Of a DNA stretch of 64,000 bases, positions 1-64,000 are shown piece by piece. Source of the stretch: a bacterium (GTDB lineage Bacteria > Electryoneota > JAOADG01); the NCBI GenBank assembly GCA_963681965.1, contig OY820579.1:2816001-2880000 (forward strand). The letters are read 5' to 3'. Positions within the stretch are counted from its first letter, which is position 1, and each line of letters begins with the position of its first letter. The notes under the pieces are model-generated. The model did no database searches. It was not told where the DNA came from and worked only from the letters and a program-made list of their open reading frames with translations. The position numbers were made by a program, and so were the translations under genes.

Positions 1-1410
1 GTCCAACTTTTGACCAAAACAAAAATGTTTTGTGGCTGTTCTACTGCTGTTGGAAATGTTCCAAACACACAAGTATGTCCAGTCTGCATGGCGTTACCCG
101 GAGCACTTCCGGTGCCAAATCGACAAGCAATCGAATTTGCTATTCGACTTGGATTGGCGTTTGGTTGCTCTATTCGTAACCGAACGAAATTCGATCGGAA
201 AAATTATTTCTACCCAGATCTTCCCAAAGGTTATCAAATAAGCCAATTTGATGAACCGATTTGCGAAAATGGTAAGATTACCATTGCAACAGAAACTGGA
301 CCGAAAGAAATCCGTATTCTCCGCATCCATCTGGAAGAGGATGCCGGAAAGAGCCTTCATACTGGCACCGACACGACGCTGGTCGATCTGAATCGATGCG
401 GTGTCCCATTGCTCGAAATTGTTTCGCAGCCGGATGTGCGGACACCACAAGAAGCCTATCTTTATTTATCGGAAATCAAGCGAACAGTAGAGCAACTTGA
501 AATTTCATCGGGAAATCTGGAAGAAGGGTCGATGCGTTGCGACGCCAATGTCTCGCTACGTGCTAATATTAATGCGGATTTTGGAACACGCTGCGAGATA
601 AAAAACATCAACTCGTTGAAATACGTTTCCCGCGCAATCGAAGCTGAAATCGAACGGCAGTCCGATATTTTAAACAATGGCGGTACGATTGAACAGCAAA
701 CACTGACATTTGACGAGAAATCTGGTCGGAATAAATCGCTTCGCAGCAAGGAGGAAAGTCGCGACTACCGTTATTTTCCCGAACCCGATCTTGTAAAATT
801 CACTGTTCCCGACGAATGGATTGCAGAAGTTAAGAATTTTATCCCGATGTGGAAACGCGATTACGATCGGAGAAAATCCGAATGCGATTTGAGCGATTCT
901 GAACTAGATCAACTAACGCAATTTCCCGAGTTGGGCACCTATTTCGATCGCGTAACAGAGCATTTAATCGCGCTGGATATTGATCGCGAAAACCGCAAGA
1001 AAGCTACACGCTGGGTTCTGAATGAAGCGCAAGCCCAATTCAAACTTCGAAATGAATCGCCGCTGACTTCGCGATTGTCACCTGAAATTCTAGCTCAAAT
1101 TGTTGTGAAAGTGATTAAGAACGAGATCAACAACAATACTGGCAAAGATTTACTCGAACGGATGCACACAGAGACTCGATCGCTGAATGAAATCATTGCT
1201 ACCGAAGGTTTATCGAAAGTCAGTGATACCGGATTTGTCGAGACGATTGTCCGACAAGTGATCGAAAACTTCAGTTCACAAGTGGAAGAGTATCGCAGTG
1301 GAAAAGCGAAAGTATTCGAATTTCTTCTTGGTCAGATCATGAAGTTGTCACGTGGCAAAGCCGACCCCGATACAGCACGAAAGATCTTGAAGAGTGCGTT
1401 GGATCAGTAA
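1..1410 (+). CDS. gatB: Asp/Glu-tRNA amidotransferase subunit B (5' end outside window)
   Basis: Frame open from base 1 (VQLLTKTKMFC); motifs FDRKNYFYPDLPKGYQISQ, HLEEDAGK, DLNRCGVPLLEIV, RCDANVS, DYRYFPEPDL. Confidence 0.98.
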   Translation, partial: VQLLTKTKMFCGCSTAVGNVPNTQVCPVCMALPGALPVPNRQAIEFAIRLGLAFGCSIRNRTKFDRKNYFYPDLPKGYQISQFDEPICENGKITIATETGPKEIRILRIHLEEDAGKSLHTGTDTTLVDLNRCGVPLLEIVSQPDVRTPQEAYLYLSEIKRTVEQLEISSGNLEEGSMRCDANVSLRANINADFGTRCEIKNINSLKYVSRAIEAEIERQSDILNNGGTIEQQTLTFDEKSGRNKSLRSKEESRDYRYFPEPDLVKFTVPDEWIAEVKNFIPMWKRDYDRRKSECDLSDSELDQLTQFPELGTYFDRVTEHLIALDIDRENRKKATRWVLNEAQAQFKLRNESPLTSRLSPEILAQIVVKVIKNEINNNTGKDLLERMHTETRSLNEIIATEGLSKVSDTGFVETIVRQVIENFSSQVEEYRSGKAKVFEFLLGQIMKLSRGKADPDTARKILKSALDQ

Positions 1411-3103
1411 AGTAGCGATATTTATTATCTTGCTTACCTTTGCCGGTAATGCAATCGCTTTAGACTATAAAGCGATCTTTTGGCACGCCAATAGCGCTTC
1501 CGATACTATTCTGGTAGAACGAATCGCAACGAGTATTGCCGAAAAATTGTATGAACGCGGGATACTGATTTCACCGGATTCGATTCGATCGATTTGTGGC
1601 GAGTCTGTTTTCGACGCAACGAGCAATGCTCGTGAACAATTTTTTCAAAAATTTCGAACTGCCACACGAATCGATATTATGGTTCGAAGGTTTGGTGGTT
1701 CGGTTAGTGCAACAGCTTACTCAACTAATCTTCAAACCTCCGATTCACTTCGAATATTTTATCCGGGTACTACAATTGAAGTTTCCGATTGGATTGAATT
1801 TCAACTTACGAAATGGATATTGCCTAGCTATTCGGTACAAACTTCCAATTTAAAGGCAAGACTGGAAGTCGACGGTTTACCTCTAGGTGCCGAGATTTAC
1901 ATCGACGGAAAACCCACTGGATCAAGAATCCCAGCACGATTCGATTCGATCGATGCAGGCATACATCTCGTCGAAATCGTCGGCAAAAATGTTGCTGCAT
2001 CAAAAGTGAATTGTTATCCGAATACAATTGCCGGTGTTCAATTAAAAGGACGTGAAGTAAAAGCGTTGTTGGAAATATTAACAAATCCACCGGGACTGAA
2101 TGTTGCCATCGACGATGTAAATAGTGGCGCAACTCCGTATTTGCGGGAATCACCAGCCGGCAGCTATAGTATCACTGTTGGTGGCGGTGAACACGAAGAA
2201 TTAGTTCGATTGGTTGATATTGTTGAACACGAATGGCGGGTCATTAATCTAACACCAAGAATTATGAATCGGGTTGTCGTGGTTACCACTCCTCCCGGCG
2301 CGGTATTGTATAATGGTCCGGTTCGAGTAGGTACTTCAGGCGATACATTGACATGTTCTCCCGAAGGTGAAGATTGGACAGCCGATCATCCCTATGCTTA
2401 TCCTGCGCCAATTCATGTGAAAGGGGAGCCGAGAAAAATTTCTTTTCTCGAAGTCAGACTACCTCCGGCACATTCATTTCTCTGGTTGAAGAATTGGTAT
2501 CATTTATCTCATCTTACAATCGATGAAAGCGAAATCGCCGTTACTCGACCGGATAGTCAATCTATTCCCGCCGGAAAGCACGAAGTCGCGATCCTTACAC
2601 CTGGTTTTAAAACCCGAAAGTTTCCAATCGATTTGCAGCGTGGTGCGTTAGAATCGATCGAAGCCCAACCGATACCTTCTCCAAGTTGGAAAGCAGCCGC
2701 AATGTCATTAGTGGTTCCGGGACTAGGTCAATTTGCCGACGGTAATCGTATTCGGGGGGCTGCATTTCTAGTTGCAGCTATTATATCCAGTTCTGGTTGG
2801 AGACAGGCTGATCGATCATTGGTAGATCGCATCAATCAAGCACAAAGTGCCGATAGAAATTATTATAAAGCATTGTCGACTTCGACTGCAATTCAATGGC
2901 ATCAGATCGCCGATAGTCGGTGGAGTAGCGCATCGCAACAATCGAATAAACGCAATCTTTGGGCGTCATCGGCTATTGCAATCTGGGGACTAGCAGCATT
3001 GGATCGAATCGTTTTCCCAACACGCGAATTAAAACCAGCCGATTTTCCAGCAGGTTCCGGTATTCGTGTCGAATTTCCTATACCAGGGCGGAAAATCAAA
3101 TGA
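1394..3103 (+). CDS. Secreted PEGA-domain protein
   Basis: Signal peptide; repeated PEGA-like motifs (PLGAEIYIDGK, TNPPGLNVAID, TTPPGAVLY); C-terminal SLVVPGLGQF hydrophobic module. Confidence 0.75.
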   Translation: MRWISKVAIFIILLTFAGNAIALDYKAIFWHANSASDTILVERIATSIAEKLYERGILISPDSIRSICGESVFDATSNAREQFFQKFRTATRIDIMVRRFGGSVSATAYSTNLQTSDSLRIFYPGTTIEVSDWIEFQLTKWILPSYSVQTSNLKARLEVDGLPLGAEIYIDGKPTGSRIPARFDSIDAGIHLVEIVGKNVAASKVNCYPNTIAGVQLKGREVKALLEILTNPPGLNVAIDDVNSGATPYLRESPAGSYSITVGGGEHEELVRLVDIVEHEWRVINLTPRIMNRVVVVTTPPGAVLYNGPVRVGTSGDTLTCSPEGEDWTADHPYAYPAPIHVKGEPRKISFLEVRLPPAHSFLWLKNWYHLSHLTIDESEIAVTRPDSQSIPAGKHEVAILTPGFKTRKFPIDLQRGALESIEAQPIPSPSWKAAAMSLVVPGLGQFADGNRIRGAAFLVAAIISSSGWRQADRSLVDRINQAQSADRNYYKALSTSTAIQWHQIADSRWSSASQQSNKRNLWASSAIAIWGLAALDRIVFPTRELKPADFPAGSGIRVEFPIPGRKIK

Positions 3104-5094
3104 AACCAATGAGATTCATTTTATTTATTCTGCTAACAATCGGTATTATGCTGATCCAGTGTACGAAGCTACCTGACCGATCATCAGTATATAATCCATT
3201 TGAAAATGGATCGGAAAATATCTTTCAACCGAGCGTCACTCTTTCAGATGGCGGTGCTTTAATTAGGTGGCAGCGCCCGACAATTGATTTTGAGCGAATA
3301 TTAATTTATCGAGGCGAAAGCCCGATGCTTGACAGTATGCGATTATTGGGTTGGTATCCAATCGATTCGACACGATTTATCGATCGATCGATCATTGATG
3401 GAAATATCTACTATTATGCACTGGTAGGTGAAAATTCCAATGGTCGTACTCATGTCAGTCCATCTATCGCACTTAGATTGTTTCTTCCCATTATCGCGAT
3501 CGATGGCGATAGCAGTTTTACGTATGAGCGAACTGTAGGATTGACAATTATTGCATCGCGTGCGCGATCGATGTGGATTGGCGGGTCCCCAACTGATCCA
3601 AATGCCAGTTGGCAAATGCTCCAGCGCAATGTCCGATATACACTTTCCAATGGTCGCGGGAAGAAGTATATCTACGTAAAATTGGCATTCGTCACAGGTG
3701 ATACTTCCGAATTTATTACCGATTCGATAACTACTGTTCCAGTCACAGGTAGATTTGTTACTACCGATACGGCGCATTATGTAAATTACAATCGAATCAT
3801 TCTGAATATTACGGCATCTGGTGCAACCAAGATGCGGTTCTCAAACGATCCGAATTTTGTTAATGTTCCATTTAAATCATTTGCGACTCGGGACACTTTC
3901 TATTTGAGTGATCCCGACGGATCGAAGCGAATTTTCGGACAATTCGACAATAACTTCGGCGAACCGGTTAATTCCGATACATCGTTACAATTAATATTGG
4001 ATCGGTATGCACATATTAACTCGCTGACAGAGAACTCGAACGGTCGGGCACTGGCTCTTCAACAATCTGTTGCGGTGCGCATGGATGTGGGGGAAATCGG
4101 GGGTAACGCTTGGATACGGATGATCGATTCGCTGGGGAATCGACGCGATAGTATTCCGCTTTACGACCCGCAGAACACCGGAGTTTATACAACTATATAT
4201 CCTGTTTGGTTCGGTCACAATATTTATCGGGGTTACTTAATTGGTAATTACAGCGATCTGGCAGGAAATAATGCGGAAGACACTGCTGGCACAAGGATTA
4301 CAATCAGTCTTGCCAACGATGAAATGGTGCCATTAGCAGGTGGTACATTCATCATGGGTAGCGTCACCGGAACCGATGAAGAACGACCACCGCATTTTGT
4401 TTCGATATCACCATTTCAACTTGATCGATATGAAATCACCAATCGAACATTTGCCATATTTTTGTCATCCGGAACGGGAAATATTCGATACTGGCACCCT
4501 AGTATGAAGATCAGTCGATCTGGCAATACGTGTACTGCGATGCCACAATTCGAAAACCATCCCGTTCGGTTTGTTAGTTATGAAGCTGCTACGGCTTATG
4601 CACAATGGATTGGAAAGCGACTTCCAACCGAAGCTGAGTGGGAATTTGCCGCTCGAGGATCAGCCAACCGAGTTTACCCGTGGGGGAATAGCAGCAATAT
4701 CGGTCGACAAGTGAACGGACACCCTTCCCTCATCACTACACCGCGACCGGATTATTCAATTCGAATCGATTCGACAACTACACCAGTTGGTTTCTACGAT
4801 GGTAATCTAAATCAAAATTATCAAACGAATAATGGTGCTACACCTGAAGGAATTCACGATCTAGCGGGTAATGTCGAGGAGTGGGTTAGCGATTGGTATG
4901 ATTTCTCTTATTATGCCACTTCACCATCCGACAACCCTCGTGGACCAGAAACCGGCGATTACCGTATCGTTCGCGGTGGAAGTTATTTCAATGGCTCATT
5001 CGATCTAAGATCCTCAAAACGTGTTGCGACAATTCCTTCTGCGCAATTTGAAACAATCGGTTTTCGTTGTGCCACATCACGGACGGCAAAATAA
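3100..5094 (+). CDS. Probable lipoprotein with C-terminal FGE-sulfatase (SUMF1/C-type lectin fold) domain
   Basis: ATG 3100 overlaps upstream TGA (ATGA); signal peptide ending LIQC; RLPTEAEWEFAARG, YPWG, DLAGNVEEW, RGGS..IGFRC motifs. Confidence 0.85.
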   Translation: MKPMRFILFILLTIGIMLIQCTKLPDRSSVYNPFENGSENIFQPSVTLSDGGALIRWQRPTIDFERILIYRGESPMLDSMRLLGWYPIDSTRFIDRSIIDGNIYYYALVGENSNGRTHVSPSIALRLFLPIIAIDGDSSFTYERTVGLTIIASRARSMWIGGSPTDPNASWQMLQRNVRYTLSNGRGKKYIYVKLAFVTGDTSEFITDSITTVPVTGRFVTTDTAHYVNYNRIILNITASGATKMRFSNDPNFVNVPFKSFATRDTFYLSDPDGSKRIFGQFDNNFGEPVNSDTSLQLILDRYAHINSLTENSNGRALALQQSVAVRMDVGEIGGNAWIRMIDSLGNRRDSIPLYDPQNTGVYTTIYPVWFGHNIYRGYLIGNYSDLAGNNAEDTAGTRITISLANDEMVPLAGGTFIMGSVTGTDEERPPHFVSISPFQLDRYEITNRTFAIFLSSGTGNIRYWHPSMKISRSGNTCTAMPQFENHPVRFVSYEAATAYAQWIGKRLPTEAEWEFAARGSANRVYPWGNSSNIGRQVNGHPSLITTPRPDYSIRIDSTTTPVGFYDGNLNQNYQTNNGATPEGIHDLAGNVEEWVSDWYDFSYYATSPSDNPRGPETGDYRIVRGGSYFNGSFDLRSSKRVATIPSAQFETIGFRCATSRTAK

Positions 5095-8000
5095 TGATCT
5101 GGGAATTACACGAAGTTCGCATGGTGGGCTTTAAATCGTTTTCACGTCGTACAAAAGTGGGACTTGGAAAAGGTTTAACGGCAATAGTTGGTTCCAATGG
5201 CTGCGGAAAGACCAATATTGCCGATGCCGTTCGCTTTGCGTTAGGCGAAATGCGACCACACCAACTCCGTGTAGAAAATCTTGAAGATGTAATCTTTGCT
5301 GGAACTGCCAATGCAACCCCAGTAGTTGTTGCAGAAGTAACGTTGACTTTTGTCGATCGTGAATCTGACGGTGTCTTTACGATTACCCGTCGCTTGACTC
5401 GAGGTGGTGATACTGAGTACCGAATCGATGGACAACCCGCACGATTAAAGGATCTGCAGCGGAAATTGGAGCAGATCGGAATCGTTTCACAACGCGGTGT
5501 AGTGGTCGAACTGCGACATATGGACGAAGTTCTGATTGACGGTAGTAAACTTCCCCGACTCATGGTCGAAGAAGGGTGCGGAATTGCACCTTTTCTAGAG
5601 CGGCGCAATCATGCCCAATCTAAACTGGATGATGCACTTCGCTCGCTTGAACTGTTAGAACCACGCATTCAACAGATCAATTTAGATCTCGAACGTCTTG
5701 CACAACAAGCACAGCGAGCCAAACGATGGCGAAATACCCGGGATGCGCTCGACCGGGCACGCAACAGCGAGCAGTGGGGGGAAGTGCGCCGCCTTCGAAC
5801 CGAAATCGATTCACTGACAACAAACCTCGAACAACTTCGTGCCGATAATTCCTCCGAAAGCGAATTAGTTCAAGTACAAGCCGATATTGCTCAGACTGAA
5901 GAAGCTTATCAATCGATTCAAAATAATTGGGAAACTATTACTGACGAGCTGTTTGCATTGGGAACCACTCGTGAATCGGCAGCACTCAAGATTAAAGAAT
6001 TCGAATTAAGACGAGTAAAAAACGAAACTCTGATAGAGACTTCGAAGGAAGATTTAAAGCGCATTGATGCCGAATTGTTGGAAATTTCCGAAGAAAAACC
6101 AAATACCCTTATAGAAGAAATTGATCGCGCTAGTAAAGAGCTGAATCGAATCTCGACCGATTTATTGGAGCGTGAAGAATCCTATCGATTGTTATCTAAA
6201 GAACACGAAAATAATCAAAAACTGAAAAATGAATTCGAACAAAACCGTTTTCGAGTACAGAGCACAATCCAAACACTAATCGATTCACGAAATCGACTTT
6301 CGAATCAAATCAACGATCTGTCTCCATTACCAGTCCAAGATCCTGCAATAGGAACTGAGCTAGAACACTTAATTACCGAAAAATTGCAGGAAGAAAAGGA
6401 ATTTCAACTCCTAGCTGATCGACAGAAAACTGCTGTTGCATTACTTGATGAACAGCACCAGTTGTTGATGACAGATTTAGCCAATGTGCGTGGTGATAAA
6501 GGAAGGCAAGAACGTGAGATTCTCTGGATTGAACGAATGCTTGCCGATCGTCCCGACCTATCACAGGAACTGCGTGAATTTATCAAGAAACATGCCCGCG
6601 AAATCCAATTGATTCGAGACGAAGGTAACGACAATGCGATGCTGTTGTATCAAATTGCTTCAACCGATCGCATTATGTTACCGGAAAATCAAGTTTCGGC
6701 AATCTTAACCGATGCTTTAAAGCATAAATTCCGATGTGAATGGGCGATCAACACGGAAACGAAGCTCGTTGAGTTATCGCGATTGCTTCAAGAGAATCCC
6801 CCTCCCGGTGTGGAATGGATTGCTAGTGAAGGTGTTACCCGGGATGCCTCAGGCATTCTTCGAACGATCGGTGATGAAGAAAGCAGTGTTCCAGTTGGTT
6901 TACCAAAGCAATTGTCCTTGTTAAAAGAGAAATTAGCATCTTTACTTCAAAATGAACAAAGAAATGTTGACGAGTTAGCAACCGTATCAGAAAAATTGAA
7001 GGTTGCTCGGGACGATTATCGACTGGCAATCGATCAAATTGCGAAATCGACCATCAAACGATCTGAATTGGAACACCAATTAGTACAATTTCGAGCACAA
7101 GTTGCCGAAACGAATAATAGAAATCTTCTAAGACGTGCCGAACAAGAGCGACTAACCAAAGAAATCAATGATATATCCAGTCAGATCGAGAATTTAAAAT
7201 CCGAAGAAGCTATACTGGTTGCACCAGATTTTCCCGATCTAGTACCGACGTTAACGGATGCTGCAACTCTGATCGAAAATTTAAGAGACGAGAAGAATAA
7301 AACGGAGTATACGCTACATCGTCTGCAAATCGAGTTACGCAATTATGAAATTATTCTGGATCAACGAAAACAAAAACAAAAATTACTTATCCAGCGGCAG
7401 CTCGACAATCGCAAGAAAATTTCAGAGCTATCATCGGAAACTGAAACAATTCAACTTCAGTGGCAGAACACTCGAACAGAATTGACTGTGCTTGAACGGA
7501 AGGAAGCAGAACTTCAAGAACAACGAAACCAAATTGGACCATCGAGAAATCAAATTTCAGAAAAGCTGCAATCGACTCGAGTCAATTTGGAGATAATCAG
7601 AAATCGTGTGGAAGAGTGGCATACTCAGATTGCTCTTCATTCTGAGAAGTTGGTTCAATTGCAATCACAACTGACTGACCGAACACGATCGGCAAATGAA
7701 ACTGGACCGGAACCGAAAGAAACCGTCCGAGTTGGAGCCGAAGAGATTACGCGCCTTGAGCAGCGATTGAAATCATTGGAACCAGTCAATCACTTAGCTG
7801 AACAAGAATACGATACTTTGAAATCCGAAGTAGAGTTTCTTCATACCGAACGCAATCAGATTCGTGAAGCTGCAGAAATTCACCGTAAATCGGTCGATGA
7901 AGCAATTCGGTTTGCTGTCGAAAAGCTTACCGTGGCTAGAGTGCAGATTGAACAGAATTTTACCGATATCATCGCCCGATTGTTTCCGGGTGGCGAAGCT

Positions 8001-8384
8001 GCATTAGAGTGGGGAGAAGGTGATATTTTGACAGATGCCCCTCTCTTGCTGAAAGTATCTCCCAGAGGAAAGCGAATTCGATCGTTACGAATACTCTCCG
8101 GCGGTGAACGGGCTTTAGTTGCTTTGGCTTTTCTGGTAGCGGTACTGGGACAGAACCGCGCGCTTCCATTTCTTATCCTGGATGAAGTAGATGCCCCGTT
8201 GGATGAAGAGAATACTGTCCGTTTTTTACATTGGGTAAAAGATTTAACTGCAACCACGCAAGTCGTTTTACTCACTCACAATAGACAATCGATCGCTGCA
8301 TCGGATACATGGGTTGGCGTCACAATGCCCGAGCCGGGAATCTCGCAAACTGTGAAAGTAATCCCCGCCTTGGAGGAAACATGA
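5094..8384 (+). CDS. smc: SMC-family chromosome segregation ATPase (divergent)
   Basis: GFKSF, Walker A GSNGCGKTN, long coiled coils, LSGGE signature, Walker B LILDEVDAPLD, H-loop LTH; ATG 5094 overlaps upstream TAA. Confidence 0.85.
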   Translation: MIWELHEVRMVGFKSFSRRTKVGLGKGLTAIVGSNGCGKTNIADAVRFALGEMRPHQLRVENLEDVIFAGTANATPVVVAEVTLTFVDRESDGVFTITRRLTRGGDTEYRIDGQPARLKDLQRKLEQIGIVSQRGVVVELRHMDEVLIDGSKLPRLMVEEGCGIAPFLERRNHAQSKLDDALRSLELLEPRIQQINLDLERLAQQAQRAKRWRNTRDALDRARNSEQWGEVRRLRTEIDSLTTNLEQLRADNSSESELVQVQADIAQTEEAYQSIQNNWETITDELFALGTTRESAALKIKEFELRRVKNETLIETSKEDLKRIDAELLEISEEKPNTLIEEIDRASKELNRISTDLLEREESYRLLSKEHENNQKLKNEFEQNRFRVQSTIQTLIDSRNRLSNQINDLSPLPVQDPAIGTELEHLITEKLQEEKEFQLLADRQKTAVALLDEQHQLLMTDLANVRGDKGRQEREILWIERMLADRPDLSQELREFIKKHAREIQLIRDEGNDNAMLLYQIASTDRIMLPENQVSAILTDALKHKFRCEWAINTETKLVELSRLLQENPPPGVEWIASEGVTRDASGILRTIGDEESSVPVGLPKQLSLLKEKLASLLQNEQRNVDELATVSEKLKVARDDYRLAIDQIAKSTIKRSELEHQLVQFRAQVAETNNRNLLRRAEQERLTKEINDISSQIENLKSEEAILVAPDFPDLVPTLTDAATLIENLRDEKNKTEYTLHRLQIELRNYEIILDQRKQKQKLLIQRQLDNRKKISELSSETETIQLQWQNTRTELTVLERKEAELQEQRNQIGPSRNQISEKLQSTRVNLEIIRNRVEEWHTQIALHSEKLVQLQSQLTDRTRSANETGPEPKETVRVGAEEITRLEQRLKSLEPVNHLAEQEYDTLKSEVEFLHTERNQIREAAEIHRKSVDEAIRFAVEKLTVARVQIEQNFTDIIARLFPGGEAALEWGEGDILTDAPLLLKVSPRGKRIRSLRILSGGERALVALAFLVAVLGQNRALPFLILDEVDAPLDEENTVRFLHWVKDLTATTQVVLLTHNRQSIAASDTWVGVTMPEPGISQTVKVIPALEET

Positions 8385-9757
8385 AACATCAATTGATGGT
8401 ATTTTTCCTGATTTGTGCATCAGTGGGAAGTCTTTACTCGATTTCACAGGCTGAATCGATGCCTCGAATGCGTCTTGATACGGTTCGGTTCATCGAGCCT
8501 GACGGACAGACTAGGTTGGACATCCCATTGAGTATCTTCCGTGCTCGATTGTATTATCGAACCGACTCTAGTGGAAATCGGTTTACTAGTTACCGATTCC
8601 GCGTTCGAGCGTATCAAGATACTTCAATCGTCTTTCAGGAAATCTGGGATCGAATTCACCGACCCGGAATTAACGAAAATACTGCAAAAGGAATCATCCC
8701 CGATCTGGCATCGGTTGTGCTTCCTAATGGTAGTTATCGGGTTGAAGTCGAACTGACAGATTCATTAGGGCACTTCCGGGAACGAAAAGTATTCGACTCA
8801 CTGCGATTTGATTCCACCACTCGTTTTTCAATATCCGGTTTGCAAGTCTGCTCAGAAATTTCACCTGATTCTTCGGTCGATGAATTCCGGCGTAACGGTT
8901 ATTTGTTGGTTCCATATGCCGAGAAAGTATTCGGAAAAGCATTTCCCATCCTCTACTTGTACTGGGAACAATACAATCAAAAACCCGATTCGCTCTGTCG
9001 ATATCAGATCTCGGTGCTTTCCAGTCGATCGCAAACACCGGTTAAGCCTACTGTGACCCGTGAAAAAGTGATCGTAGCCAATCGCACATTCAATGTGGAG
9101 GCACTTCGGATTCACGATTTACCGACTGGATCTTTTTTGGTTAAAGTGAATTCTCAAGCATTTCCTTCGGGTCGGATCGATTCAAGTTTTTCGCGGTTCT
9201 TCATCTATTCCGATAGTATTTCACCGCTAGCACGCAGTCAGAAACCAGTGCAACCAGCATACAATCCAGCAATCATCCTGCTTAGCGATATTCACTATAT
9301 CGCCGATCAATCAATTTTAGATGCTGTTGCAAAATTAACACCGGAAGAACAACGCACTTGGGCTGTTAATTTTTGGCGAGACCGCGACCCGACTCCGAGT
9401 ACTCCCTACAATGAGTCAATGGAACAATATCGTACGCGCCTTGAAACTGTAGAGACTTATACCTATCGCGATAAACCGGGTTGGCAAACCGATCGCGGTC
9501 GAGTCATGTTGTTCTATGGACCACCGGATGATATCACCGATAATGCATTCGAGAGTTCGATCACAACGGAAGAATCCAACAAAGTTACTGGAAGTAATCG
9601 TCCTTATATCGTTTGGAAATACAACAATATCGGTGGTGGCGCATTTTTTGTCTTTGGCGACCTTAGATTATTCGGTGATTACGAATTACTTCATAGCACC
9701 ATGCCCGGCGAACGTCAGGATGAATCCTGGTATCGTCGGTTGCGGGGCGTAAAATAG
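8381..9757 (+). CDS. GWxTD domain protein
   Basis: GGAGG RBS before ATG 8381; FWRDRDPTP..NE and GWQTDRGRV..YGPP motifs. Confidence 0.9.
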   Translation: MKHQLMVFFLICASVGSLYSISQAESMPRMRLDTVRFIEPDGQTRLDIPLSIFRARLYYRTDSSGNRFTSYRFRVRAYQDTSIVFQEIWDRIHRPGINENTAKGIIPDLASVVLPNGSYRVEVELTDSLGHFRERKVFDSLRFDSTTRFSISGLQVCSEISPDSSVDEFRRNGYLLVPYAEKVFGKAFPILYLYWEQYNQKPDSLCRYQISVLSSRSQTPVKPTVTREKVIVANRTFNVEALRIHDLPTGSFLVKVNSQAFPSGRIDSSFSRFFIYSDSISPLARSQKPVQPAYNPAIILLSDIHYIADQSILDAVAKLTPEEQRTWAVNFWRDRDPTPSTPYNESMEQYRTRLETVETYTYRDKPGWQTDRGRVMLFYGPPDDITDNAFESSITTEESNKVTGSNRPYIVWKYNNIGGGAFFVFGDLRLFGDYELLHSTMPGERQDESWYRRLRGVK

Positions 9758-9766
9758 GATCGAACC

Positions 9767-10501
9767 GTGGCAATTGTTGATATACAGCGACTCACGAAGA
9801 TCTATCCCGATCGCAAAAAGCCTGTTACTGCGCTTCAGGATGTGACATTTAAAATCAATGAAAGTGAAATTGTCGGTTTGTTGGGTGTAAACGGTGCCGG
9901 CAAAACCACTTGTCTCCGCATCATTGCGACAATGCTTCAACCAACTTCCGGTGAAGTTACTGTTGCTGGTTTTTCGGTTGCTACGCACCCGAACGATGTA
10001 CGGAAACAGATCGGCTTCATGACCAGTACTACCGGTTTATACCCACGTCTAACGGGTCGTGAAATCTTGTCATATTTCGGTCGTTTACATGAATTGTCGG
10101 ATTCTGACTTGAAACGGCGAATTGATGAAGTCGTCAATGAATTTCAATTATCCGAATTTATCGATCGGAAATGTGATAAGCTGTCAACTGGACAGAAACA
10201 ACGCATAAATGTTGCCAGAACGTCACTCCATCGACCGAAATTGCTGGTTATGGACGAACCGACTGCGGGTCTCGACGTGCTCGGTGCCCGCACGATTGTC
10301 GATTTCGTCAGGACTTCGAAATCTTTAGGGCAATCAGTGCTATTCTCGACACACCGGATGGAAGAAGCCGAAGCGCTATGCGATCGAATCGTGGTGATTC
10401 ATCGCGGACGTGTTGTATCCGACGGTACGATCAATGAATTACGGCAACGAACCGGTAAAAATGAACTTCAACATCTCTTTTTGTCTATCATCGGTGAATA
10501 G
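9767..10501 (+). CDS. natA: ABC transporter ATP-binding protein, NatA-like
   Basis: GVNGAGKTT, LSTGQKQR, MDEPT, FSTH; adjacent NatB-like permease. Confidence 0.8.
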   Translation: MAIVDIQRLTKIYPDRKKPVTALQDVTFKINESEIVGLLGVNGAGKTTCLRIIATMLQPTSGEVTVAGFSVATHPNDVRKQIGFMTSTTGLYPRLTGREILSYFGRLHELSDSDLKRRIDEVVNEFQLSEFIDRKCDKLSTGQKQRINVARTSLHRPKLLVMDEPTAGLDVLGARTIVDFVRTSKSLGQSVLFSTHRMEEAEALCDRIVVIHRGRVVSDGTINELRQRTGKNELQHLFLSIIGE

Positions 10502-10509
10502 GAGCCACA

Positions 10510-11733
10510 ATGGGTATTAATTTCGGTCATATCTGGATTGTTTTCCGGAAAGAGTTACTCGATGTGCTACGCGATCGCCGAACGATTCTTTCGATGATTG
10601 TCATTCCAATCTTGATTATGCCAGTTTTATCTGGCGGTATTGCGTGGTTTACTAAACATCAAATTACCAAATTGGAGTCTCAGAAGGCGTTAGTCCAAGT
10701 TATCGGTGCTGATCGGTTTCCCAATCTCATCGATGAATTGAAGAAGACTGAGAATATTCAAGTGATTGACACACCGATTGACACTGCGCAAGCGCTGAAA
10801 TTACTTCGTGATGAATCGGTTCGGGTAGTCGTCAATATTCCGAAATCGTGGTCGGCTGAGCTAGCTAGCGCTCATCAATTGTCCAATGATTCGATCCAAT
10901 TATTCTATCTTGGAGCAAAAGAAGAATCTTCGATTGCCAGTGATCGAGTTCGCGAAGCAATTAAACGTGTCCGCGATCAATATACCGAAGAATTGATCAC
11001 ACAATCCGGACTATCGAAAACAATCCTTAAACCGTTTATTATTTACAGTATCAATTCATCCACTCCCACGGAAGTCGGTGGAAAAATTGTCGGCATGTTT
11101 TTACCCTATATGCTAATTCTACTTTCGTTGACTGGAGCGATGTATCCCGCTATCGATTTAACTGCCGGCGAAAAAGAGCGGGGAACACTCGAGACACTAT
11201 TGCTCTCACCGGCATCGCGAACGGAATTAGTATTAGGCAAATTCTTTACAGTAATGTTAACAAGTATGACTACAGCAATTCTATCACTGGCATCGATTGC
11301 GATGATGTCGAAAGGAATGCTAATCTCGATGCCACCCGAAATCCTCGATAAATTAAACCTTCACATTGGGATATCGACGATTTTTACTGTCGTGGTGCTG
11401 ATGATCCCATTGAGTGCAATATTTTCCTCGCTTTTATTGGCAATTTCTTTGTTAGCAAAGAGTTATAAAGAGGCGCAGAGCTACATCTCGCCATTAATGA
11501 TCCTCGCAATTTTCCCCGCGATGGCTTCGATTATGCCCGGAGTCAAAACCGATTTAATTCTTTCACTGATCCCGGTATTGAATGTCTCATTATTGATTAA
11601 AGATTCATTTGCCGGTAATATGAACCCGATGTATTTGGCGACCGCATTTTTGTCAACTGTGGTGTTTGCTGCCATTTCACTGCGGGTTTGTGTCGTCACT
11701 TTCATGAAAGAATCTGTTCTTTTCCGTGTATGA
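10510..11733 (+). CDS. natB: ABC-2 permease, NatB-like (Na+ efflux)
   Basis: KELLDVLRDRRT; AIDLTAGEKERGTLETLL; KSYKEAQSY; multiple TM segments. Confidence 0.85.
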   Translation: MGINFGHIWIVFRKELLDVLRDRRTILSMIVIPILIMPVLSGGIAWFTKHQITKLESQKALVQVIGADRFPNLIDELKKTENIQVIDTPIDTAQALKLLRDESVRVVVNIPKSWSAELASAHQLSNDSIQLFYLGAKEESSIASDRVREAIKRVRDQYTEELITQSGLSKTILKPFIIYSINSSTPTEVGGKIVGMFLPYMLILLSLTGAMYPAIDLTAGEKERGTLETLLLSPASRTELVLGKFFTVMLTSMTTAILSLASIAMMSKGMLISMPPEILDKLNLHIGISTIFTVVVLMIPLSAIFSSLLLAISLLAKSYKEAQSYISPLMILAIFPAMASIMPGVKTDLILSLIPVLNVSLLIKDSFAGNMNPMYLATAFLSTVVFAAISLRVCVVTFMKESVLFRV

Positions 11734-11747
11734 TTTTTGAATTGAGG

Positions 11748-11778
11748 AAAAAAGGCGGACTGAGAAGTCCGCCTTTTT
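11748..11778. terminator. Bidirectional intrinsic terminator
   Basis: AAAAAAGGCGGACT-GAGA-AGTCCGCCTTTTT between convergent genes. Confidence 0.85.
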
Positions 11779-11800
11779 GTTATTTCCACCCATCGATTCT

Positions 11801-14470
11801 TTATTTCAGTAACACAACTTTTGCCAACGTGCGTTGCTGACCTTGTTGTGCCTCAATCCAGTAAATTCCGCTACTTGCATCTTTTGCATTCCAATGCCAT
11901 TGCCGTTTACCCACACCTGACACAATCTCGTGCTCTACCATTTCACCTAGTGAATTGTAGATAGCAAGTCGGACATTTTCACGATTGGGTACTGAAATTC
12001 GAATGGACACTTCGCGATTAAATGGATTCGGATATGCCGAAAGTGTCAGATTTGTGGGCAGGGAAGGTGTTTCCCGATCAATTGATGATATTGCATTCAG
12101 CCAATTAAACATCGCTTGAAATAGCGCATTCCGCGAAGTTAAACCTGTACCGTGTAACGCCTCGACACCAAATCCCATTAATATCGTTTTTGCCGAATCA
12201 GGATAGGACGTAGATATCACACCGAAGGCGTTCGGCAAATTATAATATACTGCCCATGGTGTACCACCGTTGTATACAGATAGCGCATCTTGCGAGGTTT
12301 GGTTGCTGGCACCCGTCGAACCAGTAATCAAGATCGTATTGCGACCTGCCCATGGGGTATTCGTTAAGCCTGTAAGACGGAGTGGTGTAACATGTGATGA
12401 TTGCAATGACGCACCAAATCGGTGCAATAAATTGCTATCGAGGACAGCCAATCGCTCGGCAATATTCTGACCGCTCAAGATGACTTGAGTCCCAGCGCTA
12501 AGAGCATGTTTGATTGCAGACAGTTGAGTTGTATCGAATGGTGTAACTCGATCGCCGGTGTACCAGAGTACCGTCGGGAAAAGAGTGATTGTTTGATACA
12601 GATTCGTCTGTAAACTTGCCTGATCGAGTCGATAAGCAATATTGCATGAATCAAGCGATGGTAGGATATAAGCCGAATAATTGTACATGCTATCGTCGGC
12701 AAATACCCATAGTTGTGCATTTGGAATAGTTCGATTGAAGCTGTTGTTTGTCGTCGTTACTTGAACGATATCTGCCGGGACTCGAACGGCTGGAGCCGAC
12801 GCTTCGCATTGAATCGACCACCGTCCCTCGGGAATTTGCATTGAAAAAGTGCCACTACGATCGGTATTCGCTTGCGCTTGTCGAGTTGTTACTTCTAGCG
12901 ATTGTGCTCGAACGACGGCGTTCCAACCAGTCCCTTCGACATGAGTGATCGCACCATGGAAATTTACCATCCGTCTCACGCCAATTTGAACATGAATTGT
13001 GTCATTTGCGCGATTGCTATCCGGACTAACAAGAGCAGCTAATGCTGAGATCGAATCGAATTGAGCTAGCCCGACCCCGAACGTCAACATCGTACTACCG
13101 GTAATTGCCAATTCGGGAAGAGTATCCGTTCGCACAACCGGTGAAGATGTTCCAGTGGCTGTCGATCTGATAATCGGAGCGATTGGTCTTCTTCCACTGT
13201 TGGTGACGGTAATTCTTAAGAAAACTGAATCGCCGGTTACAATATAATTAGAAGTAGGAAGAATTGAGGTTACTTCTGCATCGTATTGCGGAACAGTCCA
13301 TCCAATGGTGGGGAGGATCTCCATCCAATTTAGATAGGATGAAACCCACGACTGATCTTGATTTTGTGGATCTCCCGGGGTTGCCGGGATACCACCGTCA
13401 TTATCTCGATCCTGATTGACGAGATAGTCGATAATCGTATCCGAACTGTCGCGAAATGCTTGTCGATGTGTGAAAGCAAATGCATCAGTGTGAGCATGAC
13501 CATACCAAGTCGCCCAAGCATTCGACCACGATCCAGTACCGGGTCTACCATCCATAAAAGCGCCATATTGATTTACCCACGGTATACCAAAAGTAGTGTC
13601 TTCTCGACAAATTGAATTTAACACCCCCCAGAAGACACAGCCGCCACAGAGTGCCCAACTTTCCGAATTACGAAGCGCTGTAGTGGGATTTGCTTCAATC
13701 CATAGACGCAATCGTTGTCCTCGTGCTAAGGCACTATCTAGCCATCGATCGGCATTGGGAGAATTGCGCCACCTTGCATACCGCGCAAGAGCGCCGGTTG
13801 CGATCCCTTCGGAATTGCGATTTTCAGTGGAACTATAGGGTGCCGGGTAATCGCGAACATAATTAGCACACGAATCGCCATAACCAATGACCGAAGTATC
13901 ATGTGTCACGCTTACATACGCCATTGTTGCAGCAATACCCCACCCGGAATTATGACTCCGGTAGTATTGATTGTTGCCACCTTCTTCGGTCCATGCCGGG
14001 AAATTCCGTAAATAGATCCACGCATTTGCTAACTCGTTTTGAAATAGTGTGTCGATACCGCACAAACCACGTGCATAGGACCAAACGACAATTGCTTCCT
14101 GCGTATTGTCGGTTTGGATGATGTCGTATAGCGAACCTGTCTCACCTTCGCGCTGTCCTCCGAATTCAATTCCGGGAATGCGTACTTGTAGTGAGCGCAA
14201 CCAATTTGCTGTGAGGAGGTATCGATTTAAGGGATTGCTAACAGAAATTGTTGGTGGATCGATCTGCGGTATTTGAAACTGATGTGCCGATGAAGTCACC
14301 ATCACATCCGAGGCTTGCTGTAACAGAATTTCCTCAGGAGTTAAATAAGGGGTCGAAAATGCCAATTGACAGGATATGACGAGCAAAATCACAATTATTG
14401 AAATGATCCCGATCACAGGTCTAAATCCGAAAACAATTCCGTGGTTCCAATTCATGACTTTCCCTTGCAT
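11801..14470 (-). CDS. Large secreted protein with CARDB-like Ig domain and T9SS-type C-terminal sorting domain; N-terminal domain unknown
   Basis: Hydrophobic signal; ITVTNSG Ig motif; C-terminal AYPNPFN...SSGIYW...KVVLLK. Confidence 0.7.
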   Translation of the reverse strand: MQGKVMNWNHGIVFGFRPVIGIISIIVILLVISCQLAFSTPYLTPEEILLQQASDVMVTSSAHQFQIPQIDPPTISVSNPLNRYLLTANWLRSLQVRIPGIEFGGQREGETGSLYDIIQTDNTQEAIVVWSYARGLCGIDTLFQNELANAWIYLRNFPAWTEEGGNNQYYRSHNSGWGIAATMAYVSVTHDTSVIGYGDSCANYVRDYPAPYSSTENRNSEGIATGALARYARWRNSPNADRWLDSALARGQRLRLWIEANPTTALRNSESWALCGGCVFWGVLNSICREDTTFGIPWVNQYGAFMDGRPGTGSWSNAWATWYGHAHTDAFAFTHRQAFRDSSDTIIDYLVNQDRDNDGGIPATPGDPQNQDQSWVSSYLNWMEILPTIGWTVPQYDAEVTSILPTSNYIVTGDSVFLRITVTNSGRRPIAPIIRSTATGTSSPVVRTDTLPELAITGSTMLTFGVGLAQFDSISALAALVSPDSNRANDTIHVQIGVRRMVNFHGAITHVEGTGWNAVVRAQSLEVTTRQAQANTDRSGTFSMQIPEGRWSIQCEASAPAVRVPADIVQVTTTNNSFNRTIPNAQLWVFADDSMYNYSAYILPSLDSCNIAYRLDQASLQTNLYQTITLFPTVLWYTGDRVTPFDTTQLSAIKHALSAGTQVILSGQNIAERLAVLDSNLLHRFGASLQSSHVTPLRLTGLTNTPWAGRNTILITGSTGASNQTSQDALSVYNGGTPWAVYYNLPNAFGVISTSYPDSAKTILMGFGVEALHGTGLTSRNALFQAMFNWLNAISSIDRETPSLPTNLTLSAYPNPFNREVSIRISVPNRENVRLAIYNSLGEMVEHEIVSGVGKRQWHWNAKDASSGIYWIEAQQGQQRTLAKVVLLK

Positions 14471-14480
14471 GTATATTTCT

Positions 14481-14508
14481 TTGACACTATTATCTATGAA
14501 TATACACT
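14481..14508 (+). promoter_or_regulatory. Putative sigma70 promoter for protease operon
   Basis: TTGACA-16 bp-TACACT about 100 bp upstream of ATG 14608. Confidence 0.4.
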
Positions 14509-14607
14509 AAGTAAAGTAGCATTGTTTATTCGTTTCCCAAAAGTCGAATTAAACAACTATCAAATTTATATTAGTCTGATTGTTAACGATTTAATCCCGA
14601 GATTTCG

Positions 14608-17600
14608 ATGAAGTTGCAGCTTAGCCGACGAATATTCCTCTTATTGACCCTAGGTTTAGTGACAGTAGGCGCATTGGCACTGAGACCAATGCGGACAACC
14701 GATATTGCAAAAGTTGTTCCGCAAATTGAGGATGGAAACCGGATCATACATGCCGAAACCGGTAAAACAATTTTCTTAACGATATCGACACTTCAACCGG
14801 AATTGCCACATGATCAACGTGAAGCATATGTGAAACAGTGGCTACAAGAAAAGTATCAGAAGGAGTTAGGACTAAATAAACTACCATCCATTCGGTTGTT
14901 TCTGCGGCAAGATACCCCGGGAGGGGAAGTACTTCGATTTTATCAAACCATAGACGGAATCGATGCATTCCAGAATGATTTGGTCGCTCAGTTTACGCCC
15001 AATGGTGCTTTGTTTTCTATCCATCAAAGTCTGCAGGATCGGATCGATCCTATTTCTTTGACCCCGGCGATTTCCAGTACCGAAGCATTGGATAAAGCCC
15101 GAATTTCTTTAAAGATCACCCAAGAAAATCACACTCCCTTCAATGATCTTCACATCTGGTGGGACGAGAACAGCAAACTACATTTGGTTTATCGAGTTCG
15201 ACTTCATCCTAAAGTTCCATTTGGCGAATACGAAGCAATTATCGACGCGCATTCTGGAGCGACTTTACGGACTTCCGATTTGACGCGATATCTCGATGGA
15301 ACAGGCTATGTATTCGATCCCGATCCCTTAACAACAGGGCAGGCTACGTATAATACCCCTTCGGGAAGTTGGAACGACAACAATAATGCGGATTCACCAC
15401 TTCTGAACGGTCAACGCCGGTTAGTCGTTTTGCGAAATCTTAACAACCCTGTCGGTGGTCGGTATACTCTGACAGGATCTTGGGCAACGTTAGCTGAATT
15501 CGATACACCGACGTATGCTCCGCCATCGCGGACAAGTCCCGATTCATTTCGGTTCACTCGTTCCCAGCGCTATTTCGATGATGTGATGTGTTATTATTTC
15601 GTTGATTCTACTCAACGATATATCCAATCGCTCGGTTTTAACAATATTCAACATGCTTCTATTCAAATCGATGCGCACGGTCAGCAAGGCGACGATAATT
15701 CGTCTTTTTCTCCCGGAACGAACCAGCTATCGTTTGGCGAGGGTGGAGTCGACGATGCGCAGGATGCCGATGCGATTCTTCATGAATACGGTCATGCAAT
15801 CCAGTATTCGCAAATTCCCAATCTATCCGGTGGAGAAGCCGATCCACTGGGTGAAGGTTTTGGTGATTATTGGGCTGGAAGCTATTCATCATCGCGATCG
15901 TCTTTTCATCGCGATTGGGTTTTCAATTGGGATGGTCACAATCAATATTGGGATGGGCGAGTATTTAATACGACATTGACTTATCCATCCGGTATGGGAA
16001 CCGATTATCACCTCAACGGTCAAATCTGGTCACGAGCTTTGATGGATATTTACTATGCGGTCGGTCGAACCATTTGTGACCGAATTGTTCTACAAGGTCA
16101 ATATGCCTGGGGTGCTAGTCCAACTTATATCTCAGCGGCAACCACAATATACAATGCCGATCAACTGCTGTACGGTGGAACGCATTCGACACAAATCTAT
16201 ACAGCATTTCATAATCGCGGAATACTGAGTTCCATCCCGGCAAGCGTTATTCTCACTGGTACAGTAACTGCTGCAACCGGTGGTGTTACCATTCCCAATG
16301 CTATTGTTTCGATCGATGGTGCCGTTCGTGATACTACGAATAGTTCCGGTGTTTATTCGATTACGGGTCTTTCGATCGCGTCGCATACGCTTAGTGTAAC
16401 CAATCTCGCATATAATCAGTACTCAAATACCGTACGCATTAGCGGAACCGGAACGACTACTAGCAACGTGTTGATGACTCGCCCGCACTATATCGCAACT
16501 CCGGATTCGATTCATCTATCTATTGCAGCAAATGAGACCCATCGATCCATTTCACAATTGTGTGTAGTACAAAACAACGGCGATGGTCCCGGTACTTACC
16601 GATTGGAATTGCGCAGTGGTTCCGCCCGATTACAGCCTTGGTCTTTGCTTCGCGAACTAGATGTCACGCAAATTACCGGTGACTATGCATTGCAGGGTGT
16701 CGATGTATTATCCAATCAAATTCTCGTATCGGGTTCCAATGGCACTCAAAATCCGAATCGCTTCTACCGTCTCAATTTGAATAGCGGCACTCTTATAACA
16801 TCTTCCGATCAACCGACTACTACTACTGCCGGCATTCGTGATTTGGCTGTATGCAACAATCGTGTGTATGGTAGCGACAACGATACTATTTGGAGTTGGG
16901 ACGCCTCTTTTTCGAATCGACAACTTGCACTTCGCAACACCTATAGTAGTAACAATCAGGCATTGGCTATTCAAAATTCCGGATCCAGTCAATTTATCTG
17001 GATTGGAAATGGAACTAGCCCGGTTCGCTTGCTTAGCGGTACCGGACAATCGCTTGGAACGATACAGAATAATCGGAATATCACTGGAATTGCGGCTTCA
17101 CCAGTTATTGATGATCCGGTATGGTTCGTCTCTACCGATAATAATCAAATGTGGATCTCAACTCTGAATTCAACCGGTGATACTGTTGTCACTCTCCAAC
17201 AACTTGATCTTCCTACAGGATACTCTACTGCAGGTGCCGGATATTACTCGACTGGTGGTAATGATGTACTGGTTGTTTTAGTCACGCCATCTAGCGCTTC
17301 CCAACACGCCTATTTGCGATTTTATGCGGTCTCTTCGGTAATTAGTTACGCGACGATCACTGGATCGACCACTGGGTATTTAGCTGCAAATAGTTCTATT
17401 TCTGTACCGATCGATATCAACTTCAATCCGTCTCAAAATCTCTTTGTATTTCAATTATATCAAGCAAACTCTCCGGGTTCTACTGGCTTAACAACCGTTG
17501 TTGCCGAACGACAATCCGGGGTGGGTGAATCGAATAATGCAGAATTACCGGGTCAATTTTCGGTATCACCTTGTTATCCAAATCCGTTCAATCCGTTCAC

Positions 17601-17814
17601 TTCAATAACAATTTCACTACCTTCTTCAGGAATTGTTCAATATTGTCTATATGATATTACCGGGCGAAAGGTTCAGGAACGGATGTTGCCGCTATCACAA
17701 GGACAACACAATCTTTCATTCTCGCTAATTGGCCTTGCTTCCGGACTATATTTTCCCGAATTTCAGTGGAATAGCCATCGTCTTGTCGGTCAACGCTGGA
17801 TTTATCTGAAATGA
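14608..17814 (+). CDS. Secreted zinc metallopeptidase (M4/M36-like) with propeptide and T9SS-type CTD
   Basis: FTP/PepSY-like propeptide (IIDAHSG), HEYGH zinc motif, LGEGFGDY third ligand, CYPNPFN CTD. Confidence 0.85.
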   Translation: MKLQLSRRIFLLLTLGLVTVGALALRPMRTTDIAKVVPQIEDGNRIIHAETGKTIFLTISTLQPELPHDQREAYVKQWLQEKYQKELGLNKLPSIRLFLRQDTPGGEVLRFYQTIDGIDAFQNDLVAQFTPNGALFSIHQSLQDRIDPISLTPAISSTEALDKARISLKITQENHTPFNDLHIWWDENSKLHLVYRVRLHPKVPFGEYEAIIDAHSGATLRTSDLTRYLDGTGYVFDPDPLTTGQATYNTPSGSWNDNNNADSPLLNGQRRLVVLRNLNNPVGGRYTLTGSWATLAEFDTPTYAPPSRTSPDSFRFTRSQRYFDDVMCYYFVDSTQRYIQSLGFNNIQHASIQIDAHGQQGDDNSSFSPGTNQLSFGEGGVDDAQDADAILHEYGHAIQYSQIPNLSGGEADPLGEGFGDYWAGSYSSSRSSFHRDWVFNWDGHNQYWDGRVFNTTLTYPSGMGTDYHLNGQIWSRALMDIYYAVGRTICDRIVLQGQYAWGASPTYISAATTIYNADQLLYGGTHSTQIYTAFHNRGILSSIPASVILTGTVTAATGGVTIPNAIVSIDGAVRDTTNSSGVYSITGLSIASHTLSVTNLAYNQYSNTVRISGTGTTTSNVLMTRPHYIATPDSIHLSIAANETHRSISQLCVVQNNGDGPGTYRLELRSGSARLQPWSLLRELDVTQITGDYALQGVDVLSNQILVSGSNGTQNPNRFYRLNLNSGTLITSSDQPTTTTAGIRDLAVCNNRVYGSDNDTIWSWDASFSNRQLALRNTYSSNNQALAIQNSGSSQFIWIGNGTSPVRLLSGTGQSLGTIQNNRNITGIAASPVIDDPVWFVSTDNNQMWISTLNSTGDTVVTLQQLDLPTGYSTAGAGYYSTGGNDVLVVLVTPSSASQHAYLRFYAVSSVISYATITGSTTGYLAANSSISVPIDINFNPSQNLFVFQLYQANSPGSTGLTTVVAERQSGVGESNNAELPGQFSVSPCYPNPFNPFTSITISLPSSGIVQYCLYDITGRKVQERMLPLSQGQHNLSFSLIGLASGLYFPEFQWNSHRLVGQRWIYLK

Positions 17815-18848
17815 TCATCGACCCGAACCAACTAGGTCCAACTCCCGAAGATCGTCGCTACAAACCGGAATGGATGGATAGCGAGGTCGGCGAAGGGGGA
17901 TCGTTATATCTACCAATTCCATTGGTGGGTATCCGTATGGACACGGTTGCATCGTTCGATTTGTATGTAAAAACTCAACCCCACCGATTTGTCAAGTACC
18001 GCGACCAGCAAGAGGTTATAACTCCTGCAGTATTTGCTCGATTACGCGAATTCAACACGAATTATCTCTACATCCCAATTAGTAATCGAGGTGAATATTC
18101 CCGGTATATCGAGCAACAACTCCCTACGATCATTGCCGATCCGTCTATTCCGATCGAACAAAAAGCGACGTTGGTTTACAATACCACCTCGAATATTATC
18201 CAGGATTTAATGCAATCGCCAAGCGCTGCAAACCTGACCCGAACCGATGAACTGGCTGGAACACTCATCGATGTTGTAAAACGGGGTGGGGAGGCGCTAA
18301 GCGCACTTCTTCGGTTAGCTAGTTATGATTATTACACTTACACACATTCAGTAAACGTTTCGGTATATGCGGTTGCGTTATCAAGTCGGCTCGGTATCGA
18401 TTCCCAAGCCAGTATCCATCGATTGGCACTCGGGGCAATAATGCACGACATCGGGAAGTCCTTTCTTTCGAATGAGATCCTAATGCAACCGAGATCGTTG
18501 ACTCGCGATGAATTTACGACGGTTAAGGAGCATCCCGGTCTGGGAGCCGGTGTGATTTCACAAGAAGCAAAGAAGATGGAAGAAGTGGCTTTGATTGTCC
18601 ATCAACATCACGAGGCACTCGATGGTTCAGGCTATCCTGATGGCTTGAAGGAAAATCAAATTCATCCATATGCCAAAATTATTACAATTCTGGATATGTA
18701 TGATGCATTGACGACCCGACGCGTCTACCGCAGTGCTTACTCACCGATACAAGCATTGAAAATTATTGCCGAACATGTCGGACGTTCTATTGACGATCGA
18801 ATTTTTGCTGAATTTGTCAAACTACTCGGTACGATTGGTCCCGGATAA
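17811..18848 (+). CDS. HD-GYP c-di-GMP phosphodiesterase
   Basis: YTYTHSVNV, MHDIGK, HHEALDGSGYP, DMYDALTTRRVYR. Confidence 0.92.
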   Translation: MIIDPNQLGPTPEDRRYKPEWMDSEVGEGGSLYLPIPLVGIRMDTVASFDLYVKTQPHRFVKYRDQQEVITPAVFARLREFNTNYLYIPISNRGEYSRYIEQQLPTIIADPSIPIEQKATLVYNTTSNIIQDLMQSPSAANLTRTDELAGTLIDVVKRGGEALSALLRLASYDYYTYTHSVNVSVYAVALSSRLGIDSQASIHRLALGAIMHDIGKSFLSNEILMQPRSLTRDEFTTVKEHPGLGAGVISQEAKKMEEVALIVHQHHEALDGSGYPDGLKENQIHPYAKIITILDMYDALTTRRVYRSAYSPIQALKIIAEHVGRSIDDRIFAEFVKLLGTIGPG

Positions 18849-18853
18849 ACAGC

Positions 18854-19993
18854 ATGGTGAAGTTTCCTACCGATCAAGATCACTATAAAACTCTCGGAAT
18901 TGCACCGGATGCTACTATCGAACAGATTAAATTAGCATATCGGCGACTCGCAAAACGCTATCATCCGGATGCAAATCCCGATGATCCTACAACCGGTGAC
19001 CGCTTTAAACAACTTGCCGAAGCCTATCGCGTGCTTAGCGATCCCAAACTCCGCTTGGAATACCACGAACGTTTTTTAGCACACGCCCGAGCTGGTTTCC
19101 ACAAAATGAAACCAACAGCATATGCTGTTTGGCAAGAATTTTCACAGCATGGCGAGAAGCGGCATCGCGTCGAGAAACGCGGGATGGATATCGTTGTTAC
19201 TATTCCTATCACGCTGGAAGAAATTGTTACCGGGGGAAGTCGTACAGTCACAATCAATCGGTTACACATCTGTAAATTATGTGGCGGAACCGGTGTCAAA
19301 CCGGGGCTGGGAAAAATAATCTGTCCAATCTGCAACGGTATTGGTGAAATACCTGCAACCGGATCGCATGGGTTACGATTTGAACAATGCCGCAATTGCC
19401 ACGGTGAAGGTCAGATAATTCGTGAGCATTGCATGCATTGCAACGGCAAGGGGCGCGAACGTCAAAATCATCCGATGGTGATTCAAATTCCCAAAGGATT
19501 GCCTACCGATAAACCGATTGTGATGAAAGGGCAGGGGCATATTGGCGATAGCGTTGATCAACCCGGTGATCTTCGAGTCAATTTTATCGAAGCACCTCAT
19601 AAGTATTTTACCCGCAGCAACCGCGATCTTCAATATGAAATCATTTTATCACCGGAATTGTATTACCTCGGTGGTGATGTATCCATCCCGACCTTATCCA
19701 CTCCAGTTTCATTAAAACTTGTTGCCGGTCTTCCCGATGGTAAAATGCTGTGTATCCGATCACGTGGACTACCGGCTTGGGACGGTGGTGCTACCGGTGA
19801 TCTCTACGTCGTCGTCAGACATCGATTTCCGCCACGTTATTCACCAACGCTTCGCGAAATTATGCACCGTCTTACCGATCAACCGGAATTCGCACAGTAC
19901 TTCGATTCATCTGGCTTTACGCACCGTCCCGATTTTGTGGAAGAAATTACTCCACAACAGGAAGATGTAAAACCACAGGAACATAAATCGTGA
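18854..19993 (+). CDS. DnaJ-family co-chaperone (paralog lacking a G/F-rich region)
   Basis: J domain with HPD; four CxxCxGxG repeats; C-terminal GDL motifs. Confidence 0.85.
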   Translation: MVKFPTDQDHYKTLGIAPDATIEQIKLAYRRLAKRYHPDANPDDPTTGDRFKQLAEAYRVLSDPKLRLEYHERFLAHARAGFHKMKPTAYAVWQEFSQHGEKRHRVEKRGMDIVVTIPITLEEIVTGGSRTVTINRLHICKLCGGTGVKPGLGKIICPICNGIGEIPATGSHGLRFEQCRNCHGEGQIIREHCMHCNGKGRERQNHPMVIQIPKGLPTDKPIVMKGQGHIGDSVDQPGDLRVNFIEAPHKYFTRSNRDLQYEIILSPELYYLGGDVSIPTLSTPVSLKLVAGLPDGKMLCIRSRGLPAWDGGATGDLYVVVRHRFPPRYSPTLREIMHRLTDQPEFAQYFDSSGFTHRPDFVEEITPQQEDVKPQEHKS

Positions 19994-20475
19994 TTGTTCT
20001 GGATGGTCACAGCATCTTACATGCTATTCCCGAATTAATGACGATCTTAAAGCGCGATCCTATCACCGCGATGCAACGCTTGTTGGGTCGTGCGATGCGT
20101 GAATCGAAGATTACCGTAGTTTTTGATGGAAAACAACCAGCACCATTTCCGACCAGCCATGTGAAAGTAATTTTTGCCGATTCGATGGATCACAAGTACG
20201 AACGCGCTGACATGGTCATTCGGGAATTGGTGATCAATAAAAAAGCATCACTTGTCGTCACACGAGATGAGGCATTACGAAGTACAATCACGCAGTTAGG
20301 TGGAAAAGTGGTTGATCCGGAAGTGTGGTACTCTGGAAAATCGCAAGAGAATTTCCCCAAACTTACAAAACACAACAACAGTAATCTTCAGAATAAACGC
20401 GGTCCAGGCGGTACCCATACTGAATGGATAGATCTATTTCGAAATCGACCTCGTGATGATACCGATGATTCATAA
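19990..20475 (+). CDS. NYN/PIN-like (YacP-type) domain protein
   Basis: IVLDG, VVFDG, RADMVI, VVTRD motifs; GTGA overlap with upstream gene. Confidence 0.7.
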   Translation: MIVLDGHSILHAIPELMTILKRDPITAMQRLLGRAMRESKITVVFDGKQPAPFPTSHVKVIFADSMDHKYERADMVIRELVINKKASLVVTRDEALRSTITQLGGKVVDPEVWYSGKSQENFPKLTKHNNSNLQNKRGPGGTHTEWIDLFRNRPRDDTDDS

Positions 20476-20504
20476 AAAAGGGTAGAATTGCTTCTACCCT
20501 TTTT
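20475..20504. terminator. Bidirectional intrinsic terminator
   Basis: AAAAAGGGTAGAA-TTGC-TTCTACCCTTTTT. Confidence 0.88.
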
Positions 20505-20521
20505 GAGTATACTGCAAGGAT

Positions 20522-22960
20522 TTATTTCTTTTTGCGTTTAACCTTTTTGGCAATCGGTTTCGATTTTAGTACTACTTTTTTGGATCCATTCTCAATCGGG
20601 ATTAACGCATTGGCAATCACTTCTTCCACCCGTTTTACCGGAATGAATGTGATTACTTTCTTAACCGAGTCGGGCATCTCTTCCAAATCTTTCTGATTTA
20701 AATACGGGATTAAAACCGTTTTAATCCCTGCGCGCGCAGCAGCGACAGCTTTTTCGCGCAAACCACCGATCGGCAGCACTTTCCCTTGAAGCGTGATTTC
20801 GCCGGTCATCGCCAAATCACCTTTTACTTTCCGATTGGAAAAAAGCGAGGTGAGAGCCGTAAGCATTGTTACGCCTGCCGATGGTCCATCTTTCGGTGTT
20901 GCCCCTTCTGGAACGTGGATGTGGATGTCTTTCCCTTGAAGAAAATCTTCTTTGATGCCGTATTCTTTGGCATGCGAACGCAAAATCGAAAGCGCAATTT
21001 CAGCCGATTCCTTCATCACAGCGCCTAATTGACCAGTCAGAAACAGCCCTTTACTACCCGGCATTACTGACGTTTCGATCTTCAGAACATCACCACCGAA
21101 TGGTGTCCATGCCAAGCCATTTGCAACGCCGATAAGCGCTGCTTCCTTTTTGGCAATATCCATAAATGTTGGGATACCAAGTAGTTTGACTACGCTGTCG
21201 CGATCGATTGTCATCAGTCGTTTTAATTTACCGTCGGCTTTCTTGACAGCTAGTTTTCGACAAATCGATCCAATTTCTCGCTCGAGATTTCGAACCCCGG
21301 CTTCCATTGTATATCCGGTGATTACTGCATCCAATGCCGATCGAGTGAATTTTACATCAGTCGATGAAAGACCGTTCTCTGAACGCTGTCGAGGAACGAG
21401 ATACTTCATTCCGATCTCGATTTTTTCCTCAGTCAAGTATCCGGGGAGACGAATGACTTCCATGCGATCGAGGAGCGGTCGGGGAATAGTATCGAGAGTG
21501 TTTGCAGTAGTTAGAAATAACACTTTCGACAAATCCAATTCGACTTCGAGATAATGATCGGTAAAACTGGAATTCTGTTCCGGATCGAGAACTTCCAACA
21601 GTGCCGATGAAGGATCGCCACGGAAATCGGAGCCAAGCTTATCAATTTCATCGAGCATGAATACCGGATTGATCGATCCCGCTTTCACGATACCTTGGAC
21701 GATTCGCCCCGGTAACGCACCAACGTATGTACGCCGGTGTCCCCGGATCTCCGCTTCATCACGCATTCCACCAAGTGAGAATCGAAAGAAATTCCGTCCC
21801 ATCGACCGTGCAATCGAGCGTCCGATCGAAGTCTTCCCAACGCCGGGAGGTCCCACCAAACAAAGGATTGGACCTTTCGAAGTGTCTTTCAATTTCCGAA
21901 CGGCGAGAAATTCGATGATCCTGTCTTTAACATCTTCAAGTCCGAAATGATCGGCTTCGAGAATTTTGCGAGCTTTCTGAATTTCAATACGATCTTCCGT
22001 TACTTTCTTCCACGGGATATCCAGCAACCAGTCAATAAAAGTGCGCGACACACTATATTCGGCAGATGCCGGGCTCATCCTGCCTAACCGTTCGAGTTCC
22101 TTTTCAGCAACTTTTAATGCCGCTTCGGGTATCCCGGCTTTGGCGACTCGGTCGCGTAATTCATCCAATTCTTGATTTTCATTTTCACCCAACTCGCGCT
22201 GGATCGCACGCATCTGCTCGCGCAGCATATACTCGCGCTGCGATTTTCCAATCTCACCTTCCACTTCGGATTGCAGTTTATTACCCAACCGAAGCACTTC
22301 TTGTTCTCGATTGATAATTGCCAATAAACGCGTCATTCGGTCAACGACATCTTCTGCTTCCAGAATTCGTTGTCTTTGAACTATAGATAAATTGAGATTG
22401 GCAGCGATCAAATCTGCAAGCTGTCCGTTCTCCTGAACATTCATTACGGCGATTTTCAATTCATCGGGGAATTGTTGACTCAAGTCGAACAACACCGTCA
22501 TTTCTTCTTGAATCTTCCGCCGTAACGCTTCCGCTTTGTTCGGGTCACTGGTAGTCGTAGTTAGAATTCGCAGCCGAGTGCGCCAGTAGGGATCGGTCTT
22601 TTCAATTGATTCCAGTTCAATTCGTTCGGTGCCTTGTATCAATAGTCGCATGCTGTTATCAGGCATCCGAATCATTTTCAAAATTTGAACGACACATCCG
22701 ATAACATAAACATCCTCGTCCGTGTTACGCGGGGAAACCGTTTCGGACTTTTCATTCGCTTCCTGACGACGAGTAGCAATAGCAAACAATTTAGGACCAG
22801 CCAGCACATCGTTGACGAGGCGGAGTATCGGTGGTTCATTGACTGCCAAAGGAAGCACTAATCCCGGGAAGACCACCAAGTCCTTCACTGGAAGTAAGGG
22901 TAATACATCAGGAATTTGAGCTTTGGTCGTACTGGAAGTATCGATGATTTCTTCGTTCAT
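20522..22960 (-). CDS. lon: ATP-dependent Lon protease
   Basis: GPPGVGKTS, GHRRTYVGALPG, PKDGPSAG catalytic Ser, GGLREK Lys. Confidence 0.98.
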   Translation of the reverse strand: MNEEIIDTSSTTKAQIPDVLPLLPVKDLVVFPGLVLPLAVNEPPILRLVNDVLAGPKLFAIATRRQEANEKSETVSPRNTDEDVYVIGCVVQILKMIRMPDNSMRLLIQGTERIELESIEKTDPYWRTRLRILTTTTSDPNKAEALRRKIQEEMTVLFDLSQQFPDELKIAVMNVQENGQLADLIAANLNLSIVQRQRILEAEDVVDRMTRLLAIINREQEVLRLGNKLQSEVEGEIGKSQREYMLREQMRAIQRELGENENQELDELRDRVAKAGIPEAALKVAEKELERLGRMSPASAEYSVSRTFIDWLLDIPWKKVTEDRIEIQKARKILEADHFGLEDVKDRIIEFLAVRKLKDTSKGPILCLVGPPGVGKTSIGRSIARSMGRNFFRFSLGGMRDEAEIRGHRRTYVGALPGRIVQGIVKAGSINPVFMLDEIDKLGSDFRGDPSSALLEVLDPEQNSSFTDHYLEVELDLSKVLFLTTANTLDTIPRPLLDRMEVIRLPGYLTEEKIEIGMKYLVPRQRSENGLSSTDVKFTRSALDAVITGYTMEAGVRNLEREIGSICRKLAVKKADGKLKRLMTIDRDSVVKLLGIPTFMDIAKKEAALIGVANGLAWTPFGGDVLKIETSVMPGSKGLFLTGQLGAVMKESAEIALSILRSHAKEYGIKEDFLQGKDIHIHVPEGATPKDGPSAGVTMLTALTSLFSNRKVKGDLAMTGEITLQGKVLPIGGLREKAVAAARAGIKTVLIPYLNQKDLEEMPDSVKKVITFIPVKRVEEVIANALIPIENGSKKVVLKSKPIAKKVKRKKK

Positions 22961-23403
22961 ACATCGCTCCGAATTTCAATCGTTACCGTACTGAGTGGTT
23001 CAGGTTGTTTCTTCGTCATACGGATCAACAAAATACCATCCTTATAGGTTACATTGACGGAATCGCCTTCAACTCGGCAAGGCAGTTCGAAAACACGTTC
23101 GAACGGACCGTAGTTGATCTCCATGAGCTGATAATTTCGTTTACAAAAACCTTCGATGTCGTCGCGAATGCCCCGTATTCGGAACTCATTCTGTTCCAGT
23201 ACCATTTTTATCGTATCGCGATTAACACCACTTAAATCGACTGCGATTACTACTTCATCTTCAGTGTCGAATAAATCTGCAGTAGGACGCCAACCCGATT
23301 GAGCCGGGAACGACATCTTCCGATTGAAATAATTACTGAAAATAAAGTCCATTTCGTCGCGAGAATCCGTGGGACTGAATTCTAAATATTTGGATTCCTG
23401 CAT
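22957..23403 (-). CDS. Hsp20/alpha-crystallin small heat shock protein
   Basis: WRPTADL, MEINYGPFERVF, YKDGILLI; coupled to lon (ATGA). Confidence 0.92.
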   Translation of the reverse strand: MQESKYLEFSPTDSRDEMDFIFSNYFNRKMSFPAQSGWRPTADLFDTEDEVVIAVDLSGVNRDTIKMVLEQNEFRIRGIRDDIEGFCKRNYQLMEINYGPFERVFELPCRVEGDSVNVTYKDGILLIRMTKKQPEPLSTVTIEIRSDV

Positions 23404-23415
23404 TTTATGCTCCCT

Positions 23416-23444
23416 TTGACAATGGGGTGAAAAATCATTATTTT
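23416..23444 (+). promoter_or_regulatory. Putative sigma70 promoter for rpmB
   Basis: TTGACA-17 bp-TATTTT, 40 bp upstream of ATG. Confidence 0.55.
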
Positions 23445-23483
23445 GCGTGTCTATAACAAACGTAATTAGGAAAAGGTGATCAC

Positions 23484-23675
23484 ATGAGCTTTCAGTGCGA
23501 AATCTGCGGAAAAGGTTCTCTCAAAGGACATAATAAATCGCATGCACACAATTTGACAATCCGTCGTTGGAAACCGAACCTACAAAAGGTACGAGCGGCA
23601 ACACCTCAGGGAACTCAGAGCATCCGCGTCTGCACTGCCTGTATCCAAGCTGGAAAAGTTCTAAAAGCGGTATAA
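23484..23675 (+). CDS. rpmB: 50S ribosomal protein L28 (Zn-binding form)
   Basis: CEICGK..GHNKSHAH..RRWKPNLQ..VCTACI. Confidence 0.96.
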   Translation: MSFQCEICGKGSLKGHNKSHAHNLTIRRWKPNLQKVRAATPQGTQSIRVCTACIQAGKVLKAV

Positions 23676-23683
23676 CACACGAT

Positions 23684-24442
23684 TTATTCAATTCGTGTTG
23701 TTATTCCCTCGACTGCGATTTTTCGTTTAACCGCCGCTACTTGTGCGGCGGCTTCTTTTTGCGTAAGAAAACGTCCGCTCCAGACTCGATAAAGCTTCTT
23801 ACCCTCTTTCATCCATTCTACAACTTCCACCTGATAGCCATTTTCGCGTAATTGAGCTGCAATTCGGTCGGCAGTAGATTTCACGGAAAATACTCCGAAT
23901 TGTGCTGCAAATTTACCCGCGGGATTGGATGTTGATTTCTCTACTGGTATCGGCTGAGAAGGGTTTTTCTTTTCGCCTTCGGTTCGAGTCGGCAAACTGC
24001 TCGATCCCGCTATCACGGGTGGTTTCGCTAAATCCGGTGATTTCTGTAGTGTCGCATTGATCATAGTGGCCGACTTTGGAGTGGTTTCGGTTGACACAAC
24101 AGTCGCAACGGTGTCGTCTAGTTTCAACTCGGATAGTGGAATAAGTTTAAACATTCCCAGTTGTTTTAATCTAACCTTGGCGATCCGACCAGCTTGACCA
24201 TTTCCATCGGTCCGGATTACTTCCCGATACAAGGATTCGGCTTTATCCGCATCTTCGCTATTCAGCGCATCCCACAGTTGTCGCCAAGCGTTGTCCAGCT
24301 TACCGGAATCGTAAAGCTGCTGAAGCGAGACCCAATCATTTTTGGAATACAATTTACTCCATTGAACCGGCGTCGCGATCACTGGAACCGCAAATATCAG
24401 GAGTATCAATAAAGTGAGAAAATAATATTGGGTCTTATTCAT
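23684..24442 (-). CDS. SPOR-domain periplasmic protein
   Basis: Signal peptide from MNKTQ; C-terminal QFGVFS..A...YRVWSGRF SPOR motif. Confidence 0.85.
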   Translation of the reverse strand: MNKTQYYFLTLLILLIFAVPVIATPVQWSKLYSKNDWVSLQQLYDSGKLDNAWRQLWDALNSEDADKAESLYREVIRTDGNGQAGRIAKVRLKQLGMFKLIPLSELKLDDTVATVVSTETTPKSATMINATLQKSPDLAKPPVIAGSSSLPTRTEGEKKNPSQPIPVEKSTSNPAGKFAAQFGVFSVKSTADRIAAQLRENGYQVEVVEWMKEGKKLYRVWSGRFLTQKEAAAQVAAVKRKIAVEGITTRIE

Positions 24443-24449
24443 TGCTAGA

Positions 24450-25595
24450 TTACGATCCGAAGCTTTCCCAGCTACCGCACGAAGGACAGAACCATCGCAT
24501 ATTGTCTGCGCTGTAGCCACAAGCCGAACAAGTATAAACGCTGCTTGGTGGCGCTAATCGTTTCATCGCATTCATGCCCAGTTTTGCCAATTCGTCGATG
24601 CGATGAAGTCGAGTCAGGTTACGTGCCAATTCATATTGTAGAATTTCGCTACCGGGATTAGCTTCTAGCCCTTCACGTAGGATTTTCAATGCGTTCTCGG
24701 TTTCACCTTTTCGATCGGCGATTGTTGCCAATGCTACATATCCTCGCACAATATGATGGTGATTTTTTAAGAAGGATTTGTAGAAACCTTCCACTTCGTC
24801 AAATCGCCCCTGTTCAAACAATATTGCTTCGAGGAGTGGAAATGATACATCAGCTTCATCCGGCGCATTTTCTACCAGTTGTTCAATTTCCTTTAGCGAT
24901 TCGGCAATCCGTTTTTCGCGGCGATACGATTCAGCCAATCCGATGAAAGCGCCGGGAAACGCAGGATTATATTTTAATGCTTCGCGATACCGCAGACGAC
25001 CTTCTTTCATCTTTCCACTGGCGCTGAGGCGATCCCCTTCCAATCCGTAGACAATCGCCATCCGATGCGAATTCGGTGCCTCTCCGCGCAAACTGGCAAG
25101 TTTTTTACAGGTTTCGATATAAGCAGCCCAATCCCCTTTGGCAGCGAGATGCTGTAAACTGTGATCCAACGCCCAAGTATTCGATTTATCCAGTGCTAAA
25201 AGCTGATCCAGACTGGATAACGCTTTCTCCGGTAAATTGGCGGCTTCGAAGTCTTCCGTTAACGCTTTGTGGATCGCGATCCGTTCACTGATCGATAATT
25301 GTTCTCGAACCGATAATTCCACATGGAATTTTAATGCGCGTTCAATATCGCCTTGACGCCGAAATACTTCACCCAATCGGACGCGAGCAAAAACATTGTC
25401 GGGATCTTCTTTGGCGGCTTGAAACAGCGCTTTCGTGGCACGTGCCAGATCGCCTTCGAGCAGTAAGTGCTGTCCAAGTTCGAACGGGCTTAATTCACTT
25501 TTTCGAAATGGTCGGCGTGCAGTCGATTGGTAATAGAAGTACCCACCCATCAAGATAAGAAAAACCAAAATGATCAGAAGTAGGAATTCGGTCAC
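24450..25595 (-). CDS. lapB: LPS assembly protein B-like (TM, TPRs, rubredoxin)
   Basis: N-terminal TM, TPRs, YTCSACG...WFCPSCGSW rubredoxin; follows lapA. Confidence 0.85.
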   Translation of the reverse strand: MTEFLLLIILVFLILMGGYFYYQSTARRPFRKSELSPFELGQHLLLEGDLARATKALFQAAKEDPDNVFARVRLGEVFRRQGDIERALKFHVELSVREQLSISERIAIHKALTEDFEAANLPEKALSSLDQLLALDKSNTWALDHSLQHLAAKGDWAAYIETCKKLASLRGEAPNSHRMAIVYGLEGDRLSASGKMKEGRLRYREALKYNPAFPGAFIGLAESYRREKRIAESLKEIEQLVENAPDEADVSFPLLEAILFEQGRFDEVEGFYKSFLKNHHHIVRGYVALATIADRKGETENALKILREGLEANPGSEILQYELARNLTRLHRIDELAKLGMNAMKRLAPPSSVYTCSACGYSADNMRWFCPSCGSWESFGS

Positions 25596-25678
25596 GGAAG
25601 ACCTCGCTATCGGTTGTTGTCGGATTAATTTGTTTCAACCAAAACAGAAATTAGAACGGTCGGTCACGACCGCTGATT

Positions 25679-26071
25679 TTATGCCCCCCAGCCTTCGAGA
25701 TCGTCGTCTTGTTTGACCGAGCGGACTTCAGCAATTGGAGTGATTGTAAACGTTGGTCGGGATTTCAATAAGCCTTCGACTTCACGATCGAGGTTAAAAT
25801 TGCGGAGTCGATTGAGTTCATCTTTTAACCGATTGCATTCGCGTCGAAAGCGTGCCAGCTCTCCACGCAACTTCAATTGCGATGCGATGGTCAGTAAAAA
25901 GTATAACACCATACCGGCAAGGAACGCGACGAACAGTGCAAGAAATACCGGTGCATCCGGGGAAGTGTATGTGCCGATTTGAATTTTAACTAATTGATCT
26001 TGATTCTGTAATGCAAAACCGACTACAGCGATTACCACAATCGTAATCAAAATCCATCGGAGCATTGCCAT
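25679..26071 (-). CDS. lapA: LPS assembly protein A-like
   Basis: TM-FALQN-TM-coiled coil pattern; upstream of lapB. Confidence 0.8.
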   Translation of the reverse strand: MAMLRWILITIVVIAVVGFALQNQDQLVKIQIGTYTSPDAPVFLALFVAFLAGMVLYFLLTIASQLKLRGELARFRRECNRLKDELNRLRNFNLDREVEGLLKSRPTFTITPIAEVRSVKQDDDLEGWGA

Positions 26072-26092
26072 ATCGACCCCTCACAATGATAT

Positions 26093-27415
26093 TTATTTTG
26101 TTGTCAGTGATTCGCCTACGAGCGTCATGGAACGACGACTGGTGATCTTGATTGGAATTAAATCACCCGGCTTTTCGTTTCCTACAGGAATTACCACTGG
26201 ACGGTTCTGAGCAGTGCGTCCGATCCATTCCCGGGTATTTTTCGGCGAAATATTTTCGATCAACACTTCCGCTTCCGATCCGATTTGCGCGGCAACCAAC
26301 TCTGCTTCCATCCGCCGTTGCAATTCGATCAGCTTTTCCAACCGGCGCTGTTTTTCCCCTTCCGGTACATCATCGTTCCAAGTAGCAGCTTTCGTGAAGG
26401 GACGTTGCGAATACTTAAACATGAATGCGCCGGAAAATCCAACTTGACGGACAACATCCAGAGTGTCTTCAAACTGCTCTGCCGTTTCGCCGGGAAAGCC
26501 AACTATAATATCGGTAGAAAAAGCCACCGATGGAACTATCGAACGAATATGATTCACTAAATTTAGATAATCTGCTTTTGAATAGCCGCGGTTCATCCGC
26601 AGCAAGACATCGTCGTTCCCTGCTTGCAGCGGTAAATGAAGGTGGGGGACGAGTACTCGAGGATTGGCTGCGATTGCTTCAAGCAAAGGATCGGGAAAAT
26701 CTTTCGGGTGCGGGGAGGTAAAGCGTACCCGTTTAACTCCTGTAATCTTAGCAACTTCAGTCATTAAATCGGCAAATCGGACCGATTGCTCGGGATCCGC
26801 CCAGGAATTGACATTTTGTCCAAGCAGTGTGATCTCGACAAATCCTTTGGAGACAGCGTCCTTCACTTCATTCAAGATCGAGGAAATGCCTCGAGAGCGT
26901 TCGCGACCACGGGTATGAGGAACGATACAGAAGGTGCAGAAATTGTCGCACCCACGCATGATCGAGATCCAGGCGTTGATCCCTTCGCTTCGTACCGGGA
27001 AGATTTCCTCGTAATTCTCGAATCGATCCCGACGAACGACGACCTCGGCATCGTGTGCCGGAGTTTGGAGCTTGCGAATAATATTGGGGAGGTCGCGATA
27101 AGCATCGGGACCCATCACAAGATCGACCCAAGGGCGTTGCTGGATCAATTTTTCCTGAAGATTTTGCGCCATGCAACCGATGACGCCTAATACCATCGAA
27201 GGTTTCTTCTCTTTGAACTTCCGGTATTGCGCCAAAATGCCTAGAATACGGTCTTCAGCACCTTCCCGCACGGAACAGGTATTGATCAGTATGACATCGG
27301 CTTCAGCTTGGTGTTCCGTAGGTTCATACCCTTCCGGCATCATTACGCCGGCAACCAGCTCGGAATCGGCTTTGTTCATCTGACAGCCGTATGTTTCGAT
27401 TAAAATCTTACGCAT
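26093..27415 (-). CDS. miaB: tRNA methylthiotransferase MiaB
   Basis: TYGCQMN, NTCSVR, GCMAQ, radical SAM CDNFCTFC, TRAM domain. Confidence 0.97.
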   Translation of the reverse strand: MRKILIETYGCQMNKADSELVAGVMMPEGYEPTEHQAEADVILINTCSVREGAEDRILGILAQYRKFKEKKPSMVLGVIGCMAQNLQEKLIQQRPWVDLVMGPDAYRDLPNIIRKLQTPAHDAEVVVRRDRFENYEEIFPVRSEGINAWISIMRGCDNFCTFCIVPHTRGRERSRGISSILNEVKDAVSKGFVEITLLGQNVNSWADPEQSVRFADLMTEVAKITGVKRVRFTSPHPKDFPDPLLEAIAANPRVLVPHLHLPLQAGNDDVLLRMNRGYSKADYLNLVNHIRSIVPSVAFSTDIIVGFPGETAEQFEDTLDVVRQVGFSGAFMFKYSQRPFTKAATWNDDVPEGEKQRRLEKLIELQRRMEAELVAAQIGSEAEVLIENISPKNTREWIGRTAQNRPVVIPVGNEKPGDLIPIKITSRRSMTLVGESLTTK

Positions 27416-27541
27416 TCACCCCTCAACATGCTAACTAATATAGATACGAAGGGGGGAGAGACAAAAAAAGGGGGGATAGGGGGTCGGATGTGGGGGTTGG
27501 GGAAAAGAAGAGGGGATAGAAGATTAGGGTAACAGAAAAGC

Positions 27542-27925
27542 GTAGGTAGGACTTCAGACCCACTATCTTTATTCTTGAATCTGAATTATGCAGTAGGGGG
27601 TCATCCCCGCATGCCCCCGTTCATATATCCTGTATCTTGATTATGTCTTTTTTTAGGTATCCGCCAGCCGGCGGCTGTGGCAATCTACTCATGTATCCTG
27701 ATTATGTCTTTGCGAGGATCGCAGCGAAGTAACATCAGCTGTAGGCTGATTTACGAAGCGAAGAGACGAAGCAACCCCGAAGGGCTCACCGAAGGTAATC
27801 TCCGCATTTGTCGTATATTTTCCGTAAGTGCGAATGCAATTCGCCCATACGGCGGCGACGTGTCGCCGCTCCGGTGCGTTCGCGAACGCACCCTACAGTT
27901 ACGGACACGGGCGGTTCCGTTCGCT
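27542..27925. repeat. Mosaic of REP-like palindromes and RPE-like remnants
   Basis: GTAG-led hairpins near 27542 and 27592; GTAAGTGCGAATGCAATTCGCCCATAC 27824-27850; GCGGCGAC-GT-GTCGCCGC 27852-27869; GGTGCGTTCGCGAACGCACC-CTAC 27873-27896; TCTTTGCGAG..GCAA/GTAATCT motifs. Confidence 0.7.
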
Positions 27926-27958
27926 AACAAAGAATCTTTCACTTGACCCTTAAACCAG

Positions 27959-27987
27959 TTGACAGTCCGAACATCGAATATTATCCT
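27959..27987 (+). promoter_or_regulatory. Putative sigma70 promoter
   Basis: TTGACA-17 bp-TATCCT, about 50 bp before ATG 28039. Confidence 0.5.
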
Positions 27988-28038
27988 ATAGACACCCAAT
28001 TCAATTCGATGGAAGAAACGACTTAGCGCGAGGTAACG

Positions 28039-28926
28039 ATGATTCCGCAATCTCAATCCCGATCCATTCTCAACACAATACTTATCCTCTTCGCAATAGC
28101 GATCCTTGCGACCGCTGCATTGGCACAACCTGGCTGAGAGTGGCAGAATCCATTGCCGCAAGGGAATCATCTTCTCTCAGTTAAATTTGTAAATGACCAC
28201 GAGGGGTGGGCAGTAGGCTACAACGGTACAATTATGCATTCTACTAACGATGGTGAATCTTGGCTGACCCAGTCCAGTGGAACGACGAATCAGCTTTATT
28301 CAGTAAACTTCATCGACGCCACTACCGGCTGGGCAGTGGGCGACATCGGAACCATTTTACACACCACTAATGGTGGTGAATCTTGGCTCAATCAAATCAG
28401 TGGAGCGTCTGATTATCTCTATTCAGTAGCCTTCATCAATGCTTCGACCGGCTGGGCAGTGGGATGGTATGGAACGATTTTTCACACTACCAACGGTGGT
28501 GAATCTTGGATCATCCAGCCCAGTGGAACGAATTATTATCTGAATTCAGTTACTTTTACTGACGCCAATAATGGTTGGATCGTAGGTGGTTATGGCACGA
28601 TCCTCCACACCTCCACCGGCGGCACGACCTGGGCACCGGACGAGCGCACCAACAATCTTCCAAAAGGATTTTCGCTCGAGAATAATTATCCCAATCCCTT
28701 CAATTCCCGCACGACCCTCTTCTTCTCGTTACCGCGAGCGGGACGCGCGAAACTGACCGTCTACGATCTACTCGGCCGGAACGTCGCTACCGTGTTTGAC
28801 GGCTACCAGCCTGCCGGTGAGCAGCACATTCCGTTCGATGCGAAATCGCTTGCATCTGGGATCTATCTCTACCGACTGCATTCCGGTTCGCACAGCGAAA
28901 CCCGAAAGTTTACCGTAATTCGCTGA
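28039..28926 (+). pseudogene. YCF48/BNR-repeat secreted protein with T9SS-type CTD, interrupted by in-frame TGA at 28135-28137
   Basis: GAGG RBS, ATG 28039, signal peptide ...AALAQPG*EWQNPLPQGN; four 41-aa GW(A/I)VG..GTI.H repeats at 123-nt spacing; NYPNPFN CTD. Confidence 0.8.
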
Positions 28927-28987
28927 TAATTGGGGAGGATCCCCAAGAAACAACAAATCAAAATACAGGATACACGAAAAAAAAAAG

Positions 28988-29010
28988 GGGGCGAATGCGA
29001 TTCGCCCCTA
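28988..29010. repeat. REP-like palindrome doubling as terminator
   Basis: GGGGCGAAT-GCG-ATTCGCCCC-TA after a poly-A run; same family as 27824 and 41558. Confidence 0.75.
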
Positions 29011-29071
29011 AAAGTCAAAGTACTGAATATTATAATCTAAGAACCAAGAACTTAGCACTAAGAACCAATTA

Positions 29072-29335
29072 CTAATCCTTCCAATTCCACCATTTGAGCT
29101 TATCAGGATTGTGGTGTTTGTGTGCGGCGAAATAGACTGCGCAACGGAAGACATAGAGCAGACAGCGGTCCTGATAAGCACCTCGCAGTGCAATTAAATC
29201 GTCATACATTTTCTGTGGATCTTTACCGATGAGATCAGAGACGTGATGGATTCCCAAATCGATCAGATCCTTCTTAATCGATTTTCCAACACCGGGGATG
29301 ACAAGCAGGTCTTCTGGATCGATGAATTTAGTCAA
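29072..29335 (-). CDS. Small helix-hairpin-helix protein (Cdd1/mitomycin-resistance-like)
   Basis: IPGVGKSI..DL..LGI, DP..MY..L, DRCLLYVFRCAVY, KWWNWKD. Confidence 0.85.
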   Translation of the reverse strand: MTKFIDPEDLLVIPGVGKSIKKDLIDLGIHHVSDLIGKDPQKMYDDLIALRGAYQDRCLLYVFRCAVYFAAHKHHNPDKLKWWNWKD

Positions 29336-29395
29336 GGTATTCTCATCACTTAGTAATTATACATAATATTCATTATACGACTTAAGGTGTGATAG

Positions 29396-30175
29396 CTAAT
29401 CCAGGATCAAATATTCTAAAATGCTGCCTTGCACCCAGCCAACCCGTCCATCTGAAAGTCTGACTTCTTGCCATCGTCCAAAAGTGTTGAGTGGTTTCAC
29501 TTCAGTCCCAGTGGAGATTGATCCAATTTCTTTCGAACTAAAATCTGGTTTTTGGAACAGCGATACGCCGGACTCAGTTACAAAAGCGACTTGGTTTGTG
29601 ATGCTATTATAGCGCCAGATAGAAGTCAACAAACCGACGAACAAGATGACAACACCGATTGACAAAAAGGTGTAGTGGTGGACCATTGAAAGCGACTTAT
29701 TCACCGGGTGAGATTTGAAGTACCACCATGAAAATACGATAATTATACCTAAATTAATGAGTATTGCATACAACCATATCGGAACAGTTAATAACAGGTT
29801 TCGCAGAAACTTGAATAAAGCAATTTCGGGAATTCCTTCCACCCGATTGGTGACTTTCTGCTGTAACCACTCCAGTAATTGTCGGTTTTCAGTGGTCGGT
29901 GCCAATCGAAAAGCGGCTGTAGCGGCTCTAATCGCACTTCCCAGCGAGTCATCGCCAAACGAATTCCACATCGCGATGCTATAAAGCGACCATTCACCAG
30001 GAGTTGCAACACCACTCGCGACATGTTGCTTTAAGAGAGCCACTGCACCCATTGTATTTTTCTGCGATAATAACTTATGCGCTTCATTAAACTCTGAATT
30101 ACTAGCAATGGCTAAGCCATAAGTGCACAGATAAATCAAAGATAAGTAAACGATAGCGAATTTCTTGGAAAACAT
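29396..30175 (-). CDS. batE: BatE-like protein (TPR-like, TM, SH3b)
   Basis: TGATG overlap with batD; C-terminal WQEVRLSDGRVGWV SH3; last gene of bat operon. Confidence 0.7.
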   Translation of the reverse strand: MFSKKFAIVYLSLIYLCTYGLAIASNSEFNEAHKLLSQKNTMGAVALLKQHVASGVATPGEWSLYSIAMWNSFGDDSLGSAIRAATAAFRLAPTTENRQLLEWLQQKVTNRVEGIPEIALFKFLRNLLLTVPIWLYAILINLGIIIVFSWWYFKSHPVNKSLSMVHHYTFLSIGVVILFVGLLTSIWRYNSITNQVAFVTESGVSLFQKPDFSSKEIGSISTGTEVKPLNTFGRWQEVRLSDGRVGWVQGSILEYLILD

Positions 30176-31950
30176 CAGTTCTTCTCCTGAATTAACGTAA
30201 GTGCTGATTTTTTCCACTCTGCGATCGCATCTTCCATTAAACTAGCCGGTTGATATCGCAATTCACGCAGATTTTGCCACAGTTCCATCCATTTCGATGC
30301 AATCGGATCAGTTAGTGCCGCAAGTTGATCGGGATGCGTGATCTTTCCGGAAGGATGTTTGAACGTTGTTGACAGATATTCACTTAAGATATGCTCAATA
30401 TCTTCAGACTCTACTTCAGTAGATGCTGTAAAAGTATTGATTTTATCAAACAATCGTTTTTTGACTCCACGATATTGCGACCGTTCTTGAGAAGTCTTAC
30501 CGGATTTTATCCGGATCCACCCCATCCCCAACAACCCGACGATTGTTAGTACGATTGCGAGATACCAGCCCATTCGCAGCCAAAACAAGGGTCGATCGGT
30601 GCGCTCGATCATGGGTACAGGTAGTTGATCCTGTCCATTAAAAATCGTACTGGGTTGGCGAGGTGCATACATCATCGTCTGACCATTCGCTGCCCCTTCA
30701 GCCGTCAACCAGAGTGTGTCCGCCAACAGTTTTCGATAGGTTTGGGTACTCGGATCGAAGGAATTGATCGATTGAAAGACTAAGGCAAACCGACCGGGTG
30801 AACGAGGAATCACCGGATACCGAATTTCCTTCCGGATCTGCTCCCCATCTCCAAAGGTCTTGCTCTGTGCGGGATACGACTCAAGGCTACCCGGAACAGT
30901 TAACTCGGGTATCGGAAGATTCTTTAACTGACTCCCCCCCTTGATATTGACCAGAACGGTAGCTGCTTGGTGGACTGGAACGGATTGCGGTGAAATGGAT
31001 GCAGTCGCTTGAAAATTGCCGACCCAAGCATCGATACTCTTACCACCACCAGGAAGTGGTTTCGCAGTAATAGTCACTTTCTGCGATTTTACTGATTGCG
31101 GAACAATCGTAGCATCACCGAAGGGGTTGCCAAACGCACTAAAAGGATCGTTAAAGATCGAGAATGGGTCGTTATTACGGCGTCGAACTTGCTGAACAAC
31201 TTCGATTTGAGCTTCTAAGGGGGGTACCTCGATCGTACCGGCTCGGGTCGGTGTGATCCAAACATCCATCACGACGGCAGAATTCACCGGTCGACCATTG
31301 CGTTCCGTCCGTTCGACTTTATACTCTCGAATTTCGCGCGCATTTTCCATACTGTAGCCACTCCCTTGCGGAAGTTGGGTAATTTGGAGATTTCGCGCCG
31401 ATTGAAAGAAAATGCGGTACACGACATGAATGCGTTCCCCGACAAACACTGTTTTATCGGAAGTCGAGGCTTCGATCCACGCTTGCGCTGAAGAAGCTTG
31501 CTGCGGCTGTCTAGCTTGAGGTTGCCCTCTACTCTGACTTCCGGTATTTGGGGTGGAAGAGACCGGTACATCGACAACTTCAATGGTCGCTGCTGTAGAC
31601 ACAATTTGCTGTCCACCGGCATCGGATGAGGCAGTGGGAAGCGTATATGTCCCGGGTTTAGCAGGTGCTCGCAACACGTAAACCAACTCTACCGAATTGG
31701 AAACTTGACCATTGACGATCGAAAATTGAGTAGAAGTGGATGGACCACCTACTAATTGGAATTGCCCTAAATTTACCTTGGGATTTTTTGAAGTTCCCGA
31801 TAAGGAAACACGCCATTCGAAGACGCCGTTTGGCTCGATTTGCTGTGTCGAAGCCTCGGCACGAATCGATGCCGCAAACGCAATATCAGCGAAACCACCG
31901 ATCCATAATCCTAGTAAACCGAAAAGAATCAATGATCGCAATCGCGACAT
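30175..31950 (-). CDS. batD: BatD-family protein
   Basis: GPSTSTQFSIVNG, VFVGE, VGNF motifs; operon context. Confidence 0.88.
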   Translation of the reverse strand: MSRLRSLILFGLLGLWIGGFADIAFAASIRAEASTQQIEPNGVFEWRVSLSGTSKNPKVNLGQFQLVGGPSTSTQFSIVNGQVSNSVELVYVLRAPAKPGTYTLPTASSDAGGQQIVSTAATIEVVDVPVSSTPNTGSQSRGQPQARQPQQASSAQAWIEASTSDKTVFVGERIHVVYRIFFQSARNLQITQLPQGSGYSMENAREIREYKVERTERNGRPVNSAVVMDVWITPTRAGTIEVPPLEAQIEVVQQVRRRNNDPFSIFNDPFSAFGNPFGDATIVPQSVKSQKVTITAKPLPGGGKSIDAWVGNFQATASISPQSVPVHQAATVLVNIKGGSQLKNLPIPELTVPGSLESYPAQSKTFGDGEQIRKEIRYPVIPRSPGRFALVFQSINSFDPSTQTYRKLLADTLWLTAEGAANGQTMMYAPRQPSTIFNGQDQLPVPMIERTDRPLFWLRMGWYLAIVLTIVGLLGMGWIRIKSGKTSQERSQYRGVKKRLFDKINTFTASTEVESEDIEHILSEYLSTTFKHPSGKITHPDQLAALTDPIASKWMELWQNLRELRYQPASLMEDAIAEWKKSALTLIQEKN

Positions 31951-31953
31951 AGG

Positions 31954-32622
31954 TTACCAATCCTTCCCGGACGATGCACCACCTTGATCACCCTGGTTCC
32001 GTTTCTGCATTAACTTCTTTTGCAGATCGGCTTCGCGGTTTCGGGCTTGATCAAGCATCTTGTCATGCTGCTTCGGTTGTTGTTGCTTGGTCGAATCGGG
32101 ATTCTGTTGTTTCTTTTGATCTTGTTGATTCTTCTGATCTTGCTTACTGGAATCGGGTTGTTGAACTTGTTTCATCAACATAGCCAATTCTAGATTTTTT
32201 CGAGTGTTCGTGTCGGATGGAACACTTCTCAGTGATTCGGTATAGCATTTGATCGCATCGTCATATTTCTTTTGACGAAACATCATATTACCCATCTGAT
32301 AATAAGCATCCGATTTGACTTTTTTGTTTGGACTGCGAGCCGCTTCTTCAAACCACGATTGCGCTTCACCTGTTCGTCCTAATTCCTCATACGTCGAGGC
32401 AATATTAAATGGAATTTCAAACCGGGTTTTACGTTTGTCGCGTGCTTCCAGAAATTTTTCCAAGGCTTCTGCCTTTTTCGTGGAATCGGGGTATTTCAAC
32501 AGTTTATTACCCTGATTGACGAGCGTCCTTCCAGACGCGGCAAATCCAAGATTGACCGATAAAACAAGAAAAGTGATTGAGAATAACGATAGGTAGAAGC
32601 GATAACGATTTACCTGCATCAT
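31954..32622 (-). CDS. batC: BatC-like TPR protein with Gln-rich tail
   Basis: AYYQMGN..F, NLELA, Q/K-rich tail ending KDW. Confidence 0.82.
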   Translation of the reverse strand: MMQVNRYRFYLSLFSITFLVLSVNLGFAASGRTLVNQGNKLLKYPDSTKKAEALEKFLEARDKRKTRFEIPFNIASTYEELGRTGEAQSWFEEAARSPNKKVKSDAYYQMGNMMFRQKKYDDAIKCYTESLRSVPSDTNTRKNLELAMLMKQVQQPDSSKQDQKNQQDQKKQQNPDSTKQQQPKQHDKMLDQARNREADLQKKLMQKRNQGDQGGASSGKDW

Positions 32623-33674
32623 TTCACTCCTTCAAACCAGCCCGGTCGAGATTTTCGATTGATTAACTGACGCCAATTTGCTTTCTGATACTTTCTAGCA
32701 AGGGGCAGTGCCCGTTCCAGTATCAATAACAGCAATCCGATTGCAACGAACCACAAACCCCGGCTCATATACTCAGTTACGACTTTTTCACCGACTTTTC
32801 GCTTGTCGAGTTGCCCGATACCATTCAAGATCGCTGTGATATCCCCTTCATCGCCACGCCACCGGATATACTGACCACCTGTCTGAAGTGCAATTGGCTT
32901 TAAGTTTTCTTCAACCAACTTGGTTGTCACCATATTGCCTTCGTTATCGGTTTTATATTGACCCGGTCGATTTTTCAATGGAATGGGACCACCTTCCGAT
33001 GTTCCAATACCCAAAACGTAAAGCCGAGCACCGGCTTTTTGAAGGGCTTTTACCCCTTCGGCGACATATCCTTCGTGGTCTTCACCATCGGTAACCAGAA
33101 CGACACCGCGATCCCGTGCCGGATCGCCTTCAAATTGTTGTGCCGCAAGCAGTAATGAACCACCAATATCGGTTCCACCGCCGGGTAGCACATCAGTATC
33201 GGCTGCTTCGAGCCATGTACGAACGATTGATGCATCGATTGTCATCGGAATTTGTAGAAACGGTCGACTGGATACAAAGATCATCGAGATCCGGTCATTC
33301 AACATCCGGTCTAACAACCGATTGATCTTATATTTGGCAAGATCAAGACGGCTTGGGGCAACATCAATCGCATTCATCGATTTGGATACATCGAGTATTA
33401 GAACAATGTCGGCGCCTTTTCGCTCAACAGTTTCAACTTTCGTACCGATTCGCGGGTCGGCATAACCAATCATCAGAAAGATCAATCCGGCGGATATCAA
33501 TATCCACTCCCAACCGAACTTACGGTTTTCCCATCCCGGTGATAGCCGAGCCAATCCGGGGATTGCCAGGTTAATCTGTGATCGAAGTCGGATTTGCCAA
33601 TAGTATCCACCGATTCCAATCAATATTGGAACCCACAGGAAGTAAATTGGCCACTCAATGCGAAATTGTAACAT
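32619..33674 (-). CDS. batB: VWA protein BatB
   Basis: LDVSKSM.A.DV.PSRL, TDGEDHEG, GIGT.EGGPIP. Confidence 0.88.
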   Translation of the reverse strand: MLQFRIEWPIYFLWVPILIGIGGYYWQIRLRSQINLAIPGLARLSPGWENRKFGWEWILISAGLIFLMIGYADPRIGTKVETVERKGADIVLILDVSKSMNAIDVAPSRLDLAKYKINRLLDRMLNDRISMIFVSSRPFLQIPMTIDASIVRTWLEAADTDVLPGGGTDIGGSLLLAAQQFEGDPARDRGVVLVTDGEDHEGYVAEGVKALQKAGARLYVLGIGTSEGGPIPLKNRPGQYKTDNEGNMVTTKLVEENLKPIALQTGGQYIRWRGDEGDITAILNGIGQLDKRKVGEKVVTEYMSRGLWFVAIGLLLLILERALPLARKYQKANWRQLINRKSRPGWFEGVK

Positions 33675-33744
33675 AAGATTTATCTTTAGTATTCGTCTTT
33701 ACTGAATTAATTTTGCACATCATCTTCAAGAAAAATTCTAGTAC

Positions 33745-34734
33745 TTAGTAAGCACTCCGGTAATATGTAAATCGCAATATTAACTCGGAACAGACGAATA
33801 TTATTGCGATTAGCACAAACCACTTAAACTGATCTTCCACCCGACGCCACTTAACACCTTCAATTTTATACTTTTCCATCTGATCGATCTTGGCATAAAT
33901 ACTGCGAAGTGTTTTCGTGTCCGTCGCTCGATTGTAAGTGCCACCTGTCGCATCAGCGATGTTGTGCAGCAACTTCTCGTCGATTTCCACCGGAACCATC
34001 TGCATTTGGATACCGATTGGAGTCGGTACCGGATAGGGTGCCATACCTTCTTTTCCCACACCGACAGTGTACACTTTCACACGCATGTTTTTTGCGCGAT
34101 CAGCAGCATCTAGGGGTGGGAAAATCATCTGGTTGTTGACACCATCTGTCATCAAGATGATCACTTTAGAAGGTGCTTTACTTGCTTCAAGACGTGCTAA
34201 AGCAAGTGTTAAACCAGCACCGATTGCAGTGCCATCTTCTTCGAGTTCGCGTGTTTTCGTTAAATCAATCATCTTTTTCAAGACATTGTGATCGGAAGTC
34301 AGTGGACACTGAGTGTAAGCTTCTTTCGAAAACACAACCAAACCGATCCGATCGTTCGGTCGACCATCGACGAATTGCTTCGCTGCTTCTTTCGCCGCTT
34401 CAAGACGATTTTTCGGTTCGAAATCGAGTGACATCATCGATCCGGAGACATCCAGCGCTATGATGATATCCACCCCTTCGGTTTCCGAACGTTCGCCGCC
34501 GGAAACACTTTGTGGTCGGGCGATAGCGAGTATCAGTGAAATGAATGCCAATCCCCGTAAGATTAGTAATAACTTACGACCACCATCGGATTTACCGACA
34601 ATTTTCTTAATCGGTAAGAAGGCAGGAATTCGTGTTGCAGGTTCGCGAAATCGACCAATGCGCCATTCGAACCATGCCCAAGCAAGAATCGGTATCAACA
34701 GGAATAAGGCTTCAGGGTTGTCCCATTGCATCAT
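33745..34734 (-). CDS. batA: VWA protein BatA
   Basis: ARPQ, LDVSGSM, DRIGLVVF, PLTSD, GTAIG, TDGVNN. Confidence 0.9.
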   Translation of the reverse strand: MMQWDNPEALFLLIPILAWAWFEWRIGRFREPATRIPAFLPIKKIVGKSDGGRKLLLILRGLAFISLILAIARPQSVSGGERSETEGVDIIIALDVSGSMMSLDFEPKNRLEAAKEAAKQFVDGRPNDRIGLVVFSKEAYTQCPLTSDHNVLKKMIDLTKTRELEEDGTAIGAGLTLALARLEASKAPSKVIILMTDGVNNQMIFPPLDAADRAKNMRVKVYTVGVGKEGMAPYPVPTPIGIQMQMVPVEIDEKLLHNIADATGGTYNRATDTKTLRSIYAKIDQMEKYKIEGVKWRRVEDQFKWFVLIAIIFVCSELILRFTYYRSAY

Positions 34735-35876
34735 TGCCGGTCCCCCTCCCTACCCTTTTCAGCTTCACGTAATTCATCAAGTAATGTTCGATTACTGTTT
34801 TTAGAATCTTGAGTTATCGAAGCCATTTGATTCGATTTTGATGACGAAATTTCCGCTGCAGAAGGCTGTGAACTGGAACTTTTTGATTCCTTTTGTTGCG
34901 CTGTCGCTTCGGCAATCGCCTTGGCTCGAAGGTCGTCCTGCTGCTTTTGCCAACGGATACCCCAAACACCAACAAGTTGTTCGGCTTCTTTTACCCCTTC
35001 GAGACAGCGATTGTTGGCAATCTCGCCGCGGGCAAACTTCACTTCATCGGCAATTGACAGTAAACCGATGAATATCTTGTGTTCCTCATTGCCAAGAATA
35101 GCTGCAACTTCTTTACTTCGTAATTCAGAAGTTGTTTTTTCAAGTGCATTATAGTTAAAGCGACCCTCTAAATATTCTTTAATGATATCTATAAGATCTG
35201 TCTGGAATCCTTTAATATCCCCTAACTCCCACTTCGCCTCATTCTTGATTATTGCCAATCGTTCAAACGCAACATGCTCTGGTGACGGTGGCGGAGGCGG
35301 TGGTGGTGGCGGTAACAATGATTTCCGGTATTTCTGATACCGCAAATACCCATAGATGAGTGCCGCTAATGCAATTGGTGCTCCGATCCATAACAACCAT
35401 TCCAACCATGATGGTGGAATCGTTTTCATCGGTAAATCGGGTTTCAATAAAGTATCGAGACCTGGTCCGGGTTTCGCATTCAACGTCGAATGAATGGTAA
35501 TCGGGATCGAATTGGTCTTAAATCGGGAAGTATCGGTACCGCGGATTGCAAAAATATCGAAAGACGGAACTGCGACATTTCCGGTATCCATCACTGCGAA
35601 GACACCAGTCCATTTCGCCGTCGGTCCAGTCGTTTCGATCGAGTTGCTCTGCAGTAAAACAAACGGAGTCTGCCAACCCGATCCACTCCAAGGACCAACT
35701 AATGTGGCATTTAGCGGCAGACCGGACATTTCAATCTGAATGGAGAGACTCTCGGCAATTGCTGCGCGTGTGCGACTGACCCGAGCCGTACCGGAAAAGG
35801 CTAAAACCGATTTATTTACAAATATACTGAAGATGATAAATAGGATAATTACCGACAGGCGATTCCAATGTCTCAT
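34731..35876 (-). CDS. Bat-operon membrane protein (single TM, polyproline linker)
   Basis: Signal peptide, TM, PPPPPPPP, ALEKTTSE and ADEVKFA motifs. Confidence 0.75.
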   Translation of the reverse strand: MRHWNRLSVIILFIIFSIFVNKSVLAFSGTARVSRTRAAIAESLSIQIEMSGLPLNATLVGPWSGSGWQTPFVLLQSNSIETTGPTAKWTGVFAVMDTGNVAVPSFDIFAIRGTDTSRFKTNSIPITIHSTLNAKPGPGLDTLLKPDLPMKTIPPSWLEWLLWIGAPIALAALIYGYLRYQKYRKSLLPPPPPPPPPSPEHVAFERLAIIKNEAKWELGDIKGFQTDLIDIIKEYLEGRFNYNALEKTTSELRSKEVAAILGNEEHKIFIGLLSIADEVKFARGEIANNRCLEGVKEAEQLVGVWGIRWQKQQDDLRAKAIAEATAQQKESKSSSSQPSAAEISSSKSNQMASITQDSKNSNRTLLDELREAEKGREGDRQ

Positions 35877-36748
35877 CGATAGTGCCCTCGTCGCTGAAAG
35901 AAATCGGTAAGAATTGGAACGATATCGTCGTTGGTCTTGATTTCAACGCGATCGATGCGTGATCGACTTAATTGTGCGATGGTCTGTTCTCTTTGTTTGC
36001 GGAAACCTTCTTGCCATGCGGCTTGTACTTCTTTCCGGTTGGAATCGATCCAGGTCTCCTGATTGGTTTCGGCATCGATCACTTTTAACCATCCGGCTTG
36101 CGGAAGTTTCTCCTCTAGTTGGTCGATCAGATGGACTGCCACCACATCGTGTCGCGATGCCACCCGCTGCAATGCATCGTGATACCCTTCGGAATGAAAA
36201 TCGGAAAGCAAAAACAAAATGGATCGCTGACGCATGATCCGGTCGACATATTCAAGGACATTTGTCAGATTGGTTCCTTGATTCTTCGGTTCGAATTCAA
36301 CCAGTTCGGTTAATACCCGAAAAGCGTGGCTGCGCCCTTTTTTCGGTGGTAGATACCGCTCGACATGGTCGGAAAACAGTAATAACCCAACTTTATCGTT
36401 GTTCCGAATTGCCGAGAAGCTCAATATTGCCGCAATTTCCGCCGCAATTTCGGCTTTCCATTGGCGAAGCGAACCGAATTGTTGCGAGCCCGAAATATCG
36501 ACGATCAAGAGGACAGTCAACTCTCGATCTTCTTCAAAGGTTTTGACAAACGGGTGATTCATTCGCGCCGAGACATTCCAATCGACATCGCGGATGTCGT
36601 CGCCGGCAATATAATCGCGCACTTCCCGAAACGTGACACCCCGTCCTCGAAAGGCCGAGTGGTATTGTCCGGTAAAAGTGGTTTTAACGATACCACGTGT
36701 CCGGATTTCTACTTCGCGAACGCGCTTGAGTAATTCTTTCGCATCCAT
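35873..36748 (-). CDS. DUF58 protein
   Basis: FREVRDY..GDDIRDVDWNVSAR, EEDREL, DISGS, SDF. Confidence 0.93.
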   Translation of the reverse strand: MDAKELLKRVREVEIRTRGIVKTTFTGQYHSAFRGRGVTFREVRDYIAGDDIRDVDWNVSARMNHPFVKTFEEDRELTVLLIVDISGSQQFGSLRQWKAEIAAEIAAILSFSAIRNNDKVGLLLFSDHVERYLPPKKGRSHAFRVLTELVEFEPKNQGTNLTNVLEYVDRIMRQRSILFLLSDFHSEGYHDALQRVASRHDVVAVHLIDQLEEKLPQAGWLKVIDAETNQETWIDSNRKEVQAAWQEGFRKQREQTIAQLSRSRIDRVEIKTNDDIVPILTDFFQRRGHYR

Positions 36749-37737
36749 TACGGTACGATAATCCGATCGAATAAGGTTTTCACGATTTTATCGGAAGTCC
36801 AGTCCTGCGCTTCAGCTTCGTAGCTAAGTCCAATGCGATGCCGTAAGACATCGACACCGATTGCGCGGACATCTTCCGGTAACACATAACCACGACGCTG
36901 GAGGAACGCATGTGCTCGGGCACAAGCGGTCAAGTAGATGGATGCACGCGGGCTGGCGCCGTAACGAATCATACCATCCAATTCTTTGACACCGGCGGCA
37001 ACTGGATTGCGAGTAGCAATAATGATATCCAGAACGTAATTCTCGATCTTTTCATCCGTGTAAATCTGATCGCAGGCATTTCGGATTTGCAACAATTCTT
37101 CCGGAGTCAACGCTGGTTGAATCTTCTCGGATAGAATCCGTTTTTGATCGCGGAGAATGGTTCGCTCTTCGTCTCGACTAGGATAAGTCAACACCACTTT
37201 CATCAGGAAACGGTCAAGTTGCGCTTCGGGAAGTGGATAGGTTCCCTCTTGCTCTAGTGGGTTCTGTGTGGCTATTACCAGAAACGGCTGTTCGAGGTAA
37301 TAGGTTTCTTCACCTAAAGTTACTTGACGTTCTTGCATCGCTTCGAGCAGTGCCGATTGCACTTTTGCCGGGGCGCGGTTGATTTCATCAGCCAACAAGA
37401 AATTCGTGAAGATGGGTCCTTTGCGAGTGACGAACCGCTGCTCTTTCATATCGAAAATTAGGGTTCCAGTTACGTCAGCCGGGAGCAAATCGGGCGTAAA
37501 TTGAATTCGCTGAAAGCGTGCTTTGATCGAAGCAGCCAGCGTTTTCGCCGCCAGAGTCTTCGCCAATCCCGGAACGCCTTCCAAGAGTAAGTGACCGTCG
37601 CAAAGCAGTGCGATCAACATCCGATCGACTAGATCCTGTTGACCGACAATTACTTGTCCTAGTGCTTTTCGAACGCGCTCCAATCCAATGGACTCACGTG
37701 CGATCATTTCATTAAGTGCTCGAATATCAGTGTGCAT
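36748..37737 (-). CDS. moxR: MoxR AAA+ ATPase
   Basis: [50 protein letters not shown]. Confidence 0.96.
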
Positions 37738-37821
37738 AACAGTTCCGTAACCTAACGTCTTTGGTTTTCGATTTATATCAGTAAAAGCGTCAGTGCAAGA
37801 CGACCTTCACATAAATAAGGT

Positions 37822-37845
37822 CGGGGCAATTCGCTAATTGCCCCG
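37822..37845. repeat. REP-like palindrome
   Basis: CGGGGCAATT-CGCT-AATTGCCCCG. Confidence 0.6.
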
Positions 37846-37968
37846 TGAAATTTCTTCGAAACGGGCAACCGCTGTCAGTGTCGATTGAAAACATTCCTCA
37901 GCGGTCTGCGAATCTTCTTGATATTTTTTTACGCATTAAATTCGGGATGGTTCCCGATCGAATGAAAC

Positions 37969-38409
37969 CTACTTCGAGGTTTTCGGTTCCTGCGTTTCCT
38001 TGGTTTCTTTCTTCGTTGTATCGGTCGGAGAAAGTTGTTTCAGCTCTTCGATATCGTTGATATCTTTGCCAAGGTGCTTGAGTTCCCATTGAGCAGATGC
38101 GACGATACCGGGATCGCTAACACTCGAATAATCTTTCAAGAATTGCTCGTAGGCGGTTTTCGCTTTCGCCAAATCTTTCAACTCGTTGGCGTACAAGAAG
38201 CCGACCATGAATTGTGCTTGAGCTGCGCGGGTACCTTTCGGTGCGACTTTCACGACTTCTTCGTACTTCTGCACGGCGTCCTTAATTTTTCCCTGTTCCT
38301 GAAAGGTCTTCGCTGAATTAAAGAGTTCCTCTTCATTAGCTTTAGCGCCGCCGCAGCCAACCAACAGCATGATTGAAACGAATGCCCAAACTAAGCGGAT
38401 TTTCGACAT
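37969..38409 (-). CDS. TPR lipoprotein (BamD/CpoB-like repeats)
   Basis: Lipobox LVGC; AQAQFMVGFLY, AYEQFLKDY. Confidence 0.8.
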   Translation of the reverse strand: MSKIRLVWAFVSIMLLVGCGGAKANEEELFNSAKTFQEQGKIKDAVQKYEEVVKVAPKGTRAAQAQFMVGFLYANELKDLAKAKTAYEQFLKDYSSVSDPGIVASAQWELKHLGKDINDIEELKQLSPTDTTKKETKETQEPKTSK

Positions 38410-38653
38410 GCATCGATTCCTTTCGTTGATCGATCGACAAGATTTCCGGTAAATCGCTGATGATTCGTGACCGGATCGTATGAGATTAACGCATTAAATA
38501 CGCGGGATAAGGTAAAAAAGTTTCTGCGATTGGTAAAATCTTGCTCCGAAAGTCTATCGGTAGTGTTAAGTTCCAACCTTTCGAAACATAATCCTAGATA
38601 ATATGTTATAATACAATATTTTAAAGTACTTTAGCAAGATTGCCTAAGTATTG

Positions 38654-41455
38654 TCACTGTGATTGTTTCTTACCTTCGGAGAGCCAACCGAAAAGTTCGT
38701 ACAAGTCATTTTGAGTTCGAAGCGGTGTAATCTCGACTGGTAGCGATCTGCGAATGATCTCTCCGTACCGCGATGTCAGGATCCGGCGATCGAGAATCAG
38801 AATAACACCGAGATCTTCTTCCAGCCGAATCATTCGACCAATTCCTTGTTTTAGCTTGAGGATTGTTTGCGGGATCGATACTTCGAAGAAGTCGCTTCCT
38901 CCCCGTTCTTTCACGAGTTCCGATTTGGAAGCTTGGATCGGATCATCGGGTACTGGAAATGGTAATCGCGGAATAATGATCGTTTCGAGTGCCGTTCCGG
39001 GAAGATCGACTCCTTCCCAGAATGAATCATATCCGATTAGGATTCCACCTTGTTTCCCGCGGAATTGCTCGACCAATTCTGCAGGATTGCCATCGCGACC
39101 CTGCAGCCAGACAAAATGATTCTTTCCGCGAAAATGCGACTGCAGCGCTTTGGCAAATTGCAATCCGACTCGCTTCGCAGTAGCTAGTACTAATGTGTTG
39201 ATCGGTGCTTCGTGCAGCACTTCGGAAAGCCATTCTGCGACTCCGGCAGCGTCGAATTGACCATTCTGCCATGGATCCGGACCAAACATCGGTACGGCTA
39301 TTCGCAGTTGTCGTTTCAATTTAAACGGTGAAGCGACATTTTGTTCGATTGGATCGACGGTCGTATCAGTTAACCCAATTGCTTTGCGATAATATTGAAA
39401 TGAAGTATCCACCGACAATGTCGCACTGGTCAGGACACCGAACCGCTCCGCTTCAAACAGCTTCTCGCGCAAAACCTGCGATACATCTACCGGCGAAGCA
39501 AAGAATTCCACTTCCATCGGATCGGCATCAGGTGGCAGTTCCCACCAGGTAGCACTGTTCTTTTCGGCAATGCGAACGCGTTTCCAACAGACACCGCATT
39601 CAACGAGTTTCAATTCAAATGATTCAACCTGACTTCGCAAATCATCGTTCAGAGCGAAGACCGGTTTCAATTTCGTCACGCTACTGATCGCAGCAGTAAT
39701 TTTTTCATCGATCCGTTCCGATGCTGCTGGAAACCATATTGCCGGTCCATCACCAGCCAAATATCGTTTTCGACGACCAAAATCTGAATCGGGTGTTGTA
39801 TAGATCATTTGTGTAAAAGCATGGATATAACTATTCCAAGCCTCTTCAATGGCAGCAATCGCCAATTGCGCTTCGCGGAATGCGGTATTCTGTTGTGCTG
39901 CTGCAAATGCAAAAGCAAGATCGGTGAATGCTTCCTGAAGATTTCTGTAAACTGCTCGTGACACCGATACTGTCGCAGAATCACGTGCCACTTCTTCCAA
40001 TCGATGCGCTTCGTCAATCACGATGGCATTGACTTCACCCAATAATTGCGGTTGATAGAGCAAATAGGTACAGAGTAACGCATGATTGACCACCACAAGT
40101 TGAGCGGTACTAGCTAATTTCCGTGCCTTGGCGTAGAAACATCCGATTGGACCGTTCGGACAGCCTCGGGCACCACAACCGAAGGGTTCCGATGCGACTT
40201 TCCGCATCATCTGACTGCCATCGCGCAAGGTCACAAATTCAGAAGCATCGCCCGTATCGGTCCAACTCAACCAAAGCGGTAATGTGGAAGCGTGATATGC
40301 TTCATCCGGAGAAATATTACCACTGCGATGTGCCGCTAAATCGTCAAACCGAAATGGACAGATGTAATTGTTGCGTCCTTTTAAGAGTGTTGTTTCAATA
40401 CCGCGAAATCGCGGTAACCAGAATGGCAAATCTTTATGGAATAGTTGGTGCTGTAAGGTCTTACTATAGGTCGATATGACGGCTCGACGGGAACTATCTT
40501 CTGCTAACCAAGCTAATAACGGTAGTAGATATCCAAAGGTTTTTCCGACACCGGTTCCAGCTTCCAACACAATCCATTGTTCATTAGTGAGTGCTTTACC
40601 GACCCACTCGGCATACTCCATCTGACCATTACGTTGTCGAAACGAGGGTAGGTTTTGTGAGGCGTACCCATCGGTTGACAGCTCATGTTCGATCTCGGAT
40701 AACTGTACGGATTGATTACCCTCCGATTTGCGATATGACGGTGACCACGGTGAAAGCGGCAATACCCGTTTTTTCCGTTCGGGAACATGAGGTCGCAACC
40801 TAGTCCAAGCTTCCGCAGGAAATCCATAGCGGGTATTATTTGCTAAAGCGGCAAGTTGATCGCATTCCTCCTTACACAATAAATTCAGTCGTGGAAGACA
40901 GGCACGAAATAACTCGCCAGTTGCGAATGCATCGGAAAGTGCGCGATGGGGTCGATCATGCTTCAAACCCAACCACTTTGTGAGGCTGCCTAATCCACCG
41001 GGAGGTGCTTCTGGATAAAGTAGTCGAGCAAAATTGCGGGTATCGAGCAACCACAGTGGTAATGACCAGGAGCGTCCGGTACGTGTTGCTTCTGCCATTA
41101 CAAATCCGACATCAAAGACAAGACTATGACCTAACAGCGCTGGAGTCGATTTCCAGATGTCTTCAATTTCACTCAATCGTTCGGTAAATGACTTCTGACC
41201 CAACAGCATCTTATTTGAGATACCGGTCAATCGTGTAATCTCGGCGGGAACTTTATTGGGAATTGAAAACAGCTCATCGAAGGCTGTGGTTACACCTTCT
41301 GCAGTAACCCAGACTGCGCCCAATTCAATTACCCGATCACTACGTGAATCTAGACCGGTCGTCTCGCAATCGATTGCGAGGATCCGATCGGGGAAATTTA
41401 ACTTTTCCCACATCTTGACGATTTCGGTCTGATTGACTTGCGGTGTGATGTTCAC
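38654..41455 (-). CDS. dinG: DEDDh 3'-5' exonuclease fused to DinG-family helicase
   Basis: IDCETTG...HRALSDA; EAGTGVGKT, DEAH, TSATL, FWEGVD, QGIGRMIR; Fe-S cysteines. Confidence 0.9.
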   Translation of the reverse strand: MNITPQVNQTEIVKMWEKLNFPDRILAIDCETTGLDSRSDRVIELGAVWVTAEGVTTAFDELFSIPNKVPAEITRLTGISNKMLLGQKSFTERLSEIEDIWKSTPALLGHSLVFDVGFVMAEATRTGRSWSLPLWLLDTRNFARLLYPEAPPGGLGSLTKWLGLKHDRPHRALSDAFATGELFRACLPRLNLLCKEECDQLAALANNTRYGFPAEAWTRLRPHVPERKKRVLPLSPWSPSYRKSEGNQSVQLSEIEHELSTDGYASQNLPSFRQRNGQMEYAEWVGKALTNEQWIVLEAGTGVGKTFGYLLPLLAWLAEDSSRRAVISTYSKTLQHQLFHKDLPFWLPRFRGIETTLLKGRNNYICPFRFDDLAAHRSGNISPDEAYHASTLPLWLSWTDTGDASEFVTLRDGSQMMRKVASEPFGCGARGCPNGPIGCFYAKARKLASTAQLVVVNHALLCTYLLYQPQLLGEVNAIVIDEAHRLEEVARDSATVSVSRAVYRNLQEAFTDLAFAFAAAQQNTAFREAQLAIAAIEEAWNSYIHAFTQMIYTTPDSDFGRRKRYLAGDGPAIWFPAASERIDEKITAAISSVTKLKPVFALNDDLRSQVESFELKLVECGVCWKRVRIAEKNSATWWELPPDADPMEVEFFASPVDVSQVLREKLFEAERFGVLTSATLSVDTSFQYYRKAIGLTDTTVDPIEQNVASPFKLKRQLRIAVPMFGPDPWQNGQFDAAGVAEWLSEVLHEAPINTLVLATAKRVGLQFAKALQSHFRGKNHFVWLQGRDGNPAELVEQFRGKQGGILIGYDSFWEGVDLPGTALETIIIPRLPFPVPDDPIQASKSELVKERGGSDFFEVSIPQTILKLKQGIGRMIRLEEDLGVILILDRRILTSRYGEIIRRSLPVEITPLRTQNDLYELFGWLSEGKKQSQ

Positions 41456-41557
41456 AATTGATATCCATTGCCGCAGCGGTCGAACCGTCCTGTGGCGTGA
41501 AAATGTTGGAAAACGCTTACTATCCTGTGGCTTACCCTATCTAGGTATCAAAAAAAA

Positions 41558-41578
41558 GGGGCGAATGCAATTCGCCCC
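41558..41578. repeat. REP-like palindrome / gcvPB terminator
   Basis: GGGGCGAAT-GCA-ATTCGCCCC preceded by poly-A (U-tract on minus strand). Confidence 0.75.
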
Positions 41579-41603
41579 AGTGAAATTTCAAATCCGAAAC
41601 AAA

Positions 41604-43040
41604 TCAGACAGGATACGAAATATCGAGATTACGTGCCGCCATCGCCTCATTTAATCGTCCAACGGGAGTCGATTTCGGTGCACTTCGAAGAACATCGGGT
41701 GTCTCTCTCGCCTCGACGGCAATTTTTTTCATCGCATCGATAAACCGGTCGATGGTTTGTAACGACTCGGTTTCGGTCGGTTCAATCATGATCGCTTCAT
41801 GCACAATCAGCGGAAAATATACTGTCGGTGCATGGAACCCGTAATCGAGCAATCGCTTCGCAATATCCAACGTCTTGATATTGTATTCTTTTTGTTTATC
41901 CCCACTGAAGACAACTTCGTGCATACAGATGCCCGGATAGGGTAATTCGTAGTCATCGATCAATCTTGCCCGAATATAGTTCGCATTCAGGACTGCATAC
42001 CGACTATTGTCGGTCAATCCTTCGCGACCATTACTGCGGATGTAAGACAGCGCGCGAACCAAGATGCCAAAATTGCCGAAAAACGTCAAGAGCTTGCCAA
42101 TCGATAAGGGTCGTTTCCATTCCCAGTTGAAGTGGTTCCCATTTTTAACAATCCGTGGAACTGGAAGGAATTGTTCAAGATCGGCACGGCATCCGACTGG
42201 ACCGGCACCCGGACCACCACCACCGTGAGGGGTTGAGAAGGTCTTGTGCAAATTGATATGACAAATATCGAAGCCCATGTCGGCGGGTCGAGCGATACCC
42301 ACGATCGCATTCAGATTCGCGCCATCCATGTACATCAGTCCATCGACTGAGTGAATGATCGCCGCAATTTCCGCAATCTGTGGTTCAAACAAACCGAGTG
42401 TATTCGGATTCGTAATCATCAAACCAGCGACGTTGTCGTCGACAACTTTTCGCAGTTCTTCTAAATCGATCAATCCGTCCGAATTACTCGTCAATTGAAG
42501 TACTTCGAAGCCACAAATCGCGATGGAAGCCGGATTGGTTCCGTGTGCGGAATCGGGAATAATGATTTTCTTCGGATCGCGACCTTTGTTCTTGTGATAT
42601 GCTTTCATCAACAAAAGACCGGTGTATTCCCCTTGCGCCCCAGCTGCGGGTTGCAATGTAATTGCATGAAATCCGGTAATCGCTTTGAGGGATTCTTCCA
42701 ACTCCCAGAGCATCTGGAGTGCGCCTTGCATCGAGGAAATTGGCTGTAATGGGTGTAATTGCGTAAATCCCGGATATCGAGCGATTTCTTCATTCAACTT
42801 CGGGTTGTACTTCATCGTACAAGAACCAAGGGGGTAGAAATCTTTATCGACATGATGATTCAACACCGATAGTCTGGTAAAGTGACGAACAGCGTCGATT
42901 TCCGAAACTTCGGGAAATGGTAAATCTTCGCGTAACATCGCTGCCGGTATCGGTGATGGAAGAGCAGGAACATCCAAGTCAGGCAGTGGAACACCGGTTC
43001 GGGATGGTTGTGAAAGCTCAAAAAGCAATGGTTCGGTCAT
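41604..43040 (-). CDS. gcvPB: Glycine dehydrogenase (decarboxylating) subunit 2
   Basis: GAGGAG RBS before ATG 43040; PLGSCTMKYN, SAHGTNPAS, NLHKTFSTPHGGGGPG. Confidence 0.97.
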   Translation of the reverse strand: MTEPLLFELSQPSRTGVPLPDLDVPALPSPIPAAMLREDLPFPEVSEIDAVRHFTRLSVLNHHVDKDFYPLGSCTMKYNPKLNEEIARYPGFTQLHPLQPISSMQGALQMLWELEESLKAITGFHAITLQPAAGAQGEYTGLLLMKAYHKNKGRDPKKIIIPDSAHGTNPASIAICGFEVLQLTSNSDGLIDLEELRKVVDDNVAGLMITNPNTLGLFEPQIAEIAAIIHSVDGLMYMDGANLNAIVGIARPADMGFDICHINLHKTFSTPHGGGGPGAGPVGCRADLEQFLPVPRIVKNGNHFNWEWKRPLSIGKLLTFFGNFGILVRALSYIRSNGREGLTDNSRYAVLNANYIRARLIDDYELPYPGICMHEVVFSGDKQKEYNIKTLDIAKRLLDYGFHAPTVYFPLIVHEAIMIEPTETESLQTIDRFIDAMKKIAVEARETPDVLRSAPKSTPVGRLNEAMAARNLDISYPV

Positions 43041-43259
43041 GCAACAACTCCTCAGATTGGTTAGAATAAACACTAAAGCAGTTCGCTTTGGTCTTATCCT
43101 GTAGTCATCGCGATAAGATAAGCATCTTTCACTTTTATCGCAATCGCTTGATTTTGCTGTTTTGAATCTATTCATTAGACAAAATCGATGAGATTAAACC
43201 TGACTACTCACTTGCGTTTCCTACAATTACTTTTTCCAAGGAAGAACCAAGAAATCGAT

Positions 43260-44069
43260 ATGAAATGTTCGTCTGCAAATCTTTTCATAAAAGTACAATT
43301 TATTGTGTATTTCTGTTTGGCTAGCAGTTCTTCATTTGCTACGACTTTGGGAGTAATTAGCGGATTAGGTCAAATCGATGTGAATGGAGCGATCTATAGC
43401 CATCGATCAGTAGCCATCGATTTTCTAGCCTCAAAATATGACATGGTGTCTTGGGGCGAAATTCGCACGACTGATGTAGTGAGAAGACGTGTACACGATA
43501 TTACTCTTGAAAGTGGGTTCGGCTATGTATGCTATATTCCCGAGAGTAAATGGTGGCTTGGCGGTGGTGTACTGAGTGTGAATACTTCGGGCGATTTTGT
43601 TTCGACGCTACCTTGGGGACAAGCCAGCTACAGTGTCCTCCCTACCTTTTGGTTGCAAACTGCGGTGATCGCTGGAAACCGTGCGGAATATGATCGAGAG
43701 GGTGGAATAGTTCAAAGCGATCTCATGTGTTCCTGGTATAAAAATCGCTGGAATCTTCAATTTGGCGGTTTTGGTGAAGGTGGCAATCAAATCAAACCCA
43801 GTGGTGGCGGAGTCGTGCGGTTGAATTACAATCAACTCAAGTGGCAATTGAAATCGACTACCGTAGTGGGTAATTTTACTCATTGGATCGAACGCGAAAC
43901 TTTACTGAAGTATGAGACCTATCAAACATCGCAGATAGTGAGTCGTGTGACTGGTAGTTATACCCTTTTCCAAAAAATGATTTTGAACGGTACGATCGAA
44001 TTTAACAAAACAAAGGAGTCAGAAGCATGGTTCGGCAATTTCGGCATCAGTTATATATTCGGCTATTGA
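43260..44069 (+). CDS. Hypothetical protein, probable outer-membrane beta-barrel
   Basis: Signal peptide, alternating aromatic strands, C-terminal FGISYIF. Confidence 0.5.
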   Translation: MKCSSANLFIKVQFIVYFCLASSSSFATTLGVISGLGQIDVNGAIYSHRSVAIDFLASKYDMVSWGEIRTTDVVRRRVHDITLESGFGYVCYIPESKWWLGGGVLSVNTSGDFVSTLPWGQASYSVLPTFWLQTAVIAGNRAEYDREGGIVQSDLMCSWYKNRWNLQFGGFGEGGNQIKPSGGGVVRLNYNQLKWQLKSTTVVGNFTHWIERETLLKYETYQTSQIVSRVTGSYTLFQKMILNGTIEFNKTKESEAWFGNFGISYIFGY

Positions 44070-44485
44070 GTATCGGGATTATTGTACTCTTAGCATTACC
44101 CTTATTGGCTTTTGCACAATCGAACGTACAATCCGGTTTGGAATACGATAAAGCCGGCAAACCAGTCGCAATCATTGTCTCGGGAAAAAATTCGGAAGAC
44201 AACGATGTGTATCTAGGTGTCTCAATTTACCCTAGTGGAATTGCCGATCCGCTTACACAAGGGATTCATTCCAATGAGACACTTCCTGCAGGACAAGTAT
44301 TTTACAAGCGTTTCCCATTGAACAATACTGTAGCTGGTACATTTGAAGTTGCGGTCTGGGGTAAGAAGATACCGAAAAATATGGCAATCGATCCTAACAA
44401 TTTCTTTGCCAAAAAATGGGGTTTCGTGCTCGATCAGCAGAAATGCTATCTTTCGGGTTGGATTATGCCGTTTGTCGGAAAGTGA
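44027..44485 (+). CDS. Hypothetical secreted protein
   Basis: Signal peptide ending AFA; overlaps upstream gene. Confidence 0.6.
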   Translation: MVRQFRHQLYIRLLSIGIIVLLALPLLAFAQSNVQSGLEYDKAGKPVAIIVSGKNSEDNDVYLGVSIYPSGIADPLTQGIHSNETLPAGQVFYKRFPLNNTVAGTFEVAVWGKKIPKNMAIDPNNFFAKKWGFVLDQQKCYLSGWIMPFVGK

Positions 44486-44493
44486 TTAAATGG

Positions 44494-44538
44494 TTTAATC
44501 GCGCCAGGCAAGCACAACGTTTGCTTGGCGCGATTAAA
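44494..44538. terminator. Long hairpin between convergent genes
   Basis: TTTAATCGCGCCAGGCAAGC-ACAAC-GTTTGCTTGGCGCGATTAAA. Confidence 0.6.
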
Positions 44539-45715
44539 AATCGGCGATGTGCGCCAACCGGGATCCCTGCTCTTTACTAAAATCAATCAATAGCGGACGT
44601 TCTAGGCGGTGATTAAGTTCATCGCGAAGCAATAATACTTGTGGATGCTGCAAGTCGTTGGGATTAACTTTCGCAACTACACCAGCATAATTTTTCATCA
44701 TCATATTTCGCGCATTTTCGACTCTTACCAGACTACTCACCGGAAACACATTAATAATCGACATCGCGGCAGCCACAACATGCGGATGAAACCATTTACC
44801 CGAGAGCGATAGCATCTCCTCTACCGCATTGAGTGGATCGATCGATTCCAATCGCACACGACCATTTACCAAATTGTCGAAGTAGTCAGACACCGCGATG
44901 ATTTCGGCGTGTCGGAAGATTTTCCCGCGCAATTGTGGTCGATTATGGGTGGGTGGTAATGGATCGCCACTAATTCGCTCCGGAAAACCAGTACCGTCGA
45001 AATTCTCATGGTGCTGATAAATTGCCACGCTTACACTCAATGGCAGCGAATCATCGTCCATCACGATATCCGAACCCATTTTTGGATGCAATAAATATTT
45101 CTTCTGCAATTCCGTCGATCGGTCTAACGGGTGAATGATACGCTCGGCGGGTGTCCAAGAGGATTTTCCCAGATCGTGAAGTAGCGATGCTTGTGCTAGA
45201 TTCTCCAAATCCGGTCGATCGTAATGGAACCGCATCCCGATCATCACTGAGAGAAGAGCTACTTCGAAGGAATGCGAAAAATCGCTTTCAAGACCCAAAG
45301 CAGTCGAAGGGTAGTAATGATTATTAGTGCCGTGTAAAACGGAATCAAGCAGTGTTTGCGAAGCCTGTTTCAAAATCCGGATTTTATTCGGTGTGCGCTC
45401 GGTACGAATCATCGAGCGAGCGTCGTTGGCAGTTTTCGATTCGGATTTACCGGATAACTTCGAAATGGAAATCAGCCGATTGTAAAGTGAGAATACTTTC
45501 CGACGGTCTTCGACATCGATCAAATCTTCGGCAATGATCGATTCGGTACCTTCTTCCTGAATATAGATAAATTGAAATTCGAATTTCCGCAATCGACCGA
45601 TATATTCATCGGTCAGAGTCGTCCCCTGTTTCAAGAGCAAGCGCATCTGATCGTCATAAACTGGACGAGCGAGCACAGTACCAGGAATTAATCGATCAAC
45701 AGTTGCTTGTCGCAT
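44534..45715 (-). CDS. HD-GYP family protein (GFP variant)
   Basis: LIPGTVLARPVY N-terminus, HDLGK, HHENFDGTGFP. Confidence 0.85.
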   Translation of the reverse strand: MRQATVDRLIPGTVLARPVYDDQMRLLLKQGTTLTDEYIGRLRKFEFQFIYIQEEGTESIIAEDLIDVEDRRKVFSLYNRLISISKLSGKSESKTANDARSMIRTERTPNKIRILKQASQTLLDSVLHGTNNHYYPSTALGLESDFSHSFEVALLSVMIGMRFHYDRPDLENLAQASLLHDLGKSSWTPAERIIHPLDRSTELQKKYLLHPKMGSDIVMDDDSLPLSVSVAIYQHHENFDGTGFPERISGDPLPPTHNRPQLRGKIFRHAEIIAVSDYFDNLVNGRVRLESIDPLNAVEEMLSLSGKWFHPHVVAAAMSIINVFPVSSLVRVENARNMMMKNYAGVVAKVNPNDLQHPQVLLLRDELNHRLERPLLIDFSKEQGSRLAHIADF

Positions 45716-45868
45716 AACCGAATAAGAATTAACAGTCCGAATGAAGAATCATTATCTACCTACCACAATATCGACTTGATGTCGCGGTACATTAATAATG
45801 AAATATCTGCCATTTTGCAAATCAAATTCAAGTCAAGGAAAAGAATAAAATCCCCGAAATCTGCCCAA

Positions 45869-47137
45869 TTACATGAATATTGCAGCAATTGCAGCAGTTA
45901 CCCAATTGGCAAAGGCACCGCAGAACATCATTTTCAAACCAATCGATGCCAACTCTGTGCGCTTTTCGGGTACAAGTGCACTTATTCCACCGATTTGGAT
46001 CGCAATACTGGAAAAATTGGAAAAACCACACAACGCATACGTTGCAAGTGAAATCGAGCGTGGCGACAGCGTACCTGCAGCTTTCATTTGGGCAAGATCG
46101 GCATAAGCAACAAATTCATTTACCGAGATTTGGGTTCCAAGCAAATATCCGACTTTACCAGCTTCCGACCAGGGAATCCCCAGCATCCAGGCGAATGGCG
46201 CGAAAATTACCCCAAAAATGTCTTTCAACGACTCGGGAAACCAAGTGATATTGGTATAGAACCACACTTGTCCATGCATCCAACTCAGTACAACATTCAA
46301 TCCCGCAATCAAGGCGATGAAGGCTATCAGCATGGCAGCGATATTGAGTGCCAATTTCATACCATCCGATGCACCGGATGAAGCGGCATCGATCAGATTG
46401 GTGTAATACTGCTCGCGGGGTACTTTTACATTACCGTACGTCAACGGTTTACCAAGTTCGGGAATTGCCAATTTGGCGAACATCAATGCCGAGGGTGCCG
46501 ACATCACTGACGCTGCGATAATATGATTCGCGGGAATACCCATTGCGATATATCCCGCCATTACACCGCCGGCGATCGTCGCATATCCGCCACACATGAT
46601 CGCGGCTAATTCCGAGCGGGTGGCGGTTTTCAAATAAGGGCGAATCAGTAATGGCGCTTCGGTCTGACCAAGAAAAATGTTGGCGGCACAGGATAGCGAT
46701 TCGGCACCGGACGTATTCATGGTTTTCGCCATGATACGCGCAACTAGTTCAACGACGGGTTGCATGATGCGGGCATGATACAAGAGCGCCATAAAAGCGG
46801 AAAAGAAAATCACAGTCGGTAATACCAGCAGTGCAAATTGAAAGCCGAAAGTATTCATGTACTCCGGTTTGACGATGTTTCCAAATAAGAACTCGGAACC
46901 GTATTTCGAAAGCGAGAGAAATTCCGAAACGCGATCGCCAAACCAGCCGAGTGCTTTGATGCCGGGGGGAAAAACCAAAATCAATACGGCGAAAATTGCT
47001 TGTAATCCGACACCCCAAATGATTGTGCGCCATGGAATGCGTTTGCGATCTTCGGCAAACAATAACCAAACAATCAGTAACAGCATTGGAATAGCAAAAA
47101 TTGCTCGAATTGAATCGGCACTCATGAAGTACTCCAC
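45869..47137 (-). CDS. nupC: Concentrative nucleoside transporter (NupC/CNT)
   Basis: TSGAES, ANIFLGQTEAPL, NEFVAY, ALCGFSNFSSI. Confidence 0.93.
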   Translation of the reverse strand: MEYFMSADSIRAIFAIPMLLLIVWLLFAEDRKRIPWRTIIWGVGLQAIFAVLILVFPPGIKALGWFGDRVSEFLSLSKYGSEFLFGNIVKPEYMNTFGFQFALLVLPTVIFFSAFMALLYHARIMQPVVELVARIMAKTMNTSGAESLSCAANIFLGQTEAPLLIRPYLKTATRSELAAIMCGGYATIAGGVMAGYIAMGIPANHIIAASVMSAPSALMFAKLAIPELGKPLTYGNVKVPREQYYTNLIDAASSGASDGMKLALNIAAMLIAFIALIAGLNVVLSWMHGQVWFYTNITWFPESLKDIFGVIFAPFAWMLGIPWSEAGKVGYLLGTQISVNEFVAYADLAQMKAAGTLSPRSISLATYALCGFSNFSSIAIQIGGISALVPEKRTELASIGLKMMFCGAFANWVTAAIAAIFM

Positions 47138-47259
47138 AGCAAGAAGGAAGAAAAATGACAGGAAGGAAAGATACGGCTTCGGTTTCGGGTATTACAATTC
47201 AAGTTTGCAGAGTAATATAAATTCAATGAATAAAACAAAATAACTGGGTTGAACTGCAT

Positions 47260-47300
47260 AAAAAAAGGTATTACTCAATCTTGCGAAGGAATAATACCCT
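47260..47300 (-). terminator. Intrinsic terminator, probably the native tRNA-Pro terminator displaced by the islet
   Basis: Minus strand GGTATTATTC..GAGTAATACC-TTTTTTT just downstream of the duplicated tRNA 3' end. Confidence 0.65.
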
Positions 47301-47315
47301 TGTTTCGGTAAATCT

Positions 47316-47365
47316 GTGTCGGGACGACTGGATTTGAACCAGCGACCCCTAGACCCCCAGTCTAG
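47316..47365 (-). repeat. att site: 50-bp duplicate of tRNA-Pro 3' portion
   Basis: Identical to 52638-52687 (GTGTCGGGACGACTGG...CCCCCAGTCTAG). Confidence 0.93.
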
Positions 47366-47620
47366 CTCTTGAACGATTAGCGATAATGTATCTTATTACG
47401 TTTGTGAGAATTAGAGCTGACTAAGAAATCGAACTGCTAACGGTTTTTAGTGTTTTTTAGTCGTTAACCGTTAGCACCAATCTCGTCAATCTTCGAGTCA
47501 AAGTCAAGAGGGAGGTAGGAATTCAATTTTTTTTCTTGAATTCACCACAGCGAGATTCCCTAACAGGAGTATGATGAAGAAATCAGATTACGCTCGAACC
47601 GAGGATGGTTGGAAAGATAT

Positions 47621-47833
47621 TTACGAACGCAATCCGAATGCAACAAATGAACGTGTTGCTTCAGTTGTACCACTAGAGTCTAATGGAACCAACTTTTCTG
47701 GTACTTTGGAACGAGGTGCTTCAGTCCAATTACCACCTTTGGGATCGGAAAGAACCCAAGGTGATTTTTCTGGTGAAGTTGGTACTGCCCAAACTCGACC
47801 GGAACTGTCGGAAAGAAAATTAACTACTCCCAT
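47621..47833 (-). CDS. Possible small hypothetical protein
   Basis: GAGG RBS before ATG 47833; co-directional with islet genes; competing + strand ORF exists. Confidence 0.3.
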   Translation of the reverse strand: MGVVNFLSDSSGRVWAVPTSPEKSPWVLSDPKGGNWTEAPRSKVPEKLVPLDSSGTTEATRSFVAFGLRS

Positions 47834-47890
47834 TTCGAATCCTCTCTACAAACGTACATGAAATGATACATTACCAATTTACACAGAAAG

Positions 47891-48514
47891 CTATCCCCGC
47901 CATTCACCGATATCGGAAAATGGACAATCGACTTCCCAATGAAACTTGCCATAACGAAAATTCGATTCCATACTGGAAACACCGCTATGAACCCAGATAT
48001 TTGGTTCAAGCATGGCATCACAGAATTTTATACAATAAAAATGAGTTATGGAATCACTACGAGCTTGATTTCTAAAATATTGTAAACCACCATGATAATT
48101 ACCAGAAGTATCGAATTGATAATCTGCCCAAAATTCTAGAATTTCGTCATTCAATCTGTGATACATCATTCGACTTCGCCATCGCAGTGTATCGCTTGTG
48201 CCAACATAAGTCGAATCATAGAAATACTTGTTAGGTCGTTTAACAAATTTCACATGAAGCTTTTCATTAACGGTTCCCGAGTCTGTTACAAAACATAGAG
48301 TTGAATCGCTCCAATGAACAGTGTTATCGGGATGAAATCCATGAAAACTAACAGGTAAACTATCGATAAACATTGTAGATGAATCGTAAAAATAACCTGC
48401 TTCAGCAACACCGTCCATAGCAATCCAGTGAAATCCATTAAAATGGATCGGAGCAGCAAGTGAAAGAGAGAATAAAATTGAACTAAACAGAATTACCAAT
48501 ATTGAGTGTCTCAT
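47891..48514 (-). CDS. Hypothetical secreted protein
   Basis: GAGG RBS, signal peptide ending SLA; follows SBBP gene. Confidence 0.65.
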   Translation of the reverse strand: MRHSILVILFSSILFSLSLAAPIHFNGFHWIAMDGVAEAGYFYDSSTMFIDSLPVSFHGFHPDNTVHWSDSTLCFVTDSGTVNEKLHVKFVKRPNKYFYDSTYVGTSDTLRWRSRMMYHRLNDEILEFWADYQFDTSGNYHGGLQYFRNQARSDSITHFYCIKFCDAMLEPNIWVHSGVSSMESNFRYGKFHWEVDCPFSDIGEWRG

Positions 48515-48545
48515 GGAAAAATCCTCATTGAATGGTTTGTAAATA

Positions 48546-51146
48546 CTATTTAATAATCATCATCTTACGTACTGAAGATTGATGATTCGTCGTAAATCGA
48601 TAAAAATACTCGCCTGAGGGCAAGCTTTTCGCATTAAAAACAATTCGATGAACGCCCGAATACTGATCCTCATCGACTATACTTCGAATCTTTCTCCCAA
48701 GCAAATCGAATAAATCAATTTTTACATGTTCTGTGGATGGAATCGAATATTCTATCGTTGTTGATGAATTGTACGGATTGGGGTAATTCTGGCAAAGAAT
48801 CATCGAAGTTGGAAGATTTAACTCATAATTCTTAACACCAAGGGTGTCAAATCGAAATTGAGTGATAAAACAATCGCCTTCAAGACTGCCACCGTTATAC
48901 ACCGTATCGAACGCCGAAATTGTCGTTGGCAAATTGCTACTTGTAGTTGAGCCCACAAATACGATGGAACAATTATTTTCGGTCACCATTCCAAAAGTAT
49001 TATCTGTTCCATTTCCACCAAAATAAGTTGAATAAGTAATATTTGAAACAAAATAATTTAATTTAGCAACAAAACAATCATATCCGCCTTGGTTAAGTCT
49101 TGAATATGCATCGATTGTCGTAGGGAAATCCGAACTATTCGTAATACCTGTAATATATATAGAATTTAGATTATCAATAAAAAGACCATTTCCAGATTCA
49201 TATCCTAATCCTCCTAAAAAAGTACTAGACACTAATCGAGAAGAATCACAATCTAGTACACTGAGAATGCAGTCCATAGAACCACTTAAACTTGTATCAA
49301 TTCCAACAGCAGTAACTGGATAATTTGTACTATATGTCTCTCCTGTCATCACAACATTTCTATTACTATTTATTAATATATTATTCACTACATCCTCATT
49401 ATCTCCGCCTAAATAAGTACTGAAGAGTAAATTAGAACAGGTCGAATCAAAAATAGAAATAAATCCGTCAGACCATCCTCTGTTGAAAGTAGAATCAAAT
49501 GAATTTATAGTTGCTGGAAAATCACTACTTGAAGTAAATCCCGCAATGATAATTTGATTGCGATTATTAAGATTAATAGTATTGCAAAAATCTAAATTTG
49601 TTCCTCCAAAATATGTACTATTAAATATCAGTGATCCAGTCGGATTGATATGCGAGATAAAACAGTCATACTCACCTCCATTAAAGGTAATATTATAAGC
49701 ATTTGTTGTAATTGGAAAATCAGTACTTGAGGTGTTTCCTGTTATTATTGCTCCTCCAATACCATCGGGAATAATGTCTTCACCAACATCACTGTTCATG
49801 CCACCGATAAATTGACTATAAATTAATCGTGATCCAGAGCTATTAACTTTAGTGATAAAACAGTCGCTTGTCGGTAGAGTTGGACTAAGATGAAAGAGAT
49901 TATCAGCAGGAAAGTTCTCACTAAAAGTCGAACCTGTAACAATTACTCCACTAAGACTATCATTACATATTGCACTTCCATAATCAACATCGGATCCTCC
50001 GAGATAAGTACAGAATATCAACGCAGATCCATCACTATTTACATGCGCAATAAAACAATCACTCGAACCATTATAGGATATATCACCAGCTCCTTCTGTT
50101 ATAGGAAAATTATTACTCGCAGTCTCACCAGTTACAACACACCCTCCATTCATATCATTCACAACAGCATTTGCCACATCATTTCCACTCCCACCCAAAT
50201 AGGTACTATACACCAACGGATCGATCCGCAGCATCTGCGAGTTATCATACCCATTTGGCAAATCGATCGCGAAGACATTTCCTGACTCGAGTCTGAATTG
50301 TGCCGTGACATTGTTTCCATGAGTGCCATCAGTAATGGTTTGGTATGCACCCGGAATTGACATCCGTAATTCACCGAGGGAGGTGGGAAGCGAAAGTTCA
50401 TTTGATAAGAGGAGGTCGGACACTCCTGTCCGACTCCTTTTTGTGATAGAATTAATTGAGTCGACGGACAAGAGTGTCCGTCCACCGCCTACTATTGGCG
50501 CTTCCAATCCCTCACACACCATCTTGATTTGCTTCGGATCGGCACCGGGATGTACAACGAAATCGAATTCGAGATGACCCTTGCTCTCATACCATTCGAC
50601 ATCAATGCCGTCCCACACATCGTGATACACCACACGCGTAAAATTGCGGCAATCCGGTGCCCACTTTGAGGAATCATTCCCGAGGAAATAATTGTTGTGC
50701 CACGATAATTCACCCTGTGTATCGATGGATTTTGCGCAAGTGTATTTTCGTAGGTCGGAATTTATTCCGACATCCTCTTGTGTCGCGCATTCACCGACAA
50801 ATTTGAATTTGAGGGCATGCGATTTTAACGCATAGCGCGGTGGGAGATCGCGATCCATCGGGTCAAAAGATAGATTGCCACGTCCGCCGCTTTGCGTCGT
50901 CCTCGCAATAACAGAGGAAGAATCAATCACGGAGGTTACAAGGGTGACACCATCGCGCTCAAGGAACCAGGCGAAGCCATCGCGCCGCACCTCGCATTTA
51001 TACACCACGGCGGAATCCCACTGCCCTTTATTCTCGGTAAACTGGAATGGGTGTGGCAGCCGCGTCGATTGCACACTGACTCCATACGCTGAACCGATCA
51101 GGATAACGACTGCGAGGATCGTCTGAATGAATCTTTTCGTTCGCAT
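48546..51146 (-). CDS. SBBP beta-propeller repeat protein with T9SS-type CTD
   Basis: FTENKGQW N-terminal domain, IDPLVYSTYLGG, repeated (S)TYLGG..D..VTG.T.S.DFP units, NYPNPYN CTD. Confidence 0.9.
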   Translation of the reverse strand: MRTKRFIQTILAVVILIGSAYGVSVQSTRLPHPFQFTENKGQWDSAVVYKCEVRRDGFAWFLERDGVTLVTSVIDSSSVIARTTQSGGRGNLSFDPMDRDLPPRYALKSHALKFKFVGECATQEDVGINSDLRKYTCAKSIDTQGELSWHNNYFLGNDSSKWAPDCRNFTRVVYHDVWDGIDVEWYESKGHLEFDFVVHPGADPKQIKMVCEGLEAPIVGGGRTLLSVDSINSITKRSRTGVSDLLLSNELSLPTSLGELRMSIPGAYQTITDGTHGNNVTAQFRLESGNVFAIDLPNGYDNSQMLRIDPLVYSTYLGGSGNDVANAVVNDMNGGCVVTGETASNNFPITEGAGDISYNGSSDCFIAHVNSDGSALIFCTYLGGSDVDYGSAICNDSLSGVIVTGSTFSENFPADNLFHLSPTLPTSDCFITKVNSSGSRLIYSQFIGGMNSDVGEDIIPDGIGGAIITGNTSSTDFPITTNAYNITFNGGEYDCFISHINPTGSLIFNSTYFGGTNLDFCNTINLNNRNQIIIAGFTSSSDFPATINSFDSTFNRGWSDGFISIFDSTCSNLLFSTYLGGDNEDVVNNILINSNRNVVMTGETYSTNYPVTAVGIDTSLSGSMDCILSVLDCDSSRLVSSTFLGGLGYESGNGLFIDNLNSIYITGITNSSDFPTTIDAYSRLNQGGYDCFVAKLNYFVSNITYSTYFGGNGTDNTFGMVTENNCSIVFVGSTTSSNLPTTISAFDTVYNGGSLEGDCFITQFRFDTLGVKNYELNLPTSMILCQNYPNPYNSSTTIEYSIPSTEHVKIDLFDLLGRKIRSIVDEDQYSGVHRIVFNAKSLPSGEYFYRFTTNHQSSVRKMMIIK

Positions 51147-51183
51147 CTTTCCTCCACTTCCTTCTAACCTAGTTCAGCATACA

Positions 51184-51275
51184 AGAAAACGCCCAGCACT
51201 TCAAGCATGGGCGCAGAATACTCAGTAAACCAGTAAGATTTTCGGTTACATCGATCTTACACTGCAAGCCGCCCA
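51184..51275 (-). promoter_or_regulatory. Structured 5' leader with alternative terminator/antiterminator
   Basis: CGCCCA at 51190-95 and 51270-75 both complement TGGGCG 51208-13; internal GTAAGAT/ATCTTAC stem; U-tract after proximal hairpin. Confidence 0.5.
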
Positions 51276-51536
51276 AGTATGTTTCCGTCGTAATTAGTCA
51301 TAAAATAAGATCATTGACATCCGCTATCAATACTAAATAAAATATTCTGCAGAATCATCCTAGAGTTATCGATTCTCACATTGTATTGATAATAGTATTA
51401 GTGAATATTTGGCGTTGATCGATAGCAAATTCCATTCTTTACAAGTGGGTAGTTAGGCGTGTTGAATATTATTATAATTGAAAGTATTAGTATCGGTTGA
51501 ACGTTTTTTTATTCTACACGCTTCAATGCGCACGCA

Positions 51537-52565
51537 TTAAATAGTCGATATCCGACTCCCCACCACATTCACCGCACTTCTTAAATCCTCTACTCCCATG
51601 TGAGCGTAGTATTTCTCGGTAACGACTACCGAGGAGTGTCCCAGCACCTTGGAAGCGTGGTAGAGACTAACGCCATTGCGAACCATGATCGAAGCACAGG
51701 TATGGCGTAATGTGTGGAAATGGACTTTCTCGGAAAACCCAAGCTTCCGACACCATTTCTTGAAGGCGTGGGTAACCCAAGTCCCTTTGAGTGGGTGCGA
51801 TCCATCCTGAGTAAAGATATACTCACAGGTCTTAGGAAGCTGCTCCAGCATTTTCACTACTGTGGATGAAACCGGAATACAGCGAGCCTTCCCCGACTTA
51901 GATTCATGAATTGTTAACAAACCACGTACCGAGTCAAAATCGCTCCACGTTAGCCTACAAAGCTCATTCCTGCGTAAACCAGTATGAACTGCCATGATTA
52001 CTAACGAACGCAGCCATGAGTCACTGATCGAGTTTATGAGCTGTTCTACATCGTTCTCGGATAATGCCACAGTATCGCTAGGAACCTTGATCAGGTTCTT
52101 TCCTGAGATCGGTACTTCCTGCAACAGTCCCCACCGCTTGGCTTGAAAGAAGGCACTCCGTAGCGTTCGAAGTTCGATATTCACTGTCACGGGTTTGACT
52201 TCTGACATTCTTACGCTTTTAAAACGATCAATTAGGAGTTGATTGATAGAAGCAATGGGGATATCCCCAAGTACTCTGATCATATTCTTGAGCGTCCATC
52301 GCATTAAATCGGTTGATCCACAGGTATGGTTTGAGCTAGACCACATAAGACAGTCTTTAGCAAACGCCGATAACAAACACTGATCACTGTGTTTTATCGT
52401 GGTGGGTGTTTTAGTAGGTTTCTTTAGTTTCTGAAGTTTGAAGTCGATAAGGAACTTCTGTGCATCCACTTTGTTTGTCATACCAGTGGATTTCCAGCGA
52501 ATATGTCCCTTTTCAGAAATCTTCAGATACCAGATTGAGCCACGTAGGAAAAGAGAAAACGGCAT
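51537..52565 (-). CDS. Tyrosine recombinase/integrase
   Basis: Catalytic set TGLRRNEL (R), SKSG (K), HTLRH, LGH, YYAH (Y); N-terminal arm-binding-like segment. Confidence 0.95.
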   Translation of the reverse strand: MPFSLFLRGSIWYLKISEKGHIRWKSTGMTNKVDAQKFLIDFKLQKLKKPTKTPTTIKHSDQCLLSAFAKDCLMWSSSNHTCGSTDLMRWTLKNMIRVLGDIPIASINQLLIDRFKSVRMSEVKPVTVNIELRTLRSAFFQAKRWGLLQEVPISGKNLIKVPSDTVALSENDVEQLINSISDSWLRSLVIMAVHTGLRRNELCRLTWSDFDSVRGLLTIHESKSGKARCIPVSSTVVKMLEQLPKTCEYIFTQDGSHPLKGTWVTHAFKKWCRKLGFSEKVHFHTLRHTCASIMVRNGVSLYHASKVLGHSSVVVTEKYYAHMGVEDLRSAVNVVGSRISTI

Positions 52566-52640
52566 TGAAAACTCCTTTCAGAGATTCAATACCGTTAGCA
52601 GTATTGTGGGTAAAGTGTTAGCACCTCACCCCTACAAGTG

Positions 52641-52714
52641 TCGGGACGACTGGATTTGAACCAGCGACCCCTAGACCCCCAGTCTAGTGCGCTACCAGGC
52701 TGCGCCACGTCCCG
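52641..52714 (-). tRNA. tRNA-Pro(GGG)
   Basis: CGGGACG acceptor stem, D-arm GCGCAGCCTGGTAGCGC, anticodon arm CTAGA-CTGGGGG-TCTAG, T-loop GGTTCAAATCC; CCA not encoded. Confidence 0.97.
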
Positions 52715-53011
52715 TTGTGTTTCAAAATATTTCAATCCAATTCAGCATCTGCGATTGACCATCAAAAGGTATAAAAGCAAGACTGTTTGGGTTTGGACAT
52801 TTTGAACAGATTTCACTGCTTAATCAACCCATTTTATTAGCAGTTTCATTAGCAATTACAACACGTCAACAAATTCGCTAATGGCAGGTTAAACATGCCT
52901 TTCACAGCATCACTGTATAGTTACTGCTGTCAGGAATTCACGAATTTTATTAGCAACTGCATCGTGCAAGATACATTCTTTAACCTTATTAGTCAAGTTT
53001 CTACTGTAGTA

Positions 53012-53048
53012 CTAGGTTTCGCTGGTTCAAATCCAGTCGTCCCGACAC
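53012..53048 (+). repeat. Inverted third copy of the tRNA-Pro 3' att core
   Basis: TCGCTGGTTCAAATCCAGTCGTCCCGACAC (53019-53048) is the exact reverse complement of 52638-52667; CTAGG match extends to 53012 with 2 mismatches. Confidence 0.9.
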
Positions 53049-53194
53049 ATAACAGGGGGAAACAATGCCCCCACCTGTGAAATGGTTTGTGCTATGAACA
53101 ATCAACGAATGATCGGAAAATAGGATTTACTTGACACAAGGTTATAATGTCAAACAATATACTAACACGTCTGTAAAAAAACACCAATCTTCTT

Positions 53195-54070
53195 CTACTG
53201 ATGCGTAGCATCATGCGGAGCATACACGAACTTGATAGAACTGAAAGCTTTGTCAATGGTACGTTGCCTGTAGTCTAGTCGTCGTACAACCTTTTCCCTT
53301 CTACCCAACAACGATTGTTGCAACCATATTCGTTCGACTTGATGCTTGTCTAGACAATGGCGCGCGACCATCGAAACAAAAGCAAGATCGCACCTGGAAT
53401 GATCATTATCATAATCAGAACAATCCCCATTTAACAACTTTGAAAACCGTTCCCCAAACCGATACAGCACAGCTTCAATAACAACACGATCTTCACAGCA
53501 AACAGGACATTCACGATCATTAGTCCATGATTGAACCACTGGAAGTGCTGGTTGATTGCTGATTATGTCGTGCAACTGTTCTTCACAATCCTGGATCATT
53601 AGGGGATATTGATGAAGAAATCTACCTGTCAGTGCAATGAAGCGGGATGTGTTGTAGACTTCGATTGATTGATCGGTAGATAGTTGTATGCGCCGATTGA
53701 TCTTGGTCTTGGTGGTTCGGATAAATGTGTGCAATCCCTTTCCTGATTGCGATACTTCAGTGTATGATTGCAGGTTTTGAATAATGCCTTTGACCCATTG
53801 GTTAATCTTATTGCCCGCATCGATTACATGATCGAAATCTATGGCAGTGAATGGATCGTGTTGGGTTAAGACAAACCCTATTCCATCGTACTTCTGCTTC
53901 ACAAATGTTGCAACACAATCGTGATAACTTGACCATGTTGATGGGTCGTTAATGCGCGCAACATGCCCCGTTACTTGGTAGGGTAACTTCGCTAATCGGG
54001 TTGAAGTTTGTACCAGTTTCCATAGCACAAACTGGTTGAATAACTTCAATTCATCTGGTATTGTAAACAT
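53195..54070 (-). CDS. NrS-1-like primase-polymerase (AEP plus helix bundle, no helicase)
   Basis: IPDEL..NQFVLWK, DPSTW, GIGFVL, IDFDH, YTEVSQSGKGLH, IEVY..RFIALTG, HSRCDLA; GAAAGGA RBS. Confidence 0.8.
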   Translation of the reverse strand: MFTIPDELKLFNQFVLWKLVQTSTRLAKLPYQVTGHVARINDPSTWSSYHDCVATFVKQKYDGIGFVLTQHDPFTAIDFDHVIDAGNKINQWVKGIIQNLQSYTEVSQSGKGLHTFIRTTKTKINRRIQLSTDQSIEVYNTSRFIALTGRFLHQYPLMIQDCEEQLHDIISNQPALPVVQSWTNDRECPVCCEDRVVIEAVLYRFGERFSKLLNGDCSDYDNDHSRCDLAFVSMVARHCLDKHQVERIWLQQSLLGRREKVVRRLDYRQRTIDKAFSSIKFVYAPHDATHQ

Positions 54071-54147
54071 GGCGTTCCTTTCATGAAATGCCCCACAACT
54101 TGTTGCTGTGGGGCTTGCTATCTTCGACTTAACCGAACAACATCGCA

Positions 54148-54660
54148 CTAATCCAATGCAGTTGTAACGAATTCTTCATCTTCGGCAAGTTCCAATAACT
54201 TGCTGAATGTGTTGTTGCGAATTTCATCCAACCACAGCTTTTGTGCTGCCATTAAGATGTCACTACCTGTTGGTTTATCTGCCAACAACCCTTGGTCAAA
54301 CGCTACATCGATATAGCCGACATACCTGCAATCGGATGCCAACCAGTGGGTTAAATTGCTGATGTAACAATTGGGTTCGCATTCCAATAAAATGTCGCGC
54401 ATATCATCTTCATCACTGTCTTCATCCATATCGCAGATATCGGATAAAGTCGAATTCAGTTCTTCGTACACTGCATCATCGGGCAAATATTCACCATCAT
54501 TATGCGCTGCGAAGCAAACATCACGCATCCATTCAGGTGCGTTATCAGCCAAGCAATAAAATTGTTCCCCACTATTTCGGGTGCGTCGTTCCATCATCTC
54601 ATACATCATTTTTGCTAGCTTAATGATCCGCTGTTCTGTGCTTAGTTCGGTGGTTTCCAT
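54148..54660 (-). CDS. Acidic protein resembling T7 Ocr (gp0.3) DNA mimic
   Basis: 40 D/E vs about 13 K/R in 170 aa; C-terminal half aligns by eye to Ocr. Confidence 0.55.
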   Translation of the reverse strand: METTELSTEQRIIKLAKMMYEMMERRTRNSGEQFYCLADNAPEWMRDVCFAAHNDGEYLPDDAVYEELNSTLSDICDMDEDSDEDDMRDILLECEPNCYISNLTHWLASDCRYVGYIDVAFDQGLLADKPTGSDILMAAQKLWLDEIRNNTFSKLLELAEDEEFVTTALD

Positions 54661-54753
54661 GTTAATTCCTTTCAGTTGGTCTAAAACGAAGAAAACCCGT
54701 ATCGCGCATTGCGAACGGGTTGATGGGTTAATGAATAATTCAAATATTTGGGA

Positions 54754-55611
54754 TTAGTAGTCGACCATTACATCGACTGCAAGCTTTCCTTTCAAGCACA
54801 TCGGACAACATGCTTCCAGATATGTATCAAGATTATGCGGTTGCAATAATTTGATAACACCAGAACGCTTTGAATGCCCTGTAAAGGCATCTATTTCTTG
54901 TAGATCGGGAACATTACCACGTTCACCACGAAGGCTTCCTGACCAACTGTAACCCCCATTTTCAGTATCCCAACATGCTTCACATTCACTGCAATAAATC
55001 GATGCGTTCGATAAACCCAGCAGGAAGCTATCAGGTGCGTCGTAACGATCCATTTTAAAGAATGCGGGATAACTGAAACCCCAGCGTGCATCGCATCCGA
55101 CATGGACTTGTAGTCCGAAGATTGCTTCACGGTCGTTACGGGAAGCACCAAACGGCTTGACAAAATAAATGCCATACACGATGTCATTGTGCAGGTGACA
55201 TTGCCCACCCATATTGTAAGTGTACCCACTGGCATAGACATCCACTTCCTGATCAGGAAACTGCAATTCCACAAATTCATTCATCAAATCGGTACTACCA
55301 CTGAAGGTTAATTGCTGTTCATCGCAAGCTGATTGTAATGGTTCGTGAATACCATCGATAAACGCTTCGATGTACTTCAGGGTGTTGACCTGGTAGTTGA
55401 CGTGGACACTTTTATCATGGGCACCACGGTTGTGGGTAACCCATTCCTGTTTCAGTACAAATGGCTGCTTGTCTAATCCCAGGCGTTTGTTGTAATCTGA
55501 TGAATAACCATACGCCCCACCACTGTCGATTATGTTTCGCCCACGCGATGTTGTAAATAGTGTAAGCAGCAATGATCGCGATGACAGTGCGGCTTCGGTT
55601 AATAGTTCCAT
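54754..55611 (-). CDS. Phage-type hypothetical protein (DSGGAYG / QxHxGCDxRxG motifs, C-terminal CxxC pairs)
   Basis: AAAGGGA RBS before ATG 55611; motifs IIDSGGAYG, YTYN, LQVHVGCDARWG, CSEC, CPMC. Confidence 0.65.
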   Translation of the reverse strand: MELLTEAALSSRSLLLTLFTTSRGRNIIDSGGAYGYSSDYNKRLGLDKQPFVLKQEWVTHNRGAHDKSVHVNYQVNTLKYIEAFIDGIHEPLQSACDEQQLTFSGSTDLMNEFVELQFPDQEVDVYASGYTYNMGGQCHLHNDIVYGIYFVKPFGASRNDREAIFGLQVHVGCDARWGFSYPAFFKMDRYDAPDSFLLGLSNASIYCSECEACWDTENGGYSWSGSLRGERGNVPDLQEIDAFTGHSKRSGVIKLLQPHNLDTYLEACCPMCLKGKLAVDVMVDY

Positions 55612-55693
55612 ATTGATCCCTTTGAAGGGGCTAAAATGACAAAAGCCCCTGTCGCGCGAAGCGAAGGGGCTGTGAATTGATTGACACAAATCA

Positions 55694-56035
55694 TTACATC
55701 AGTTCAATGTATTGATGTGCCTGATCTAGATGTTCCAGTAGTTCCGATCGAATAATGCGGGTAACAAAGTTGTCTAACTGTTCAGTAGTGCGCCACAATG
55801 TTATGGCTGCTTCCAAGTGTCGTTGTGCTTCATGGCGATTGCCTTCGATCGTTAGTGTGACATCTTCGATTAACGCACCACAACAATCGCAACAAGGGAC
55901 ATAATCCCATTCACCCTGACCTTCCAGAATGACATTAACTTCATCATCCATGCATTCAATCCCGTCGGGCAAACAGTCAGCACTACAATAGACAGCACCA
56001 TCGAACGTGTACCCGATCACTTCACCGAATGACAT
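55694..56035 (-). CDS. Small acidic Cys-rich phage-type hypothetical protein
   Basis: GAAAGGA RBS before ATG 56035; GYTFDGAVYCSADC and CCDCCG; about 20% D/E. Confidence 0.65.
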   Translation of the reverse strand: MSFGEVIGYTFDGAVYCSADCLPDGIECMDDEVNVILEGQGEWDYVPCCDCCGALIEDVTLTIEGNRHEAQRHLEAAITLWRTTEQLDNFVTRIIRSELLEHLDQAHQYIELM

Positions 56036-56341
56036 ATCTTTTCCTTTCCATAGTGAACCAAGGGTTCGGTTCCTGTTGGGCAAACCTTTCTGGTTTGCGT
56101 GCAGGTAGAAAAAGAAAAAGCCCCTGGTTGGGGCTGTTCATCGTGTCAAGTAGTGATAATGTTCCCTAGAACCTTATGGCGGGGCTCGGAACGTTTTCTA
56201 GAATTTGTTCCAACACTTCAAACCTGGTCTTGACTATTGATCAATTGGATCGACCTGTTAAAGGGATCGATTAATTCTATGGGGGTGGTGGAAGGTAGTT
56301 AAATGAAATACAAGAAGGCTTTACATATTATCGTGATCCCT

Positions 56342-58036
56342 TTATCTGCTTAATATGATATCTTCATGAATAGTGCTATCTTCATAATCAGTTGCATTAT
56401 TAAATGCATCACGTGAATATTGTTTATCTTTCATATAGTTATTGCTTATCGCGTCTGCTTGCTTTTTACAAGCCCCGACCCCATGACCACAATTTGCTAA
56501 CTGTACATCATGACTACCATCCATATGAAGGGAATTATTCCCAAAGCCTCTTGTTTCAATTTCATTGTTAAGATGAATTGAATATTGCGGATGATCGATC
56601 ATCGTTACAGTATGCTTTTTCTGTTTACTGTTCATCGGTTTAATTGCTACTTGAAACGTAAATCTTCTATGTTGGTTCTGGTTCTTCCGATCCTGTTCAA
56701 TGACTTTAAGCTGGTAGACTTTCCAACCAGCACGAATATTCTTTATGAACTGACTGTTGCAAATCGGTATACTGAATGCGATATATCGTTCCCCTTTGAT
56801 CCCCAATAAGTCGCGCATCAGGATATGAACAATCGCTTTCTTTTTATGCACAAATTCAACGGTAGTGTATACTGAATACGTACTATAAACATCACGTTCA
56901 GAAGCATCCGCACAATTCAACAATAAATGTTGATCGCGTCTTACTTCAGTCAATTTCTTCCGCTTATCGAATGCATTCAGTAGATGTCGATTACGATTAC
57001 TTTTGATAACTGACTGCCATTCACCTTTCTGGTAGGTGTCTTCAACTTGTTCGAAGTATCTGTGTAATTCTGAAGTTGTTTTGAATGCAGTTGTTGATAA
57101 ATTCCGCTTCTGTTGAAACATGGTTCGGTATTCATCAATCGTAAGAAAAGTCGGAATACTTACTTGTTTCCGAATAAAATGCTTAATGCCAAAATGCGAA
57201 TAGATTGCAGTTGAATATGTCAATGATTGTTCAGATAGATCAAATCCTGTATGTGTCTTATTGTTCACTTCAATGATCGTTTTTCTTACTTTTCGATGTT
57301 CATTGTTCAAGATGATCCGATCCAATTCACCCTTTGTAACGGTAGCTACTTTACTACCATTATTGCTTGCTTTTGTCGAACTATGGTTGTTACTTTTCTT
57401 CGTCTGCTGTACGGTAGCTTTCTTAACACTAGAACCACTTTCATACCGACCTGAATTTGCTTTCACGATCTTCAAAATCGTTTCAGCTTTATTTAAACAA
57501 TCGTATTCTAACTGATCGTTATCCTTCCCAAAGAAGGGGGCGTATATCGCTGCTGGCAAGCCTTCTTGCTTTTTGGGAAATATGTCTAGACCTAGTTCAT
57601 ACGCATCTGGGACAATTGCACAAATGACATCACGCAACTGATTTGCATCAATCGAACTATCAATCAAAAACCAAAGATGAATACCTAGTCCAGATCGTGA
57701 ATGAACTTCCAGATATTTCAATCCAAGCTGATCCGCAGATTGTTTACTAGCATTAAGTGTCCCGTCAAAATCTGCTAATCCTTTGGAATGACAGCTTGAA
57801 TGATCGAAATCAATCGCAAACCAATTCGACTTGCCTAATTTATCCGCACTACGAAACCCTATCCGACATTTGCCTGCAAGATGTGATTTTACCGCTTCAT
57901 CAATTAGAAAACCAGGAATTTTGCAGTCTGTGGTTCCCATTTTTTTCGTCTTGGGATCACGACTAGTTTCCTTGATAATGCTACCAAGGAACTTTGAATT
58001 CTGCGAAATGTGTTGAAGGATTTCTACTGATTTCAT
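56342..58036 (-). CDS. AEP primase of TOTE-like type fused to an unknown basic C-terminal region
   Basis: HLAG..IG, WFAIDFD, SRSGLGIHLWF, DIFPKKQ motifs in the first ~170 aa. Confidence 0.65.
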   Translation of the reverse strand: MKSVEILQHISQNSKFLGSIIKETSRDPKTKKMGTTDCKIPGFLIDEAVKSHLAGKCRIGFRSADKLGKSNWFAIDFDHSSCHSKGLADFDGTLNASKQSADQLGLKYLEVHSRSGLGIHLWFLIDSSIDANQLRDVICAIVPDAYELGLDIFPKKQEGLPAAIYAPFFGKDNDQLEYDCLNKAETILKIVKANSGRYESGSSVKKATVQQTKKSNNHSSTKASNNGSKVATVTKGELDRIILNNEHRKVRKTIIEVNNKTHTGFDLSEQSLTYSTAIYSHFGIKHFIRKQVSIPTFLTIDEYRTMFQQKRNLSTTAFKTTSELHRYFEQVEDTYQKGEWQSVIKSNRNRHLLNAFDKRKKLTEVRRDQHLLLNCADASERDVYSTYSVYTTVEFVHKKKAIVHILMRDLLGIKGERYIAFSIPICNSQFIKNIRAGWKVYQLKVIEQDRKNQNQHRRFTFQVAIKPMNSKQKKHTVTMIDHPQYSIHLNNEIETRGFGNNSLHMDGSHDVQLANCGHGVGACKKQADAISNNYMKDKQYSRDAFNNATDYEDSTIHEDIILSR

Positions 58037-58485
58037 TTGCCATACCTAATTGAAAAACGACTAACATGTAGTCACAATCGCGATACGACAGAAATGAATA
58101 TTGTTATAGTTTTGTTTCAGCAGTTGCTTTGGGAATGGTTGTGCAGCATTTGTGGGGGTTGATTTCTTTCAGGTTCTTTCAACCAAGAACTTGATCGAAC
58201 TTAGCACACTTTCAAGTAGGTGATTATTCATGCCCCATTGGGCATGAACTAATCGAAGTAATGCGATTGCATCTGTACGCGAATGATTGATGCATTATTT
58301 CTTCTGAAGCTGAATTCAAAAATACGACTTCAAATACACATTAATTGCTAACTTCTTAAATATTATGCATTAATATTAATTCAACCATTAAGATACGCAT
58401 TTATATCACATTAAATCAATAAGATAATACATTGCGATTATTACAAAGACCCATGATTGCATAAACGACTTTGGACACTGCCTAC

Positions 58486-58571
58486 TTTTTTCTTTCTTTT
58501 CTTTCTTTATATATTTCTTTCTTTTCTTTCTTTTTCTTTTGGGAAAAAGAAAGAAAAGTTCTTTAAAGAAC
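58486..58571. repeat. Polypyrimidine tract with 16-bp perfect inverted repeat and 14-bp palindrome
   Basis: CTTTTCTTTCTTTTTC-N6-GAAAAAGAAAGAAAAG (58521-58558); GTTCTTTAAAGAAC (58558-58571). Confidence 0.75.
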
Positions 58572-58968
58572 TTCAAAGAACAACTGTACGAATTAATAAT
58601 AACTTAAGAAATTATTCATCTACTTGTTATCTGAATACTACCTTCCCATCATTGACAACTTCTTATTAATTAAAGATATTCATCAATTTCATTGTCTGGT
58701 TGCGAATACTTGTCCATCAAATCTTCGCGATTTGACCAGGGTATTCAAATCAGAATACCGTTATTTGCGTCAAAAAGACACCGCCAAGACAATTAGTTTG
58801 CTTACGTGATATATTTTAAGGGCAAGCATAAAAAACGTCTTAGGATGTCATGTTGCGAATAAAAGTAATCTTTTGGGGATCACATTTTTGGTATAATCTG
58901 TTCAAGCAATACACTATCCCTGTAATTAACAATAAGATAAGTATAAGAAAACAATAAAATGTCAGATG

Positions 58969-60417
58969 CTACTGGTTCAATTCATCCACAATGCCCCTGA
59001 ATTGTTCCAAAGCTGCTTCCAGATTTTCAGCAATATCCAAGGCTAGCACATCGGGATCAGGTAGGTTTGCACTGTCTTCAATGCTATCATCTTTCAACCA
59101 GAAGATATCTAAGCTGGCTTTGTCGCGTTGGATCAGTTCTTCGTAAGTGAAGGAATGATAGCGTTCGGTTTCAGTTCGTTCATGTCGGTTGGCAGGATTG
59201 TAACACTTCACAAAATCTTGCAGACTATCCAATGACATCTGGTTCGTTTTCAGTGTGAAATGCTGATTGGTGCGAAGATCATAAATCCACAATTTCTTTG
59301 TCCAAGGCGTTTCGCTGGCAGGTTTGTTGTCCATGAACAACACATTCGCTTTCACACCTTGCGCATAAAATATTCCTGTCGGTAGGCGTAACAACGTGTG
59401 TACATCGCACGCTTTCAGTAGCTTTCGTCGGATTGTTTCCCCCGCCCCACCTTCAAACAACACGTTATCGGGCACCACAATCGCTGCCCTACCTGTCACT
59501 TTCAACAGTGTTCGAACGTGCTGCAGGAAATTCAACTGTTTGTTTGAAGTAGTTGCCGAAAAGTCTTGGCGTTTGTAAGTGATCGTTTCGCGATCAGCTT
59601 TCCCTTCTTCATTGACAATCGTGATGCTGCTTTTCTTTCCAAATGGTGGATTTGTCATAACGATATCATAGTAGGTCTTCGGTTCCGACAGCAGACTATC
59701 ACGTACTTCGATCAAACTGTCTTCGCCACCGACACCATGAAGGAACAAATTCATCACACATAATCGACCAACATTGTCGACAATATCGCATCCTGAAAAC
59801 GTTTCCAACTTCAAAAACGTCTTCTGGTCGCGATCCATCTGATATTGATGCGATAAGTAATCGTGTGCGGCAAGGAAGAAACCGCCCGTACCACAAGCAG
59901 GATCGTGAATGGTTTGCAAGGGTTTCGGGTTCATCACTTCGACAATCGCTTTGATCAAACTGCGCGGGGTAAAATACTGACCTGCGCCACCCTTCACGTC
60001 TTCCGCATTCTTCTGCAACAACCCTTCGTAGATTTCACCTTTGATATCGATATCCATACCCAACCACGTTTCACCATTGATCAATTCGATCAACCGTTTC
60101 AGTTTGGCGGGGTCTTGGATGCGGTTCTGTGCTTTCTTAAAAATGATACCCAATGCGCCCGACATCTTTCCCAGTTCGGACAAGGTATGTCGGTATTGTA
60201 CTTCCAAAGCATCACCATCGGGTTTGCATAACGCTTGCCAATCAATCCCTTCGGGGATTGGGGATACATGCTTCAGTTGCTTGGTTTCATCTGCCATTTT
60301 CAGGAATAGCAGGAAGGTCAACTGTTCTACATAATCTCCATAGCTTACACCATCGTCACGCAAGACACTGCAATAGTTCCAAAGTCGCTGTACGATTGTC
60401 GCTGCTTCGTTAGCCAT
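58969..60417 (-). CDS. hsdM: Type I restriction-modification methyltransferase
   Basis: GQYFTPR, DPACGTGGF, NPPFG, VLFEGG, LRLPTGIFYAQGV; TAATG overlap with upstream gene. Confidence 0.96.
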   Translation of the reverse strand: MANEAATIVQRLWNYCSVLRDDGVSYGDYVEQLTFLLFLKMADETKQLKHVSPIPEGIDWQALCKPDGDALEVQYRHTLSELGKMSGALGIIFKKAQNRIQDPAKLKRLIELINGETWLGMDIDIKGEIYEGLLQKNAEDVKGGAGQYFTPRSLIKAIVEVMNPKPLQTIHDPACGTGGFFLAAHDYLSHQYQMDRDQKTFLKLETFSGCDIVDNVGRLCVMNLFLHGVGGEDSLIEVRDSLLSEPKTYYDIVMTNPPFGKKSSITIVNEEGKADRETITYKRQDFSATTSNKQLNFLQHVRTLLKVTGRAAIVVPDNVLFEGGAGETIRRKLLKACDVHTLLRLPTGIFYAQGVKANVLFMDNKPASETPWTKKLWIYDLRTNQHFTLKTNQMSLDSLQDFVKCYNPANRHERTETERYHSFTYEELIQRDKASLDIFWLKDDSIEDSANLPDPDVLALDIAENLEAALEQFRGIVDELNQ

Positions 60418-60797
60418 TATATTTTGTCCCACTTGTCGATGTAACGTTGAAACTTTGGAAGTACTTCACCATGTATATCGCGAAGGACTACATTAAATCT
60501 ACCATTAGCTGCTACATGATTATTTATCAAGCTTAGCAAGCGTCTAGTTTTTATGATGACCCATTGGTCTGTGTCTTGGAAGTAGAACACACAAATATCA
60601 TGATTGGTTGATTGAAGTTGAAAAGGATAGTTCGGTCTTTGGCGGTTACTGTACCTTTTCACTTCAATCTTCAGGAACTTACCTTTGCCATTATTAACTA
60701 ATAAATCGCAATGGTCGTTACATACAGGCGTGTAAACTGAAAAGCCACGACTTCCAAATTCTGATGCTGCTAAAGCTTCTGACCAATCGCTAGGCAT
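60417..60797 (-). CDS. Small PD-(D/E)XK nuclease-like protein between hsdS and hsdM
   Basis: SEALA..GF.V..P..D.CDLLV..KIEVK pattern; overlaps both neighbours. Confidence 0.65.
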   Translation of the reverse strand: MPSDWSEALAASEFGSRGFSVYTPVCNDHCDLLVNNGKGKFLKIEVKRYSNRQRPNYPFQLQSTNHDICVFYFQDTDQWVIIKTRRLLSLINNHVAANGRFNVVLRDIHGEVLPKFQRYIDKWDKI

Positions 60798-62166
60798 TCT
60801 TCTTTCCTTTCGCACTGGGTTTACGGGTTCTGGGATTGGATGTTGATTGCGATTGTGCACGTTGGGATTTGATGCGTTCCAGCAGGATGGATGCTGGTTC
60901 ATCGGTGGGGTCTTGGGGAACAAGTTTTCCTGCAAAGGCACGCTTCAGGATCGATTGACGCAAGCGGGTCGATTGGGCTAGGGCTTGATCGATGGTCTGT
61001 TCGACTGCATCTGCTACCGAAAAACGGCGTTCGATTTCAGATACGATTTGCTGCTGTTCTGCTGTTGAAGGCAGTGGAATAAGGAAATCTTCAATTACCT
61101 GCTTTGTTAAGGCTTGGCGGGTCGTTCCCACTTGAATACTTTCAATAAACCGTTGCATTTCTGGGGATGCGATGTAATAACTAAGAAATTTGGGTTCCAA
61201 TGAAGATTTACATCGGATGATACTGACATGTTGGTTCACGTTAGCGGGACATACTTCGTTTGGAACGACACAAACGCGACCGATAGATGCACCTGTAATA
61301 TTTAATAATACATCATTGATTACGACACGGGTTCCCGTCATTTCTTCGTCTTGTTCTGTAGAAATGTGGACTAACCCATCTAATACAAATCGATTGAAGT
61401 GAACATTCTGGCTACGAATGAAAGGAATGCCAGAATTTGTGTACACATCTTTTCCACCACGTGGGGTACTTCCACTTCCCACCTTAGAAGAATGCTTTGC
61501 CAATTTTTCTTTTGGAAATTGTTGTAATACACCATTTTCGATAGATGGATCGCGAAATGATTTGGCTAATACCGATTGCCGATACCGTTTCAGTTCACGC
61601 TTCACATTCTTCAGTGCGACTACCCCAGCATCCAGCTTGCTGAATAGTTCTTCAATCTTCGCGACAATCCGTTTCTGTTCGGGAAGGGGTGGTAAGGGAA
61701 ATTGAAATTCTTCAATGTCTGTAGAACTAATGTTTGGTTGGGCTGCACCATAAGCTTCTTTAAGAATTGTTTCGCGAATGACAGCTAAGTAATGATATAG
61801 AAGTTGGAAATCAACTTGATTATTCGTAAAAAATCTGAACCGTCCAACACGTTGATTTAATAAGGGGGTATTATCGAGTTTGAAAATTCCATACTTACCT
61901 GTTGTTGCACCAGACATTGCAATTAAAACGTCACCTTTATGCACTACAAATGATGCGTTATCTTTTAGTGCCTTTTCAGATAAATAAACTGTATCGTTAT
62001 TAAAGCTAATACATCCTTCAACTATATTGGATATGCGTATAAGTGGTACACCATCTTTTATGAATTCAGAACTTTTAAAAGCGTATCCACCTTGTAACTG
62101 GCAGAATTCACCAAGTTTCGTCCATACCCAACTTGATGGTAATACATCATTATTATTGTTGTTCAC
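60790..62166 (-). CDS. hsdS: Type I RM specificity subunit
   Basis: LPSSWVWTKLGE, two TRDs, PLPPLPEQKRIV, PLPSTAEQQQIV, LKRAFAGKLVPQDP; GTG start inferred. Confidence 0.95.
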   Translation of the reverse strand: MNNNNNDVLPSSWVWTKLGEFCQLQGGYAFKSSEFIKDGVPLIRISNIVEGCISFNNDTVYLSEKALKDNASFVVHKGDVLIAMSGATTGKYGIFKLDNTPLLNQRVGRFRFFTNNQVDFQLLYHYLAVIRETILKEAYGAAQPNISSTDIEEFQFPLPPLPEQKRIVAKIEELFSKLDAGVVALKNVKRELKRYRQSVLAKSFRDPSIENGVLQQFPKEKLAKHSSKVGSGSTPRGGKDVYTNSGIPFIRSQNVHFNRFVLDGLVHISTEQDEEMTGTRVVINDVLLNITGASIGRVCVVPNEVCPANVNQHVSIIRCKSSLEPKFLSYYIASPEMQRFIESIQVGTTRQALTKQVIEDFLIPLPSTAEQQQIVSEIERRFSVADAVEQTIDQALAQSTRLRQSILKRAFAGKLVPQDPTDEPASILLERIKSQRAQSQSTSNPRTRKPSAKGKKNA

Positions 62167-63076
62167 GATTTGCCAGTTCTTCTTGAATCTGTTGTAAACG
62201 TTGATACATGTCGAGTGGATACCCTTTCGGATTAACAACAAATGCAGGTTCACCGCCCATTATCGTTATTCGTCTGTTGTCATGATCAGGTCGTTCAGGC
62301 CAATCAATTGCCTTTACATCATCCCGAAATAGAGTTATTTCTTCAGTTTCGTTCAATCCGATAGCTGTAGTAAGTTGTGGAAGGTCTTTGAAATATGGCT
62401 TATTACATATCAGAAAAGCGATGGGGAAGCACTTATAAATTTGAATAAAACCAATATCATTCCATACCGTCCCTGCTGGCATCATTACATCACGCATTAG
62501 TACCATTGGATCATAAGGATAGAACCAGTAGAACACATTGATGTCACTAGGTATTTCAATTGATGTGTCTAAAACAAATGGTCGTGCTTTGTCATCAAAG
62601 TCGGAAATATGACCATCAACTTTCATAGCAATAAGATGACCTAGAATTGATCTTATTATAGGTAACGTCTTCAGTTTCGAATGAATTCTAGTTCGAGAAC
62701 TGCGTGTACCCTTCATCATTAGTTTATACTTTACATCGTTCACAGTCAGAACCAAAGCTTGATCACCCTTACTAAGAATTTCATTGTTACATTTGTTACA
62801 AAGTGTAGTAAAATGTAATCCGTTTCTTGAAGTAAATACTTCCCTTTGATTTCCCATTTTTAATTCTTTTGGTAGATAGAGTAAAAGAAAACTTTGGATT
62901 AAAACTTCTTTATGTAATTGCACTTCACTGGCTGGAACATGATCTTTTGTCAACTTACTTTGAAGCCCACAGATATTACAAACAGGGGTTTTACCTTGTT
63001 TATGGAATGGGTCATCGTTTCCCTTATCGTTCATGTTGCTGTACCTGTCAATTTTGTCCCAATTCAATACTATCAC
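62153..63076 (-). CDS. HNH/His-Me finger nuclease-like protein
   Basis: CNICG..LTKDHVP and LCNKCNN zinc/HNH motifs; GTGA overlap. Confidence 0.7.
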   Translation of the reverse strand: MIVLNWDKIDRYSNMNDKGNDDPFHKQGKTPVCNICGLQSKLTKDHVPASEVQLHKEVLIQSFLLLYLPKELKMGNQREVFTSRNGLHFTTLCNKCNNEILSKGDQALVLTVNDVKYKLMMKGTRSSRTRIHSKLKTLPIIRSILGHLIAMKVDGHISDFDDKARPFVLDTSIEIPSDINVFYWFYPYDPMVLMRDVMMPAGTVWNDIGFIQIYKCFPIAFLICNKPYFKDLPQLTTAIGLNETEEITLFRDDVKAIDWPERPDHDNRRITIMGGEPAFVVNPKGYPLDMYQRLQQIQEELANREQQ

Positions 63077-64000
63077 CGCTTGTTTTGATGTGAAAGTAAT
63101 TCCTTTAAGACATCAATTATTGGAATTGCATCCCCTTCCTTCGATGAATAACCAGTCGAATGATGTGTGAACATTGCTTCAGCAGCACGTTGTAAGATTT
63201 GTTGTTTGGTTTCTTCGCTGATTTTTCGTTCTGTCAACGGTAGGAAAGTTGTAACACAATTCTGACGATGCTGATTGATCACGTAATTATGCTGATGAAA
63301 ACGGTAGTTCTTCACAGCGAAGATCAATAAGTAATACAAGGCAGTAAGCAATGCAATCTTTAAAATCAGTTGCTGGAATAATGAATAAGGAAGTCCGAAT
63401 AACGTTGCTTGATTTGAAGACAAACTGTAGCTGTTACAAGCATTACAAGCACTAACTATCCAGAAGATTATGATTGCAACAACAATCGTACATCCAATAC
63501 CTATCACGTACTTAAGCCACCGATCAATCATTTTCTGATGGTATATTGCAGTTTCATCAAAAGCTTTTATCCATTTGAATTGCGCGCCTTCTGCGGTTAA
63601 CAATTCTGCTGCTGATAGGGTTTCTTCAAGTTTTTTTACCTTTTCTACAACATCTTCTTGAATTACATTCGCACGAGTAAGAAAATCAGTTATTACTTTA
63701 TAAAAGACCTTGTAATACGATGCAATTTGCGATGCATACTCATTTACAAATTCATAACTTGTTTCTAATTTTTGTTCGCTTAACCTATCGATCATAAAAC
63801 CCATCGTTTGAATTGCTTGCGTTGCGGTTTTGATTTCTTCTACAGGAATTTGTTCGTAATTGATAGTTCGAAAGGGTTTTAACAAAGCAAATATCTTATC
63901 GAATACTTCAATCAAACCTGTCTTGTTTGCTTGTTTTAAAAATTCGACTAATGTATCGCGTTCGATCAACAGAATTCTTTCAACACTTTGGTCAATAATT
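63073..64000 (-). CDS. Helical 2-TM membrane protein (5' end outside window)
   Basis: Frame open to window end; two hydrophobic segments followed by KNY..HN..NQHR.N..TF and TGY motifs. Confidence 0.7.
   Translation of the reverse strand, partial: IIDQSVERILLIERDTLVEFLKQANKTGLIEVFDKIFALLKPFRTINYEQIPVEEIKTATQAIQTMGFMIDRLSEQKLETSYEFVNEYASQIASYYKVFYKVITDFLTRANVIQEDVVEKVKKLEETLSAAELLTAEGAQFKWIKAFDETAIYHQKMIDRWLKYVIGIGCTIVVAIIIFWIVSACNACNSYSLSSNQATLFGLPYSLFQQLILKIALLTALYYLLIFAVKNYRFHQHNYVINQHRQNCVTTFLPLTERKISEETKQQILQRAAEAMFTHHSTGYSSKEGDAIPIIDVLKELLSHQNKR

Follow-up and report, generated by a model that had tools for sequence, protein, structure and literature searches.

What do GC-rich hairpins do when one of them stands in front of each of four consecutive genes in the replication module of an integrated island? 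The question is raised by the window analysed here (the whole stretch of 64,000 nucleotides), for which a preliminary description had proposed that such hairpins form a conserved RNA or ssDNA switch metering each gene. In the account given below, the hairpins are probably intercistronic intrinsic (Rho-independent) terminators, serving as insulators or attenuators in the island replication module. That termination occurs, that it is partial, and why this should be so, we infer from the sequence and its comparison with other sites.

The module is part of a ~17.8-kb island integrated at tRNA-Pro, with two integrases nearby and adjoining tRNA-Pro repeats. The genes and hairpins are collected in Table 1. 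The AEP-TOTE primase-domain gene after which the hairpins start also gives a weak PADLOC PrimPol match (E 3.8e-7), which is the sole PADLOC output, and the primase-polymerase gene g4 has an NrS-1 HBD match that falls under the Pfam cut-off. For g4 the ATG start is favoured over an upstream GTG because of its Shine-Dalgarno sequence and the range of the PHROG alignment. No solved-structure relative of g2 was found, and in a protein atlas this protein reaches only unnamed clusters with low scores. Of all Rfam families, only tRNA reaches gathering level in the window (a MAT2A-like match with an E of 0.63 was set aside as chance); comparison of the stretch with phage records gave no DNA similarity, and contigs from four DNA runs yielded only identical sequence in fragmented assemblies.

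Table 1. Genes, hairpins and tail elements of the replication module (positions in the window; SD, Shine-Dalgarno sequence).
Feature	Position	Strand	Remarks
AEP-TOTE primase-domain gene	56342-58036	-	Pfam PF22548, E 7.4e-11; hairpin run starts after it
H1	56119-56135	-	6-bp GC stem, 5-nt loop; listed as terminator-like
H1 U-tract	56103-56118	-	long; whole H1 feature 56103-56135
g1	56035-55694	-	113 aa, Cys-rich, no family match
H2	55644-55671	-	terminator hairpin with bulge: stems of 7 and 4 bp separated by 1 unpaired base, loop of 5 nt
H2 tail, U-rich tract ending UUUUAG	55631-55643	-	by reading; whole tail 55617-55643
H2 tail, 9-nt copy of hairpin 5' arm	55624-55632	-	
H2 tail, SD AAAGGGA	55617-55623	-	
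g2	55611-54754	-	285 aa, phrog_11344; gene accompanied by the leader family
H3	54694-54721	-	H2 paralogue, identical architecture
H3 tail, U-rich tract ending UUUUAG	54681-54693	-	by reading; whole tail 54666-54693
H3 tail, SD GAAAGGAA	54666-54673	-	
g3	54660-54148	-	170 aa, acidic, no family match
H4	54090-54114	-	10-bp hairpin, weak U-tract; whole feature 54075-54114
SD GAAAGGAA downstream of H4	54075-54082	-	
g4, primase-polymerase	54070-53195	-	last in the run; phrog_13901 E 9.7e-59, phrog_1829 E 2.9e-58
Final terminator-like hairpin downstream of g4	53055-53072	-	

The four hairpins of the preliminary description are confirmed, with coordinates counted on the plus strand and the genes reading on the minus strand, and RNA folding reproduces the bulged fold given there for H2 and H3: on the mRNA strand the bulge is a single unpaired base on the 3' side, found in the MFE and centroid folds alike, with a predicted ΔG of −18.0 kcal/mol for H2 and −14.9 kcal/mol for H3. 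Compared with 200 shuffles, the segment z-scores of H2, H3, H4 and H1 are −1.85, −2.77, −3.13 and −2.94, with 8, 1, 0 and 1 shuffles, respectively, scoring as well. Along the spacer mRNA, the stop codon is followed by a GC-rich stem-loop, then by a U-rich tract, a Shine-Dalgarno sequence and the next ATG, and the hairpin is separated from this ATG by 32 nt in H2, 33 nt in H3, 19 nt in H4 and 83 nt in H1. The near-ATG position of the bulged pair thus agrees with the earlier reading, as do the ribosome sites of the AAAGG type, which take the form (G/C)AAAGG(A/G) in front of all four genes, and the CTAAAA motif, found at 54681-54686 and 55631-55636 and in each case starting 13 nt from the start of the bulged hairpin. 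The word "leader" chosen for these elements is a fair one for the g2 copies discussed below. On the minus strand, the hairpins also follow the stop codon of the preceding gene (by 22 nt for H2, 32 nt for H3 and 33 nt for H4). Two short repeats run through the series: H1 and H2 have an 11-nt string in common, spanning the 3' arm and the U-tract (repeat family D13), and a 9-mer at the Shine-Dalgarno sequence of H3 recurs before g4 (repeat family D3).

The U-tract that had been placed after the hairpin on the mRNA strand starts directly at the stem base, on the sense strand, in H1, H2, H3 and all family copies, and is weak in H4; by reading, there is no T-tract after the stem on the opposite strand. 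This consistency points to RNA as the form in which the hairpins act. It is also important to consider the alternative partner that had been assigned to the 3' arm. Such a partner is real at 55626-55632 (AGGGGCT), but it is unique to H2, where in the local fold the copy of the 5' arm pairs with part of the Shine-Dalgarno sequence.

To place the hairpins among terminators, we compare them with sites of the same general shape in the host and elsewhere. Known intercistronic intrinsic terminators have a GC-rich stem-loop and a sense U-tract just past a stop codon, with the next gene close by and lacking a promoter of its own, as is the case here; what differs is that here they occupy four consecutive junctions and that a single leader, also found with g2 elsewhere, is present twice among them. 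Among 1077 host hairpin-plus-T-tail sites after stop codons, the ΔG of H2 ranks at the 29th percentile and that of H3 at the 50th, and in both the initial 12 bases of the tail include 8 T (host median 6). Of 471 compact strong host sites, 147 have imperfect arms and 65 have a loop of 5 nt, and a Shine-Dalgarno sequence with a start codon follows within 60 nt at 61 of the 1077 sites. In unrelated bacteria, at least 119 loci carry the stem pattern with its T-tail, as do 4 viral contigs, and among the matches listed, 96 of 142 (123 loci) lie within 120 nt past the end of an ORF of at least 80 aa. When 84 of these 123 loci were scored with R1, the covariance model built for the leader, the unrelated sites reached up to 35.8 bits. 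The stem itself, as judged from these matches, is generic, and the hairpins would form a small new family of a known kind, intrinsic terminators. H4 may not terminate at all, its U-tract being poor.

The condition of H4, with a strong stem and a U-tract that is nearly absent, would be expected if the hairpins served mainly in RNA stability or processing, such that the polycistronic mRNA is cut in the AU-rich tract after each hairpin, the fragment upstream is shielded by the hairpin against 3' exonucleases, and segment stability rather than termination sets expression. Intercistronic stabiliser hairpins are known, and the conserved AU-rich UUUUAG segment after the stems would suit an endonuclease. 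However, a U-tract directly at the stem base in H1, H2, H3 and the family is the specific signature of termination, and unrelated bacteria place the same stem after the ends of ORFs, so that we regard a main role in stability as quite improbable.

If the hairpins are terminators, it must be asked how the genes behind them are transcribed. The promoter scan finds none between hairpin and ATG, and the 32–33 nt that separate the two in H2 and H3 leave no room for one, from which it follows that the downstream genes would be transcribed only by read-through. Host promoters at tRNA genes are sigma-70-like as judged by eye, and the scan overall returned 42 sites vs. 47.4 ± 6.8 in shuffles, with terminator-like sites counted at 27 vs. 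11.7 ± 3.8. A sigma-70-like 9/12 match ~13 nt upstream of the hairpin at one locus of the related genome was rejected as a family feature, the other copies having nothing comparable. Terminators whose predicted strength is average or better would leave g2 to g4, the primase-polymerase included, short of transcript when no promoter follows them, and we therefore assume either leakiness or antitermination. As a test of its switch, the preliminary description had named plain terminators with separate promoters and an absence of homologues with the bulged structure; the elements are indeed terminator-like and have homologues that lack the bulge, whereas separate promoters were not found.

H3 resembles H2 much more closely than other host terminator-like sites do. 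The bulged pattern occurs exactly 2 times in the 4.24-Mb genome (0 times for the reversed control pattern), and when H2 is compared with 470 other compact terminator-like sites of the host, H3 ranks first, with a score of 18 compared to 6 for the next site and an identity of 71% over 42 nt. As had been noticed, the two copies differ by compensatory changes, which affect 2 of the 11 stem pairs and leave none broken. On this evidence H2 and H3 are taken to be true paralogues, and are read as two copies of one ~75-nt terminator-plus-ribosome-site leader consisting of the stem, a U-tract ending UUUUAG, a CCAAC-type spacer and GAAAGGA.

A search with R1, in line with the covariance-model search that had been suggested, shows that homologues exist: there are 5 further leader copies, 1 in the same genome and 4 in one related genome. 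For reference, H2, a training sequence, scores 66.2 bits and H1 scores 20.2 bits. The leader precedes g2 in 4 of the 4 copies that retain a 5' end, and at three leader-g2 places (the second locus in the same genome, G003 contig 71 and G003 contig 64) there is no gene upstream. Because of this, an insulator or attenuator fits and a simple end-of-gene terminator does not. Within the window the module precedes g3 as well as g2, and g2 with the module is found in 4 contexts. It seems that the leader travels with g2 in a small element family and was copied in front of g3. Whole-genome searches find g2 in 2 of 61 genomes by protein and in 2 of 79 by phrog_11344, a large protein database holds one g2 homologue, and searches of genome, viral and metagenome contigs with the single protein or a 2-sequence alignment gave no further relatives. 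A repeated 90–140-nt non-coding block beside the related-genome hairpins is absent here and so does not belong to the element.

The conservation within the family describes what is being maintained. The stem and the U-tract on the gene strand are kept in 7 of 7 copies, and in an alignment of the 7 related copies, made to the structure of the model itself, 97.3% of cells are paired and both bases have changed at 3 of the 11 stem pairs; given such compensatory changes, selection appears to keep the stem. The conserved bulge on which the preliminary description had placed weight is present in 2 of the 7 copies, namely the window pair, and loops vary. Its regulated switch finds no support here: RNAalifold on 5 extended leaders gives the terminator helix only and the loops are not conserved. 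The leader has no Rfam match, and no conserved antiterminator or anti-Shine-Dalgarno helix is present in the 5 leaders. Metering of the downstream genes, as a result of partial termination, is plausible.

The movement of the module with g2 makes it necessary to ask whether the hairpins act as DNA, that is, as ssDNA priming sites, ssDNA promoters or points of cassette exchange (attC-like or PeSL-like). The hairpins sit between two primase-type genes, the four gene contexts of g2 and its leader include a position beside serine-recombinase fragments in the related genome, H3 resembles an H2 copy set before another gene, and a 9-nt direct repeat adjoins H2. These features are outweighed, in our view, by the small size of the hairpins (28 nt), the absence of −35/−10 elements, the absence of attC core motifs (by reading) and the absence of such a repeat family elsewhere in the genome, and the strand-specific U-tract would be left unexplained; we consider a role as DNA very unlikely. 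Hairpin size and the missing promoter boxes argue in particular against an ssDNA promoter or an ssi site.

The SAS/ESAS elements of Cluster K mycobacteriophages are reportedly ribosome-site motifs repeated before several genes, sometimes with inverted repeats nearby, and differ from the present elements in that they are said to have no U-tracts and not to be terminator-shaped. Integron attC sites measure about 55–140 nt, carry conserved core sites and need the integron integrase; the likeness is that they, too, are imperfectly paired hairpins that lie between gene cassettes and contain unpaired bases, whereas the hairpins here span 17–28 nt and neither core sites (by reading) nor an integron integrase were seen. 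Closer are the PeSLs of T4-type phages, which PMC2839356 and PMC4122927 describe as repeated intergenic modules of ~100 bp or less that contain a terminator stem-loop and end in a Shine-Dalgarno sequence and start codon. As in our case, they lie beside small genes of unknown function, with one module standing before different genes; in contrast, the present elements have 32–33 nt between hairpin and ATG and no promoter by scan, and no recombination products were seen here.

Read-through could also be supplied on demand rather than by passive leak. In such a case RNA polymerase would become resistant to termination at induction through a protein or RNA of the island, and a real regulatory circuit would act on the leader. 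Analogues of this arrangement are lambda Q at tR', canT of Tn916 and conAn of pLS20. Several terminators do lie inside one transcription unit (H1 to H4, together with a post-integrase hairpin in L008), so that four to five of them stand in series, with no internal promoters, ahead of a replication gene. The leader is conserved 5' of g2 in all four copies with a 5' end, and both the structured 300-nt spacer around H1 and the 930-nt AT-rich non-coding region upstream could hold a factor. PMC11658703 (Tn916 T1/canT) and PMC8955417 (pLS20 conAn) describe a similar logic in other mobile elements, with terminators before or inside a replication or transfer operon of an integrated element that has no internal promoters. 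Compared with these elements, the present locus differs by having no recognised antiterminator, by lying in another, little-studied phylum and by carrying primases instead of conjugation genes. The absence of an antiterminator recognised by Pfam, PHROGs, PADLOC or Rfam counts against bypass, as do the lack of a family for g1 to g3 in Pfam, PHROGs and PADLOC and the conservation of nothing beyond the terminator, and we judge it unlikely.

It is possible to go further and to picture the ~75-nt leader as a portable promoter-less cassette that moves with accessory genes, is opened by island antitermination upon excision or induction, and serves as a recombination joint as well. We give this proposal a rather small chance. 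If true, the replication genes would be silent in the chromosome and fire only on mobilisation, and a circuit like those of Tn916 and pLS20 would exist in an uncultured, little-studied phylum.

Returning to intercistronic termination, which we prefer, the genes downstream of each hairpin would be supplied by RNA polymerase reading through it. The serial insulators or attenuators would hold the island replication genes low while the island is integrated, with expression stepped down along the operon by successive hairpins, and the hairpin remaining at each 3' end probably protects the upstream mRNA too. This seems reasonable in light of multiple terminators reported within operons of mobile elements (PMC8955417) and of a terminator insulating the replication genes of integrated Tn916 (PMC11658703).

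Read in this way, the hairpins are routine gene punctuation, which helps to annotate the operon structure of the island and its likely silence while integrated. If read-through were regulated, the locus would hold a termination/antitermination circuit over primase-based replication in an integrative element of a poorly known phylum, and would be a second case, besides the T4-type PeSLs, of small regulatory cassettes spreading between genes.

All genes around the four hairpins (H1 to H4) lie on the minus strand, a point absent from the preliminary description, and read as mRNA every spacer has the same order of elements: a stop codon, 22–33 nt, a GC-rich hairpin, a U-rich tract, a Shine-Dalgarno sequence and the ATG. 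This is how an intrinsic terminator is laid out. The hairpin positions described previously hold for all four (see table), as do the CTAAAA motifs, the AAAGG ribosome sites, a second AGGGGCT at 55626–55632 and the gap from hairpin to ATG, which is 32 nt at H2 and 33 nt at H3. CTAAAA corresponds to the distal end of the U-rich tract (UUUUAG on the mRNA), and the AAAGG-type site is the normal Shine-Dalgarno for this host, whose 16S rRNA terminates in CCUCCUUUCU and in which AGGAG, AAGGA and AAAGG are enriched ahead of starts. Upstream TTG or GTG starts from the ORF list, which would put H2 and H4 within coding sequence, were rejected; the ATG starts are preferred because each has a strong Shine-Dalgarno, because a 71%-identical homologue of g2 begins at the same position, and because PHROG profiles align from residues 2–3 of g4.

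Features of the hairpin operon and of the related loci discussed in the text
Feature	Coordinates	Strand	Description
tRNA-Pro(GGG) gene	52640-52714		
AEP-type primase-domain gene	58036-56342	minus	precedes g1-g4
H1	56135 to 56119	minus	6-bp stem (RNA fold)
g1	56035-55694	minus	113 aa, no family
H2	55671 to 55644	minus	7-bp stem, 1 unpaired base on 3' side, 4-bp stem, 5-nt loop
g2	55611-54754	minus	285 aa, phrog_11344, function unknown
H3	54721 to 54694	minus	architecture as H2: 7 bp, 1 unpaired 3'-side base, 4 bp, 5-nt loop
g3	54660-54148	minus	170 aa, no family
H4	54114 to 54090	minus	10-bp stem (RNA fold)
g4	54070-53195	minus	primase-polymerase, phrog_13901 E 9.7e-59
Second leader hairpin and first ~30 codons of g2-like gene	G000:C1:2153289-2153460 (L021 5290-5460)		own genome (G000)

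The products of g1, g2 and g3 (54148–56035) gave no match to Pfam, PADLOC or solved-structure families; the first two are Cys-rich and the third is very acidic. The 10-mer holding the g2 ribosome site (AAAGGGATCA on the mRNA strand) is present at 55614–55623, 56259–56268 and 56335–56344; one of the additional copies coincides with the stop codon of the AEP gene and the other, perfect but inverted, is 66 nt from it, which may reflect chance or a binding site.

When the coding strand is folded as RNA, the bulged form of H2 and H3 appears in both the minimum-energy and the centroid structures. All four segments outperform shuffled sequence in folding: relative to 200 shuffles the z-scores are −1.85 (H2), −2.77 (H3), −3.13 (H4) and −2.94 (H1), with 8, 1, 0 and 1 shuffles, respectively, folding as well. 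In the 4.24-Mb genome, H2 and H3 are the only matches to a strict pattern describing the bulged form, and the reversed control has none.

To place these hairpins among those of the host, the whole genome was scanned for hairpins with ΔG ≤ −9 and a T-rich tail, set against a crude gene call. There are 1077 distinct sites of this kind no more than 120 nt past a same-strand stop, and 61 of them have a Shine-Dalgarno and start codon within 60 nt behind, so compact stop-terminator-start junctions occur around the whole chromosome. Within this terminator-like set H2 and H3 are ordinary: their ΔG values fall at the 29th and 50th percentiles, their tails carry 8 T in 12 bases (host median 6), and compact strong host sites include ones with unpaired arm bases (147/471) and with 5-nt loops (65/471). 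What is unusual is the clustering: nowhere else did the scan show a clean case in which successive junctions all have such a site; counting H1 and H4, a hairpin stands at four successive junctions.

When H2 is compared with 470 other compact terminator-like sites of the host, H3 is by a wide margin the closest match (score 18, the next scoring 6), with 71% identity over hairpin and tail. The two stem differences between them are both double and pair-preserving, as the preliminary description had noted, and H2 and H3 are related by descent. The relationship extends to other copies of g2, a rare gene: searches of 61 and of 79 genomes of the phylum each turned it up in 2, and three contig collections gave no hit. 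In the single related genome, G003, g2 is complete on contig 71 and broken on contig 64, and the own genome has an additional 5' fragment at ~2.153 Mb (15/27 residues identical) that an IS element truncates. This element encodes a transposase with rve, rve_3 and HTH_21, and its end sequence is present in many genomic copies. A related hairpin, U-tract and ribosome site (the leader) precedes all four g2 copies, 32–89 nt ahead of the ATG, and three of these four have no upstream gene. In G003, the hairpin behind g2 has a different sequence and a different gene after it, and the later genes of that element overlap without any hairpins; g2 there adjoins a gene with an LPD28 domain, typical of mobile-element polyvalent proteins.

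A covariance model (R1) built from four copies of the leader recovered the fifth g2-linked copy and two further copies in G003, and nothing above 36 bits outside these two genomes among 79 genomes of the phylum. In the seven copies 97.3% of stem cells pair, 3 of 11 pairs are changed on both sides, and the covariation score is reached by 0 of 500 shuffles, for an alignment that is fitted to the model and sequences that are related. The two weaker members (36.6 and 37.8 bits) score like unrelated terminators, which reach 35.8 bits (84 of 123 listed loci scored), and it is therefore the flanks and the g2 fragment, rather than the hairpin, that support their membership. The stem itself is generic: the pattern of stem and T-tail start is matched by at least 119 genomic loci from unrelated phyla and by 4 viral contigs, and of the 142 matches listed for these 123 loci, 96 are no more than 120 nt past the end of an ORF of at least 80 aa and 19 have a Shine-Dalgarno and start within 70 nt behind.

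A conserved non-coding block of 90–140 nt (75–83% identical), absent from the own genome, adjoins leader hairpins on three contigs of the related genome (L006 8290–8420, L015 700–790, L022 4430–4520). One leader copy carries an insertion at L007 5650–5700, where a tandem pair of 25-nt units, both small hairpins, separates the terminator from the g2 fragment's ribosome site. Also in the related genome, the initial 10 codons of a g1-like gene (L006 5884–5912; 29 nt at 90% identity) lie directly against a large serine recombinase that lacks its N-terminal part (4175–5755), and on another contig a g2 fragment continues into the C-terminal portion of a recombinase of this kind (L007 6000–6790). Both junctions look like recombination scars.

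The preliminary description took the hairpins, two of them bulged and covarying, for a conserved RNA or ssDNA switch, and this covarying bulged switch is not supported. The bulge is present only in the two window copies of the seven; in three of the others an additional A supplies a partner for the "bulged" base, a further copy shows an internal mismatch in its place and another has lost the inner stem. It is thus a shared 1-nt deletion marking H2 and H3 as closest mutual relatives, and it is not a functional hallmark. The loop sequence differs in each copy. RNAalifold on five extended leaders gives the terminator helix and no competing helix; the alternative partner proposed for the hairpin 3' arm does exist in H2 and is unique to it. 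A riboswitch or other Rfam family (no Rfam match) and an attC site were also rejected as identities.

The operon belongs to a mobile region. The tRNA-Pro 3' half (50 nt, 52638–52687) is repeated exactly at 47316–47365, its 5' half with 5 upstream bases (52670–52719) is repeated exactly at 70543–70592 (L008 6543–6592), just beyond the window, and a tyrosine integrase adjoins each repeat, which places the hairpin operon in a ~17.8 kb island (52720–70542). The island holds an integrase, a type I restriction-modification system, several unknown genes, the AEP gene, g1–g3 and the primase-polymerase; an additional hairpin with an eight-U run lies ~28 nt ahead of the ATG of the gene following the integrase. 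The tRNA gene is common to this island and one of ~5.3 kb, each with its own integrase; the smaller is flanked by the perfect 50-nt repeat of the 3' half, and as the larger is flanked by that of the 5' half, its integration appears to have been into the 5' part of the gene. At 53012–53048, just past the operon's last terminator, 37 nt of the tRNA 3' end are present in inverted orientation (95% identical), which may be a trace of older integration or inversion. The 930 nt that lie upstream of the AEP gene (58037–58968) are AT-rich and non-coding, contain many GAAAGAAAAG-like repeats as well as a palindrome of 17 bp (58521–58558), and could be a replication origin or control region of the island.

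Mobile-element operons with several internal terminators have been described (PMC8955417), and in integrated Tn916 a terminator insulates the replication genes, and an antiterminator encoded by the element overrides it (PMC11658703); these are precedent for a transcription unit punctuated by terminators. The closest named analogue is PeSL of T4-type phages, a repeated terminator and ribosome-site cassette before several small unknown genes (PMC2839356, PMC4122927). Its defining promoter is absent at the window hairpins, so they are not members of that family.

Host tRNA genes have sigma-70-like promoters, judged by eye. A consensus scan found terminator-like sites enriched over shuffles, no excess of promoter-like sites overall, and no promoter between any hairpin and its ATG, a space of only 19–33 nt at H2–H4. 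The simplest reading of the sequence is that of one transcription unit punctuated by intrinsic terminators, which would insulate and attenuate the genes behind them, with the primase-polymerase last, while polymerase would read through the hairpins by passive leak or in a regulated manner. The proposed metering of each gene is in this sense plausible, with no switch behind it supported. We file the hairpins as a putative new small family of ordinary intrinsic terminators, which within a mobile island may serve as insulators or attenuators between cistrons.
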